From contig DATKJS010000124.1 in the NCBI GenBank assembly GCA_035543515.1, forward strand, positions 8,968 to 72,967: 64,000 bases of DNA. The letters are read 5' to 3'. Below the pieces are notes generated by a model. It saw only the letters and a list, made by a program, of their open reading frames with translations. It did not search any database and was not told where the DNA came from. Below, piece after piece: positions 1 through 64,000 of this stretch. A program made the position numbers and the translations under genes. Each line of letters begins with the position of its first letter. Positions within the stretch are counted from its first letter, which is position 1. Source of the stretch: Terriglobales bacterium (GTDB lineage: Bacteria > Acidobacteriota > Aminicenantia > Aminicenantales > Saccharicenantaceae).

Positions 1-491
1 ACCGTCGTCTCCTGGAGCTTGCCGTAGACCTTGGCCTTGCCCTTTCCCTCCCACTCATCGATCTTGTTGGTGCCGGTGATGGTCAGGGGGGCGTAGGCGT
101 CGCGGGCCTTGACGTCGACGAAGTCCTCGAAGGTCACCTCCTGGCTCCGGGTGTAGACCGTCGAATACGCGCCGGCCGTCTTGACCTCGACCGTGTCGGC
201 CCGGAAGATCGAGGGCTTGTCGGCCAGGAGCTCGCCCTTGACCCGGATGTCCTTGCCGATCAGGCTCGAGGCGTCATAGCCCTGGAGGACGATATCGAAG
301 CCCTGGGCCGTGGGCAGGTAGAGGTATTTCCCGACGGCCGTCTTGACCGTCCCCTCGAACTCGTTGGCCGCCTTCTGGGTCTCGACGGCCGCGGCCTTCT
401 CGACTTTCTTCCGGCAGGCCGTCGTCGCGGCCACCGTGACGACGAGACCGAAGCTCAAAATGACAATGCCGATCTTTCTCGCGGAACTCAT
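1..491 (-). CDS. Hypothetical lipoprotein; the window keeps the N-terminal ~163 aa and the C-terminus lies beyond position 1
   Basis: The minus-strand ATG at 491-489 follows a GGAGGGA Shine-Dalgarno. The protein begins MSSARKIGIVILSFGLVVTVAATTAC, a signal peptide with a lipobox-like Cys. The frame stays open to the window edge and is absent from the ORF track because it is truncated there. Confidence 0.5.
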   Translation of the reverse strand, partial: MSSARKIGIVILSFGLVVTVAATTACRKKVEKAAAVETQKAANEFEGTVKTAVGKYLYLPTAQGFDIVLQGYDASSLIGKDIRVKGELLADKPSIFRADTVEVKTAGAYSTVYTRSQEVTFEDFVDVKARDAYAPLTITGTNKIDEWEGKGKAKVYGKLQETT

Positions 492-702
492 GACTCGTCC
501 CTCCATGCGTTGCTCGGACATCGCTCCACTCTCGGAGGAGGAAAGCGCTCCTGCGGCCGGGAAAAACCTTCCCGGGCAAGTATCAGTTTATACCACCGCC
601 GCCGGAAAAAGTAAAGCGAAAAAGAGGGGGGATGATCCCTTCGGAGGATCCGGTTTCCGCCGCGTCGCACTGTCGGCGGGAAAGCGTCGGAAGGGCGCAA
701 GA

Positions 703-752
703 AAGGGGGTGGAAAAAGAGGACTGTCCCCAAGGAGGGGGACAGTCCCTCGT
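703..752 (-). terminator. Rho-independent terminator after the FecR-like gene
   Basis: A perfect 12-bp stem GGACTGTCCCCC / GGGGGACAGTCC with an AAGGA loop sits 15 nt after the stop at 766. It is followed on the minus strand by TCTTTTTCC. Confidence 0.55.
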
Positions 753-765
753 GATCTAATCGGTT

Positions 766-3024
766 TCAGCCTTTCCGGCGGACGCTCGAATGCCCGGAGG
801 ATGAGGACGACCTGGAGGAGGCCGAAGAGTGCGAACCCGAGGAGCCGCTCGACCGGGGAGCGCTGTAGGACCGCCCGGAAGAGCCGCCCGACCGCGGCGC
901 GGCGTAGGACCGGCCGGATGAGGAATTGGAGCGTGACGGCGCCGAGTAAGAATAGGAGCCTCGGGATTGAAAGGGGGAGGAATAGGAGCGGGGGACGCCG
1001 TAGGACCGGCCGGACGAATAGTTCGGTCCTGAAGAGGGCGACGTGCTCGGCCGGGAATAGGAGTAGGAGCGGGCGTCATACCTCGGCGCCTGGCTGTACG
1101 ACCGGGAGGGGGAGGTCGAAGGCAAGGTGGTGCTTCTCGAGCCCGTCGAATAGGACTGGCGCGGCTGGCTGCTCGAGTATTCCCTGACCGTCCGCGAGCC
1201 GGAGCCGGCCCCGGCGCTGATCCGCGAGGGGTACGTTCGGGCGTAGAGCGAGGCGTCCGGTCGGAACTCCCGGCCCGACGACGCGGATGAGGACCGGGGG
1301 CTCACGGACGGAGCCTCACGGCCCGCCGCAGAGGCGTAGTGCCTGACCTTCTCGGCGGGCTTGGCCTCGGTGCCGGACGGCTTGGACGCGCTGCCGCCCG
1401 AGCGCTCGACGGCCCGGGGAGGAGCGGCGCTCGGGGAGGGCGCGGCGCCGCGCGTGGACGGGCTGACCCGGGCGGACGAGTCGCCCTGCCTGGCGCCGGC
1501 CGATCGCGCGCCCGATCCCTGGCCGGAGGCCGGCGAGGTCGAGCGTCCCGGATAGACGCGGATCGACCGCTCCGAGGATTGGCCGGGCCGAGCGGCCGAG
1601 CCGTTGGCCTGAGACCGGCTGGGGGCGACGCTGTTCCGATCGAGGGAGCGGGCGCCGTTCATGCTTCTGGACGGCGAGCCCGCGTCGCTCTGCCTCAGCC
1701 GCGAGGCGGAGACGCCGCCGCCGGGAGCGAAATTCTTGGCCTCGCCCCGGATGCCGGCGTGGTTGGCGAAAATCCTCTGCACTTCGGGGGATTGGAGAGT
1801 CGAGCGTCCAACGCCCGGCCGGAAGCCGGGCTGCCGGTCCTGGAGGGAGACCCGGTCGAGGCGGCCGAGTTCGCCGCCGCGGAGCATGTTGTGCCCCAGG
1901 TTCGAGTCCTGGAGCCGGTCCCTGCGGATGATGTTCATGGCCCGGTTGTCATGCGGGTAGAAGGGTTCGCGGTAGCGGTCGTAGAACCTGCCGCCCCAGA
2001 TGACCGCGGGCCGGTTGTACCAGGTCAGCGGACACCAGCCGATGTAATCGTTGTCCCACCACCAGTTGACCCAGGCCGGGCCGAAGTCCCAGTGGGGGAT
2101 CCAGTACCAGCCGAGGCCGAAGCGCCACTGCCATCGGCCGTAGTGGTAGACGGACCAGCCCCAGGGCTCGGAGGAGATCCAGTTCCAGCCGAGGCCCGGG
2201 TACCAGTCCCAGCGGCCGTACATGTAGGGCCGCCAACCGTCGCCCACGCCGTAGGGGCTCCACACGTAGCCGTAGGGCTGTTCATAAGTCCATTGTCCGT
2301 TCTGGTCGAGCTCTTCCTGGTATTCGTCGATCTGGGAGGGAAGACGGCTCGTCGTGCTCCTCTGCGCGAAGAGGGCGTCCCGGGAGGCGTTCCACTGGTC
2401 GAAGGCGTCGTTGCGGGTGGTGGAATAGGCCGGCTCGCCGAGCAGGCGCCCGTCCTCGGCGGCCAGGGATTCCCGGGCGTGGACGACGACGGAGCCCGCC
2501 TCGCCGGCGGCTTCGAGACTGCCCTCGGAGACGCGGACCTCGGTCTGGCCGTTGGCGACGACGTTGATGCGGTAGAGGCCGTCATCAAGGACGTAGCAGG
2601 ACATGTCGGGGGAATGGACCTCGAAGGCCTTCTCGCCCGAGAGGCTGCTCACGCGCAGGTAGGCGCTGCCCTCGAGGACATGGATCTTAACATGGTCGTC
2701 CCCCTCGGTGGGCAGGACGGCGAATTCGACCTTGGTGTTCTCGGCCAGCCGGAGGAAGTTCCGGCGCCCGAAGTCGACCTCGGCCTGGCCGGCGCCCGTG
2801 CCGAGCGTGTCCCCTTGGACGAGGGCCAGGTTCACCTCGACTTTTTCGGTGCCGAGGCCCGCCGTCCTCTGAACGAAGACATCGCCCTGGACGTAGGTCA
2901 CCCGGGCGTAACTCGCGGCGTAATACGAGTTCGGGGCGCCCGGAGTGTCGTCCGGGGACTGGGCCGCAAGTCCGAGCGGAATGGATACGAGGAAAGCCAT
3001 CGCCAGGATCGCTGCTTTCTTCAT
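766..3024 (-). CDS. Secreted FecR-domain protein with a Trp-rich repeat domain and a ~330-aa Ser/Arg/Tyr-rich low-complexity C-terminal tail
   Basis: The likely start is ATG at 3024 (MKKAAILAMAFLVSIPLGLAA signal peptide) with a GGAGGGGAG Shine-Dalgarno; the track ORF start at 3105 is an upstream extension. A FecR-like beta segment follows (GDVFVQRTAG...VQGDTLGTGAGQAEVDF...LRLAENTKVEF). Next comes a W/G/Y-rich block (WDWYPGLGWNWISSEPWGWSVYHYGRWQWRFGLGWYWIPHWDFGPAWVNWWWDNDYIGW). The protein ends in tandem imperfect repeats of the SGRSYSAPRS type. Confidence 0.75.
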   Translation of the reverse strand: MKKAAILAMAFLVSIPLGLAAQSPDDTPGAPNSYYAASYARVTYVQGDVFVQRTAGLGTEKVEVNLALVQGDTLGTGAGQAEVDFGRRNFLRLAENTKVEFAVLPTEGDDHVKIHVLEGSAYLRVSSLSGEKAFEVHSPDMSCYVLDDGLYRINVVANGQTEVRVSEGSLEAAGEAGSVVVHARESLAAEDGRLLGEPAYSTTRNDAFDQWNASRDALFAQRSTTSRLPSQIDEYQEELDQNGQWTYEQPYGYVWSPYGVGDGWRPYMYGRWDWYPGLGWNWISSEPWGWSVYHYGRWQWRFGLGWYWIPHWDFGPAWVNWWWDNDYIGWCPLTWYNRPAVIWGGRFYDRYREPFYPHDNRAMNIIRRDRLQDSNLGHNMLRGGELGRLDRVSLQDRQPGFRPGVGRSTLQSPEVQRIFANHAGIRGEAKNFAPGGGVSASRLRQSDAGSPSRSMNGARSLDRNSVAPSRSQANGSAARPGQSSERSIRVYPGRSTSPASGQGSGARSAGARQGDSSARVSPSTRGAAPSPSAAPPRAVERSGGSASKPSGTEAKPAEKVRHYASAAGREAPSVSPRSSSASSGREFRPDASLYARTYPSRISAGAGSGSRTVREYSSSQPRQSYSTGSRSTTLPSTSPSRSYSQAPRYDARSYSYSRPSTSPSSGPNYSSGRSYGVPRSYSSPFQSRGSYSYSAPSRSNSSSGRSYAAPRSGGSSGRSYSAPRSSGSSGSHSSASSRSSSSSGHSSVRRKG

Positions 3025-3281
3025 CTTCGTTCTCCTTCCGCTCCCCTCCATTGCAACTCCCGTGCCATCTTGGTCTTCCCTGAAGGAACAGCAGAACCGT
3101 CCCAAAAAGAGGACGGCTCCCCTATAAAAGAAAGAAAGAGGGACAGTGCCCTCCGGGGGCAGTCTCTCTTACTAAGCCGGGCAGAAAATAACTGTCTTCG
3201 GATTTTTCTATCGCCCGGCCGGTATTCAGGAAGCAGTAAGGATCATGTAATATACTTACGGCTCCCGTAGTAACAATTTGC

Positions 3282-3896
3282 TCAGAAGCGATACCAGAAA
3301 AAGGGATGCCGCCAGCGCCAGGCGCCGGCGCGCGTCCGCCAGCCCCAGGCCGCCCTCGCGCGAAAGCCCGGCCCCATCCCCCAGCCGCCCCTGAGTCCCA
3401 TGATGCGGCCCATGCCGGGACGGAAGGAGCCGGCGCGCCCCGCAAAAGTCCCCCGGAAGGCCTTCATCTTCTGCAGCTGCTCGGGGGTGAAGATCCTCTC
3501 GAAGTCGCCGCGGGCGCGGAAGGCCGCCTTTTCGTGGTCGGCGCGGAGCTTCGATATCGAGTCGATGAATTCGTCAATCCTGGCCGCGTTGGCCTTGGGG
3601 TCCTTGGCTAGGTCCCGCATTTCCGCCCGCATCTTCACCATCTGGTCGCGAAAGGCCTGTCGGTCCTTCATCCGCGCCTCCCGGAACTCGCGGATCTGCT
3701 TCTCCTGGTCCGGGGTGATGCCGAGGTCCCTGATCATGTCCCGCGGTCTCGCGGGGACCTGGGCTCCGGGCTGGGCCTGTGGCTGATCCTGGGGGGCCGG
3801 CTGTTCCTGGGCCCCGGCTGCGGCGGGCCAGAGGGCGGCGACGAACGCGGCCGCCAGGACAAGGGCCCCGAGCCCTTTGACGTGCGTCTTGTTCAT
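3282..3896 (-). CDS. Spy/CpxP-family (LTxxQ motif) periplasmic protein with a Gly/Trp/Arg-rich C-terminal tail
   Basis: Start at 3896 (MNKTHVKGLGALVLAAAFVAALWPAAAGAQE signal peptide) with a GGAGTGA Shine-Dalgarno. Two helical LTxxQ-like units are present (LGITPDQEKQIREFRE and IFTPEQLQKMKAFR). The C-terminus reads GGWGMGPGFRARAAWGWRTRAGAWRWRHPFFWYRF. Confidence 0.7.
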   Translation of the reverse strand: MNKTHVKGLGALVLAAAFVAALWPAAAGAQEQPAPQDQPQAQPGAQVPARPRDMIRDLGITPDQEKQIREFREARMKDRQAFRDQMVKMRAEMRDLAKDPKANAARIDEFIDSISKLRADHEKAAFRARGDFERIFTPEQLQKMKAFRGTFAGRAGSFRPGMGRIMGLRGGWGMGPGFRARAAWGWRTRAGAWRWRHPFFWYRF

Positions 3897-3973
3897 GGTG
3901 TCACTCCTTGTTCTCTGCGACACTCTCTTAGACAGCGGCGCCCGGGAAAACCTTTGCGGCGGGGCGGGCGGCC

Positions 3974-4948
<975 letters not shown>

Positions 4949-4973
4949 CGCCGTTGTCCTTTATCCCGAATTC

Positions 4974-6488
4974 TCACCCATTACCCGCCCGGCCGACCGT
5001 CGCCGCCGCCATCAGCGCGGCCGGGTCCCAGTCCCGCGTCTCCCGCACGTCGATGAGAGCGCCTCGATGAAAGACGGCGATCCGGTCGCAGACGCCGAGC
5101 AGCTCGGGGAAATAGGAGCTGACGAAGAGGACGGACTTGCCGTCCCGGGCGAGCTCGCCGATCCACTCGTAGATCTGGGCCTTGCTGACGACGTCGATGC
5201 CCCGGGTCGGTTCGTCGAGGAGGAGGACTTCGGCCTGCTGGTGGAGGAGCCGGGCCAGGGCCACCTTCTGCTGGTTCCCGCCCGACAGGCCGAGGACCTT
5301 CTGGAGCGGGCCGCGGGCCTTGATCTTGAGCCGGGCGATCCAGTCGCCGGCCGCCTTCTCCTGCCGGCCGAGCCGGAGGAGCCCGAAGCGCAGGTAGGGC
5401 GCGTAGCGGCTGAGGGTGATGTTGTCGGCGAGGGACAGCGACAGGGCCAGCCCCTCGCCCGTGCGATCCTCGCTGAGGAGGCCGAAGCCCTGGCCGATGC
5501 GGACCCAGGGCGCGGCCTTCCCCGTCTCGACGCCGGAGACGACGAGGGCGCCGCCCTCGAGCTCGTCGAGGCCGAACACGGTCCGCAGCATCTCCGTCCG
5601 GCCGGAGCCGACGAGGCCGGCGATGCCCAGGATCTCGCCCCGGTCCAGGGCCAGGCTGACCGGCGCCGCCATGCGTGTCCCTTTCAGCCCGTAGAGGGCG
5701 ACGACCGTCTCGCCCCGGCCGTGGGGGACGCGCGGAAACATCTCCTTGACCTCCTGGCCGACCATGAGCCGGATGAGGGCGTCGAGACCGGTCCCCTCCA
5801 TCGTCCCGGAGCCGACGTTGCGGCCGTCCCGCAGGACCGTGTAGCGGTCGGCGACCTTCTGGACCTCCTCCAGGAAATGGCTGATGTAGATGACGCTGAC
5901 GTCCTGCTCCTTGAGCCGGCGGACGATCTCGAACAGCCGCAGGCTGTCCTCCTGGGAAAGCGAGCTCGTCGGCTCGTCCATGACCAGGATCCGCGAGCGG
6001 GCCAGCAGGGCCCGGGCGATCTCGACGACCTGGCGGGCGCCGACGCCGAGCTTGCGGACCGGGACGTCGGGGGCGATCTCCGGGTGACGGACAAACTCCA
6101 GCGTCTCGCGGACCCGGGCCCGCATCGTCCGGCGGTCGAGCCAGCCCCCGGTGTTGACCTCGCGGCCGAGCATGATGTTCTCCTCGACCGTGAGGTGGGG
6201 GGCGAGGTTGAGCTCCTGGTAGATCATGGAGATGCCGCACCGCAGCCCGTCGAGCGGGCCGGACGGGGCGTAGGGGCGGCCCTCGAGGGTCATCCGGCCG
6301 GAATCGGGGGGAACGGCGCCGCTCAGGACCTTCATCATCGTACTCTTGCCGGCGCCGTTCTCGCCGATGAGGGCATGGACCTCGCCGCGCCGCAGGTCGA
6401 AGCTCACGTCACCGAGGGCTCGCGTGGCCCCGTAGGCCTTCGAAACCCGCTCCATACGGAGGACCGGCGGGGCGCTCGGGTCGGACAT
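4974..6488 (-). CDS. Sugar ABC transporter ATP-binding protein with two fused ATPase domains (RbsA/MglA-type)
   Basis: Walker A GENGAGKST and a second nucleotide-binding domain are present in a ~504-aa protein, the typical duplicated sugar-importer ATPase. Confidence 0.9.
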   Translation of the reverse strand: MSDPSAPPVLRMERVSKAYGATRALGDVSFDLRRGEVHALIGENGAGKSTMMKVLSGAVPPDSGRMTLEGRPYAPSGPLDGLRCGISMIYQELNLAPHLTVEENIMLGREVNTGGWLDRRTMRARVRETLEFVRHPEIAPDVPVRKLGVGARQVVEIARALLARSRILVMDEPTSSLSQEDSLRLFEIVRRLKEQDVSVIYISHFLEEVQKVADRYTVLRDGRNVGSGTMEGTGLDALIRLMVGQEVKEMFPRVPHGRGETVVALYGLKGTRMAAPVSLALDRGEILGIAGLVGSGRTEMLRTVFGLDELEGGALVVSGVETGKAAPWVRIGQGFGLLSEDRTGEGLALSLSLADNITLSRYAPYLRFGLLRLGRQEKAAGDWIARLKIKARGPLQKVLGLSGGNQQKVALARLLHQQAEVLLLDEPTRGIDVVSKAQIYEWIGELARDGKSVLFVSSYFPELLGVCDRIAVFHRGALIDVRETRDWDPAALMAAATVGRAGNG

Positions 6489-7492
6489 CAGCGGCCGAGG
6501 TATTTCGAGAAGTCGGGCTCGAGAAGGGCCTTGACCTCCGGGCTGCCCATGTTCTCGGCCGTGACCAGGACGACGCCCGTGTCGATGACCTTGGGGACGG
6601 CCTGACCGCGGAGATGGGCGACCATGGTCTTGACGCCGAGGTAGCCCATCTTCATCGGGTTCTGGAGGACGAGCCCGAGGATATCGCCGTCGCGCAGCCC
6701 CTGGACGAGCTTGGGGGAGCTGTCAAAGCCCACGAACTTGACCTTGCCGGCCAGCCGGGCCTCCTGCAGGGCCCGCAGGACGCCGAACGTGCTCGACTCG
6801 TTCGGGGCGAAAATGCCTTCGACGTCCGGGAAGCGGCTGAGGAGGTTCTCGGCCAGCTGGTAGGCCGTCTCGGTCGTCGCCCCGGCGTACTGGTCCTGGA
6901 CGAGGAGCGACAGGCCGGAGAACTCCTTTTTCACCGTGTCGAGGAAGCCCGCCTCGCGCTGGGTCGTGCTGGCCGATCCCTCCTGGTAGCGGATGAGGAA
7001 GATCCGGCCCTTGCCGCCCATCAGGCCGCCGAGCCGGCGGGCGCCGAGGACGCCGCCCTGGTAATTGTCGGTCGCAACGTAGCTCACGTAATCGCTCCCC
7101 TGGAGGCCGGAGTCGATGATGACGACCGGGATTTTCTCCAGTACGGCGTCCTGGACCGGCCGCATGAGCGCCCGGTCGTCGAGCGGGGCGAGGACGATGC
7201 CGTCGACGCCCCGGCTAATGAAGTCCTCGACGACGGTGATCTGCTGGGCCCGGTCGTCCTCCTTCTGGGGGCCCTTCCAGATGACCTCGACGCCGAGCTC
7301 CCGTTCGGCCTGGACAGCCCCGGCGTGGATCGACTTCCAGAACTCGTGGGTCGTGCCCTTGGGGATGACGGCGATCTGGAGCTTCTTGGCCGCCCGGGCC
7401 GCCGGGGATCCGGGGCCCTTGCGGCCGCAGGCCGGGGCCAGGAGCGCCAGGCAGAGGGCGGCCGTGAGGATGCGGAGCGATTTCGCGTTCAT
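6488..7492 (-). CDS. Periplasmic sugar-binding protein (RbsB/LacI-family fold), lipoprotein
   Basis: Start at 7492 (MNAKSLRILTAALCLALLAPACG signal and lipobox). The sequence KKLQIAVIPKGTTHEFWKSIHAGA...GVDGIVLAPLDD is typical of periplasmic binding protein family 1. Its stop overlaps the ATPase start. Confidence 0.85.
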   Translation of the reverse strand: MNAKSLRILTAALCLALLAPACGRKGPGSPAARAAKKLQIAVIPKGTTHEFWKSIHAGAVQAERELGVEVIWKGPQKEDDRAQQITVVEDFISRGVDGIVLAPLDDRALMRPVQDAVLEKIPVVIIDSGLQGSDYVSYVATDNYQGGVLGARRLGGLMGGKGRIFLIRYQEGSASTTQREAGFLDTVKKEFSGLSLLVQDQYAGATTETAYQLAENLLSRFPDVEGIFAPNESSTFGVLRALQEARLAGKVKFVGFDSSPKLVQGLRDGDILGLVLQNPMKMGYLGVKTMVAHLRGQAVPKVIDTGVVLVTAENMGSPEVKALLEPDFSKYLGR

Positions 7493-7573
7493 GGCCAGAG
7501 TATACTCAGATGAGGACGGCCCGTCAAAGCCCGGCGGGGCGGGGACGGAACGGTGGGCGGGGAGAAAGGAAAA

Positions 7574-7660
7574 AAAGGGGAACCCCCTCCGCCGGGGCTT
7601 TCCCGGCAAGGCGGTTCCCCTTCGAAGACGGGGACGGTCGTCCCCGTTGTCGGTCCGGAA
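7574..7660 (-). terminator. Tandem hairpins and a U-run terminating the FadL/small-ORF transcript
   Basis: In minus-strand sense, the hairpin ACGGGGAC-GACC-GTCCCCGT is followed by the nested hairpin GGGGAACC...GCCGGG-aaagc-CCCGGC...GGTTCCCC and then TTTTTTT. Confidence 0.55.
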
Positions 7661-7669
7661 CGAAAGGCG

Positions 7670-7867
7670 TCAGGCCTTTTTCAGGATGGGCATCCCGGTC
7701 TTGGCCGTCTCCATGACCTTGTAGCCAGCGGGGACGGCATCCAGGGCCCCGGGCCGGATGTCGCGGGCGAAGTAGTAGATCGTCTGCTTCCGGCCGCCCT
7801 TCAGGTTGACGTCCTTGGAGTGCAGATAGTACCCGACCCCCTTGGAATTCTTGAATTGAAAAGCCAT
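7670..7867 (-). CDS. Small conserved-looking hypothetical protein (65 aa)
   Basis: A strong Shine-Dalgarno GGAGGTATCACTC precedes the ATG. The protein reads MAFQFKNSKGVGYYLHSKDVNLKGGRKQTIYYFARD and lies 26 nt downstream of the FadL gene on the same strand. Confidence 0.5.
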   Translation of the reverse strand: MAFQFKNSKGVGYYLHSKDVNLKGGRKQTIYYFARDIRPGALDAVPAGYKVMETAKTGMPILKKA

Positions 7868-7892
7868 GAGTGATACCTCCTAGTATTTTGGC

Positions 7893-9191
7893 TTAAAACT
7901 TGTAGCCGAAGTTGATGCCCAGCAGGAGGGCCTGCATCTTGTACAGGCCCTGGGCCGGGTTGATGGGACCGAACAGGCCGAAGATGTCGCCGTTCTCGCT
8001 CGTCCGGGCCATGAAGTGCTCGAAGTGGGCGCCGAGGTCGATGGTGAATTTGCCGATCGTGTAGCCGAGCCCGCCCTGGATCGCCCACCGGTCGCTGTCC
8101 GGCAGGTTCGGGTCCATGGTCGAGGTCGGCTGGGGCGTCTCGTCGAAGAAGCCGCCGAGCCGGAGGGCCAGCTTCTTCGTCGCCTGGTACGCGAAGCCCA
8201 TCCGGTAGCATTGGGAGTTCTTCCAGAGCTGGGGCGCGGTCAGGCTCTGGGCCGGATAGGGCGACGGGAAGGTGATGTCGGCGGTGTACGAATCGTAGCG
8301 CTTCCAGAAATAGGTGTGGACGTCGAAGGACCAGAGGAGCTTCGGCGTGATGTTGATGGCCAGTCCGAGGGTCAGGACGTCCGGGAACTTGAAGGTCGTC
8401 TTGACGTCCCCGGACGTCGGGACATAAGGCTGGAGGGGCGCCGGGACGAACTCGCTGTCCAGGGCGACCGTCCCGGAGTACTTGATGTTGAAATGGCTCC
8501 GGTAGCTCGCCCCGAGCGAGAAGCCCTTGCCCTTGTAGAGCAGGCCGGCGTTGAAGTTGAACGAGCTCCCGTTGGCCTTCAGGGCTGTCGGGACGTCGTA
8601 CGGCTCCCCTTCCCCGGGCGGCAGGGTGATGCTCTGGTAGAGGTCGAGCTTGAGGGTCGAGAAGATGTAGGAGCAGCCCAGGCCGAGCGAGAGGTTGTCG
8701 AGGAGCTTGATGGCGACGGCCGGGTTGACGAAGAACGTCTTCATGTCGTTGAAGTAGCCCAGGTAGGCCAGCGGGAAGGCCGGCGGCGAGTCGTTCGTCT
8801 TCTGCCACTTCGTGCCCAGGCCGAACGGGGCCATGAAGCCGATGCCGGCGGTGATGCGGTCTGAGAACTTGTGAGTGAAGTAGACGTTCGGGGGGGTGAA
8901 GACCTGGCTGACCTGCTTGATGGTCGGCGCGCCAGGATAATAGGGCATCGCGACCGAGCCCGACGGGATGATGAAGGTGGCGCCCAGCATGAGCTGCGTG
9001 CCGTCGACCCAGGCCAGCCCGGCCGGGTTGTGCCAGATGGCCGTGGGGTTGTTGGCCACGGCGGTGAAGGCCCCGCCCATGGCCATGGCGGCGGCGCCGT
9101 GCTCGTAGATGAGGAATCCCGCGCCGCGCGCCGCGGGCGCGGCCGCGACGAGCAGGACGGCGAGCGCAACCAGAATCGGCTTCGTCTTCAT
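7893..9191 (-). CDS. FadL/TodX-family outer-membrane hydrophobic-compound channel
   Basis: Start at 9191 (MKTKPILVALAVLLVAAAPAARGAG signal peptide) with a GGAGG Shine-Dalgarno. AFTAVANNPTAIWHNPAGLA is the FadL N-terminal hatch motif. The C-terminal ...GINFGYKF ends in Phe as in beta-barrel outer-membrane proteins. Confidence 0.85.
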   Translation of the reverse strand: MKTKPILVALAVLLVAAAPAARGAGFLIYEHGAAAMAMGGAFTAVANNPTAIWHNPAGLAWVDGTQLMLGATFIIPSGSVAMPYYPGAPTIKQVSQVFTPPNVYFTHKFSDRITAGIGFMAPFGLGTKWQKTNDSPPAFPLAYLGYFNDMKTFFVNPAVAIKLLDNLSLGLGCSYIFSTLKLDLYQSITLPPGEGEPYDVPTALKANGSSFNFNAGLLYKGKGFSLGASYRSHFNIKYSGTVALDSEFVPAPLQPYVPTSGDVKTTFKFPDVLTLGLAINITPKLLWSFDVHTYFWKRYDSYTADITFPSPYPAQSLTAPQLWKNSQCYRMGFAYQATKKLALRLGGFFDETPQPTSTMDPNLPDSDRWAIQGGLGYTIGKFTIDLGAHFEHFMARTSENGDIFGLFGPINPAQGLYKMQALLLGINFGYKF

Positions 9192-9278
9192 GCAAACCTC
9201 CTGGCGTTGTTCCATCGTGTCGGATCGCCGGACGCATCAATCGACGGCGTTCAGTCTCGGCTCCTCTGCCCTGGTCCA

Positions 9279-9306
9279 ACTATTATAGAAAATGCCCCCC
9301 CTTGTC
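9279..9306 (-). promoter_or_regulatory. Candidate sigma70 promoter for the fadL-like operon
   Basis: The reverse complement reads TTGACA-(15/16 nt)-TATAAT, with both hexamers matching consensus, about 90 nt upstream of the FadL start. Confidence 0.4.
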
Positions 9307-9338
9307 AAGGCCGGACGTCGCCGCCGCGGCCGCCGGCC

Positions 9339-9620
9339 CTATTGGAGGAAATTGACCGTCGGCGGGATGTCGGCGGGGACGATCGTCCCGAAGTTGTCCT
9401 CGTACCGCTTGATGTTGGCCTGAAGGGCTTCCACGAAGCGCTTGGCGTGGGCCGGGCTGAGGATGACCCGCGAGACGAGCTTGCCATAGGGGCCGTCGGG
9501 AAAGAGAAAGGCGAAATCGAAGATGAACTCTTCCCGGGAGTGGCGGATAGCGGCCAGGTTCGCGTATTGCCCCAGGGCGACGGGCTCGTCGACCTTGATC
9601 TCCAGCTTCTTCTCGTCCAT
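9339..9620 (-). CDS. Small hypothetical protein (93 aa), resembles the DUF3467 family
   Basis: A GGAGGGA Shine-Dalgarno precedes the ATG, and codon usage is compact. The family assignment comes from memory of the sequence pattern only. Confidence 0.55.
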   Translation of the reverse strand: MDEKKLEIKVDEPVALGQYANLAAIRHSREEFIFDFAFLFPDGPYGKLVSRVILSPAHAKRFVEALQANIKRYEDNFGTIVPADIPPTVNFLQ

Positions 9621-9874
9621 GGTCCCTCCTCGAACGGGGTGGGCCTATTGTGACCGAAGCGGGGGCGGAAAGCAAATCGAGCCGCGGGCCCCGGTTTTTT
9701 TTGCGGAAACGAAAATTTCCCTTTACTTTTGATTTCGCGGTGCTATAATAACATTGGCTTTCTTGGGCGGGCTGGAGAAAGCCCCCACCTTTTTGGTTCC
9801 CATCATCAACCCCCCTTTTGCTGACACAGCCCGCACCTCTTCCTCATATCCGGTATCTGAAATATCATCGTTGT

Positions 9875-10007
9875 CGGATCGGTCCCGCGAGTCTGCGTCC
9901 CCGTCGGCCTTGCGACGGAGGAACCGGGACAGGTTCCCGGGGCCGGGGGATAAGGACGGCCTTGGCGCCACCTCACTTGATGACGCGCCGGGACAGAACC
10001 CCTCCGG
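9875..10007 (+). repeat. Mosaic MITE-like repeat, short copy A (internally deleted)
   Basis: It contains the 5' end motif GGATCGGTCCC...TGCGTCCCCGTC, the core hairpin GGAACCGGGACAGGTTCC, GGGGGATAAGG, and the 3' end motif GACGCGCCGGGACAGAACCCCTCCGG. All are shared with copies B and C. Confidence 0.65.
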
Positions 10008-10037
10008 CTTGAAACCGGGCCGAAGGCGGGTGATTCT

Positions 10038-10883
10038 CTACGGCCTGACGATGCGGCCGGCGACTTCCTTGATGACCTTGAACGCGGCCGCGGCGGTGAT
10101 GCCGGAGACGTCACGCGAGGGGTTGAGCTCGACGACGTCGAGGCCGACGATTCGGCCCTTCAGGGCCTGGATGACCTGCAGGGCCTGGCGCGTCGAGAGG
10201 CCGCCCGGCTCGTGGTGCGAGACGCCGGGGGCGAAGGCGGGGTCCAGGGCGTCGAGGTCGAAGGAGATGTAGACCGGGTTCCGGAACTTGAGGAAGAGCG
10301 GCTCGCCGATGTCCTTCATCTCGACCATCCGGGCGTCGTGCTTGAGGGCCCTGGCCCGGTGGGACGCGGTGATGGCCCGGACGCCGACCTGGACGAGGTT
10401 CTCGGCCAATCCGTCCTCGAGGACCCGGGCCATGGGGCAGGCGTGGGACAGCCGGTCGCCGTAGAGGTCGTCGTAGAGGTCGGGATGGGCGTCGAAATGG
10501 AGGATGTCGAGCGCCTTGAAATTCGCCGCGAAGGCCTTGAGGACCGGATAGGTGATAGAGTGGTCTCCGCCGAGGATGAGGGGGACGGCCCCCTTGGCCA
10601 GGACCCCGGCCACGGCCTTCTCGGTGAGGGCGAAGGACTTGTCCGGGTCGCCGGAGGTATCGACGTCGCCGAGGTCGACCATGACCGCGTCCTCCTCGAG
10701 GTTGACGCCGAGCTCGGTACAGGCGCAGTAGCACTTCCCGGTCGAGACGGCCCGGATCGCCGCCGGCCCGGCCGCGGCGCCGCGGAGGTAGCTCGACTTC
10801 TCGTCGAAGGGAACGCCCAGGACGGCCAGCTGGTAGTCCGGATGCTCCGCCAGGGGCTTGAGGGCTCCGCCGAAATCCGACAT
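10038..10883 (-). CDS. speB: Agmatinase / arginase-family ureohydrolase
   Basis: Start at 10883 (MSDFGGALKPLAEHPDY); the 399-aa track ORF is an upstream extension. Motifs GGDHSITYP, DAHPDLYDD and SFDLDALDPAFAPGVSHHEPGGL are the Mn-binding ureohydrolase signatures. Confidence 0.85.
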   Translation of the reverse strand: MSDFGGALKPLAEHPDYQLAVLGVPFDEKSSYLRGAAAGPAAIRAVSTGKCYCACTELGVNLEEDAVMVDLGDVDTSGDPDKSFALTEKAVAGVLAKGAVPLILGGDHSITYPVLKAFAANFKALDILHFDAHPDLYDDLYGDRLSHACPMARVLEDGLAENLVQVGVRAITASHRARALKHDARMVEMKDIGEPLFLKFRNPVYISFDLDALDPAFAPGVSHHEPGGLSTRQALQVIQALKGRIVGLDVVELNPSRDVSGITAAAAFKVIKEVAGRIVRP

Positions 10884-11072
10884 CAGGGACCTCCTCACCG
10901 ACTGCGCCTCCCGGTCCGACGCCGGGTCGCCGCGTCGATTATATCCGATCCCTTTGCCGGCGTCTAACGGACGCGCGGAGGCGAGGGAGGGGGTCGCGCG
11001 CCGCAGTCCGGCCGGGAGGGTTCCGGGCCGGTGCCGATCGATGAAGAAGCGAAAGGCGGGGGAAAAAAAGAC

Positions 11073-11099
11073 GGGAGAGAGATCCTCCCTCTCCCTTTT
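11073..11099. other. Orphan terminator-like hairpin flanked by an A-run and a T-run in a divergent intergenic region
   Basis: The stem GGGAGAG / CTCTCCC (7 bp) sits between AAAAAAA (11063-11069) and TTTT (11096-11099). It lies upstream of both the agmatinase and ABC-ATPase starts. Confidence 0.3.
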
Positions 11100-11315
11100 C
11101 ACAACCTTGGCGCCGCCCCTTGCGGGGCAATCGCTGTGCCAAAAGGCTGCGACCGGGCCCAGAATCCCATTGGCCCTCCGGAGGGTCAATCGCCTCCGGC
11201 GGTGGTTCCGGGAGTGAGATGGCGCGGTTTTTCTCATCGGGGACGGCTAGCCGCCCCCTTGGGCGGGCCGGGTTGACTTCGGACGGGCTTTCGCTAGAAT
11301 GATTCGAGGAAAGCC

Positions 11316-12233
11316 ATGGCCGACGCGATCCGCATCGACAGCCTGAAGAAGTCCTTCCGACTGGGCTTCATCCCCAAGACGCGCGAGATCCTCAAGGGCA
11401 TCTCCCTCTCCGTGAGGGAGGGCGAGATCTTCGGCTACCTCGGCCCGAACGGCGCCGGGAAGACGACGACGATCAAGTGCCTCCTCGGCCTGATCTTCCC
11501 CGACGCCGGGACGATCGAGGTCTTCGGCCAATCCCACCTCTCGGCGCGGGCCCGCCAGTCCCTGGGCTTCCTGCCCGAGAACCCCTACTTCTACGACTAC
11601 CTCACGGCCGCCGAGTTCCTGGCCTTCACCGCCGACCTCTTCGGCCTGGACCGGCCGGAGCGGGACGAGCGGATCGCCCGGCTCCTCAAGCTCGTCGGGC
11701 TCGAGCGGGCCGCCTCGCTCCGCCTGCGGAAGTTCTCGCGGGGCATGCTCCAGCGGGTCGGGCTGGCCCAGGCCCTCATCAACGACCCGAAGCTCGTCAT
11801 CCTGGACGAGCCCCTCGGCGGCATGGACCCGCTCGGCCGCAAGGAGATCCGCGACATCATCCTCCGCTTCAAGGACGAGGGCAAGACCGTCTTCTTCACC
11901 TCCCACATCCTCCAGGACATCGAGATGATCTGCGACCACGTCGCCATCGTCGTCGGCGGCCGCGTCGTGAAGCAGGGGCCGCTCCAGGACCTCGTCTCGG
12001 AGCGCGTCCTCTTCACCGAGGTCACGGTCTTGGGGGTCGCGCCCGAGGCCTTCCGCGGCCTGGGCGAGGGCGTCTCGGCCCGCGGCGACCGGGTCTTCCT
12101 CAGGATCCTCGAGGAGACGCGCGTCGAGGAGGTTCTGGCCCTCGTCCGCGAGCGCCGCGGCCGGGTCGTCTCCCTCAGCCCGCGGACCGAAACGCTCGAG
12201 GACATCTTCGTCGAAACGGTGACCGGGAAATGA
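11316..12233 (+). CDS. ABC-2-type exporter ATP-binding protein
   Basis: Walker A GPNGAGKTTT, an ABC signature and Walker B ILDEP are present in 305 aa. The GAGGAAAG Shine-Dalgarno precedes the ATG. Confidence 0.9.
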   Translation: MADAIRIDSLKKSFRLGFIPKTREILKGISLSVREGEIFGYLGPNGAGKTTTIKCLLGLIFPDAGTIEVFGQSHLSARARQSLGFLPENPYFYDYLTAAEFLAFTADLFGLDRPERDERIARLLKLVGLERAASLRLRKFSRGMLQRVGLAQALINDPKLVILDEPLGGMDPLGRKEIRDIILRFKDEGKTVFFTSHILQDIEMICDHVAIVVGGRVVKQGPLQDLVSERVLFTEVTVLGVAPEAFRGLGEGVSARGDRVFLRILEETRVEEVLALVRERRGRVVSLSPRTETLEDIFVETVTGK

Positions 12234-12239
12234 AGAGGG

Positions 12240-12997
12240 TCTGGGCCATCGCCGGGATCACCTTCAAGGAGGCGAAGCGGGACCGCATCCTCTACCTCCT
12301 CTTCTTCTTCGCCGCCCTGGCCATCATCGCCTCCCGGGTCCTGGCCATCCTGACCGTCGGCGACCGGGTCAAGATCATCAAGGACGTCGGGCTGGCCTCG
12401 ATCCAGGTCTTCGGCGTCCTCATGGCCGTCCTCATCGGCACGAGCCTGGTCTACAAGGAGATCGACAAGAAGACGATCTTCACCCTGCTCTCGAAGCCGC
12501 TCCGCCGGGCCGAGTTCATCCTGGGCAAGTTCCTCGGCCTCGCCCTGACCCTCCTCGTCATGACGGCGGGGATGAGCCTGATCTTCCTGGCCGTCGTCTA
12601 TCTCCACACCTTTCGCATCGAGTGGACGATGCTCATCGCCATCGCCTACATCGTCCTCGAGGTTCTCCTCATTACCGCCGTGGCCATCCTCTTCTCCTCG
12701 TTCTCGACGCCGATCCTGAGCTCGATCTTCTCGCTCGCCTTCTATCTCATCGGCCACCTCTCCTGGGGCCTCGAGGTCCTCATCAAGAAGATGAAGGCCG
12801 GGGCGGGGCGGGCCGCGGCCCAGGCCCTTTACACCTTCCTCCCCGACCTCGAGAACTTCAACTTCAAGACGGAGGTCGTCCACGGCCTGCCCATCCCGGC
12901 CGGGATCTATCTGTCGTCCTTTCTCTACGGCGTCTTCTACACCGCCTTCATCCTCGGCCTCGCCATCCTCATCTTCCGGCGGCGGGATTTCATCTGA
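12240..12997 (+). CDS. ABC-2 family transporter permease
   Basis: Its ATG overlaps the ATPase stop (ATGA). The 252-aa protein has six predicted transmembrane segments (MKRVWAIAGITFKEAKRDRILYLLFFFAALAII...). Confidence 0.8.
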
Positions 12998-13020
12998 CGC
13001 GGGGAGGCCGGACGACCCAC

Positions 13021-13950
13021 ATGGAGAGAAGACCCGCGGCGGCCAGGGGATCGGCGACGTTCCTCCTGGTCCTCATCCTTCTCGGGACGTGCGCGTCGTT
13101 CATGGCCCTCAAGACGCGGACCGACACCATCGTGCGGAAGAAGGTCCCGGGGTCGTCCATCATCTACATCCCTTCGGGCAAGTTCCTTCGCTACGCCACG
13201 TTCGGCTATTCCTCGCTCGCCGCCGACCTCATCTACCTCTGGGCTATCCAGTATTACAGCACGCCGACGATCGACGACCGCTTCGACCACCTCGACCACG
13301 TCTTCTCCATCATCAACGAACTGGACCCGCGCTACCAGGATCCCTACGAGGTCGGGGCCATGATCGCGGTCGACGGGGCCCGGGAAGTCGTTTCGGCCGT
13401 CCCCGATCTCAGCCGCGGACGAGGCCGAGCCGAATACGCCCGGTCGCTCTTCCAGGCGGCCTTCGCCATTCTCGACCGCGGGGCGGCCAATAACCCCGAC
13501 CAGTGGATCTATCTTTTCGACGCCGGCCACATCGCCATGATGAGCCTCAAAGACTTCGACCTGGCCGAAAAGTACTTCGGACAGTGCATGAAGATCCCCG
13601 GAGCGCCCGACTTCACCCGGCGTCTCTATGCCAACGCCCTCTACAAGCGCGGCGACCTCGAGACGTCCTGGCGGACCTGGCTCGACATCTACAACACCGC
13701 CCCGGACGAGCGGACAAAGAGAATCGCCTCGAACCACCTCTACCAGGTCAAGAGCGCGATCGACACCGGCCGTCTCAAGGAAGCCGTGGGGAAATTCCGG
13801 GAGCGCTACCACCGCCTGCCCGGCGAGCTGGCCGACCTCGTCCGGGCCGGCCTCGTCGACAAGCTCCCCAAGGACCTGGACGGCGGGGACTACGTTTACG
13901 ACCCCGAGACCGGCGACGTCAAGGCGGCGACGAGCCCATGGAAGCGATGA
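13021..13950 (+). CDS. Hypothetical membrane-anchored protein with TPR-like helical repeats
   Basis: An N-terminal transmembrane/signal anchor FLLVLILLGTCASFMAL is followed by a helical region (YANALYKRGDLETSWRTWLDIYN). It sits in the same operon as the ABC-2 genes and PilD. Confidence 0.55.
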   Translation: MERRPAAARGSATFLLVLILLGTCASFMALKTRTDTIVRKKVPGSSIIYIPSGKFLRYATFGYSSLAADLIYLWAIQYYSTPTIDDRFDHLDHVFSIINELDPRYQDPYEVGAMIAVDGAREVVSAVPDLSRGRGRAEYARSLFQAAFAILDRGAANNPDQWIYLFDAGHIAMMSLKDFDLAEKYFGQCMKIPGAPDFTRRLYANALYKRGDLETSWRTWLDIYNTAPDERTKRIASNHLYQVKSAIDTGRLKEAVGKFRERYHRLPGELADLVRAGLVDKLPKDLDGGDYVYDPETGDVKAATSPWKR

Positions 13951-14717
13951 CCCTCATCCTCATCGCCATCTTCGGCCTCGTCTGGGGGAGCTTCCTCAAC
14001 GTCGTCATCTACCGCGTCCCCCGGGGCATGAGCCTTCTGCGGCCGCCCTCGACCTGCCCGGGATGCGGGGCGCGGATCAAGCCCTATGATAACGTTCCGG
14101 TCCTGTCCTACCTCATCCTTCGCGGCAAGTGCCGGCGCTGCGGCCGGCGCATTTCCCCCGTCTATCCGGCCGTCGAGGCTCTCACCGTCCTGGCCTTCAT
14201 CCTCGTCTACATCAACTCGGGGCGCCGGCTCGGCCTGCCCTTTTTCGCCGGCTGTCTTTTCGCCAGCGCCCTCATCGCCCTCGGCTTCATCGATTACTTT
14301 CACCAGGTCCTGCCCGACGAGATCACCATGCCCTGCCTCGTCCTGGCGCTCGCCTACTCGTTCTTCCGCGACGACCTGAGCTTCCGCGGCGCCCTCGTCG
14401 GGGCCGTGGCCGGGGCGGGCTTCCTGCTCCTCGTCTACGGCGCCTACCGGCTTATCCGGAAAAAGGAGGGGCTGGGGATGGGGGACGTGACGATGCTCCT
14501 GATGATCGGGGCCTATCTCGGCCTCGGCCGGACGCTCCTGACCCTGATCCTGGGCTCGTTCGTCGGCTCCCTCTTCGGCGTGTATTTCGTCGTCCGCCGG
14601 AAGAAGGACCTCCAGTTCGCCCTGCCCTTCGGGACGTTCCTCGCGCCCGCGGCCTTCGTCGCCGCGCTGTGGGGCGACCGGATCGTCAGCGCCTACCTCG
14701 GCCTTTTTCGCCGCTAG
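13938..14717 (+). CDS. pilD: Prepilin peptidase (A24 family, PilD)
   Basis: The N-terminal Cys-box CPGCGARI...CRRCGRRI is present, with polytopic transmembrane segments and catalytic Asp regions (FIDYFHQVLPDE). Confidence 0.85.
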   Translation: MEAMTLILIAIFGLVWGSFLNVVIYRVPRGMSLLRPPSTCPGCGARIKPYDNVPVLSYLILRGKCRRCGRRISPVYPAVEALTVLAFILVYINSGRRLGLPFFAGCLFASALIALGFIDYFHQVLPDEITMPCLVLALAYSFFRDDLSFRGALVGAVAGAGFLLLVYGAYRLIRKKEGLGMGDVTMLLMIGAYLGLGRTLLTLILGSFVGSLFGVYFVVRRKKDLQFALPFGTFLAPAAFVAALWGDRIVSAYLGLFRR

Positions 14718-16125
14718 CCCGGCCCCCTCGGCCTTTTCTCTCTATGAGAAAGAGCCGGTCCGTGGCCGCACCCACCTTGAACTTCTCGGCCACGGGACAG
14801 CCGGGGACCCAGACGATCTCGCCGGCCGAAAGGAAGACGGGCCGCCGGTCGCGCTCGCCGAGCGGGATGCCCCTGGCCCTCAGGACCTCCTTGAGCTTCT
14901 TCCGGCCCGGCGCGCCAAGCGGCCGGTAGAGGTCGCCAGGCCGGCGGTTGCGGACGACGAGCGGGAAGCGGAGCTTCGCCCGGTCGAGGAGGGCGCGGCG
15001 GGCGTCGTCGCCGGCGAGGGGCATCCCATCCGTCCGCGCCAGCATCCGGCCGCGGAAGGCCATGCCGGCCGCCCGAACCTCTCCCCTGCCGTCCCAGCGG
15101 ACCTCGAAGGCACGCGCCGCCGCCGGCGTCCGCCGGACGCGGAGAAGCCGGCCGCCCTCCCGGCGCAGGACGAGGCCCTTCTTGAAGGTCCGCTGCCGGC
15201 CCTCCTTGAGGTCGAGGAGCGAGGCGATGTCGGCCGAGGTCACGGACCGCAGGTCGCCCTTGACTTCGCGGACGAACTCGCGCGCCACGCGCCGGGCCAG
15301 GGCGGGCGGGACGAGGGCGAGGGTCCGGACGTCGAGGGCCGTCTCCCCCCGGGCCCGGGCGATGAACTCGTCAGCGAACTCGCGGACGAAGGCGGCCAGG
15401 AGGTCGTCCTCTTCGCGGGCGAGGGAGGCCAGCGCGGCCAGGTGCTCGACCAAGCGCGGCGCGTATCCACGCTCGAGCTCAGGCAGGAGGTCGAGCCGAA
15501 CGCGGTTCCTCAGGAATTTGCGGTCGAGGTTCGAGGCGTCCGTCCGGAACGGGAGCCCCCGCGCCCTGAGGTAGGCCTCGACGGCCGCGCGGCGGGCGCC
15601 AAGGAGCGGCCTGATGACGGGGCAGTCGGCCGGACCGGACAGCGGCCCGATCGCGGCCAGGCCGGTCAGCCCGGTGCCGCGGAAGAGCCGCATCAGGAAC
15701 GTCTCGGCCTGGTCGTCCATGGTGTGGCCCGTGGCGATCTTCGTCGCCCCGGCCCGGCGCGCCGCGTCACGCAGGAAGGCGTAGCGGAGCTCGCGGGCGG
15801 CCTCCTCGAGGTTGAGCTTGCGGCGCCGCGCTTCGCTCCGGACATCCCCCGAGCCGCCTCTGAAGGGCAGGACCCAGCGCCGGGCGAGCCCCTCGACAAA
15901 GGCCGCGTCGGCGGCCGACTCCGGCCGGAGCCGGTGGTCGAAATGAGCCACGACGACCTCGAGCGGCATCTCCTCGCGGAGGCCGAGGAGGAGTTCGACG
16001 AGGGCGACGGAATCGGGGCCGCCGGAGCAGGCGGCAAGGACGCGGTCGCCGGGGGCGACGAGGCCGTGGCGACCGACGGCCGCCCGGAACTCGCGCTCGA
16101 TCGGGCTCCGGGTCGTCTTGGGCAT
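14686..16125 (-). CDS. tilS: tRNA(Ile)-lysidine synthetase
   Basis: Start at 16125 (MPKTTRSP). The PP-loop SGGPDSVAL and the TilS central and C-terminal domains are present. Confidence 0.85.
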   Translation of the reverse strand: MPKTTRSPIEREFRAAVGRHGLVAPGDRVLAACSGGPDSVALVELLLGLREEMPLEVVVAHFDHRLRPESAADAAFVEGLARRWVLPFRGGSGDVRSEARRRKLNLEEAARELRYAFLRDAARRAGATKIATGHTMDDQAETFLMRLFRGTGLTGLAAIGPLSGPADCPVIRPLLGARRAAVEAYLRARGLPFRTDASNLDRKFLRNRVRLDLLPELERGYAPRLVEHLAALASLAREEDDLLAAFVREFADEFIARARGETALDVRTLALVPPALARRVAREFVREVKGDLRSVTSADIASLLDLKEGRQRTFKKGLVLRREGGRLLRVRRTPAAARAFEVRWDGRGEVRAAGMAFRGRMLARTDGMPLAGDDARRALLDRAKLRFPLVVRNRRPGDLYRPLGAPGRKKLKEVLRARGIPLGERDRRPVFLSAGEIVWVPGCPVAEKFKVGAATDRLFLIERKGRGGRASGEKGRGRR

Positions 16126-16137
16126 GGAACGTTGAAA

Positions 16138-16211
16138 TGCCGGCGGAGGGATTTGAACCCCCGACACTGCGGATATGAGCCGCATGCTCTGACCAACTGA
16201 GCTACGCCGGC
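16138..16211 (-). tRNA. tRNA with anticodon CAU (Met or Ile2/lysidine-type); the 3' CCA is not encoded
   Basis: The reverse complement is GCCGGCGTAGCTCAGTTGGTCAGAGCATGCGGCTCATATCCGCAGTGTCGGGGGTTCAAATCCCTCCGCCGGCA. It has a 7-bp acceptor stem, a D-arm GCTC/GAGC, anticodon stem TGCGG/CCGCA with loop CTCATAT, and a T-arm with GGTTCAAAT. Confidence 0.85.
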
Positions 16212-16275
16212 AGGGTGAGGAAGATTCTAGCGGAATCGCCGGGCCAAGTCAACGAACGGCGGGACGGGCGCGGCC

Positions 16276-17898
16276 TCACTGGAAGAGGGCGCCGGTGTTC
16301 TCTTTTTTGAAGCTGTAGCGGTTGTCCTTGAAGAGCTTCATGCAGGCGTCGACGACGCGCATGTCGTAGCGGACCCCGCGGCCCCGGCGGATCTCCTCGA
16401 GGGCCTTCTCCATGCCCAGGGCGGGCCGGTAGGGGCGGTGCGAGGAGAGGGCCTCGACGACGTCGGCCACGGCCAGGATGCGCGCCTCCATGAGGATGGC
16501 GTCGCCGAGCAGCCCGTCGGGATAGCCCGAGCCGTCCATGCGCTCGTGGTGCTGGAGGATGATGTGGGCCACGGGCCAGGGGAACTGGATGTTCTTCAGG
16601 ATGTCGTAGCCGATCCGCGGATGGTCCTTCATCAGCTGGAACTCGGTCTTCGTCAGCCGGGTCGGCTTGGTCAGGATCTCGGCGGGCATGGCGATCTTGC
16701 CGATGTCGTGGATGACCCCGGCCAGCCGCAGCCCCTCGATCTTGTCCTGGGGGAGGTGAAGCTCCTCGGCGATGGCCACGGCCAGGCTCGAGACCCGGCG
16801 CTGGTGGCCGGCGGTGTAGAGGTCCCGCATCTCGATTGTCAGCGACATGGCCCGGACCGTGCCCTCGAGGGCCTTCTCCAGCCTCTCGAGAGTCGTCTGG
16901 AGCTGGTCCTCGGCCCGGCGTGTCTCCATGACCCGGCCGCTGAGCTCCTCGTTGACCTTGGACAGCTCCTCGGTCCGCTTGACGACCTTGTGCTCGAGCT
17001 CGTCCCGGACCAGCCGAAGCTCCTTCTCGACCCGCCGCCGCTCGGCGACCTCCTTCTCGAGCTCCATGGACCGGGCGCGGTTGATCTCCTCCAGGGAGCG
17101 GTTGATCCCCTCCATCTCGCGATAGGACTTCTCGAGGCCGTCGACCATGGCGTTGAAGGTCCGGGCGAGGGTGCCGGCCTCATCGCGGGAGAAGGCCTTG
17201 GCCCGCTGGCTGAGGTCGCCCTTGGCGATCTTCTCCGCCGTCCGCGTCACCTGGACGAGGGGGCGCGTGACGAGCCCGCCGATGAGGAAGACGAGGACCA
17301 TGCTGATGCAGACCGCGGACAGGCAGGCCGTCATGACGACGGCCTTCTCCCTGGCCGTTTCGGCCAGCAGGTCCTTGAAGGAGAAGCCGAGATAAAGGGA
17401 CCCCAGCGTCCGGTCGTCGGCCGTGACCGGGACCTTCGTCCGGTAGACGTTGCGATGCATGATGGGCGGTGCAAGGGCGTCGGTGTCGCGATAGAGGTCC
17501 TGTTCGGCGACATCCCGGTTCGCGGAGGACAGGATGAGCCCGCTGTCATCCTCGAGGACGGCGTAAACGACCCGGTCCATCAGGGAGCAGGTGTCCGTGA
17601 GGACCCGGTCCAGGGCCGGCTTGTCATTCGCCTTGAGCTCGGCGACGATGCCCAGCGAGGTCGTCGTCGAGACGGCGGAGACCGTGCTCGCGATCTCCAT
17701 CGACAGGCGTCGCTCGAAGCGGTTCCGGGTGTAGGTGATGAGGAAGAACGCGGCGGTCAGCGCGAGCAGGGTCGAGACGAGGAAGATCTTGGTCCGGACC
17801 TTCTTGGGACCGATCCTCGACATGAGGCCGGACCGGTCGGGGCCGGCCGAGGCCGGGGCGGGGCTCGCGGCCTTGACGTCCAGAATATTGCGGCTCAT
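16276..17898 (-). CDS. HD-GYP domain cyclic-di-GMP phosphodiesterase with N-terminal transmembrane, HAMP and coiled-coil regions
   Basis: Motifs AGHQRRVSSLAVAIA, HDIGKIAMP and HHERMDGSGYP mark the HD-GYP domain. A HAMP-like segment and a long coiled coil precede it. An alternative start is MSRIGPKK. Confidence 0.85.
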   Translation of the reverse strand: MSRNILDVKAASPAPASAGPDRSGLMSRIGPKKVRTKIFLVSTLLALTAAFFLITYTRNRFERRLSMEIASTVSAVSTTTSLGIVAELKANDKPALDRVLTDTCSLMDRVVYAVLEDDSGLILSSANRDVAEQDLYRDTDALAPPIMHRNVYRTKVPVTADDRTLGSLYLGFSFKDLLAETAREKAVVMTACLSAVCISMVLVFLIGGLVTRPLVQVTRTAEKIAKGDLSQRAKAFSRDEAGTLARTFNAMVDGLEKSYREMEGINRSLEEINRARSMELEKEVAERRRVEKELRLVRDELEHKVVKRTEELSKVNEELSGRVMETRRAEDQLQTTLERLEKALEGTVRAMSLTIEMRDLYTAGHQRRVSSLAVAIAEELHLPQDKIEGLRLAGVIHDIGKIAMPAEILTKPTRLTKTEFQLMKDHPRIGYDILKNIQFPWPVAHIILQHHERMDGSGYPDGLLGDAILMEARILAVADVVEALSSHRPYRPALGMEKALEEIRRGRGVRYDMRVVDACMKLFKDNRYSFKKENTGALFQ

Positions 17899-18044
17899 CT
17901 CGTTCAACGGGTCTCGCAGGATTCCTTCACAGATTAGCGGAGGCGGCGGGCCGGGCAATGCCCTTTGGGGGTGATTTCGCGGGGTGAGAAATCACCCTGA
18001 AAGAGGGGGAGGGCGGCCGGGCTCACCTTGCGGCCGGGGAGGGC

Positions 18045-25278: not shown

Positions 25279-27408
25279 CTAGCGAATAAGGATTTTCGAG
25301 TCGCCGGTCGAGAGGACGATGGACTGGCCGGTCGTGCCATAGGCTGAATAGCTGCCGATGGTGACCGCGGTCTCGCCGGGGCCCGCGGCCGTGAAGACAA
25401 GGGCGGCGACGATGCCCTGGCCCTTGAACCCCTGGCCCATGGGGCCGGTGACGCCCAGCGTGCAGCTCGATTCCGAGGAGTAGCTCGTGAACCTGGCCTG
25501 TCCTCCCATCTGCTTCGCGATACCGCCCTCGACGACCTCCTTGAGCTTGACGACCTGCGGGTTGAAGCCGATGTTGATCGTCATCACGCCGATCTCCTTC
25601 TCCGACGCGAGCTCGACGTTGACGCGGAACTCCCGGTCCTTAGGGATCTCGAAGCTGGCGGGGGTCAGGTAAAGCGCGTTGGCCGCCTCCTCCCCGGGCT
25701 CCTCGGGCTGGTTCTCCGCGAGGGCGGCCTGCTCCACCATTTGCTCGACCCCGGCCGCCTGTCCGGACGGCAGGCCCGTCCTGATGTTGTTGGGGTCGAC
25801 CCAGACGGGCTTGGCGTCCTCCTCCGAAAGCGCCAACGGGCGGATGATGTGTGGGGTGATGGTCAGGATGAGGTCGGTCTGGTCGATCATCGTCCTGGTG
25901 TACGAGAAGATGCTCCCGATGATCGGCAGGCTCTTCAGGCCCGTGATCCCCGTGACCTGCTTCTGCTCCTGGTCCTTGAGGAGGCCGGCCAGCAGGCTCG
26001 TCTCCCCGTCCTTGAGGCGGATCGTGTTCTTGATCTCCCGCGTGGCGATCGTCGGATAACCATAGCTGTTGTAGCCGGAGATCGCGGAGACCTTGATCTC
26101 GGCCTCGATCGTGACCTCTCTCTCCAGGTGGATCCGGGGCTTCAGCTTGAGGTCGATGCCAACGTCCTGCTGCGTGAACTGGGTGATGGCCTGGGAAGTC
26201 GTCGTCCCTCCCGTGATCGGGGTGTACGACGCGGTCAGGATGGGGACCTTGTCGCCGACAAGGTATTTCATGTCCTCCCCGGTCACCCCCCGGATCTTGG
26301 GCTGGGCGATGATCTTCGTGTGGGAATCCCCCTCGAGGAACTGGAGGGCCGCCGCCGGGTTGGTGAATTGGTAGCTGCTCAGCCGGCCGAGCTTGAGGCC
26401 GCTGAGATTGACCCAGCCCGAATCACTGCCGGGGCTGATCTCGGGGTTGAGCTCGACGGAGAGGGCCGTCTTGCTGAAGTCGATGCCGAGCTGCCGCAGC
26501 AGGCTCCGCTCGACCTCCATGATCTCGACGTCGATGAGGACCTCCGGCTGGGCCTTGTCCCAGGCCCGAAGGAGCCTCTCGGCCTGGGCCACGGCCTGCG
26601 GGGTGTCGCGGATGGTGATCGAGTTCAGGTTCTTGTCGACCTGGACGGTCGGGATCTTCGTTTGCGTCTTGATCATGTTGACGAGGGCGAGCTGAACGTC
26701 CTGGGCGTTGATGTTCGACAGGTAGAAGGTCCGGATGACGAGGAGCTCGTACTTCTGCCGCATCGTGAAGTTGTCCGGGGCGATGATGACCGTCTTGTCG
26801 TCGACGACGCGGGAGAAGTTCTTGCTGGCGACGCAGAGGTAATTGACGGCCTGCTCCAGGTCCTTGCCGGTCAGGTCGACGGCCAGGTTCATGTCCCGGT
26901 AGGTCTCGTCGTAGATGAACGTCACTCCCGACGTCCGGGCCAGGGTGTCGAGGATCGACTTGAGCGAGACGGGGGTGCGGAAGTTGATGTTGAGCTTCTC
27001 GCCGCTGGTCTTGAGCTTGACCGGGGACTCGGGCACGACCCCCGCCGGCTTCACCGGCTTCGGCGCGGGCGCCTCGAGGGCCCTGACCTCCGCGGCCGCG
27101 ACCCCGTTCTGGGGCTCGTAGGAGAGGACCATCGCGTACTCCGCCAGGGCTTCCTTCTTCTTCCCGTGGGCCGCCAGCGCCCGGGCCTGGCGCAGGTGGA
27201 AGAGGGCCGCGGACCCCTTGGCCCGGGCCAGGGCCAGGCGGTAGACGGGTTCCTTCGGGTCCTGAGCCATGGCCTTCTCATAGGACTGGATCGCAGAGTC
27301 GAAGTCGCTGTTGAGCTCGGCTCTCGCGCCCTGCCGATAATACGGGCTGACGGTCGCGCAGGCCGCGACCGCCATCGCGACGACGAGCATGGCGCCGATC
27401 TTTTTCAT
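25279..27408 (-). CDS. pilQ: Type IV pilus secretin PilQ (TPR N-domain, secretin, C-terminal extra beta domain)
   Basis: A signal peptide is followed by TPR-like helices and a secretin domain (GETSLLAGLLKDQEQKQVTGITGLKSLPIIGSIFS...LILTITPHIIR). About 150 extra C-terminal residues are present. Confidence 0.85.
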   Translation of the reverse strand: MKKIGAMLVVAMAVAACATVSPYYRQGARAELNSDFDSAIQSYEKAMAQDPKEPVYRLALARAKGSAALFHLRQARALAAHGKKKEALAEYAMVLSYEPQNGVAAAEVRALEAPAPKPVKPAGVVPESPVKLKTSGEKLNINFRTPVSLKSILDTLARTSGVTFIYDETYRDMNLAVDLTGKDLEQAVNYLCVASKNFSRVVDDKTVIIAPDNFTMRQKYELLVIRTFYLSNINAQDVQLALVNMIKTQTKIPTVQVDKNLNSITIRDTPQAVAQAERLLRAWDKAQPEVLIDVEIMEVERSLLRQLGIDFSKTALSVELNPEISPGSDSGWVNLSGLKLGRLSSYQFTNPAAALQFLEGDSHTKIIAQPKIRGVTGEDMKYLVGDKVPILTASYTPITGGTTTSQAITQFTQQDVGIDLKLKPRIHLEREVTIEAEIKVSAISGYNSYGYPTIATREIKNTIRLKDGETSLLAGLLKDQEQKQVTGITGLKSLPIIGSIFSYTRTMIDQTDLILTITPHIIRPLALSEEDAKPVWVDPNNIRTGLPSGQAAGVEQMVEQAALAENQPEEPGEEAANALYLTPASFEIPKDREFRVNVELASEKEIGVMTINIGFNPQVVKLKEVVEGGIAKQMGGQARFTSYSSESSCTLGVTGPMGQGFKGQGIVAALVFTAAGPGETAVTIGSYSAYGTTGQSIVLSTGDSKILIR

Positions 27409-27890
27409 GGCCGGTCTCCTTGTCGAGTGAACGTCCTGCGTTCGGACTTCGGCCCCTCGACCTCGATCTCGTCGGGGGTGATGCGGAGGACCTTGTAGCC
27501 CGGGATGATCTCGTCGCCGACGGCCAAGGGCGTCGTCTGGCCGTTCCGCATGACCAGGGCGGTCGTCGTCCCGCCGGACTTGATCGAACCGACGTAGACG
27601 AGGTCCAGGGCGAAGGACGGGGCTTCGGACGCCGCCGCCCCCCTGGCCTTCGGCGCCTGGCCCCGCGCGGCCGGCGGGGCGGCGGGCAGGCGCGGCGACT
27701 GCGGCCGGAAGATGTCGCGGCGCGGCGCGGGGACCCCCTCCGGCACCGCGGCGAGGAGGTCCTTGCGGACGAGGGGCGTCGCCGGAGCGGCCGCGGGCGC
27801 CTTTTTCGTCCGGGCCGGCTGGGGCGCGGCGGCCAGGGCAGCCAATAGCCCGAGGACGACGAGGGCGACCGCCGGCCGCTCAGTTCTCAT
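27405..27890 (-). CDS. pilP: Pilus assembly protein PilP-like
   Basis: The position between pilO and pilQ fits PilP. It has a signal peptide, a Pro/Ala-rich linker and a C-terminal beta domain (LVYVGSIKSGGTTTALV...LAVGDEIIPGYKVLRI). Confidence 0.6.
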   Translation of the reverse strand: MRTERPAVALVVLGLLAALAAAPQPARTKKAPAAAPATPLVRKDLLAAVPEGVPAPRRDIFRPQSPRLPAAPPAARGQAPKARGAAASEAPSFALDLVYVGSIKSGGTTTALVMRNGQTTPLAVGDEIIPGYKVLRITPDEIEVEGPKSERRTFTRQGDRP

Positions 27891-28440
27891 AGTACCCCGC
27901 CAGCGTCAGCCGCAGATTGAGGAGCCCGGTCTCCGTATCGGTCTTCTGGAAATCGATCTTCTCCACGGCCAGGAATTTCGGGAACTTCTCGACCATCCCC
28001 AGGAACCTTTTCAGGTCGGCATAGCTCCCGCTATAGCCGAAGGTGACGACGACCTTCTTGATGGGGACCTTCGCGATGTCGGAATACCGGTAGCCGATGT
28101 CCGGGACGTCCATGCCTCCCCGCGCGAAGATCTGCTGGAGGTCGCGCCTGAGGGATTGGTAAACGCTTGCCCCGTCGTAGAAGGACTTGCCGCGGAGGGA
28201 GTCCAGGTCGCTCCGCGCCTGCTGCCAGCGGAGCCATTCGGCCTTGGCCTCGGCCTGGGAGGCGTCGGCCCGCCGGGCGCCCGCCCGGAGCTCCGCGAGC
28301 GTGTCCCGGGCCTCGAACACCCGCGTCCGCTGCCCCACGGCCAGGACGAAGAAGAGCGCGGCGGACAGGACGACGGCCGCGGCGAGACGCTCGAGCGTCC
28401 TGCGCTCCCGGTCGTCCATGCGGCTAAATAACGCGTTCAT
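27880..28440 (-). CDS. pilO: Pilus assembly protein PilO-like
   Basis: A single N-terminal transmembrane segment is followed by a coiled coil and a ferredoxin-like periplasmic domain. Gene order supports the call. Confidence 0.6.
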   Translation of the reverse strand: MNALFSRMDDRERRTLERLAAAVVLSAALFFVLAVGQRTRVFEARDTLAELRAGARRADASQAEAKAEWLRWQQARSDLDSLRGKSFYDGASVYQSLRRDLQQIFARGGMDVPDIGYRYSDIAKVPIKKVVVTFGYSGSYADLKRFLGMVEKFPKFLAVEKIDFQKTDTETGLLNLRLTLAGYYEN

Positions 28441-28987
28441 AGCTCAGCGAGATCTCCGAGACCAGCCGTCCCTCCTCGTCCCGGGAGTCGCTCTCGACGC
28501 GGCTGGTGAACTTGCGGGCGTTGAGGTTGTTGAGGAAGACGAGGAGGTCGTCGAGGCCGGCCGATATGACCTTGACCCTGAGGGTGACCGTCTGCTCCCC
28601 CGAGAAGTTCGGCGTCAGGGAGGTGATGTAGGCGGAGTCGGGCAGCGCCGCCTCGAGCTCCGAGAAGAACCGTGCCCAGGAGAAGGTCTTCTGGAAGATG
28701 ATCCGATTGACGACCTCGACCTCGGCCTTGTCGGCCTGCTCGGCCTTCCGGACCTCGGCCTTGAGCCGGCGTTCCTCCTTGGCGGCGGCATCCCGGCGGG
28801 CGCTCGCCTCGGCCAGCGAGACCCGCAGCCGCCGCGCCTCCAGCCCGTACTTGACCAAAGTGAAGGCCGTCAGTCCGAGGAGAAGGGCGCAGGCCGCGGC
28901 CAGCACGGCCCGGGCCAGGAGATAGAACCTCCGGTTCCGGACGGGCCGCGTGGCCAGGTTCAGCAGGAGCGTCCCGTTCGCGCTCAT
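28424..28987 (-). CDS. pilN: Pilus assembly protein PilN-like
   Basis: An N-terminal transmembrane segment (FYLLARAVLAAACALLLGLTAF) and a coiled coil are present. Gene order supports the call. Confidence 0.6.
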   Translation of the reverse strand: MSANGTLLLNLATRPVRNRRFYLLARAVLAAACALLLGLTAFTLVKYGLEARRLRVSLAEASARRDAAAKEERRLKAEVRKAEQADKAEVEVVNRIIFQKTFSWARFFSELEAALPDSAYITSLTPNFSGEQTVTLRVKVISAGLDDLLVFLNNLNARKFTSRVESDSRDEEGRLVSEISLSYERVI

Positions 28988-29913
28988 GCGATGAGCCCCA
29001 TGAGCGGCGCCAGAGCCGCCTTCTCCCGCGCATCCCAGTCCCCGGGCGCGTCGTAGTCGATGACCTCCGCGGCGAGCGGCAGGGCCTCGTTCAGCCGCGA
29101 GACGACGTCGGGGCCCTCATCCGCGGTCCCCGAGCGGACCCAGACCCGCTCGACCTTCCGTCGCTCCCTGTCCTCGAGGAAATGGACGGTGTTCTCGACC
29201 TCGTTGACGACGAGGTCGGCCCGGGCCTCGGCCGAGAGGTCCGGCCCGAACGCCTTCTGCCGATAGAGCGTCCAGGCGGCGTCCATGAAGGCGAGAAAGC
29301 TCAGGCAATCCGGCTCGATGTCGAGGACCAGGCCGTTCGCCGGCGGCCGGACGCCGACGAGGTTGACCAGGCTCAGGGAGGGCACGGTGACCGCGCCGAC
29401 GCGCATCCCGGCCGCCTCGAACAAGCCCTCGTATTCCCGGATGACGGCCTCCCGCGCGGCGGAGACCATGACCCTGCCCGCCGCGGCGCCGGCCGGGGCG
29501 TCGGAGGCGAGGCGGAGGTCGCCGGGCAGGAGCGGCATCAGCTTGCCGACCCGCCAGCGCAGGAAGGCCTGGCGCTCGACCCCCGAGGCGGGCATGCCCT
29601 CGACGGCCAGGATGAAGTTCCTGACGCACGGTTCGGGGATGAGCAGGGCGGCGGTCCCGCTCCGGAGCTTGAGCTCGTCCTTGGCCCGGTCGATGGCGGC
29701 CCGGACCGCGGGCGCATCCGCCAAGTTCGGGCGGTCAAAGGAGGGGGCCAGGGCGCCCGAGGTCAGGGGCCGGACGCAGCGGCCCCGGGGGGGGCGGCCT
29801 CGGCCCGAGGGGCGCAGCCCGGTCAGCCGGCCCGGCTCGAGCTCGAAGGCGGCGTCGGGCAGGGGCCGCCCGAGGAAGGCGGTCCCGAGGCTCTCGAGGA
29901 TCGGCACCGGCAT
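28984..29913 (-). CDS. pilM: Pilus assembly protein PilM-like (actin-like ATPase fold)
   Basis: Real start at 29913 (MPVPILESLG), overlapping the pilB stop by 1 nt. The upstream 73 codons of the track ORF are spurious. Confidence 0.65.
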   Translation of the reverse strand: MPVPILESLGTAFLGRPLPDAAFELEPGRLTGLRPSGRGRPPRGRCVRPLTSGALAPSFDRPNLADAPAVRAAIDRAKDELKLRSGTAALLIPEPCVRNFILAVEGMPASGVERQAFLRWRVGKLMPLLPGDLRLASDAPAGAAAGRVMVSAAREAVIREYEGLFEAAGMRVGAVTVPSLSLVNLVGVRPPANGLVLDIEPDCLSFLAFMDAAWTLYRQKAFGPDLSAEARADLVVNEVENTVHFLEDRERRKVERVWVRSGTADEGPDVVSRLNEALPLAAEVIDYDAPGDWDAREKAALAPLMGLIA

Positions 29914-31520
29914 CACTCCACGAACGTCACCTTGTTCAGCTCCCGCAGGCTGGTGACCCCATCGAAGACCTTCTCCAGCCCGACCTCCCGGATGAAGACC
30001 ATGCCCTCCGCCTTGGCCCGTTTCTTGACCTCGGAAAGGGGCTTCTTCTCCAGGATGAGCTCCCGGATCGGGTCCGAGAGCTCCAGGATCTCGGCGATGG
30101 CCGTCCGCCCCTTGTAGCCGGTCTGGTGGCACTCGGGGCAGCCCTTAGGCTCGTAGAAGGTCCGGCCGACGCTCGAGGCCAGGTCGACGCCCGACTCGAA
30201 GAGCTGGGCGGCCGTGTAGTCGACGGGCGCCTTGCACCGCGGACAGAGGACGCGAACAAGCCGCTGGGCCAGGATGCAGTTGAGGGCCGAGATGAAGCTG
30301 TACGGGTCGACCTGCATATGCAGGAACCGGCCGATGACGTCGAAGACGTTGTTGGCGTGGACAGTCGTGAAGACGAGGTGGCCGGTCAGGGCCGACTGGA
30401 TGGCGATCTGGGCCGTCTCGGGGTCGCGGATCTCGCCGACCATGATCTTGTCCGGGTCGTGCCGGAGGATGGAGCGCAGGCCCCGGGCGAAGGTCAGGCC
30501 CTTCTTCTCGTTGACCGGGATCTGGGTGATGCCGTCGATCTGGTACTCGACCGGGTCCTCGATGGTCACGATCTTGTCCTCGGGCGACTTGATCTCGGTC
30601 AGGGCGGCGTAGAGCGTCGTCGTCTTGCCGCTCCCGGTCGGGCCGGTGACAAGGATCATGCCGTAGGGCTGGGTGATGTACTTACGGAACTTCTTCTGAA
30701 GGGCGTCGGAGAAGCCGAGGAGGTCCAGACGCAGCTCCCGGATGGCCTCGGTGATCATCTCCTTGTCCAGGATGCGGATGACCGCGTCCTCGCCGTAGAT
30801 GCAGGGCATGATGGAGACGCGGAAGTCGATCGTTTTGTCCTTGATCTTCAGCCGGAAGCGGCCGTCCTGGGGGACCCGGCGCTCGGCGATGTCGAGGTCG
30901 GACATGACCTTGATGCGGGAGATGATCGGCGACTGGAAGCGCTTGTCGATAGCCTCCATGGCCTCGCCGAGGACGCCGTCGATGCGGTATTTGATCTTGA
31001 CGTCGTCGTCCTTGCTCTCGATGTGGATGTCGCTGGCCCGCTTCTGGACGGCCGTGAGGATGATCGTGTGGACGAGCTTGATGATCGAACCGTCCTGGTC
31101 GGCCAGCTTCTCGATGGAGATGACGTCCTCCTCCTCGCCGCTCTCCCGCTCCACGACCTGGGTGATGAAGCCCTCGGTCGCGTCCTTGAGGACCTGCATG
31201 GCGGTCTCGCTCTTGCGCAGGGCCTCCTGGATGGCCCGCTTGGAGGCGGCGTAGACCTGGACCTTCTTCCCCAGGAAGGCCTCGATGGCGTCGATGCCGG
31301 CGATGTCGGAGGGGTCGGCCACGGCGATCTTCATGACGTCCCCGGCGTCCTCGAAGGGGACGAAGTTCAGGCGGTGGAGGAACTCGACCGGGATGCTCTG
31401 GACGAGGCCCCGGTCGAGGGCCTGGCGCTCCAGGTCGATCGTCGGGACGTGGTAGCGCTCGGCGAGCTTGCGCGCCGCCCGCTCCTCCTCCCGGATGTCG
31501 GCGATGTCTTCCTTGGTCAT
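29913..31520 (-). CDS. pilB: Type IV pilus assembly ATPase PilB (GspE family)
   Basis: Walker A GPTGSGKTTTL, Asp and His boxes, and the tetracysteine motif CPRC...CPEC are present. The protein is 535 aa. Confidence 0.9.
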   Translation of the reverse strand: MTKEDIADIREEERAARKLAERYHVPTIDLERQALDRGLVQSIPVEFLHRLNFVPFEDAGDVMKIAVADPSDIAGIDAIEAFLGKKVQVYAASKRAIQEALRKSETAMQVLKDATEGFITQVVERESGEEEDVISIEKLADQDGSIIKLVHTIILTAVQKRASDIHIESKDDDVKIKYRIDGVLGEAMEAIDKRFQSPIISRIKVMSDLDIAERRVPQDGRFRLKIKDKTIDFRVSIMPCIYGEDAVIRILDKEMITEAIRELRLDLLGFSDALQKKFRKYITQPYGMILVTGPTGSGKTTTLYAALTEIKSPEDKIVTIEDPVEYQIDGITQIPVNEKKGLTFARGLRSILRHDPDKIMVGEIRDPETAQIAIQSALTGHLVFTTVHANNVFDVIGRFLHMQVDPYSFISALNCILAQRLVRVLCPRCKAPVDYTAAQLFESGVDLASSVGRTFYEPKGCPECHQTGYKGRTAIAEILELSDPIRELILEKKPLSEVKKRAKAEGMVFIREVGLEKVFDGVTSLRELNKVTFVE

Positions 31521-31541
31521 TCCGCTACTCCCGCGACCCCT

Positions 31542-32750
31542 TCATCTCGTGATCCTGATGACGTTGAAGATGGGGAGATAGATGGCCAGCAGCATGCCGG
31601 CGACGACCAGCCCCATGAAGATGATGACGATCGGCTCGATCAGGGACACCAGCGTATCGATTTTAACACGGATGCGCTCGTCATAGAAGTCGGCCACGTC
31701 GCCCAGCATCCCCTGAAGGTTGGCCGAGGTCTCGCCCACCCGGATCATGTCCAACGCCAGGGCCGGCAGGGCTTCCGCCTTGGCCAGGGATTCGGACAGC
31801 CCCTCGCCGTTCTTGATGGAATCGGGGACGGTCGCCATCCGCCGGCCCAGCGACGCGTTGGGAACGGCCTGGATGGCGATGCCGATGCTCTGGAGGAGGG
31901 TGATGCCCGCCTCGAGGAGGAGGCCGAGCGTCCGGCAGAAGACGGCAACGCTCGACTCGAGCCAGATCCCCTTCCCGTACGGGACGCGAAGCTTCAGGCC
32001 GTCCAGCCGGAGGCGGAAGTCCGGCCTCTTCCTCTGGCTGAGATAGACGAGGACGAGGACGGCCAGGAGGGCCGGGATGACGTACCAGCGCGCGTTTACG
32101 GCCATGGATACGGACATGAGGGCCCGGGTGATGCCCGGCAGCTGGGCCTGGAAGTCCTGGTAGAAGCCGGCGAAGCGGGGCAGGATGAAGTTGACGAGGA
32201 TGCCGAAGAGGATGAAGGCGAAGATGATGAGGATGGTCGGATAGGCCAGGGCAGAGCGGACCCGGGCCCTGGTCTGGGAGATGACCTTGGCGTACTGGAC
32301 GTAGCGGGTTAGGGCCCCGGGCAGGTTGCCGCTCCGCTCGCCGGCCAGCAGGCTGGCCGTGTAGACCGTGCCGAACATCTTCTCATAGGGCAGGAAGGCC
32401 TCCGAGAGGGCCTTGCCGAGCCTGACCTCGTCGGCCACTTTGGTCAGGAGCTCCCTGAGGTAGAGGTTCTTGAGCCGGCCGGAGATCGCCTCCAGGCTGC
32501 GGAGGATGGGGTAGCCCGACCGGATGAGGGCCACGAGCTCCTGGTTGAAGAGGATGAAGTCCTTGTCCTTGATCTTGCGGCCGAAGCGGAAGCCCTGGAC
32601 GTCGAGGGCCCTCCAATCCCGGCGGACGGAGAGGACGAGAAGGCCCTCCGCCTCGAGGGATTTGCGGCATTCCTCGGCCGAGGCCGCGAGCACGTTCCGG
32701 ACGACGGGGCGCCCGCTTTCGCCGGCGGCCCGGCAGGTGAAAATCGGCAT
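31542..32750 (-). CDS. pilC: Type IV pilus platform protein PilC (GspF family)
   Basis: 402 aa with two GspF repeats and three transmembrane segments. Confidence 0.9.
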   Translation of the reverse strand: MPIFTCRAAGESGRPVVRNVLAASAEECRKSLEAEGLLVLSVRRDWRALDVQGFRFGRKIKDKDFILFNQELVALIRSGYPILRSLEAISGRLKNLYLRELLTKVADEVRLGKALSEAFLPYEKMFGTVYTASLLAGERSGNLPGALTRYVQYAKVISQTRARVRSALAYPTILIIFAFILFGILVNFILPRFAGFYQDFQAQLPGITRALMSVSMAVNARWYVIPALLAVLVLVYLSQRKRPDFRLRLDGLKLRVPYGKGIWLESSVAVFCRTLGLLLEAGITLLQSIGIAIQAVPNASLGRRMATVPDSIKNGEGLSESLAKAEALPALALDMIRVGETSANLQGMLGDVADFYDERIRVKIDTLVSLIEPIVIIFMGLVVAGMLLAIYLPIFNVIRITR

Positions 32751-32816
32751 TGGAATCAGCTATCCCTGGACAAAAATCGTCAGCGGCACATCTCCCAATC
32801 TAGTCTACGCCACTCT

Positions 32817-32849
32817 CTTTTGTCAAACGGGCGGCGGCCTGATTGACAA
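32817..32849. promoter_or_regulatory. Inverted repeat TTTGTCAA-N16-TTGACAAA in the pilC / sensor-kinase divergent region
   Basis: The palindrome is perfect. Read on the minus strand it gives TTGACA-18-TAGATT, a plausible pilC promoter. The same 8-mer half-sites recur at 41883-41916. Confidence 0.45.
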
Positions 32850-32877
32850 AGGGCGCGGAAAGACTTACCCTTGAAAC

Positions 32878-33153
32878 GTGAAAAAAGCGGCTGGCGTTGC
32901 CGTTGGAGCCATCCTGTTCAGCCTGCTCGCCGCCTCCCGGGCGTCCCTCCCCGCTAAAACCGTCGGCGGGCCGGGCGCCCCCCAGGCCGTCGTCCAGGAC
33001 GTCCAACCGCCCAAGTATGATTACATGAGCGCGTTCCGCTCCCGGAGCACCCGGCCCCTCGGGCTCAAGGAGGACCCGGCCCTCAAAACCATGCTTGACC
33101 AGGGAGCCGTCCGGTGGGCCATCCGGGCCGGCTTCCGGCAGGTGCTCGACTAG
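32878..33153 (+). CDS. Small hypothetical secreted protein (GTG start)
   Basis: It begins with a signal-peptide-like N-terminus VKKAAGVAVGAILFSLLAASRASLP and is followed by a T9 run at 33156-33164. Support is weak. Confidence 0.3.
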   Translation: MKKAAGVAVGAILFSLLAASRASLPAKTVGGPGAPQAVVQDVQPPKYDYMSAFRSRSTRPLGLKEDPALKTMLDQGAVRWAIRAGFRQVLD

Positions 33154-33224
33154 GCGTTTTTTTTTATGAACTGGATTCATTTTTTTGGATTCGCCGGGCC
33201 CGGGGGCGAAGGGGGCCTGAGACC

Positions 33225-36059
33225 GTGAAAAGAGGCGCCATCCCCATCATCGGCGTCGCGCTCGTCGTTCTCACGCTGGGCGCCGTCAATATCTACCGGA
33301 AGGCGACCTGGGTCGAATGGACCGACGGCGTCACCTGGAAGGAAACGGCCAACGGGCTGACGGCGGTCAAGGTCGACCCGAGGAGCGAGGCCTTCCTCCG
33401 GGCCGGCATCCGCAAGGGCGACGTCCTCTCGGCCATCAACAAGAACCCGGTCCGAACCCGGACCGACGTCCTCAAGAACCTCTGGATGGCCTCGAGCTCG
33501 GACCAGGCCGTCATCTACGAGATCAACACCGAGGGGATGCAGACCTACCGTCCGTTCTACCCCCAGAGGAAGGGCCCTAACCTCATCTATTTCTACCTCG
33601 CCCTGATCGGCCTGACAACGCTCGTTACGAGCTTGGTCGTCTTTTTCAACTCGGGCCAGTCCCTGGCCCCGCATTACATCTCGTTCTATCTCCTCGCGCT
33701 GTCGTTCGCGTCCTTCAATGTCTTTTCCCCGACCGGCCAGCTCGACGGCCTCGACCTCCTCTTTTACTGGATCGACAAGGTCGCCTTCCTGGCCTTCCCG
33801 CCGCTCCTCCTCCACTTCTTCATGATCTTCCCCACGCGCCAGAGGTTCCTCAAGGAGCACGCCGGCGCCGTCGCCCTGGCGTACGCCCCGGCCGCCCTCC
33901 TCCTCCTCGCGCGCATCCGCCTCCACATCCCCTGGCCGGGCCCATGGACCGACGCCGCGGCCCTCGGCCTCCACGACGCCCTCGAGCGCCTCGAGCTCTT
34001 CCACTTCGGCGCCTTTGAGGTCGCCGCCCTCGGCATTCTCGCCCACAGCGCGATCCGCGCCCCGGGCGTCCTCGTCAAGCGCCAGCAGCGGTTTATCGTC
34101 GCCGGCCTGGCCATTGGCGTCCTGCCCTCACTCGCGGTCTACGTCCTGCCCTCCGCCCTCGGCCGCATCCCGTCCACAGGCGAGGAGCTGACGATCCTCC
34201 TCCAGGCCTTCATCCCGCTCGCGTTCTTTTACTCCATCTCCCGCTCGCGGCTGGCCGACGTCGAAGTCCTCCTCAAGAGGGCCGCGACGCTCATCATCTC
34301 CTTCTTCGTCCTCGCCTTCCTCTATTTCTTCATCATCAGCCGGACGCAGCTCGTTTCGGAGAACCGGCTCAAGGTCGCCATCCTCGTCGTCGTCGCCCTC
34401 ATCCTCGGCGCGACGCTCTTCACCCCGCTCAAGAAGCTCATCCAGGCCCTCCTCGACCGGGCCCTTTACAAAACGAGCTACGAGCACCGCAAGACCCTGA
34501 TGTTCATCAGCCGGGAGCTCAGCCGGGAGCGGAACGTCCAGAAGCTCGCCCACTCGCTCCTCGAGGCCATCGCCAACGCCTTGTCCCTCCGGACGGTCGC
34601 CCTGCTCTTGGCCGACGAGAACGACCCGCGGTCGTTCGCCGTGCTCAGCGCGCGGGGCGAGGAGGAGCCGGTCGCGGCGCGGGTGACCCTGGACGAGCCG
34701 ATGGCCGACGAGCTCGCCGAAAGGGACTACGTCTCCGCCTTCCCGCGGCGGGGCCCGACGGCCCTCCAGCCGTCCCTCGACCGCTTCGCCCGCCACGGCT
34801 TCTTCCACTTCCTGCCCCTTAAGGTCGAGGCCAAGACCGTCGGCTGCCTGATGATGGGCAAGAAGTCGGACGGCTCGTACCTGTCCCGCGAGGACTGGGA
34901 GCTGATGACGGCCATCTCCGGGTCGACCGCCCTGGCCCTGGAGAACGCCGACCTCTACAGCCGCGAGACCGTCCGGGCCATGGAAATGCAGCGGCTCAAG
35001 GACTACAGCGACAACATCATCGAGAGCCTGACCGTGGGCGTCGCCGTCGTCGACGAGGCCGGGGTCGTCATCGGCTGGAACCGCGTCCTCGAGGACCAGA
35101 TGGGGCTGCGCAAGGAGGCCGCCCTCCGCCGGCCGCTCGGCGAGGTCCTCGGCCCGGCGACGCACGCCGCCCTCTTCCCGCCGGAGACCCAGCAGGATTT
35201 CCAGCTTCTGAGCGAGACCGCGCTCGAGGTCCCCGGCGGCGGCAAGAAGGTCTTCGACATCGCCCGGACGCCCCTCCTCGACAATGCCCTCAGGCCGTAC
35301 GGCACGATCATCGTCTTCGAGGACGTGACCGAGAAGATCGACCTCCAGCAGCGGCTCCTGACCTCGGAGAAGCTGGCCTCGATCGGGCTCCTGTCGGCCG
35401 GCGTCGCCCACGAGATCAACACGCCCCTGACCGGCATCTCGAGCTACATCCAGATGCTCCAGAAGAAGCTGACGGACTCCCATTACGCCCAGATCCTGGG
35501 GAAGGTCGAGGCCCAGACGGACCGGGTCGCCCGGATCATCAAGAACCTCCTGGCCTTCGCCCGCAACCCCGCGGACGCCTTGTTCCACAGGGTCGACCTC
35601 AAGGAGAGCCTGGAGGAGATCCTCTCCCTCATCGACTACAAGCTCAAGAACATGAACATCCGGCTCGACCTCGACCTCAGCCCCATCCCGCCCGTGCTCG
35701 CCCAGGGCGAGCGCCTCCAGCAGGTCTTCATCAACATCATCCTCAACGCCATCGACGCCATGCCCAGGGGCGGGACCCTCGGCATCCGGCTGGCCGAGTC
35801 GGACGGCGGGACCGTCATTCGCATCTCGGACACCGGGATCGGCATCAAGCCCGAGCACCTGGCCCGCATCTTCGACCCCTTTTTCACGACCAAGGGGATC
35901 GGCAAGGGCACGGGCCTCGGGCTGTCGATCAGCTACGCCATCGTCAAGGAGCACGAAGGGCAGATCCAGGTCCAGAGCGAGGTCGGCAAGGGGTCGACCT
36001 TCACCATCACCCTGCCCCGGCGGCCTGACGCGCCGCCCGGGCCGGCCCCCGCGCCATAG
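33225..36059 (+). CDS. Multi-domain sensor histidine kinase (PDZ-like N-domain, polytopic membrane region, GAF/PAS, HisKA, HATPase)
   Basis: The H-box is GVAHEINTPLTGISSY. The N, G1 and G2 boxes are ILNAIDAMPRGG, DTGIGI and GKGTGLGLSI. The GTG start at 33225 is tentative. Confidence 0.85.
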   Translation: MKRGAIPIIGVALVVLTLGAVNIYRKATWVEWTDGVTWKETANGLTAVKVDPRSEAFLRAGIRKGDVLSAINKNPVRTRTDVLKNLWMASSSDQAVIYEINTEGMQTYRPFYPQRKGPNLIYFYLALIGLTTLVTSLVVFFNSGQSLAPHYISFYLLALSFASFNVFSPTGQLDGLDLLFYWIDKVAFLAFPPLLLHFFMIFPTRQRFLKEHAGAVALAYAPAALLLLARIRLHIPWPGPWTDAAALGLHDALERLELFHFGAFEVAALGILAHSAIRAPGVLVKRQQRFIVAGLAIGVLPSLAVYVLPSALGRIPSTGEELTILLQAFIPLAFFYSISRSRLADVEVLLKRAATLIISFFVLAFLYFFIISRTQLVSENRLKVAILVVVALILGATLFTPLKKLIQALLDRALYKTSYEHRKTLMFISRELSRERNVQKLAHSLLEAIANALSLRTVALLLADENDPRSFAVLSARGEEEPVAARVTLDEPMADELAERDYVSAFPRRGPTALQPSLDRFARHGFFHFLPLKVEAKTVGCLMMGKKSDGSYLSREDWELMTAISGSTALALENADLYSRETVRAMEMQRLKDYSDNIIESLTVGVAVVDEAGVVIGWNRVLEDQMGLRKEAALRRPLGEVLGPATHAALFPPETQQDFQLLSETALEVPGGGKKVFDIARTPLLDNALRPYGTIIVFEDVTEKIDLQQRLLTSEKLASIGLLSAGVAHEINTPLTGISSYIQMLQKKLTDSHYAQILGKVEAQTDRVARIIKNLLAFARNPADALFHRVDLKESLEEILSLIDYKLKNMNIRLDLDLSPIPPVLAQGERLQQVFINIILNAIDAMPRGGTLGIRLAESDGGTVIRISDTGIGIKPEHLARIFDPFFTTKGIGKGTGLGLSISYAIVKEHEGQIQVQSEVGKGSTFTITLPRRPDAPPGPAPAP

Positions 36060-36071
36060 AGGACACGTTCC

Positions 36072-37463
<1,392 letters not shown>

Positions 37464-37467
37464 GGCG

Positions 37468-40158
37468 TCAGGAGAACTTCCCGGGGACGGCGCGCAGGGG
37501 ATTGAAAACGACGCGGTCGACCTTGCCCGCGACGTCGAAGACGATCTCCTGGCTCGGCTTGTCGATGACGAGCCTCTCCCGATGCACCTGCCCCCGGCTC
37601 GTCCACTCGACCCAGAGCGGAAAGACGAAGCGCCCCCGGGTCTGGGTGACCCGGAGCCTCAGGCGGGCGCCGGACCGCCCGGTTTCCTCCGCCCACGAGG
37701 TCTGGACCGCCGGCAGCTCCCAGGACCGGAGCCAGCCCTGGAAAAAGTCGCCGAGGTCCCGCCCCGAAGCCCCCTCCATGGCGGCTATGAAACTCTCCGT
37801 TCGGGCCGCGCTGTACTTATGGCGGGCGAAGAACTCCCTGAGGCCGGAGAGGAAGACGTCCGGGCCGAGGAGGTCCTCGAGCATGAAGAGGACGAGGGCC
37901 GCCTTGTCGTAGACGACGGCCTGGTAGGCCTCGAAATCGAGGAAGCTCAGGCGCGAGCCGAGCATGATCGGGCCCTTGACGGACTTCTTCTCCGTCCACT
38001 TGGCGAACTTGGCCAGGACCGAGGCGTAGGCCCTCTCGCCGTACTTCTCGCGCAGATAGGACGCGGCGGCGAACTGGGCCAGGCCCTCGCTCAGCCACTG
38101 GTCCTTGTAGGTCAGAAAGGACACGCCCTGCCCCCACCATTGGTGGGCGATCTCGTGGGCCAGGAAATAGTCGTCCCAGTCGGAGAGGTTGACGGGGCTG
38201 CCGGACGCGGCGGGATACGGGTTGTCGCCGAACCAGGGGATCTCGTTGAGGACGACGAAAGAGGCCGGGCTGTGGCCTCCGGCCGTGGGATAGAGCCGGC
38301 TGACGATGCCCAGCTTCTCGTACGGATAGGGGCCGAACGACCGGATGTAGAAGTCCAGGATCCCCCGCGCCTTGTCGACGAGGTTGGGGTCGTTCGCCAT
38401 GACCTCGGTCGAGGCGAAGGCCCGGATGGGGACCGGGTCGGCCGCCTCCTTGGGCCGGTCGAACTTGCCGACGATGAACGACATGTACTTGACCGGGAAT
38501 CTCGTCTCGAAGGTGTAGACGGCGCTGCCCGCCTTCTCGATCTCGACGACGTCACCCATCTCGTTCCAGCGGCCCTTCTCGACGAGGTCCCCGTTCGAGA
38601 CGCACTTGTAGTCCGGGGGCACGACGAGCTTGAGCCGGGCCTGGAAATAGTCCTCCTCCGGGGGGGCCGGGTACCATAGGCCGGACTGGGAGAAGAAGTA
38701 GGTATCGAAGCGCGGCCGGAAGATGAGCTTGGTGGGCGGCATGGACTGGCCGATGACGTCCGTCGTGGGCGGAGGGGGATGCATCCGGCCGCGATAATAG
38801 ACCTCGATCAAGGTCGTTGTCTGCGGGGCCGGCGGCGCGATGAGGTAGATGTAGAGGAGCTTGCGGAGCCTGTCCCTCGTGTAGAAGAGCTCCCTCTTCT
38901 CCTGGTCGAAGACCCGGAGGATCTCGAGGTCCGGGGAGAAGCGGAGCTTGACCGTGTCCAGCCCGGGCGCCCGGGCCACGACCGAGATGCGGGCCTTGCC
39001 CGAGAGATAGGAGTCGGCAGGGGCGTAGCTGAGGTCGAGCTGGTAGCGGTCGACGTCGAACTTGTCGGCGAAGCTGACGAAGAACCGCTTCTCCTTCAGG
39101 CTCCCCTCCTCTCCCGGGCTGTAGAGGCTGACGATCCGGTCCCGGGTCCGGTCATAGAGGTTGACCTCCTCCTCCGAGAAAGGGTAATAGACGTAGGTCA
39201 GCTCGCCGGCGCGCCGGGCCTTGAACTCGAAGACGGCCTCGTCGCCCTGCGGCAGGATGGACAGGAATTCGTGGTCGAGGGAGCTCTCGATGGTGAACGA
39301 TCGCGGGTAATTCCTGGAGAAGAGGGCCGCCGCCCGCGCCGTTTCCTCTTCCGTCGCGGCCGGCAGGCCGTCCTCCCGGCCGATCTTGATGTGGGAGGAG
39401 GCGAAGACGTCGGAGCAGCGGACGTAGAGCTGGTTGACTCCGTCCTCGAGGAAGGGCTTGCCGTAGATGATCTCCATCTCGTGCTGCTCGACCGGGTCCG
39501 ACGGGGAGAAGCGGACGGTCCCCTTGCCCAGGATGACGAAGGCCGTCTCGATCCCGGGCAGGTTGTCATGGAAGACCACGGCATCCGTGAACGACAGGCG
39601 GATGTCGCGGTGGCTGAGCTCGAGGGTGCGGACACGCTCGGACGGGCCGCCGGGGATGCGGACCTTGAAGAGGCGGCTCGCGTTGCCCATGATGTCGTTC
39701 GCCGCGATCTCCCAGCGCCCGTTTTGGACGGCCAGGCCGAGCTGCCAGGTCTCCATGATGACGGCCGTGGCGTTCTCGAAGTAGGCCTGGCAGTAAAGGT
39801 GAGTCGCGCCGCCGGCGTCCGTCCGTTTCCCCGCCAGCCGGAGCCGGACCGAATCCATCTCGAAATCGTGGAAGAAATTGTCCAGGCGGCGGCGCTCGAG
39901 GTCCCGGGCGGCGGGGGCGACGAGGTCCAGATACCGTTCGAGGTCCTTTTTCTGGAGAAGGGCCTGGGCCTGGCCGAAAAAGGCCTCCGGCGTCGGGAGG
40001 GCGGCTTGTCGTGCGGCCGAACGGACGGCCCTGGCGGCCGCCGGAGCGTCCGCGGCGCCGGCCAGCGCGGCGAGAGAGAGGCCGAGGAAGAGGACAAGCC
40101 AGAGGGCTCTTCTCGCGGCCGTTGCCGTTCTACCAGCGCGAAGAACCTCGTTCTTCAT
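37468..40158 (-). CDS. M1-family zinc aminopeptidase (aminopeptidase N-like), secreted
   Basis: Start at 40158 (MKNEVLRAGRTATAARRALWLVLFLGLSLAALAGAADA signal peptide). The zinc site is HEIAHQWWG, with WLSEGLAQF as the third ligand motif. Confidence 0.85.
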   Translation of the reverse strand: MKNEVLRAGRTATAARRALWLVLFLGLSLAALAGAADAPAAARAVRSAARQAALPTPEAFFGQAQALLQKKDLERYLDLVAPAARDLERRRLDNFFHDFEMDSVRLRLAGKRTDAGGATHLYCQAYFENATAVIMETWQLGLAVQNGRWEIAANDIMGNASRLFKVRIPGGPSERVRTLELSHRDIRLSFTDAVVFHDNLPGIETAFVILGKGTVRFSPSDPVEQHEMEIIYGKPFLEDGVNQLYVRCSDVFASSHIKIGREDGLPAATEEETARAAALFSRNYPRSFTIESSLDHEFLSILPQGDEAVFEFKARRAGELTYVYYPFSEEEVNLYDRTRDRIVSLYSPGEEGSLKEKRFFVSFADKFDVDRYQLDLSYAPADSYLSGKARISVVARAPGLDTVKLRFSPDLEILRVFDQEKRELFYTRDRLRKLLYIYLIAPPAPQTTTLIEVYYRGRMHPPPPTTDVIGQSMPPTKLIFRPRFDTYFFSQSGLWYPAPPEEDYFQARLKLVVPPDYKCVSNGDLVEKGRWNEMGDVVEIEKAGSAVYTFETRFPVKYMSFIVGKFDRPKEAADPVPIRAFASTEVMANDPNLVDKARGILDFYIRSFGPYPYEKLGIVSRLYPTAGGHSPASFVVLNEIPWFGDNPYPAASGSPVNLSDWDDYFLAHEIAHQWWGQGVSFLTYKDQWLSEGLAQFAAASYLREKYGERAYASVLAKFAKWTEKKSVKGPIMLGSRLSFLDFEAYQAVVYDKAALVLFMLEDLLGPDVFLSGLREFFARHKYSAARTESFIAAMEGASGRDLGDFFQGWLRSWELPAVQTSWAEETGRSGARLRLRVTQTRGRFVFPLWVEWTSRGQVHRERLVIDKPSQEIVFDVAGKVDRVVFNPLRAVPGKFS

Positions 40159-40309
40159 AGGCGACCCGCTCGACCGCAACCCTGAAGAGCGGAATTCATG
40201 CCAAGAGGTGTTCTTGGCCCCTCCTCCGAGGACGGCGTTGGCCGGGGCTTTGAAGCGGCGGTCGTGCGGCCGAGAAGAGCTCGGCGCGTAAAGGACTTTT
40301 ACAGGCTGT

Positions 40310-40615
40310 TCATGTCCTAAGCCGGCGGCCCAGGACCTTCTCCACATCCTCCACCTTGCCCGTGATCCGCCCCTTGGCCCGCTCCCGGTCGTCGACGGCG
40401 ATATGGGTCAGGACCCGGCCCGATTCCTGCCGCATCCGGCGGTGGCACTCCCTGATCAGGGCGAAGACGTCGTCCCAATCGCCCTCGACGATGGTCCCCA
40501 TGGCCGTCAGCCGATAGGGCAGGCCGCTCTTGTCGACGATGTCGATGATCTTGGCGACCGGCCCGGCCAGCTCCTCGCCCTTGCCGATGGGCACGACGCT
40601 GAATTCGACGATCAT
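40310..40615 (-). CDS. MTH1187/YkoF-family small protein
   Basis: MIVEFSVVPIGKGEE...VSLAVDDRE matches the family pattern. The protein is 101 aa. Confidence 0.65.
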   Translation of the reverse strand: MIVEFSVVPIGKGEELAGPVAKIIDIVDKSGLPYRLTAMGTIVEGDWDDVFALIRECHRRMRQESGRVLTHIAVDDRERAKGRITGKVEDVEKVLGRRLRT

Positions 40616-40655
40616 GGCCTCCCTCCCCCGCGTTCCCCCCCCGACCCGGCGCTGT

Positions 40656-41135
40656 TCAGGCCTTGTCCCGGGCTTTGTCTCTATCCCTCTCTTTTTCCTT
40701 GTCCTTGCCGGACCCGCCCCGCCTGAGGTGCTCTTCCCAGGTGATGAAGCTGTGGTAATAGACCTGGTCCCCCTCGTCGATGCCGCGGGTGATCTCGGTG
40801 ATGTGGGAGGTCTCAGCCTTGAAGGCCTCGACGGCGTAGACGACGGCCTTGTCGGGCTTGACGTTGGCGCCGCAGGTATAGATGTCCAAGGCGGCGTAGC
40901 CCATCTCGGGCCAGGTGTGGGTCGAGATGTGGGACTCCGAGATGACGACGACGCCGCTCACCCCGTGCGGCGGGAACTTGCTGAACGAGATCGCCCAGAC
41001 GTGGGCGCCCGCGATCTCGGCCGCCTTGACCAGGATCTGCTGGACCCTCTCGACGCTGCCGATGACCCTCGGGTCGCAGCCCGAGGCCTCGACAATGTAG
41101 TGGTGGCCGATCGGGGAATGGGGGGTCTTGACCAT
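40656..41135 (-). CDS. speH: S-adenosylmethionine decarboxylase proenzyme (SpeH, class 1b pyruvoyl enzyme) with a Lys/Asp/Arg-rich C-terminal tail
   Basis: ISESHISTHTWPE carries the self-cleavage Ser. The 159-aa protein ends GKDKEKERDRDKARDKA. Confidence 0.85.
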   Translation of the reverse strand: MVKTPHSPIGHHYIVEASGCDPRVIGSVERVQQILVKAAEIAGAHVWAISFSKFPPHGVSGVVVISESHISTHTWPEMGYAALDIYTCGANVKPDKAVVYAVEAFKAETSHITEITRGIDEGDQVYYHSFITWEEHLRRGGSGKDKEKERDRDKARDKA

Positions 41136-41291
41136 CGCCGTCTCCTTGCGCGCTCTCGAAAAAACGATTATGGCACAATCGGACGGCGTGTCAAGAAAAA
41201 TGGGGACATGTACTCTATGTACGTGTCCCCGGCCTCAAACTTGTTCAGGATATTTCTTAGAAGCGAGGCTCCGAGCCGCTCCGTCCCGCTT

Positions 41292-41391
41292 TGTCTATAT
41301 CCTTCCCAGAAGTACGGCTCTGAGTCACGCCGCCGTACTTCTGATGGTCGCTCCTAAGAATCCGCTCCCTGCCGGACAGGACCCGCCCGCT
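41292..41391 (+). repeat. Mosaic MITE-like repeat, partial copy D (middle segment)
   Basis: GTCTATATCCTTCCCAGAAGTACGGC...GCCGTACTTCTGATGGTCGCTCCTAAGAATCCGCTCCCTGCCGGACAGGACCCG aligns with the reverse complement of copy B, including an identical TCTGATGGTCGCT. It lies in the speH-lrp intergenic region. Confidence 0.55.
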
Positions 41392-41394
41392 GAT

Positions 41395-41838
41395 TCAAAC
41401 GGCGACGCGGCGCTCTTCCTTGACGACGTTGAGGACGATGTGGGTCACCGTCCGGTCGACGAAGGGAAAGCCGAGGAGCTTCTTGACGAAGCGGTTGAGG
41501 TCCTCGCGGTCCTTGAAATAGCCGATGACGAAGGAGTCCCAGTCGCCGGTGACGTCGTAGACGGCTGTCGCGCGGGGGTCCTGCGAGATCCGCTTCTGCG
41601 TTTCGAGGAGCTTGCCCTTCGAGATGCGCACGGCGACGACGGCGATGAGGTTGACGCCGAAGTGCTCGAGGTCGACGACCGGGATATAGCCCTTGATGGC
41701 CCCGCAAGCCTCCATCTTCTTGACGGCGTTGATGACGGCCGTGGTCGAAGTCCCGACCTCCTTCGCGATCTCCCGAAAGCTCTTGCGGGCGTTGTTGTTC
41801 AGAGCCCAGACGATCCTGCGGTCCAGATCATCGGTCAT
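41395..41838 (-). CDS. lrp: Lrp/AsnC-family transcriptional regulator
   Basis: Start at 41838 with a GGAGG Shine-Dalgarno (MTDDLDRRIVWALNNNARKSFREIAKEVG helix-turn-helix). The C-terminal part is a RAM domain. Confidence 0.85.
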   Translation of the reverse strand: MTDDLDRRIVWALNNNARKSFREIAKEVGTSTTAVINAVKKMEACGAIKGYIPVVDLEHFGVNLIAVVAVRISKGKLLETQKRISQDPRATAVYDVTGDWDSFVIGYFKDREDLNRFVKKLLGFPFVDRTVTHIVLNVVKEERRVAV

Positions 41839-41880
41839 TTCATGGCCTCCTTGTGTCATGATTATCTGCTGATAGGATGG

Positions 41881-41917
41881 CGTTTGTCAATATTATTATT
41901 AATTATATTGACAAACG
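41881..41917. promoter_or_regulatory. AT-rich 14-bp-arm palindrome CGTTTGTCAATAT...ATATTGACAAACG between lrp and glnA
   Basis: It is a perfect inverted repeat inside a ~115-bp AT-rich island. It may be back-to-back -35 boxes for the divergent genes or a regulator operator. Confidence 0.45.
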
Positions 41918-41974
41918 TTCTTCGTTAATATATTTTTCGTGACATATTGATCATAGCCATAAGGAGGAAAGGAC

Positions 41975-43381
41975 ATGGCGCTTAAAGGAGAGACGACACC
42001 CAAGGTGTTCGGCATGAGGGATGAGAAGGACGTCCTCGGGGCCGTCCTCGACCCGGCCGCGGGCATCGAGTTCATCCGCCTCGTCTTCCCCGACATCCTG
42101 GGACGGCCGATGGACTTCACCATCCCGGGTTCGGAGCTTGACAAGGCCTTCTCCGAGGGCAAGGGTTTCGACGGCTCCTCGATCGCCGGCTTCGTCCGGA
42201 TCGAGGAGAGCGACCTCATCATCAAGCCGGACCCGAAGACGTTCCGGCTCCTTCCGTGGCAGTACCGGGGGTTCGAGGAGGGCGTGCGCTGGCGGGAGGC
42301 CGTCATGTTCGGCGACATCCTGAGCCCGGACGGCCGCCCCTACGTCGGCGACAGCCGCGGCGTCCTCAAGAAGGCGCTCGCCGCGGCGCGGAAGGACATG
42401 GGCATCGAGGACTTCAAATGCGGCCCCGAGCTCGAGTTCTTCATCTTCCCGTCGAGCGAAGAGCCGGTCCCGACGGACGCCGGAGGCTACTTCTTCAGCG
42501 GCCGCCACGGCGAGCTCCGCAAGGAGATCCAGCTCCTCCTGCAGCGCATGGGCGTCGAGACCGAGTACGACCATCACGAGGTCGCCCACGGCCAGCACGA
42601 GATCGACCTTCGGTACCTCGGCGCCCTCGAGATGGCCGACGTCGGCATGATCTTCCGTTACATGGTCAAGAAGGTCTGCCGCATGCACGGGCTCTATGCC
42701 ACGTTTATGCCCAAGCCCATCAACGGCCAGAACGGCAGCGGCATGCACGTCCACCAGTCCCTGTGGAAGGACGGCAAGAACCTGTTCTTCGACAAGAAGG
42801 GCTCGTACTTCCTCTCGGACATGGCCCGCCATTACATCGCCGGGTGCATGGCCCACGCCCGGGAGGTCTCGGCCGTCCTCAGCCAGTGGGTCAACTCCTA
42901 CAAGCGCCTGATCGAGGGCTACGAGGCGCCCGTCTACATCGCCTGGGGCCAGAAGAACCGCTCGGCCTACATCCGGGTGCCCGAGTACCAGCCGGGCAAG
43001 GAGCGGGCCACCCGGATCGAGCTCCGCGCCGCCGACCCGGCCTGCAATATTTATCTGGCCTTCGCCGTCATGCTGGCCGCCGGCCTCGACGGCATCAAGA
43101 AGAAGGAAGCCCTCGTCGCCCCGGTCGAGGAGAACATCTACCACATGAGCGGCACGCGCCAGAAGAAATTCGACATCCACGTCCTGCCGCGGAACCTCGA
43201 GGAGGCGGTCCGGCTCATGGAAAAGAGCGACCTCGTCCGGGAGACGCTGGGCGCCCATATCTTCGACAAGCTCGTCGCCAACAAAAAGCAGGAGGTCGAG
43301 GAGTACAGCCGGAACGTCTCGGGGGAGTTCGAGAAGCAGGTCAGCGACTACGAGGTCGAGCGCTACCTCCCGTTCCTCTAG
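41975..43381 (+). CDS. glnA: Glutamine synthetase
   Basis: 468 aa, preceded by an AAGGAGGAAAGG Shine-Dalgarno. The catalytic domain contains the GS signatures (KPINGQNGSGMHVHQSLW). Confidence 0.9.
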   Translation: MALKGETTPKVFGMRDEKDVLGAVLDPAAGIEFIRLVFPDILGRPMDFTIPGSELDKAFSEGKGFDGSSIAGFVRIEESDLIIKPDPKTFRLLPWQYRGFEEGVRWREAVMFGDILSPDGRPYVGDSRGVLKKALAAARKDMGIEDFKCGPELEFFIFPSSEEPVPTDAGGYFFSGRHGELRKEIQLLLQRMGVETEYDHHEVAHGQHEIDLRYLGALEMADVGMIFRYMVKKVCRMHGLYATFMPKPINGQNGSGMHVHQSLWKDGKNLFFDKKGSYFLSDMARHYIAGCMAHAREVSAVLSQWVNSYKRLIEGYEAPVYIAWGQKNRSAYIRVPEYQPGKERATRIELRAADPACNIYLAFAVMLAAGLDGIKKKEALVAPVEENIYHMSGTRQKKFDIHVLPRNLEEAVRLMEKSDLVRETLGAHIFDKLVANKKQEVEEYSRNVSGEFEKQVSDYEVERYLPFL

Positions 43382-43460
43382 AGGAGCTAGGCCTCGGGGG
43401 ACGGCCTCCATTCAAGAGCGCGGTTCTTAACGCCTCCCCGAAGCGTCACTGTCCGAGGCC

Positions 43461-43885
43461 GGACGGGTCCTGTCCTTGTGCGTCCCCGTCCGTCCTCGCT
43501 CCGGCTCGCACTCCCCGCATCCGGACCATCGGCTCCGTAGCCCGCAACCTCGAGTGGCGCGCCCGCTGGGTTCCTAGGGGCTTAGCTCCATCGTTCCACG
43601 GCATCGTAGCCCGCGTCGTGGGAACTCCGCTGCGGGCGCGGACTGGCACCGGCCACCCCTCCGCTGTCCTAAACGCTCCGGGGAGGCTAGACCGCACATG
43701 ACGTTCCGACCAATCCCCGAGGCCCCTCAGGCAAGCGAGCGGCGGCTGGCGCAGGTGGCGCCGAGGCCGTCCGAAAGCCCCCATTTGGAGGAGGACCCGT
43801 CTGCCTTGCCGACGGGGGAACCGGGACAGGTTCCCGGGGCCGGGGGATAAGGGCGGCCTCGGCGCCACCTGCCGGGCGTTGTCTG
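43461..43885 (+). repeat. Mosaic MITE-like repeat, full-length copy C
   Basis: The 5' end GGACGGGTCCTGTCC...TGCGTCCCCGTCC and a ~180-bp block are colinear with copy B. An 18-bp long-range stem (43752-43769 pairing with 43854-43871) encloses the core hairpin at 43816-43835. The copy starts just after the glnA stop. Confidence 0.7.
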
Positions 43886-43990
43886 GCACTAGACCACCAC
43901 TGCGGATCATTGCTCTTCCTCTGACATTCCTTATATAATTCGCGCAAATGACGCCGGCTGTCCTTTGTCAGGACGGAAAGGAGCCCCGCC

Positions 43991-45745
43991 GTGACCCGAA
44001 CGACTGACGTCGCGTCCGCTTTCACCCATCGAGTCCGGACGCCGCTCGTCCGGCTCGCCGCCGCCCTCACCGCCGTCGCCGCGGTCCTCGCCTCCGGGGC
44101 CTGCTCGCGGGCGGCAGGGGTCCCGCCGGCCGACCTCGTCCTGACGAACGCCGCGGTCTATACCCTCGATAGGGAGCATCCCTGGGTCGAGGCCGTGGCC
44201 GTAGCCGGCGGCCGGATCGCCTACGCCGGGACCGCCGGGGGCGCCGCGCGTTTCCGCGGCCCGGCGACGCGGACGCTCGACCTCGGCGGCCGGATGGTCC
44301 TGCCCGCTTTCCAGGATTCCCACATCCACCTCATCGAGGGAGGCCTCGAGTCGCGCCTGTGCAACTTGGCCGGCCTCGAAACGGCGGAGGCCGTGGTCGC
44401 CGCGATCAAGGACTACGCGGCCCACAATCCCGACCGGGCTTGGATCACGGGCGGCCGCTGGGAGCTGCCCGTCTTCCCCAAGGCCAACCCGACCAAGGAG
44501 GACCTGGACAAGGCCGTGCCCGACCGGCCGGCCTGCCTCTTCGCCGCCGACGGCCATTCGGCCTGGGTCAACACCCGGGCCCTCAAGCTCGCCGGGGTCA
44601 CGGCCAAGACCCCCGACCCGCCCGGAGGCCGCATCGAGCGCGACCCGAGGACGGGCGAGCCGACCGGGACGCTGCGGGAGAGCGCCTCCGGCCTCGTCGC
44701 AAAGCTCGTCCCCGAGCCCGGCCCTGAAGAGACCCTGCGCGGCCTGAGGACCGGCCTGGAGATGACCCGGCGTCTCGGCATCACCTCGATCATCGAGGCC
44801 AACGCCCGGGAGGATCTCCTCGACGCCTACGCCGCCCTCGACCGCTCCGGCGAGATGGAACTCCGCGTCCTGGCCTCTCTCCACGTCGATACGGACAGAG
44901 GGCCGGCCGAAGTCGCCCGGCTCCGGGCCCTCCGCGAGAAGTACCACGGCGCCCGGTTGAAGTCCACGACGGCCAAGATCTTCGCCGACGGCGTCGTCGA
45001 GTCCCATACCGCCGCGCTCCTCGAGCCCTACCTCGACCGGCCCAAGGACCGGGGCCTGCCGCTCCTCGAGCCGGCCGCGTTCGACGCCCTGGCCGTCGCC
45101 CTCGACGCTGAGGGCTTCCAGATTCACGTCCACGCCATCGGCGACCGGGCCATCCGCATGACCCTGGACGCTCTCGAGGCGGCCCTGAGGGCCAACGGCC
45201 CGAAGGACCTGCGCCACCACGTCGCCCACCTCGAGCTCATCGACCCCGCCGACATCCCGCGGTTCAAGGCCCTCGGCGTCGTCGCCAATTTCCAGTCCCT
45301 CTGGGCCTACGCCGACCCGTACATCACCGAGCTGACCCTGCCCATCCTCGGCCCGCAGCGCTCCCGCTGGCTCTACCCGATCGGGAGCGTCGCGCGGACG
45401 GGCGCCGTCATCGCCGGCGGCAGCGACTGGCCGGTGTCCTCGGCCAACCCGCTCGAGGCCATCCAGGTCGCCGTCACCCGCCGCGGCCCGGACGCACCGG
45501 CCGGTCCGGCCTGGATCCCGGAGGAGACGGTCGACCTCCCGACGATGATCGCCGCCTACACGGCGAACGGGGCCTACCTGAGCCACGAGGAGGGCCTCCG
45601 GGGCGCGGTGGTCCCGGGAAAGCTCGCGGACCTCATCGTCCTCGACCGGAACCTTTTCAAGATCGCGCCGTGGGAGATCCACAAGGCCCGGGTCCTGCTG
45701 ACGCTCTTCGAAGGCCGCGAAGTCTGGCGCGACCCCGCCTTCTGA
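43991..45745 (+). CDS. Amidohydrolase-family (Amidohydro_3-type) metal-dependent hydrolase, lipoprotein
   Basis: The GTG start is preceded by an AAAGGAG Shine-Dalgarno. A signal peptide with lipobox LASGAC is present, with QDSHIHLIEGG and later HVHAIGD metal-binding motifs. Confidence 0.8.
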   Translation: MTRTTDVASAFTHRVRTPLVRLAAALTAVAAVLASGACSRAAGVPPADLVLTNAAVYTLDREHPWVEAVAVAGGRIAYAGTAGGAARFRGPATRTLDLGGRMVLPAFQDSHIHLIEGGLESRLCNLAGLETAEAVVAAIKDYAAHNPDRAWITGGRWELPVFPKANPTKEDLDKAVPDRPACLFAADGHSAWVNTRALKLAGVTAKTPDPPGGRIERDPRTGEPTGTLRESASGLVAKLVPEPGPEETLRGLRTGLEMTRRLGITSIIEANAREDLLDAYAALDRSGEMELRVLASLHVDTDRGPAEVARLRALREKYHGARLKSTTAKIFADGVVESHTAALLEPYLDRPKDRGLPLLEPAAFDALAVALDAEGFQIHVHAIGDRAIRMTLDALEAALRANGPKDLRHHVAHLELIDPADIPRFKALGVVANFQSLWAYADPYITELTLPILGPQRSRWLYPIGSVARTGAVIAGGSDWPVSSANPLEAIQVAVTRRGPDAPAGPAWIPEETVDLPTMIAAYTANGAYLSHEEGLRGAVVPGKLADLIVLDRNLFKIAPWEIHKARVLLTLFEGREVWRDPAF

Positions 45746-45810
45746 AACGTTGACTTGGGCTCCCCGAGGCGCTATGTTAACGTCAGAGGCTCAGCCGAGG
45801 GGAGGTTATC

Positions 45811-46107
45811 ATGTATGCCCGAGTCACGATCCTCCAATTGAAGAAAGGGAAGGCCGAGGAGGCGATCCGGCTCTATGAGATGAGCATCCTGCCCGCCGCC
45901 GAGGCCCAGAAGGGATATCGCGGGTCCTACGTCCTGGCCGACCGGCAGGCCGACAAGGGGATCACCGTGACCTTCTGGGAGAGCGAAAGGGACGCCCTCG
46001 ACAACGAGGAGAACCGTTACTACCAGGAGCAGCTGGTCAAGGTCGTCAACTTCCTCGCGGCGCCCCCCATCCGCGAGGGCTACGACGTGGCTGTTTCCGA
46101 CCGCTGA
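45811..46107 (+). CDS. Small ABM/Dabb-like alpha+beta barrel protein (98 aa)
   Basis: A promoter TTGACT-17-TATGTT lies upstream, and a GAGGGGAGG Shine-Dalgarno precedes the ATG. The fold family is inferred from memory of the sequence pattern only. Confidence 0.5.
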   Translation: MYARVTILQLKKGKAEEAIRLYEMSILPAAEAQKGYRGSYVLADRQADKGITVTFWESERDALDNEENRYYQEQLVKVVNFLAAPPIREGYDVAVSDR

Positions 46108-46179
46108 GCCCTGCCCCCCGCCCGTTGTTTACGGAACCCTCGGGGTATGCTATAACATACATCCGCCATTCGAGGCCGC

Positions 46180-46824
46180 ATGAATATCCTATCGATCGTC
46201 CTCCAGGTCTTCGTGGTCCTCTTCGCCATCACGGTCCACGAGGCCGCGCACGGCTGGGCCGCCCTGAAAATGGGCGACCCGACCGCCTACGCCGCCGGCC
46301 GCGTCACCCTCAACCCCTTGGCCCACATCGACCTCATCGGGACGGTCCTCCTTCCGCTGGTGCTGATCCTCGCCCACCAGCCGGTCTTCGGCTGGGCCAA
46401 GCCGGTCCCCGTCAATCCCCATAACCTCCGGCACCCGCGCAAGGACAGCCTGTGGATCTCCCTTGCCGGGCCGGCCGCGAACCTGGCCACGGCCGCCGTG
46501 TCGCTCGTCCTCCTGAGGCTGACGCTGCGCCTCGCCGCGGGCATGCCCGCCGCCTCGATGTGGGCCAAGTCGGTCGGGGGCCTGGCGCAGCTCCTCTACA
46601 TGGCCGTCATGATCAACTTGGCCTTGGCCGTCTTCAACCTCATCCCCATCCCGCCCCTCGACGGGAGCGGGATCCTGGCCGGCCTCCTCCCCGAACAGGC
46701 GGCGGCCCAGTACGAGCGCCTCCGTCCTTACGGATTCATCCTCCTGATCATTCTCGTCTACACCAACGTCCTGAACTCTATCTTCAACCCCATCCAGAGC
46801 CTCGTCCTCCGCCTCCTCCGCTAG
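46180..46824 (+). CDS. M50-family membrane metalloprotease (site-2 protease-like)
   Basis: The zinc site is HEAAHGWAA, and the NLIPIPPLDGSG motif is present. The protein is polytopic. Confidence 0.8.
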   Translation: MNILSIVLQVFVVLFAITVHEAAHGWAALKMGDPTAYAAGRVTLNPLAHIDLIGTVLLPLVLILAHQPVFGWAKPVPVNPHNLRHPRKDSLWISLAGPAANLATAAVSLVLLRLTLRLAAGMPAASMWAKSVGGLAQLLYMAVMINLALAVFNLIPIPPLDGSGILAGLLPEQAAAQYERLRPYGFILLIILVYTNVLNSIFNPIQSLVLRLLR

Positions 46825-46825
46825 C

Positions 46826-47623
46826 ATGCCCGAAGACGTTCTCGACCCCCTCCCCGCCGAAGAGGCCGCGCCCATCCCGCCGGCCGAGGCCGGCGACGGC
46901 TACCAGGTCCGCCTCGGCGCGTTCGAGGGACCGCTCGACCTCCTCCTCTTCCTCATCCGGAAGAAGAAGATCGACATCCACGACATCCCTATCGCCACCA
47001 TCACCCGCGACTATCTCGGCTACCTCGAGCGCAAGGAGCGCATCAACCTCGACCGCGAGGCCGAGTTCCTTTTCATCGCCGCCCTCCTCATCTACATCAA
47101 GTCCCAGATGCTCCTGCCCCGGGAGACGGACCTGGCCGAGCAGGATGACCCTCGCCGCGTCCTCGTCAACCGCCTCCTCGAGTATGAGAAGGTCAAGGCC
47201 GCCTGCTCCGTCCTCCGCGGCCGCGAGGAGGCCCAGATCCTCCAGTGGCGGCGGAACTTCCTCCCGCCGCTCCCCGGCGAGAGCGCGCTCGATTTCGTCG
47301 AGGTCAGCCTCTTCGACCTGGCCGAATCCTTCTTCCTCCTGATGAAGCGCCGGGCGGCGGAGGACACGCGCATCATCAAGGGCCGGGACGTCTCGACCGA
47401 GGAGAAGATGAAGGAGCTCCTCGGCCTCCTCCGCGACGGCCAGGTCCTCGACTTCCTCGCCTACTTCGAAACCCAGGCCTCGCTCGAAGAAGCCCTCGTT
47501 TCGTTCTTCTGTCTTCTCGAGCTCGTCAAGACGCGGACGGCCGTGGCCGCCCAGGACGAGATCTTCCAGACCATCCGGGTCTGGCTCCGCAAAGACACGC
47601 GCCGGGCAGGTCACCATGAGTAA
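46826..47623 (+). CDS. scpA: Segregation and condensation protein A
   Basis: LGAFEGPLDLLLFLIRKKKIDIHDIPIATIT is the ScpA signature. Confidence 0.85.
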   Translation: MPEDVLDPLPAEEAAPIPPAEAGDGYQVRLGAFEGPLDLLLFLIRKKKIDIHDIPIATITRDYLGYLERKERINLDREAEFLFIAALLIYIKSQMLLPRETDLAEQDDPRRVLVNRLLEYEKVKAACSVLRGREEAQILQWRRNFLPPLPGESALDFVEVSLFDLAESFFLLMKRRAAEDTRIIKGRDVSTEEKMKELLGLLRDGQVLDFLAYFETQASLEEALVSFFCLLELVKTRTAVAAQDEIFQTIRVWLRKDTRRAGHHE

Positions 47624-48164
47624 CGAGCTGCGGGACATCATCGAGTCCCTGATCTTCATCTCCCAGGACCCCTTGAGCGTCGACCGGATCGCCGCCGTCC
47701 TCGAGGGCGCGGCGGCCACGGACATCCAGGCCGCCGTCGACGAGCTCGCCCGCGGCTACGCCGAGGCGGGCCGGGGCATCCGGGTCGTCCACACGGGCGG
47801 CGGGTATATCTTCACGACGCACCCGGACCACGACCGCTGGGTCCGCAAGCTCCTCCAGATCGAACGCAGGAACAAGCTCTCCTCGGCCGCCCTGGAGACG
47901 CTCGCGGCCATCGCCTACCATCAGCCCGTGACCCAGTCCGAGGTCTCGGCCATCCGGGGCGTCGATTCGACCTACACGCTGAAGACCCTTCTCGACAAGA
48001 AGCTCCTCAAGATCGTCGGGCGGAAGAAAGCGCCGGGGAACCCCCTCGTCTACCGGACCTCGGAGCGCTTCCTCCAATATTTCGGGCTCAACGGGCTCGA
48101 CGAGCTGCCGTCGGAGGAGGAGATCGGCAAGATCCTCCAGGAGGAGAAAGCGTCCGAGGGGTAG
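47616..48164 (+). CDS. scpB: Segregation and condensation protein B
   Basis: IESLIFISQDPLSV begins two winged-helix domains. It overlaps the scpA stop. Confidence 0.85.
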   Translation: MSNELRDIIESLIFISQDPLSVDRIAAVLEGAAATDIQAAVDELARGYAEAGRGIRVVHTGGGYIFTTHPDHDRWVRKLLQIERRNKLSSAALETLAAIAYHQPVTQSEVSAIRGVDSTYTLKTLLDKKLLKIVGRKKAPGNPLVYRTSERFLQYFGLNGLDELPSEEEIGKILQEEKASEG

Positions 48165-48250
48165 CCGCTAAGTCTAGTCTCCGCCAGCACTTAGAGTTGA
48201 CAAAGCGGGGCGGCTCAGATAGGATAGGGCCTATTTCCGATCGCGAGACC

Positions 48251-49108
48251 ATGGAAATCATCGTCGCCGAACACAGCGGACTCTGCTATGGCGTCAGGCG
48301 CGCCCTGACCGTGGCCCGCCGCACGCGCCGGGCCCGCGCCGGGAGCGTCACGACCCTCGGCGACCTCATCCACAACCCCCGCGTCGTGGCCGGCCTCGCA
48401 GCGGAGGGCATCGGCTCGGCCGGGACCCCCGAGGGGGTGCCCGCCGGGACGGTCGTCATCCGCAGCCACGGGGTCGCCCCCGAGGTTGTGCGCCGCCTGC
48501 GCCGCCGCAAGATCGACGTCGTCGACGCGACCTGCCCGATCGTCCAGAACATCCAGCGGCTGGTCGAGGCCCTGGCCCGCCGAGGCCGCGAGATCGTCAT
48601 CGTCGGCCACCGCGAGCACCCGGAGACGCGCGGCCTCGTCGGCTACAGCCGCGGCCGGGGCGTCGTCGTCGAGGACGAGGGCCAGGCCCGCCGGCTTCCC
48701 CTCCGCAAGTCCCGGGCCGTCGTGGCCCAATCGACGCAGGGCCTCGAGGCCTTCGAGCGCGTCGTCGCCGTCCTCGTCGGCAGGACCCGGGAGCTCGTCG
48801 TCCACAACACCATCTGCGATTCGACCCGGACCCGCCAGAAGGCGACCGCGGAGCTCGCCGGCCGGGTCGACGCGATGTTCATCGTCGGCGGCCGGCAGAG
48901 CTCGAACACCGCCCGCCTCTACGAGATTTCCAAGCGCCTCCGGCCGCGGACCTACTTCATCGAGAGCGCCGGGCAGATCACCCCGGCCATGCTCCGGGGG
49001 GCCCGGACGATCGGACTCTCCGGGGGCGCCTCGACGCCGCCCGAAGCCATCCAAGAAGCCGTTGGCGCCATCGAGCGGAGCTTCAAACGGAATACCATCA
49101 GGGAGTGA
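48251..49108 (+). CDS. ispH: 4-hydroxy-3-methylbut-2-enyl diphosphate reductase
   Basis: Start at 48251 (MEIIVAEHSGLCYGVRRA); the track ORF is extended upstream. A TTGACA-17-TAGGAT promoter sits at 48195-48223. The conserved Cys, His and SSNT motifs are present. Confidence 0.9.
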   Translation: MEIIVAEHSGLCYGVRRALTVARRTRRARAGSVTTLGDLIHNPRVVAGLAAEGIGSAGTPEGVPAGTVVIRSHGVAPEVVRRLRRRKIDVVDATCPIVQNIQRLVEALARRGREIVIVGHREHPETRGLVGYSRGRGVVVEDEGQARRLPLRKSRAVVAQSTQGLEAFERVVAVLVGRTRELVVHNTICDSTRTRQKATAELAGRVDAMFIVGGRQSSNTARLYEISKRLRPRTYFIESAGQITPAMLRGARTIGLSGGASTPPEAIQEAVGAIERSFKRNTIRE

Positions 49109-49115
49109 ACGTGCC

Positions 49116-50873
49116 ATGACCGAATCCACCAAACACCCGGACCGCGACGACCCCAAGATGTCGTCGGAGGACTACGAGCACCTGCTGGACCACTACCAGT
49201 TCCACCAGCAGGAGATCACGATGGGCAAGATCCTCAAGGGACGGGTGATCAAGAGGACGCCGACCCACGTCCTCGTCGACATCGGCTTCAAGACTGAAGG
49301 GGCCATCCCTGTCGAGGAGTTCAGCGACACCAAGGCGCTGGCCGAGCTCCGGCCGGGCTCCGAGGTCGAGGCCATGCTCGAAAAGACGGACGTCAAGGAC
49401 GGCTACCTCATCCTCTCCAAGCGGCGGGCCGACGGCGTGCGCGCCATCGACCTCCTGGAAAAGGCCTTCGCCCAGAACACGGCGGTCGCCGGCAAGGTCG
49501 TCGACCGGACCCGGGGCGGCTTCGCCGTCGACGTCGGCATCCCCGCCTTCCTGCCGGAATCCCACGCGGACATCCGGCCGGTCAAGGACCCCGCCTCCCT
49601 CATCGGCCAGACCCTCAAGTTCAGGGTCATGAAGTTCGACCGCAAGAGCGAGAACGCCGTCCTCTCCCGCCGGCTCCTCCTCCAGGACGAGCGCGAGAAG
49701 CGCAAGCGGCGGGTCTTCGACCATCTGGCCAAGGGCCAGAAGCTCCCCGGGCACGTCCGGTCGCTGACGAACTTCGGCGCCTTCGTCGACATCGGCGGCG
49801 TCGAGGGGCTCCTCCACGTCTCGGACATGTCCTGGGGCAAGATCGGCCATCCCTCCGAGCTCCTCAAGGCCGGCCAGGAGATCGAGGTCGTCGTCCTCGA
49901 CTTCAACGAGAAGGACGAGCGGATCTCCCTCGGCCTCAAGCAGCTGACCCCCGACCCGTGGGCCAACATCGCCGAGAAGTACCAGGCCGGCCAGAAGATC
50001 ACGGGCAAGGTCTCGAGCCTGACCGACTTCGGCGCCTTCGTCGAGCTCGAGAAGGGCGTCGAGGGGCTCGTCCACATCTCCGACCTGACCTGGTCGCGCA
50101 AGCTCGTCCATCCGAAGAAGATCCTGTCGCCGGGCCAGGAGGTCGTCGTGACCATCCTCGACGTCAACCCGACGACCAAGCGGATCTCGCTCGGCCTCAA
50201 GCAGGCCTCGCCCCATCCGCTCGACGTCTTCAAGCAGAAACACGGCGTCGGGTCGCGGATCAAGGGCCCCGTGACGAGCCTGACCGATTTCGGCGCCTTC
50301 GTCGAGATCGAGAAGGGGATCGAGGGGCTCGTCCACATCTCCGACATCACCTGGGAGAAGGCCAAGCATCCGTCCGAGAAGCTCCGGGTCGGCCAGGAGG
50401 TCGAGGCCCTCGTCCTGGCCATCGACGTCGAGCGCCAGAAGGTCTCCCTCGGCATCAAGCAGCTCGAGGGGGACATCTGGGAGGACTTCTTCAGCCGGCA
50501 GCAGGTCGGGGACATCGTCAAGGTCAAGATCGTCCGCATCACGGACTTCGGCGTCTTCGTCGAGATCGTCCCGGGCATCGAGGGCGTCGTCTTCACCTCC
50601 GAGCTCGACGAGAAGAAGATCGAGAAGCCCTCGGACGAGTTCGCCGTCGGCGACGAGCGGAACGCCAAGATCATCCGGCTCAACCCGAAGGCCAAGAAGA
50701 TCTCCCTCAGCTTCAAGCAGGCCCAGTTCGATCTCCAGAAGCAGGAGTTCCAGAAGTTCATGGACTCCCAGGACGACCGGATGACGCTCGGCGATATCAT
50801 GAAGGACCAGCTGAAAAACCTGGCCGCCCTCAAACGGGGAACCAAAAAGGAGGATTCGCGTGATAAAAGCTGA
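49116..50873 (+). CDS. rpsA: 30S ribosomal protein S1 (six S1 domains)
   Basis: The ATG at 49116 follows a GGGAG Shine-Dalgarno. Repeated S1 motifs are present (G.V..LT.FGAFV.L..GVEGL.H.S). Confidence 0.9.
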   Translation: MTESTKHPDRDDPKMSSEDYEHLLDHYQFHQQEITMGKILKGRVIKRTPTHVLVDIGFKTEGAIPVEEFSDTKALAELRPGSEVEAMLEKTDVKDGYLILSKRRADGVRAIDLLEKAFAQNTAVAGKVVDRTRGGFAVDVGIPAFLPESHADIRPVKDPASLIGQTLKFRVMKFDRKSENAVLSRRLLLQDEREKRKRRVFDHLAKGQKLPGHVRSLTNFGAFVDIGGVEGLLHVSDMSWGKIGHPSELLKAGQEIEVVVLDFNEKDERISLGLKQLTPDPWANIAEKYQAGQKITGKVSSLTDFGAFVELEKGVEGLVHISDLTWSRKLVHPKKILSPGQEVVVTILDVNPTTKRISLGLKQASPHPLDVFKQKHGVGSRIKGPVTSLTDFGAFVEIEKGIEGLVHISDITWEKAKHPSEKLRVGQEVEALVLAIDVERQKVSLGIKQLEGDIWEDFFSRQQVGDIVKVKIVRITDFGVFVEIVPGIEGVVFTSELDEKKIEKPSDEFAVGDERNAKIIRLNPKAKKISLSFKQAQFDLQKQEFQKFMDSQDDRMTLGDIMKDQLKNLAALKRGTKKEDSRDKS

Positions 50874-51135
50874 CCTGATCAACAAGATCTCTCAGGAGCT
50901 CAGCATCCCCAAGCAGGATGCCGAGACGGGCGTCAACATGTTCTTCGAGACGATCCGGGAGGCCATCCTCAAAGGGGAGGAGATCGAGATCCGCGGCTTC
51001 GGGAGCTTCCGGTTCCGCAAGCGGACGTCGCGCTCGGGGCGCAACCCCCGGACGGGCGAGCCGGTCAAGGTCCCGCCGAAGAAGGTCCTCTATTTCAAGC
51101 CGAGCAAGCTGCTCAAGGAGCTGATCAACAAGTAA
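50860..51135 (+). CDS. HU/IHF-family DNA-binding protein (IHF-beta-like)
   Basis: A GTG start with an AAAAAGGAGGA Shine-Dalgarno. GFGSFRFRKRTSRSGRNPRTGEPVKVPPKK is the HU-arm signature. The rpsA-ihfB gene order is as in E. coli. Confidence 0.85.
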   Translation: MIKADLINKISQELSIPKQDAETGVNMFFETIREAILKGEEIEIRGFGSFRFRKRTSRSGRNPRTGEPVKVPPKKVLYFKPSKLLKELINK

Positions 51136-51647
51136 TGCGCTACCTGACCGCACCCTGGCGGGCGGCGTACGTCCGCAAGGCCCTGAGCGTCCGGGGCTGC
51201 ATCTTCTGCGACGCCATCAAGGCGGGCGAGGACCGCGAGGCCGCCGTCCTCTGCCGCGGCCGCCGGGCCTTCATCATGCTCAACCGCTACCCCTACACGC
51301 CGGGCCATCTCATGATCGCCCCCGCGCGGCACCTGCCCGACCTGACCCGGGTCCGGCCGGACGAGGGCGCCGAGATCTTCGCGCTCCTCCAAGCCGCCCT
51401 CCGGGCCCTCGGCGCGGCCTACAAGCCCCACGGCTTCAACACGGGCATGAACCTCGGGCGGAGCGCCGGGGCCGGGGTCACCGGCCATGTCCATCTCCAC
51501 GTCGTCCCGCGCTGGACCGGGGACTCGAACTTCATGCCCCTCGTCGGCGGGACCCGGGTCTTCATCGAAGACCTCGACGCGACCTACGAACGACTGCGTC
51601 CTCTGTTCGACCGAGAGAGGCAGCGGATCAAGCGGGCGGAGCGGTGA
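51135..51647 (+). CDS. HIT-family (histidine triad) protein
   Basis: HVHLHVVPR is the histidine triad motif. The N-terminal Cys cluster CIFCD is present. Confidence 0.8.
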   Translation: MRYLTAPWRAAYVRKALSVRGCIFCDAIKAGEDREAAVLCRGRRAFIMLNRYPYTPGHLMIAPARHLPDLTRVRPDEGAEIFALLQAALRALGAAYKPHGFNTGMNLGRSAGAGVTGHVHLHVVPRWTGDSNFMPLVGGTRVFIEDLDATYERLRPLFDRERQRIKRAER

Positions 51648-51682
51648 GCGAGGCCCTCCGCGACCGGCATTGAGGTGTCATC

Positions 51683-53608
51683 ATGCTTAAGACCATGCGG
51701 AAGAACGTCAAGTCGCTGAAATGGATCCTGTGGATCATCGTGGCCACGTTCGTCGTCTCCATCTTCTTCATCTGGGGCGGCGCCGGCCGGCTCGGGGAGG
51801 GGGGCGGCGGGAACACCCTGGCCATGGTCGGCCGGGAGAAGATCTCCGGAGACGAGTACACCCGGGACCTCCGCCAGAGGCTCGACGCCATGAAGAAGCA
51901 GTTCCCCGGCCTCAACGAGAACCTCATCCAGCAGCTCAACATCCCCCAGCAGACGCTCGAGCAGCTCATCCAGCAGCGGCTCCTCCTCCAGATCGCCCGT
52001 GAGAAGGGAATCCGGGCCACGGACGACGAGGTCCGGGCGAAGATCGTCTCCTACCCCGTCTTCCAGCGGGACGGCAAGTTCGTCGGCTTTGACGCCTACA
52101 AGAGGGTCCTTAACTACTACCACATCCCGCTCAAGGACTTCGAGGAGGGGCTCCGGCAGGAGGTCGTCATGTCCAAGACCGTCGGCTACCTCACGGCCGG
52201 GATCATCGTCACGGAGGACGAGGTCTGGGACGGCTACCGGAAGCAGAACGACTCGGCCAAGATCGAGTACGTCGTCGCCGAGGCCTCCAAGGTCGAGGTC
52301 AAGGACAAGCCGACGGAGGCCGAGGTCCAGGCCCGATTCGCTAAGGCCCCCGGGGCCTATAAAGTCCCGGAGAAGCGCCTTGCCGAATACGTCTTCCTCA
52401 AGACCGATGACGCCAAGAAGGACGTCAAGGTCACGCCGGCGGAGGTCGAGAAGTACTACAAGGACAACCTCGCCCAGTTCCGCGAGCCGGAGCGCCTGCG
52501 CCTCAGCCGGATCTGGCTGCCCTTCACCGCGAAGGACAAGGAGGCCGTGCTGGCCCAGGCCCGCGACATCCTGAAGAAGGCCCAGGCCGGCGCCGATTTC
52601 GCGGTCCTGGCCAGGACGTTCTCGAAGGACGACAAGGCCAAGTCCGGCGGGGACTGGGGCCTGACCGACTGGCGGTCCCTGTCGGCCAAGGAGACTGAGG
52701 CCGCGGCCAGGCTCGCGGCCGGCCGCGTCTCCGACGTCGTCGAGACCGACACAGGCGCGGCCATCCTGAAGGCGACCGAGAAGGCCCCGGCGGCGACCAA
52801 GGCCCTGGCCGAGGTCAGCGCCACGATCAAGGGCATTCTCGAGGACCAGAAGGCCCGGGCCATCGTCTCCGACCGGATCGGGCGGCTCGAGAAGCTGGCC
52901 CGCAAGGAGAAGAGCCTCGACGTCGCCGCCCAGAAGGAAGGGCTCAAGGTCTCGGCGACGGGCGCCCTCCGCAAGGGGGCCCCGCTGGGCGACTTCGACT
53001 CGGCCGGCGCCGTCAGCGACGCCCTGTTCGGGCTCAAGGAGAAGGCGATCTCGGCCCCGATCTACACCTACACGGGAGCCGGCCTGGCCCAGCTCCAAAA
53101 GGTCGAGCCCGAGCGGCCGGCCAAGCTCGAGGAGGTTCGCGACGAGGTCGAGAAGACGATCCTCGACGGCTGGAAAAAGGAGCGGGCCCTGGCGACCCTC
53201 CGCGAGCTCCGGACGAAGCTCAAGGATGACTGGGCCGTCGAGGCGGGCAAGCTCAAGCTCGAGTACAAGACGGTCGCGGAGCACAAGCGGGAGCAATACC
53301 TGAGCCTCGTCGGCGACGACCCGGCCGTCGACGCCCTCGTCTTCTCGCTCCCGCTCAAGCAGGTCAGCGACCCCGTTCCGGTCGAGGACGGCTACGGCCT
53401 CTTCCGCGTCCTCGAGAGGAAGGAGACGACGCGCGCCGACTTCGACAAGGTCAAGGCCACCGAGCGGGAAACCCTCCTCGAGCAGAAGCGGAACAAGTTC
53501 CTCCAGTCGGTCCTGGCCCAGGCCCGGGAGGAGAGGAAGGTCCGGGTCAACTACGACCTCTTCGTCAAGCTCAATTCCCAGGTCATCTCGCGCTACGCCG
53601 GAGAGTGA
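51683..53608 (+). CDS. ppiD: Periplasmic chaperone PpiD/SurA-like peptidyl-prolyl isomerase, membrane anchored
   Basis: An N-terminal transmembrane segment is followed by SurA-N-like and parvulin-like segments in 641 aa. Confidence 0.75.
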   Translation: MLKTMRKNVKSLKWILWIIVATFVVSIFFIWGGAGRLGEGGGGNTLAMVGREKISGDEYTRDLRQRLDAMKKQFPGLNENLIQQLNIPQQTLEQLIQQRLLLQIAREKGIRATDDEVRAKIVSYPVFQRDGKFVGFDAYKRVLNYYHIPLKDFEEGLRQEVVMSKTVGYLTAGIIVTEDEVWDGYRKQNDSAKIEYVVAEASKVEVKDKPTEAEVQARFAKAPGAYKVPEKRLAEYVFLKTDDAKKDVKVTPAEVEKYYKDNLAQFREPERLRLSRIWLPFTAKDKEAVLAQARDILKKAQAGADFAVLARTFSKDDKAKSGGDWGLTDWRSLSAKETEAAARLAAGRVSDVVETDTGAAILKATEKAPAATKALAEVSATIKGILEDQKARAIVSDRIGRLEKLARKEKSLDVAAQKEGLKVSATGALRKGAPLGDFDSAGAVSDALFGLKEKAISAPIYTYTGAGLAQLQKVEPERPAKLEEVRDEVEKTILDGWKKERALATLRELRTKLKDDWAVEAGKLKLEYKTVAEHKREQYLSLVGDDPAVDALVFSLPLKQVSDPVPVEDGYGLFRVLERKETTRADFDKVKATERETLLEQKRNKFLQSVLAQAREERKVRVNYDLFVKLNSQVISRYAGE

Positions 53609-53664
53609 CCGGCCCCATCGCCCGCGCTTCAAGTAAACCGATCTTTATTTGAAAGGAGAGCGAG

Positions 53665-55668
53665 ATGGAGACGACCAAGATCTCCCTGCCGCCCGAGGCC
53701 TACCAGGAGCTCCCGCCCGGCCAGGTCTATAAGCCCTTCGTCCCGGCCGAGTCCGTCATCCCCGAGGTCACGGCGCGGTCCGTCCTGTGGGGTCTCTTCA
53801 TGGCCCTGTTCTTCACCTTCTCCATCGCCTACCTGGGGCTCAAGGTCGGGACGGTCCCCGAGGCGGCCATCCCCGTGGCCATCCTCGCCGTCGGCATCGG
53901 CTACCTCTACAAGCGCAAGAGCACCATCCTCGAGAACGTCATCATCCAGTCGATCGGCGCGGCCTCGGGCGCCCTGGTCGCGGGGGCCATCTTCACCATC
54001 CCGGCGCTCTACATCCTGGGCCTGCCAACGGACATCGTCAAGATCTTCCTCTCGACTTTCCTCGGCGGCTGCCTGGGCATCCTCTTCCTCATCCCGCTGC
54101 GGCGCTACTTCTGCGTCGAGCAGCACGGCAAGCTGCCCTTCCCGGAGGCCACGGCCACGACCGAGATCCTCGTCTCGGGCGAGTCCGGCGGCAAGCAGGC
54201 TTGGGCCCTCATCCTGGGCGTCGCCGTCAGCGGCGTCTACGAGTTCCTGACCATCGGCGTCCGGGCGTGGGACGAGCTCATTACCTTCCGCTTCCTGCCC
54301 TTCATGGACAGCCTGGCCGTCAAGACGAAGATGGTTTTCAAGATCGACGCCCTCTCGGCCTTCCTCGGCCTCGGCTACGTCATCGGGCTCCGCTACAATG
54401 CCGTCATCGTCGCCGGCGGGCTGCTTTCGCACTTCGCCTTCGTCCCGCTCATCTGGTTCCTCGGCCAGCACCTGTCCGGCGCCCTCTATCCGGGCGCCGT
54501 CCCCATCGCCCAGATGAGCGAGACCCAGATCTTCAGCACCTATGTCCGGAACATCGGCATCGGCGCCATCTTCACGGCCGGCGTCCTGGGCATCATCAAG
54601 TCCATGCCGGTCATGGTCAAGTCCTTCTCCCTCGGCTTCCGGGAGCTCTTCAAGGGCCAGAAGCCGGACGCGGACGCGGCCGTCCGGACCGACCGCGACC
54701 TCAAGATGAAGACCATCATCCTCGGCCTCCTGGCCACCGCGGCCGGCCTCTTCTTCTACTTCCTCTGGATCTCGAACCTCAAGCTGGCCATCATCGGCGT
54801 CCTCGTCTGCATCCTGCTCTCGTTCCTGTTCACGACGGTCGCCGCCTACGCCATCGCCATCGTCGGCACGAACCCGGTCTCAGGCATGACCCTCATCACC
54901 ATCATCCTCTCGAGCGTCATCCTGCTCGGGGCGGGCCTATCCGGGCAGCAGGGCATGGCGGTGGCCCTGCTCATCGGCGCGGTCGTCTGCACCGCGCTCT
55001 CAATCTCCGGCAGCTTCGTCACCGACCTCAAGGTCGGCTACTGGCTCGGGGCGACGCCGCGCAACCAGGAGCGCCTCAAGTTCGCCGGCATCCTCGTCTC
55101 GGCGCTGACGGTGGGGGTCGCCATTTCCATCCTCGACAAGGCCTTCTCGTTCCAGAGCGGAACGCTGGCCGCGCCCCAGGCGAACCTGATGGCCACGGTC
55201 ATCAAGTCGATGATGTCCCGCGAGCCCGTGACCTGGCTCCTCTACGCGGTCGGGGCCTCCGTCGCGATCGTCGCGGAGCTGGCCAAAGTGCCGCCCCTGG
55301 CCTTCGCCCTGGGGATGTACCTGCCCCTGCAGCTGACGACGCCGCTCCTCGTGGGCGGGTTTATCTCGCATCTGGTCAAGAAATCGACCAAGGACAAGGA
55401 GCTGGCCGAGCGGAGGAACAACCGCGGCACCCTCATCTCGTCCGGGTTCATCGCCGGCGGCGCCCTGATGGGCATCGTCCTGGCCGTCCTCAAGCTCACC
55501 AAGGTCGATCACCTGATCAGTCTCGGCGTCCCCATGGTCCTCGAGAACGGGCGCTGGGTCGACGGCACGCCGTGGCCCTGGTTCACGAAGTACGGTCAGG
55601 TCATCAGCCTCGCCGCGTTCACCCTGCTCTGCGGCTTCGTCTACTGGGACGCACGGCGGACAAAGTAG
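53665..55668 (+). CDS. OPT-family oligopeptide transporter
   Basis: 667 aa and polytopic, with an OPT-type N-terminus (YQELPPGQVYKPFVPAE..LT.R). Confidence 0.85.
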   Translation: METTKISLPPEAYQELPPGQVYKPFVPAESVIPEVTARSVLWGLFMALFFTFSIAYLGLKVGTVPEAAIPVAILAVGIGYLYKRKSTILENVIIQSIGAASGALVAGAIFTIPALYILGLPTDIVKIFLSTFLGGCLGILFLIPLRRYFCVEQHGKLPFPEATATTEILVSGESGGKQAWALILGVAVSGVYEFLTIGVRAWDELITFRFLPFMDSLAVKTKMVFKIDALSAFLGLGYVIGLRYNAVIVAGGLLSHFAFVPLIWFLGQHLSGALYPGAVPIAQMSETQIFSTYVRNIGIGAIFTAGVLGIIKSMPVMVKSFSLGFRELFKGQKPDADAAVRTDRDLKMKTIILGLLATAAGLFFYFLWISNLKLAIIGVLVCILLSFLFTTVAAYAIAIVGTNPVSGMTLITIILSSVILLGAGLSGQQGMAVALLIGAVVCTALSISGSFVTDLKVGYWLGATPRNQERLKFAGILVSALTVGVAISILDKAFSFQSGTLAAPQANLMATVIKSMMSREPVTWLLYAVGASVAIVAELAKVPPLAFALGMYLPLQLTTPLLVGGFISHLVKKSTKDKELAERRNNRGTLISSGFIAGGALMGIVLAVLKLTKVDHLISLGVPMVLENGRWVDGTPWPWFTKYGQVISLAAFTLLCGFVYWDARRTK

Positions 55669-55695
55669 GGATCCAGAGAAGGAGGGAGACCGAAC

Positions 55696-56643
55696 ATGGC
55701 AATCAACAAGCTCTACTCGGCGGCCGACCGGGCCATCAACCAGGCCCTGCGGATCCGGCCGGGGGAAAAGTTCCTGCTGGTCACGGACACCCAGAAGCTC
55801 GAGATCGCCGAGGCCCTCGCCTACCACGCCAAGCGGGCCGGCGCCGAGACGACGACCTACCTCATGACCGAGACCCTTCGGCCGATCGAGGCGCCGACGC
55901 GCCAGTTCAAGGAGCTCATCCGGACGGCGGCCGTGACCGTCTACATGCTCGAGGGCCGCTTCGCCGAGAAGCCCTTCCGGGGCTTCATGGTCTCGGAGGG
56001 CGCCAAGCACGGCCGGATCTGCATGATGCCTGGCATCACCCGGGACATGATGGAGCGGCTCGTGGCCATCGACTTCTCGCGGATGGCCGCCTTCACCCGG
56101 AAGGTCATGAGGGCGATGAAGGACGCCGACGACGTCGTCATCGAGAACCCCGCCGGGACGCGCATCGCCTTCAGCGTCAAGGGCCGGCGCTTCGACGCCG
56201 ACATCGGCGACATCTCCAAGAAGGGCGTCCACGGCAACCTCCCGGCCGGCGAGTGCTTCACGGCCCCGGTCGAAGAGTCGTTCACGGGCCGGCTTGTCAT
56301 CAGCCTCATCGACGACAAGCTCGGCCACGGGGTCATGGAGTTTAAGCGGGGCAGGCTCGTCGCCTTCCTGGGCAAGGGGATCGCCGAGGTCGTCAAGACC
56401 GTCGGCGCGGACCCGACCGCCCGCATCGTCGGCGAGTTCGGCATCGGCACGAACAAGGGCGCCAGGATCTGCGCCAACATGCTCGAGGCGGAAAAGGCCT
56501 TCGGCACGGTCCACTTCGCCATCGGCGACTCCTACGGCCTCGGCAAGAACAAGAGCCGGTACCACTTCGACGCGCTCATCGACAAGGTCACGATCCGGGC
56601 CAAGGGCCGGTACGTCGCCAAGGACGGCAAGTTCCTCCTCTAA
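55696..56643 (+). CDS. M29-family aminopeptidase (AmpS/PepS-like)
   Basis: 315 aa. The ...GECFTAPVE... and EFGIGTN motifs are typical of thermophilic M29 aminopeptidases. Confidence 0.75.
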   Translation: MAINKLYSAADRAINQALRIRPGEKFLLVTDTQKLEIAEALAYHAKRAGAETTTYLMTETLRPIEAPTRQFKELIRTAAVTVYMLEGRFAEKPFRGFMVSEGAKHGRICMMPGITRDMMERLVAIDFSRMAAFTRKVMRAMKDADDVVIENPAGTRIAFSVKGRRFDADIGDISKKGVHGNLPAGECFTAPVEESFTGRLVISLIDDKLGHGVMEFKRGRLVAFLGKGIAEVVKTVGADPTARIVGEFGIGTNKGARICANMLEAEKAFGTVHFAIGDSYGLGKNKSRYHFDALIDKVTIRAKGRYVAKDGKFLL

Positions 56644-56650
56644 TTCGGAA

Positions 56651-57844
56651 ATGAGTATTGTGTCCCCGAAATTCGACTTCGACAGGGTCATCGACCGGAC
56701 GGGGACGGAGTCCCTCAAGTGGGTCTATCCCCGCAAGGTCCTCAAGGTCGAGGACGCCATCCCGATGTGGGTCGCGGATATGGACTTCGAGGCCCCGCCG
56801 GCCGTGGTCGAGGCCCTCCGGCGGCGGGCCGAGCACGGCGTCTTCGGTTATCCCCTGGTCCCGCCGTCGTTCTACGCTGCAGCGATCGGCTGGCTCAAGC
56901 GCCGGCACGGCTGGGAGGTCCAGAAGGCCTGGATGTCCATGACGCCGGGCATCGTCCCCGCGCTCAACTACGCGGTCCGCGCCTTCACCAGGCCGAACGA
57001 CCCGGTCATCATCCAGACGCCCGTTTATCACCCGTTTTATTACGCCGTCGAGAACAACGGCCGGCGCGTCGTCCGCAACCCCCTCCGCTTCGACGGTCGC
57101 CGCTACACGATGGACCTCGACGACCTGCGGACCAAGATCGACGCCCCGGGCCGGATGCTCATCCTCTGCAGCCCGCACAACCCCGTCGGCCGCGTGTGGA
57201 CGCGGGAGGAACTCGAGGCCCTCGGCCGGATCGCCGTCGAGCGGGACCTTCTCGTCATCTCTGACGAGATCCACCACGACCTCGCCTTTCGCGGCCACCG
57301 TCACCAGGTCCTGGCCGCCCTCTCCCCGGAGCTGGCCCAGCAGACGGTCACCTGCATCGCGCCGAGCAAGACGTTCAACATCCCCGGCCTCGCGACCGCC
57401 GCCGTCGTCGCCGCCAACCCGGACCTCCTCAAGAAGTTCGAGGACGAGAGGGAACGCGCGGGCTTCGAGCTCGGCCAGGTCTTCGGCATCGTCGGCTTCG
57501 AGGCCGCCTACGCGCACGGCGGGGACTGGCTCGACGCGCTCTTGCCTTATCTCGAGGACAATGTCGACCTCATGGAGACGTTCCTCGCCGCCCGTATCCC
57601 CGAGATCAAGTTTGTCCGGCCGGAGGGAACGTACCTCGCGCTCCTCGACTGCCGGGGCCTGGGGATCGATCCGGCCGCGCTCAATGGCTTCTTTTTAAAG
57701 AAGGCCCATGTCTATTTCACGGACGGGGCGATCTTCGGCCCGGAGCTCGAAGGCTTTGTCCGCGTCAACTTCGGCTGCCCTCGGGCGGTGCTGGCGGAGG
57801 CTCTCGAACGGGTCGAGCGGGCGGTCTGCGGCGTCGGCCGATGA
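56651..57844 (+). CDS. PLP-dependent C-S lyase / aminotransferase (MalY/PatB family)
   Basis: The fold-type I PLP pattern is present (SPHNPVGRVWTREEL, SKTFNIPGL with the Lys). The protein is 398 aa. Confidence 0.85.
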   Translation: MSIVSPKFDFDRVIDRTGTESLKWVYPRKVLKVEDAIPMWVADMDFEAPPAVVEALRRRAEHGVFGYPLVPPSFYAAAIGWLKRRHGWEVQKAWMSMTPGIVPALNYAVRAFTRPNDPVIIQTPVYHPFYYAVENNGRRVVRNPLRFDGRRYTMDLDDLRTKIDAPGRMLILCSPHNPVGRVWTREELEALGRIAVERDLLVISDEIHHDLAFRGHRHQVLAALSPELAQQTVTCIAPSKTFNIPGLATAAVVAANPDLLKKFEDERERAGFELGQVFGIVGFEAAYAHGGDWLDALLPYLEDNVDLMETFLAARIPEIKFVRPEGTYLALLDCRGLGIDPAALNGFFLKKAHVYFTDGAIFGPELEGFVRVNFGCPRAVLAEALERVERAVCGVGR

Positions 57845-58003
57845 CGCATGTGACATAGGACGGGGCTTAGGGGAAGGGGTCAGGTCCATTTTCTTCCAGT
57901 TTTGTTGGAAGACAGGAGACCTAACACCTTCTTTGGCTCGCCCGCAGGCCCGCGAAGACGCGCGCGCGTACCTGCTTGTCCACTTGTTCAGGGGAGGTGA
58001 CCG

Positions 58004-60070
58004 ATGTTCCGAGCGAGAACGACCGGGTGCCTGGTCCTGGCCGGGGCCTGCGCTCTGCTCCTGCTTTCCTGCCGGAAGGCCGAGCCGCCCGCGCCGGCGC
58101 GCGCTCATGCCGCCTTCGCCTTCCCGCGCTCAACGCCCATCGCCCGCAAGGACGCCTTCTTCGGCCTCCACTTCGACCTCCATCCCCAGGAGACCGACAC
58201 CTCGCTCGGCGCCGACGTCTCCGAGGCGAACATCCGCGGCCTCCTGACGCGGGTCAAGCCCGATTACGTCCAGTACGACTGCAAGGGCCACGCCGGCTGG
58301 ACCGGCTACCCGACCGCGGTTGGCTGGGCCAGCCCGGGCATCGTCAAGGACAGCCTGGCCGTCTGGCGCAAGGCCACCCGCGACCTCGGCGTCGGCCTGT
58401 TCATCCATTACTCGGGGGTCTGGGACACCAAAGCGGTAAAAGAGCATCCCGACTGGGCCCGGCTCGGTCCGGACGGCAAGCGCGACCCGAACGTGACGAG
58501 CGTCTTCGGGCCCTACGTGGACAAGCTCCTCATCCCGCAGCTCGAGGAGGTGACGGCGAAGTACGGCCTCGACGGCGTCTGGGCCGACGGCGAATGCTGG
58601 GCCGCCCAGCTCGACTACTCCCCCGCCGCGCTGGCCGCCTGGAGAGAGCAGACCGGATACAGGTACGCCCCCAAGAGTAAGAAGGACGGGCTCTGGCTCG
58701 CCTGGAAGAATTTCAACCGCCGCGCCTTCGAGCGCTACCTCAACCACTGGGTCGACGCCCTCCACGGCTCAAACCCCGCCCTTCAGCTGACCTCGAACTG
58801 GATGTATACCACGTTCGCCCCGAAGCCCGTCGAGGCCAAGCTCGATTTCCTGTCGGGCGACTACTCGCCCTCGCTCTCCGTCGACCGGGCCCGGGTCGAG
58901 GCCCGCTACCTCGCTTCGACCGGAATGCCCTGGGACCTCATGGCCTGGGGTTTCGACAAGGGCCAGGGGCTCGGCTGGAGCCTCAAGCCGGCCAAGCACC
59001 TCGAGCAGGAGGCGGCCGTCGTCCTGATGCAGGGCGGCGGGTTCCAGATCTACCACACGCCGACCCGCTCGGGGTACATCGTCGAGCCGATCATCCGGCA
59101 GGAGGCGGCTTTGGCCGAGTTCTGTCGGGCGCGCCAGGAGGCCAGCCACAAGAGCGCCTCCGTGCCCCAGGTGGCGCTGCTTCTTTCGAGCGAGAGCTAT
59201 TGGGAGGTCTCGGACAACGTCTTCGTCCCGCCGGGGGACGCCTACACCGAGCTCGAGGGCACCCTCCACGCTCTGCTCAACCTCCACTACTCCGTCGACA
59301 TCCTGGCCGAGCACCAGCTCGGGCCGCGGCTGCACGATTTCCCGCTCGTCGTCGTCCCCGATTCGCACAAGCTGACTCCGGAATTCCGAAAAGCCCTGAC
59401 GGATGATGTGGGACAAGGAGGGAACCTCCTGCTCCTTGGCGAGAAGTGCGCCCGGCTGTTCGAAACCGCTGTCCTCGGCGCGACCTTCGAGGATCGGTCA
59501 GACAAGGTCATCGCGGAGCTGGCCTCGGCCAACGGCATCACCAACGCCGACGGCTATTGGCAGAAGGTCAAGCTGACGACGGCCAGGGCGGCCGGCTACC
59601 GCTTCCCGACGCGCGACACGCGGAAAACCGGCGAGGTCGCGGCCACGATCAACGCCTTCGGCAAGGGAAAGGTCGGGGCAGTTTACGGCCCGGTCGCCTC
59701 GGTCTTTTTCCGCTCGCACCATCCCTGGCTCCGGGAGTTCATCGGCGAAATCGTGGCCGAGCTCTTTCCGGACCCGGCCGTGCGCGTCGAAGGCCCCCCT
59801 TGCCTAGACGTCTCGCTCCGCAGGACACGCGACGGGAAGCTCAGCGTCCACCTCCTCAACACGGCCAACATGCCGCTCCCCGACCGTTACAACTTCACGG
59901 ACTTCATCCCGCCGCTCGAAAATATTCACCTGATATTCAAAACCGCGGCGAGACCAAAGTCCGTGACCTGGGTTCCGGACGGCGGCCGGCTCGACTGGTC
60001 GTGGTCCGACGGCCGACTGTCGGTCACGGTCCCGCGGCTCAAGATCCACGGGGTCGTGGTCATCGATTAG
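58004..60070 (+). CDS. Putative glycoside hydrolase, GH29 (alpha-L-fucosidase)-like lipoprotein
   Basis: Lipoprotein signal LLLLSCRK. YDCKGHAGWTGYPT is analogous to the GH29 HH(D/E)GF region. GLDGVWADGECW matches the nucleophile motif (FDG.W). Family placement is tentative. Confidence 0.5.
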   Translation: MFRARTTGCLVLAGACALLLLSCRKAEPPAPARAHAAFAFPRSTPIARKDAFFGLHFDLHPQETDTSLGADVSEANIRGLLTRVKPDYVQYDCKGHAGWTGYPTAVGWASPGIVKDSLAVWRKATRDLGVGLFIHYSGVWDTKAVKEHPDWARLGPDGKRDPNVTSVFGPYVDKLLIPQLEEVTAKYGLDGVWADGECWAAQLDYSPAALAAWREQTGYRYAPKSKKDGLWLAWKNFNRRAFERYLNHWVDALHGSNPALQLTSNWMYTTFAPKPVEAKLDFLSGDYSPSLSVDRARVEARYLASTGMPWDLMAWGFDKGQGLGWSLKPAKHLEQEAAVVLMQGGGFQIYHTPTRSGYIVEPIIRQEAALAEFCRARQEASHKSASVPQVALLLSSESYWEVSDNVFVPPGDAYTELEGTLHALLNLHYSVDILAEHQLGPRLHDFPLVVVPDSHKLTPEFRKALTDDVGQGGNLLLLGEKCARLFETAVLGATFEDRSDKVIAELASANGITNADGYWQKVKLTTARAAGYRFPTRDTRKTGEVAATINAFGKGKVGAVYGPVASVFFRSHHPWLREFIGEIVAELFPDPAVRVEGPPCLDVSLRRTRDGKLSVHLLNTANMPLPDRYNFTDFIPPLENIHLIFKTAARPKSVTWVPDGGRLDWSWSDGRLSVTVPRLKIHGVVVID

Positions 60071-60094
60071 CACCGCCCTCCGATCGCGCGCCGG

Positions 60095-62287
60095 CTATTT
60101 CAGCTCCTGGATCCTGACTTCATAGGAGCCGTCTTTCGTGCTCTTGGCCAGGTAATAGATTTTGTCTCCCGATATTGCGTACCGGTCTTTGGCGACATTG
60201 AAATTATCGTACATGGAATCATAGGAAGGCCCGAGGGGGAACGAGAACGACCTCCTCAAAACATCGCCCTTGAGGTCCATGACGATGAGCTCGTAAAGGC
60301 CATCCTTCTCGGCATATGTTGAGACATAAATCTTGCCATCGGCGATCTTGAAACTGTAGAAAGCCGGGAAGGAATCGCGGAATTTGATGTTTGCAGCCTC
60401 GTTGAGCCAGCCCTGCGTCTCATTGAGCTTCTTCTTCAAGGCTGAACTGTATTCCGGCGGGACCGGGAGGGCCACGTAATTCTGATTGATCTCATAGAGT
60501 GGGAGTCCCAGGGAATCGAAGACTGCAATGTGGAATCCCTTACGCGTGTCCGCGACGAATACCTTGTCTTCGGCGACGGCGAAGTCGATGCAATCTGGGA
60601 TAGCCTGATAATCCTTCTTGACAATCGGAGCTTGCTCCTTCTTCGCGTCCCTCTTGTTGCCCAGCGGAGGTGGCGGAGGAGGTGGCGGCGGCGGCACTGC
60701 AAATGGCACTTCTCCATAGAACTCTCTGATCTGATGAAGTTCTGAATCATAGAGGCGGCCAAACGCGCGCTCATTTCCTGCGTTAATATCCAAGGTATCG
60801 CTGGCAAAAGTCACGAGATTGTCGCCCGCGGGCACCAGCGGATACAGAGACAAGAAGATCTCGCGGGGTATTGGTATTTCTTTTTGGAAGACCCCGTCTC
60901 CGGCAAAAACGATGGTTTTTCTTATGTCCATGGCCCAAATTTGACCCTTAACAACGCAAAATCGGTTTGGGCCTAAGAGGAACTCGCCAGGGCCCTTTCC
61001 GTTTTTGCCGATCTTGGCCAAAAGGGAAAAATCAGGGAGGGAGTAAACGCCGATATAGGATTCGGAATCTCGAGAAAAGCCCTTGGCATCGTATTCGCCC
61101 AGGTACATCCGGTCCTTTTCCACGGCCATTTCTGACGCTGCCCACCCGGGCGGCAGGGCGAAAGTCTTCACGTCGGCTCCGGCCACCGTTAACGTCCAGC
61201 TGTACCGGCCAACGATGGCCACTAAGAGGATCGCCGAAAAGACCAGGAGAACAACCAGAGGCTTTTTCATTTTCGTTGTCATGACTCGCTCCTTTGACAT
61301 GATGCTCTTGACCCGATCTTCGAGAGACATATGGGGCGTTGCCATCCCAACGGCCGCCGGGAGCCGGGTGGCGAGACTCGTTTTCCCAGCCAGGGCGACA
61401 AGGCACTTGGCATAGGAGCGGGCGCCGCTCTTCTGGATGGCATAATTGTCGCTGACATCTTCCCTGCTCACCGAAAAGGACGCGCTCAGGGCGTAGGCCA
61501 GCGGATTCCACCAGTAGAACGAGGTCAGAAGCCGCTGGAGCGCGCCGCTGACCTGGTCGAGGTGACGGATGTGAGCCGTCTCGTGGATCAGGATATTAGC
61601 GAGCTCTTCTGAGCTCAGGTTCTTGGAAAGGGACTTGGGGAGGACGATTATAGGATGGACAACCCCAAGGGCCACGGGGCTGTCGACCGCCGGGGAAAAA
61701 TAAGTAGAAGGAAGGCGAGTCCCAGGAAAGGCCGCCCTCACCGTCTCCATGGCACTCGACGATTCTTCCTCCGGAACTCTGACCAGACTGCTCTTGAATC
61801 CCGAAAGGAAGATGAGCCCGTAAACGAGGCGACCGAGCGAGACGATAAAGCCTATGAGCCAGATTAGGCCGAAACCGTTCAAAAGGACGAGGGCTGGATT
61901 GATGGAGCCGAGGTCAAGAGGTCCGCGGGGTGCCCGACTTTCGATGGGAGGCACGGCCCGATCTTGCCCTGTTCGCAATGTCGCCACGTCTTGACCATTG
62001 GACAATCGATCCCCGGAGCTCGACCTCGTTCCGAGGTCCCGCGCGGCGGAGGAAATCGGCAATTTGTAAAGCGAACCCTGGCCCGGCGTGAGCACGAGGA
62101 TCCCGAGCGGCAGGAAGACGAGGAGGATGATCAGGGTCAAGAGGATCCCGCTTTTCAGAGGGGGCGCGACTCGCTTCGCCGTTTTGGCCAAGCCCCACCC
62201 GATGAGGAGCAGAATGAGCGATTGGGTCAACGAGCTGAATACCCACGCCGCCAAGCCGAGATTTCCCAGGACCTTATACAGAGCCAT
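60095..62287 (-). CDS. BlaR1/MecR1-type M56 peptidase signal transducer with a large C-terminal extracytoplasmic domain and a poly-Pro linker
   Basis: Four N-terminal transmembrane segments and the HETAHIRHLD zinc motif are present. Twelve consecutive Pro lie near residue 560. The 3' two-thirds of the gene has visibly lower GC than the rest of the window. Confidence 0.85.
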   Translation of the reverse strand: MALYKVLGNLGLAAWVFSSLTQSLILLLIGWGLAKTAKRVAPPLKSGILLTLIILLVFLPLGILVLTPGQGSLYKLPISSAARDLGTRSSSGDRLSNGQDVATLRTGQDRAVPPIESRAPRGPLDLGSINPALVLLNGFGLIWLIGFIVSLGRLVYGLIFLSGFKSSLVRVPEEESSSAMETVRAAFPGTRLPSTYFSPAVDSPVALGVVHPIIVLPKSLSKNLSSEELANILIHETAHIRHLDQVSGALQRLLTSFYWWNPLAYALSASFSVSREDVSDNYAIQKSGARSYAKCLVALAGKTSLATRLPAAVGMATPHMSLEDRVKSIMSKERVMTTKMKKPLVVLLVFSAILLVAIVGRYSWTLTVAGADVKTFALPPGWAASEMAVEKDRMYLGEYDAKGFSRDSESYIGVYSLPDFSLLAKIGKNGKGPGEFLLGPNRFCVVKGQIWAMDIRKTIVFAGDGVFQKEIPIPREIFLSLYPLVPAGDNLVTFASDTLDINAGNERAFGRLYDSELHQIREFYGEVPFAVPPPPPPPPPPLGNKRDAKKEQAPIVKKDYQAIPDCIDFAVAEDKVFVADTRKGFHIAVFDSLGLPLYEINQNYVALPVPPEYSSALKKKLNETQGWLNEAANIKFRDSFPAFYSFKIADGKIYVSTYAEKDGLYELIVMDLKGDVLRRSFSFPLGPSYDSMYDNFNVAKDRYAISGDKIYYLAKSTKDGSYEVRIQELK

Positions 62288-62290
62288 GGC

Positions 62291-62713
62291 TTACTCTCCC
62301 TCGTTCGCGTTGAGGAATTCGACGATACGCTGAAGCTCATCCTCGGGGATCCGGCCGCCTGCGAAAAGACACTTGACGAGCTCGGCATAGGACCCGCCGA
62401 ACACGCGGTCCCGGACGTTGTGGAGAATGCTGACCTTGGCCTCGGCTTCGTCCCTGAGAGGGGAATAATAGAATTCCCGATTCTCCGTCCGGTGTTTCAG
62501 CCAGCCGTACCGTTCGAGCCGTCTCATCTGGACCTGGACAGTGGCCCGCTTGACCTTGTCTTTCCGGCCGGCGTTGACGGTATCTAGGACGTCGTTGATC
62601 GTCACTTCCCCCTTGCGCCAGGCCAATTTCATGATCTCCAGGTTGGCGTCCGAGAGCTTCTGAAGACTCTTCTTAGCCACTGCGGCCTCCTCTTGCTGCT
62701 CCATCCATGACAT
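62291..62713 (-). CDS. BlaI/MecI/CopY-family transcriptional repressor
   Basis: The winged-helix N-domain reads LSDANLEIMKLAWRKGEVTINDVLD. It lies immediately upstream of blaR1 on the same strand. Confidence 0.85.
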   Translation of the reverse strand: MSWMEQQEEAAVAKKSLQKLSDANLEIMKLAWRKGEVTINDVLDTVNAGRKDKVKRATVQVQMRRLERYGWLKHRTENREFYYSPLRDEAEAKVSILHNVRDRVFGGSYAELVKCLFAGGRIPEDELQRIVEFLNANEGE

Positions 62714-62745
62714 CTGTCATGTATAATATAAATGACATGTGTCAT
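62707..62745. promoter_or_regulatory. Two palindromic operators ATGACA-N2-TGTCAT flanking a TATAAT box
   Basis: ATGACATCTGTCAT is at 62707-62720 and ATGACATGTGTCAT at 62732-62745, with TATAAT at 62722-62727. The first palindrome overlaps the blaI start codon. Confidence 0.55.
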
Positions 62746-62834
62746 CTTGTCAAGTCCCTTCGGCAAAAAAACGCACGGACATATGGTTTCCCGGTTGCGT
62801 GGATAGAGAAAATCCGGCCAGCCGGCGCCGAGCG

Positions 62835-63755
62835 CTAGGAGACCGCGCGGCCAGGAGCCGGCAACGTCCGGACGCCTTCCCGGACATGCCTCTCGTAGAG
62901 CTCGTGGATCAGCCCGTCCGACAGGCCGATGAACGGGACGTGGATCTTCCGGATGCCCGCCCATTTCATGACACGGCGGAAGATCTGGAGGGCGGGGACG
63001 ATGACGTCGGCCCGGTCGGGCCGGAGGCCGAGCTGACGGACCCTGTCCTCGACGCTCAGGGAGGTCAACGTCCGGCTGACCTCCTTGAGCTTCTTCGCGG
63101 ACACGGGCCGCCCGACCTTGTTCCCCGTCAGCAGGAAGATCTTGTTGATGTTGCCGCCGCTGCCGATGCCCAGGACGGGGTCCCGGCCGGAGGCCACGTT
63201 CGTGACCCAGCCCTGCATGTCCCGCCATTGCGGCCGCGAGACGAGGCCTTCGAGGATGCGAATGGCCCCGATGTCGAAGGAGCGGGAGGCGGCGCTGCGC
63301 CCCTTGGCGAAGAGCGTCAGCTGCGTGCTCCCGCCGCCAACGTCGATGTAGAGGTAGGTGGCCTTCTCCTCGAGGTCCCTCTCGGAATGGTTCTCGAAGA
63401 TGATCTCGGCTTCGGTCCTGCCGGGGATGACCTCGAGGTCGATGCCCGAGGCTTCCCGGACCGCCCCGATGATCTCGTTCCGGTTCCCGGCCTCCCGCAT
63501 CGCCGAGGTGGCGCAAGCCCGGTAGGCCAGGGGGTCGTAGGCGTCGATGAGATGCCGGAAGGCGATCATGACCTGGACCAGGTGCCCGGCCTTGGCCGCC
63601 GAGATGCGGTGCTCGAGGAAAGCGTCGTCCCCCAACCGCAGGGGAAAGCGGACCAGGGAATCCTTCTTGAAAACCGGGGCGTCTCCGCCTTCGAGGACCT
63701 GGCTCAGGAGCAGGCGGACGGCGTTGGAGCCGACATCAATGGACGCGAAGCGCAT
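62835..63755 (-). CDS. ppx: Ppx/GppA-family exopolyphosphatase / pppGpp phosphatase
   Basis: Start at 63755 (MRFASIDVGSNAVRLL, the actin-like phosphate-1 motif). DVGGGSTQL is the phosphate-2 motif. Confidence 0.8.
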   Translation of the reverse strand: MRFASIDVGSNAVRLLLSQVLEGGDAPVFKKDSLVRFPLRLGDDAFLEHRISAAKAGHLVQVMIAFRHLIDAYDPLAYRACATSAMREAGNRNEIIGAVREASGIDLEVIPGRTEAEIIFENHSERDLEEKATYLYIDVGGGSTQLTLFAKGRSAASRSFDIGAIRILEGLVSRPQWRDMQGWVTNVASGRDPVLGIGSGGNINKIFLLTGNKVGRPVSAKKLKEVSRTLTSLSVEDRVRQLGLRPDRADVIVPALQIFRRVMKWAGIRKIHVPFIGLSDGLIHELYERHVREGVRTLPAPGRAVS

Positions 63756-63849
63756 GGGAGGAACCTCGGCTGGCCGGACTTCTCTCATCGGCCACGCTCT
63801 GGAGTCAAGGAGCGTTCCAGGGCCATCTCGGAATCGCGCCGAGGGGCGG

Positions 63850-64000
63850 TCACGCCGCCCCGCCTTTACCGTCAACGGGGCATGGGCTCAGCTTCCAAAT
63901 CTCCTGAGCATACTCGCGGATGGCCCGGTCCGCGGAGAACCTGCCGGCCCGGGCTACGTTGATGATGGCCTTCCCGTCCCAGCCGGCGGCATCGCGGTAG
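63850..64000 (-). CDS. glgP: Alpha-glucan (glycogen/maltodextrin) phosphorylase, C-terminal ~50 codons (gene continues beyond the window end)
   Basis: The reverse complement translates ...YRDAAGWDGKAIINVARAGRFSADRAIREYAQEIWKLSP, the conserved phosphorylase C-terminus. The stop TGA is at 63852-63850. Confidence 0.6.
   Translation of the reverse strand, partial: YRDAAGWDGKAIINVARAGRFSADRAIREYAQEIWKLSPCPVDGKGGAA

Follow-up and report, generated by a model that had tools for sequence, protein, structure and literature searches.

A gene close to the start of the window (the whole 64-kb stretch of DNA that was analysed) raises the question of what a FecR-like protein with a signal peptide and a long Ser/Arg/Tyr-rich tail does in a bacterium, and whether such a tail is real at all. 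The sequence-only reading had placed a 753-aa open reading frame (ORF) at positions 766-3024. The frame proved to be intact on the minus strand (ATG at 3024-3022, TGA at 768-766), but its product is 752 aa long when the stop codon is excluded. Its sequence matches, at 100% identity, a "DUF6600 domain-containing protein" already catalogued by NCBI (P0001). In the annotated frame, the head has a GC3 of 0.89 and the tail one of 0.86, and stop codons interrupt both other reading frames in the tail region. More than 100 homologues (45-87% identity) retain the frame up to a common end, ...SSSSGxSxV[RK][RK]KG, which excludes a frameshift or an assembly artefact and bears out the earlier view that the tail is translated. 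It is scarcely conceivable that the tail arose by collapse or expansion of a repeat or by a frameshift, or that it is not translated, even though it is of low complexity and long ORFs also occur on the opposite strand of this GC-rich DNA. Besides the codon usage and the interrupted alternative frames, the tail contains a single short DNA repeat and spells Ser with five different codons, indicating that the abundance of Ser is maintained in the protein itself and does not stem from repetition of the DNA. Moreover, its length, composition, and terminal motif are kept across more than 100 independent assemblies, and a cationic low-complexity tail is a trait of the whole family (see below). For the tail as a whole, the artefact explanation is thus refuted, and the ORF is a genuine, intact bacterial gene whose product is exported.

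The protein begins with a signal peptide (aa 1-21; 2962-3024, minus strand) composed of MKK, a hydrophobic core, and an inferred cleavage site between the last A and the Q of L-A-A-Q. The hydrophobic segment, MKKAAILAMAFLVSIPLGLAAQ, is the sole membrane-type segment of the protein, and PLGLxAQ hardly varies between homologues. In the AlphaFold2 model of the whole protein (pLDDT 80.5, pTM 0.82) this region forms a low-confidence helix. A second hydrophobic window and further Pfam domains were not found, so that the protein lacks the cytoplasmic anti-sigma and transmembrane parts of FecR proteins and carries a signal peptide instead, as had been proposed. Residues ~35-200 (2425-2922, minus strand) are modelled as a β-sandwich with a pLDDT of about 85-97. 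Foldseek matched it to the putative anti-sigma factor BDI_1681 (4m0h/4m0n, E 1.6e-5) and to the C-terminal signalling domain of PupR (6ovk_R, E 2.2e-5), in each case with a probability of 1.00. The "FecR domain" of the sequence-only reading therefore stands as a predicted FecR-like fold; a match of the window protein to Pfam FecR was not obtained at E<0.1, and this Pfam family is on record for many of its homologues.

The second part of the head is a Trp-rich domain (aa 237-345; 1990-2316, minus strand) that belongs to Pfam PF20245 (DUF6600; E 4.1e-25, 88.3 bits against a cut-off of 27). The match covers aa 237-335 and profile positions 2-100 of 102, and in the AlphaFold2 model the strands of the region span aa 243-349 and are arranged as five β-hairpins. 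The Trp/Tyr/Gly-rich block noticed earlier corresponds to this domain: residues 236-345 contain 19% W, 15% G, and 11% Y, the best 60-aa window (249-308) reaches 53% W+Y+G, and 21 of the 22 Trp residues of the protein are found here, about 20 Trp being invariant among close homologues. Foldseek found no significant structural match for the DUF6600 domain, and the sequence search found no solved relative. It is followed by a partly structured, Arg-rich segment (aa 346-420; 1765-1989, minus strand; 19% R, pLDDT about 70-86) that holds conserved alignment columns among homologues. The head is acidic, with a pI of 4.6.

The remaining 332 residues (aa 421-752; 769-1764, minus strand) form the low-complexity tail, which ends in ...SSVRRKG. 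It consists of 30% S, 13% R, 12% A, 11% G, 9% P, and 5% Y, has a net charge of +35 and a pI of 11.6, and is classified as disordered by the charge-hydropathy test. In being Ser/Arg-rich, predicted to be disordered, and positively charged, it is like the RS domains of eukaryotic SR proteins. However, RS and SR dipeptides are not enriched over composition (30 observed, 25.3 ± 4.0 expected from 2000 composition-preserving shuffles), and the proposal that the tail is an RS domain was rejected on this ground. Unlike RS domains, it is also rich in Ala, Gly, Pro, and Tyr, it belongs to an exported protein, and relatives exchange Arg for Lys or Ser for Pro/Ala; an RRM domain was not found in the window protein with Pfam. 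The likeness to RS domains is thus compositional only. SY/YS dipeptides, on the other hand, occur 20 times, compared to 10 ± 2.6 in shuffles, and the clade-conserved motifs IRSYPS, SYSAPR, and SGRSY are 20- to 100-fold above shuffle expectation. The tandem degenerate decapeptides reported for the tail come down to two copies of SGRSY[SA]APRS, 13 aa apart. Similarly, in place of an imperfect DNA tandem repeat at about 790-1300, Tandem Repeats Finder gave only 2.1 copies of a 39-bp repeat at 842-922, which encodes the 13-aa unit SSGRSY[SA]APRSxG.

The sequence-only reading regarded such a tail as highly unusual for a bacterial exported protein. This view did not hold, as a search among 50%-identity cluster representatives gave 13,828 relatives of the FecR-like plus DUF6600 combination, and nearly all full-length members examined carry a cationic low-complexity tail of roughly 170-350 aa (5-95% range). 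The net charge of the tail exceeds +10 in 318 of 338 relatives (median +35), that of the head is negative in 330 of 338 (median -17), and at least two of the last six residues are basic in 301 of 338. An acidic head with a basic tail is therefore the rule across the family, and the cationic tail characterises the family as a whole instead of being a eukaryote-like peculiarity. Its composition drifts between S/R, S/K/Y, R/P/A, and G/S/R types while the cationic character persists; in low-GC relatives such as P0300, Arg is replaced by Lys while Ser and Tyr stay. Compared with other PF20245 (DUF6600) proteins that combine FecR and DUF6600, which are annotated as "DUF6600 domain-containing protein" or "FecR domain-containing protein", the window protein shows no structural difference: they agree in domain order, in a length of about 600-800 aa, and in having a signal peptide, a Trp-rich domain, and a cationic tail of low complexity. 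Judged by its sequence, it belongs to a very large, uncharacterised FecR-like/DUF6600 family. The relatives originate from sediment, peat, and wetland metagenomes. A literature search found no paper mentioning DUF6600, PF20245, or IPR046535. Two features of the window protein are lineage-specific, namely the Ser/Arg/Tyr flavour of the tail with IRSYPS and SYSAPR, and the neighbouring putative OB-fold lipoprotein.

We then considered how the gene may be controlled. A predicted σ54-type promoter, TGGCACGGGAGTTGCA (3052-3067, minus strand), starts 43 nt upstream of the ATG. Sites were defined by -24 GG and -12 GC elements in fixed spacing (TGGCAC-N5-TTGCW), and the exact TGGCAC-N5-TTGCA at 3067-3052 is the sole exact match in the window. 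Of 78 unique homologous upstream regions, 74 carry TGGCAY-N5-TTGCW at a position from -43 to -55, and the site is invariant in an alignment of 35 loci, as is the ribosome-binding site GGAAGGAGAA (3030-3039, minus strand). Similar sites were also seen upstream of relatives with 40-49% identity and of three of six more distant relatives, the other three having no clear site. Some 40 nt before the -24 element lies a palindrome, CCGTCC-N7-GGGACGG (3097-3116, minus strand), in which GTCCT...GAC is invariant in the 35 loci without covariation, and which was also found at the loci L008 and L009. We regard it as a candidate binding site for an enhancer-binding protein; at about -65, it is nearer to the promoter than a typical upstream activator sequence. 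A consensus scan scored the same palindrome as a terminator. The window contains one NtrC-type gene (GAFTGA motif at 36729, 33 kb away), the only enhancer-binding protein there, and no link between it and the DUF6600 locus was found. Directly 3' of the stop codon is a terminator-like hairpin (12 bp, 8 GC) with a T-run (719-748, minus strand), so that the DUF6600 gene appears to stand alone between its own conserved σ54-type promoter and its own terminator. What is new here is this conserved, predicted promoter together with the upstream palindrome. Psp and ZraP are σ54-dependent envelope responses, and the locus resembles them in having an exported protein behind a consensus -24/-12 promoter and an upstream palindrome; it differs in that the promoter is predicted and that neither an enhancer-binding protein nor a sensor is linked to it. 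More generally, σ54 regulons are enriched for cell-exterior functions (PMC3162934).

The called neighbours are a sugar ABC transporter, an LTXXQ protein, a lipoprotein, MFS, and PGI. The upstream gene (3282-3896, minus strand) encodes an exported 204-aa LTXXQ protein of the Spy/CpxP/ZraP type with a basic tail, confirming the earlier description (Pfam LTXXQ, PF07813, 37.9 bits against a cut-off of 24.3, E 3e-9; Metal_resist, E 3.7e-8). It shares with Spy, CpxP, and ZraP these Pfam matches, the signal peptide, and two xTPxQ motifs (ITPDQ and FTPEQ), but it has an extra tail of 54 aa with 6 W, 12 G, and 11 R, and similar tails occur at L001 and L002. Its scores in the NCBIfam equivalogs are far below the cut-offs (32.7 against 174 for Spy and 22.4 against 148 for CpxP), and it was rejected as Spy or CpxP proper. 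A terminator-like hairpin with a T-run follows the gene (3137-3154, minus strand), and its homologue GGGACTGTCCC...TTTTT is visible in the alignment of upstream regions. On the other side, the lipoprotein gene is cut by the start of the window (1-491, minus strand). The encoded part is 100% identical over 163 aa to P0121, whose full length is 243 aa and which has the lipobox TTAC with Cys26. It has no Pfam match, and the gene has its own conserved σ70-like promoter (TTTACT - 16 nt - TGgTATAAA; 587-616, minus strand), whereas a σ54-like site is absent from 62 unique lipoprotein upstream regions. The model of the lipoprotein (pLDDT 83.9) contains two OB-fold-like barrels, for which Foldseek gave only OB folds as best matches, although weak ones (E 1e-3 to 1e-1, TM 0.2-0.3).

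Does this neighbourhood reveal the function of the protein? It had been suggested that the DUF6600 and LTXXQ proteins form one envelope-stress or adhesion module. In 48 of 69 unique loci, the LTXXQ gene is indeed the next gene upstream in the same orientation, and this part of the suggestion stood. Within the lineage, however, the whole block is syntenic, so that adjacency has little weight, and LTXXQ is the least conserved member of the block (ABC permease 44/48, MFS 30/32, lipoprotein 53/54); the pairing is weak evidence of function. An envelope-stress module, in which the LTXXQ protein would chaperone a disordered or aromatic client or both proteins would serve a joint stress response, would be consistent with the predicted export signals on both proteins, with the σ54-type promoter at the locus, given that the E. 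coli LTXXQ protein ZraP is σ54-dependent, and with the basic Trp/Gly/Arg tail, which is kept in homologues and could fit the acidic Trp-rich head. We consider it unlikely, since the σ54-type promoter fronts the DUF6600 gene and none of 45 LTXXQ upstream regions contains one, and since the terminator-like hairpin separates the two genes. Furthermore, about 30% of the loci lack LTXXQ, the ABC permease abuts the promoter at some loci and MgtE replaces LTXXQ at one, and six distant relatives have no LTXXQ neighbour and no neighbours in common. Very improbable is a FecR-type regulator through which a signal at the cell surface reaches an ECF sigma factor, despite the modelled fold (Foldseek E about 2e-5 to 6ovk and 4m0h over aa ~35-200) and the names "FecR family protein" or "ferric-dicitrate binding protein FerR" that some sources give to relatives. 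Unlike FecR/PupR-type regulators, the window protein has neither an anti-sigma domain nor a transmembrane helix, and its C-terminal half, DUF6600 plus the disordered tail, is unrelated to theirs. Pfam families of sigma factors and TonB-dependent receptors are absent among the called neighbours at all loci inspected. The architecture of the window protein contradicts this function.

The cationic tail itself suggests two other functions. Together with the lipoprotein, which is found downstream of the DUF6600 gene in 53 of 54 unique loci, the protein could trap polyanions within the envelope, whether nucleic acid or others (extracellular DNA and polyphosphate are examples), and the tail would provide the binding. 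The charge of +35 would suit this, and so would the two modelled barrels, as their best matches are ssDNA-binding OB folds (CST, Teb1, RPA, SSB, and LEF-3). We hold it to be improbable, because these fold matches are weak and the ligands of OB folds are diverse, the lipoprotein gene has a σ70-like instead of a σ54-type promoter, and its other neighbours are equally syntenic. In addition, the lipoprotein family is small (254 proteins found), its named members among 120 listed come from Aminicenantes/Acidobacteriota except for one labelled Burkholderiales, and distant DUF6600 proteins lack the lipoprotein. Alternatively, the protein could be secreted to the cell surface or matrix, where the Trp-rich head would anchor it to the cell and the Ser/Tyr/Arg(Lys) tail would act as an adhesive or mineral-templating polymer comparable to silaffins or mussel-foot proteins, or as a phase-separating matrix scaffold. 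The excess of SY/YS dipeptides, the retention of Ser and Tyr in low-GC relatives that exchange Arg for Lys, the origin of relatives in sediment, peat, and wetland, and the possibility that acidic heads and basic tails self-associate all agree with such a function. The tail is reminiscent of silaffin R5 and of cationic, aromatic adhesive proteins, which is a lead and not a test. Nevertheless, this function seems fairly improbable, because there are no conserved secretion-system genes near the loci inspected, because a sorting signal with its hydrophobic segment is missing from the C-terminus, and because Tyr amounts to just 2% at the family median, so that a chemistry based on Tyr would not apply to the family in general.

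The reading that we tentatively prefer is that of a σ54-induced, Sec-exported envelope protein that tethers by its cationic tail. The architecture comprises a signal peptide, an acidic folded head, and a predicted-disordered, strongly cationic tail of ~330 aa. Expression would require σ54 and an enhancer-binding protein acting at the palindrome, and the protein would accordingly be made on a signal and not constitutively. After export, the head may bind a specific partner or glycan, for which the face of the Trp-rich hairpins is a candidate surface, while the tail may grip anionic envelope material through its bulk charge and its short Tyr/Pro/Arg motifs. Peptidoglycan, membrane lipid head groups, exopolysaccharide, and DNA are candidate targets. 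With the head binding and the tail holding, the protein would serve as an inducible tether or scaffold of the envelope and not as a FecR-type signal transducer. Its partner in this Aminicenantes lineage may be the putative OB-fold lipoprotein encoded next to it. A long shot, and one that would reach much further, is that the family represents a widespread σ54-controlled class whose tails form an extracytoplasmic condensate, a gel, or an adhesive or mineral-templating layer, nucleated by the acidic Trp-rich head. If this were true, FecR-like/DUF6600 proteins would be a bacterial counterpart of low-complexity proteins of the silaffin and mussel-foot type.

The gene at 766..3024 on the minus strand is an intact open reading frame (ATG at 3024-3022, TGA at 768-766) encoding 752 aa, and NCBI lists an identical protein as "DUF6600 domain-containing protein". 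The sole hydrophobic segment is N-terminal (MKKAAILAMAFLVSIPLGLAAQ); no second one was found anywhere in the protein. The exported protein carries the aromatic block that the sequence-only reading had described: residues 236-345 consist of 19% W, 15% G and 11% Y, these three reach 53% in the richest 60-aa window, and 21 of the 22 Trp residues fall inside the block. The tail that follows (332 aa, aa 421-752) is composed of 30% S, 13% R, 12% A, 11% G, 9% P and 5% Y, with 48 basic versus 13 acidic residues. The pI is 4.6 for the head and 11.6 for the tail.

DUF6600 was the only Pfam match in the protein (aa 237-335, E 4e-25). Pfam FecR gave no match at E<0.1, and it is recorded for many homologues. 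We modelled aa 1-420 with AlphaFold2, using an alignment of 92 sequences. The model was confident (pLDDT 80.5, pTM 0.82) and comprises a beta-sandwich (40-190), two helices (207-242) and five beta-hairpins (243-349). Foldseek paired the sandwich with the BDI_1681 periplasmic domain, from a putative anti-sigma factor (4m0h/4m0n, E 1.6e-5), and with the C-terminal signalling domain of PupR (6ovk_R, E 2.2e-5). The term "FecR-like" is therefore correct at the fold level, and the FecR domain claimed from the sequence stands as a fold, not as a Pfam assignment. Foldseek found no significant structural match for the hairpin domain, and a profile search of PDB sequences returned only noise, with no solved relative. 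Despite the shared fold, a role as a classical FecR regulator is contradicted: unlike such regulators, the protein has neither the anti-sigma domain nor the membrane helix, and neither a sigma factor nor a TonB-dependent transducer lies near the gene.

The unusual composition of the tail might suggest an artefact, and this too is contradicted. GC3 in the annotated frame of the tail is 0.86; the corresponding values are 0.89 for the head and 0.88-0.95 for the adjoining genes. Together with the stop codons that interrupt both alternative frames, this indicates that the tail is translated. The protein has more than 1,000 homologues; the best 120 are nearly all 630-790 aa long, and nearly all of them share the Ser/Arg-rich tail and the terminal motif ...SSSSSG[HRK]SxV[RK][RK]KG. 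Since independent assemblies keep the frame, the length and the end motif, the tail cannot have arisen by a frameshift or misassembly. The repeats turned out to be far more modest than first described. In place of a tandem decapeptide array, the tail has just two copies of SGRSY[SA]APRS, spaced 13 aa apart, and the DNA repeat placed at 790-1300 amounts to no more than 39 bp x 2.1 copies (842-922). This gene uses five different codons for Ser; low complexity is therefore held at the protein level.

Searching the full library with aa 1-420 yielded 13,828 representatives of 50%-identity clusters at E<=1e-3, of which 1,537 reach E<=1e-30. Among the best 150 relatives, nearly every full-length member has a cationic low-complexity tail of 150-400 aa, whose composition shifts among S/R, S/K/Y, R/P/A and G/S/R types (one relative, P0300, has Lys for Arg). 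In a set of 338 relatives, the head is negatively charged in 330 (median net charge -17), the tail carries a net charge of more than +10 in 318 (median +35), and 301 end in six residues of which two or more are basic. What had been regarded as highly unusual is thus the norm in the family. The eukaryote-like, RS-domain interpretation was not borne out either: RS and SR dipeptides number 30, compared to 25 +/- 4 in shuffled tails, and the likeness to RS domains is one of composition only. SY/YS dipeptides, on the other hand, are enriched (20 versus 10 +/- 2.6 in shuffles). Among the tails of 119 close relatives, most of them assigned to Aminicenantes by their sources, IRSYP occurs in 57 (0 expected) and SYSAP in 68 (0.5 expected). 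These motifs may mark specific contacts that add to the bulk charge. No papers were found on DUF6600, PF20245 or IPR046535, and a cluster look-up of 10 distant relatives gave no informative names. Within this catalogued but uncharacterised family, the protein is an ordinary member.

The gap of 257 nt between this gene and the upstream LTXXQ gene contains, in order on the minus strand, a terminator-like hairpin with a T-run (3154-3137), a palindrome CCGTCC-N7-GGGACGG (3116-3097), an additional imperfect palindrome, an exact sigma-54 consensus TGGCACGGGAGTTGCA (3067-3052) and a ribosome-binding site GGAAGGAGAA (3039-3030), followed by the ATG. A strong terminator-like hairpin (748-719, minus) comes after the stop codon. 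TGGCACGGGAGTTGCA is the sole exact sigma-54 match in the 64-kb window; a site with one mismatch, TGGCACAGCGATTGCC, occurs at 11126-11141 on the minus strand. Of 78 unique upstream regions, 74 carry TGGCAY-N5-TTGCW at a distance of 43-55 nt from the start codon. When 35 loci encoding proteins of 54-85% identity were aligned, the -24/-12 elements, the GTCCT...GAC half-sites and the ribosome-binding site were invariant, and the intervening sequence was variable. Relatives at 49% and 40% identity retain both the palindrome and the sigma-54-type site, and a sigma-54-like site was seen in three of six more distant ones. The terminator scan had flagged the palindrome at 3116-3097; it shows no compensatory changes in the 35 aligned loci, so that we regard it as a candidate protein-binding site rather than an RNA hairpin. 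A genome-wide repeat family was dismissed, as neither GGGACnGTCCC nor GTCCT-N7-GGGAC was enriched in the window, the latter pattern differing in spacing from the real site and missing it. The putative sigma-54-type promoter with its palindrome is a new result, absent from the sequence-only reading. The only gene for a sigma-54 enhancer-binding protein in the window is an NtrC-type response regulator (~467 aa, GAFTGA motif) at 36729 on the plus strand, 33 kb from this promoter.

The LTXXQ gene (3282..3896) matches Pfam LTXXQ and Metal_resist, both over the cut-offs, and the Arg/Trp/Gly-rich end ascribed to its product is there, with 6 W, 12 G and 11 R in the last 54 residues. It had been proposed that the two genes form a module. 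An exact-sequence look-up of the protein in the contig index gave no match, and the gene neighbourhood was studied in homologues. We compared 80 unique homologous loci (a metagenome scan with an alignment query gave 80 loci, a genome-contig scan with a single-sequence query gave 4). The LTXXQ gene lies directly upstream of the DUF6600 gene in 48 of 69 loci, and a gene for a lipoprotein of ~240 aa, the most constant neighbour, lies directly downstream in 53 of 54. Conservation is just as high for the ABC permease (44/48) and for an MFS transporter (30/32). The whole lineage is syntenic at this locus, and adjacency is therefore weak evidence for shared function. Six distant relatives have no neighbouring genes in common with the window locus. 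Sigma-54-like sites were found in none of 45 regions upstream of the LTXXQ gene and none of 62 upstream of the lipoprotein gene. From the promoter-like sites and terminator-like hairpins, the three genes are predicted to be separate transcription units, and one module with the LTXXQ chaperone is possible but weakly supported. In a sub-lineage with 45% identity (P0111; loci L004/L005), an MgtE magnesium-transporter gene (4480-5832) occupies the LTXXQ position. Elsewhere in the window, a 65-aa ORF (MAFQFKNSKGVGYYLHSKDV..., 7670-7867, minus) lies between a FadL/Toluene_X-like outer-membrane gene (7893-9215) and a sugar ABC operon; no Pfam family is recorded for it, and it is probably a real small protein, because gene calls at the matching position in two homologous loci (L001 and L004) are also of 65 aa.

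The lipoprotein gene (1..491, minus) is cut by the window start; its full-length twin P0121 (~243 aa) has the lipobox TTAC with Cys26 and no Pfam match. In front of the gene, in the region 489-616 (minus), lie its conserved sigma-70-like promoter (TTTACT - 16 nt - TGgTATAAA) and a ~100-nt leader bearing the conserved hairpin CCGGGAA...TTCCCGG; the consensus structure of the leader is weak (-3.1 kcal/mol, little covariation). At the gathering threshold, Rfam found nothing in the window except one tRNA gene (16138-16211, minus). The model of P0121 is confident and shows two OB-like barrels, whose best structural matches, all weak, are single-strand-DNA-binding OB folds. Capture of polyanions or DNA by the DUF6600 protein together with this lipoprotein would fit such folds, but support from the fold is weak, and the lipoprotein is limited to one lineage. 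Simple electrostatic pairing of the tail with the lipoprotein was rejected, since the latter, once mature, is also slightly basic (net +5; family median +1.5).

Taken together, our data show an exported protein that joins a FecR-like sandwich and a Trp-rich hairpin domain to a conserved, predicted-disordered cationic tail; its gene stands alone behind the conserved, putative sigma-54-type promoter. We have high confidence in this identity and architecture. As for function, an enhancer-binding protein at the palindrome may switch on synthesis; cell-exterior functions are enriched in sigma-54 regulons (PMC3162934). The acidic head, once exported, would bind a specific partner or glycan, and the tail could retain anionic envelope material via its charge and Tyr/Pro/Arg motifs. 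The protein would then be an inducible tether or scaffold rather than a signal transducer. We consider this tether mechanism rather doubtful on its own; identity, architecture and mechanism taken as one account fall a little short of an even chance. The Ser/Tyr/basic chemistry of the tail has also suggested a surface adhesive or mineral-templating polymer, but nothing in the data points to secretion past the periplasm.

The source MAG is labelled "Terriglobales bacterium" at NCBI; all close relatives bearing taxon names are Aminicenantes or Aminicenantales, and synteny agrees. Named lipoprotein homologues among the matches listed are all assigned to Aminicenantes or Acidobacteriota, except one (81% identical) labelled "Burkholderiales bacterium". 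Both labels are probably binning or taxonomy errors.

The significance rests with the family, ~13,800 clusters at 50% identity that combine an acidic folded head with a basic predicted-disordered tail of roughly 170-350 aa. Few studies have addressed long disordered regions of the bacterial envelope whose charge, rather than sequence, is conserved. The useful results are this family-wide pairing and the conserved putative sigma-54 control region, whose promoter and palindrome offer an experimental handle on the inducing signal, the regulator and the regulon in complete Aminicenantes/Acidobacteriota genomes.
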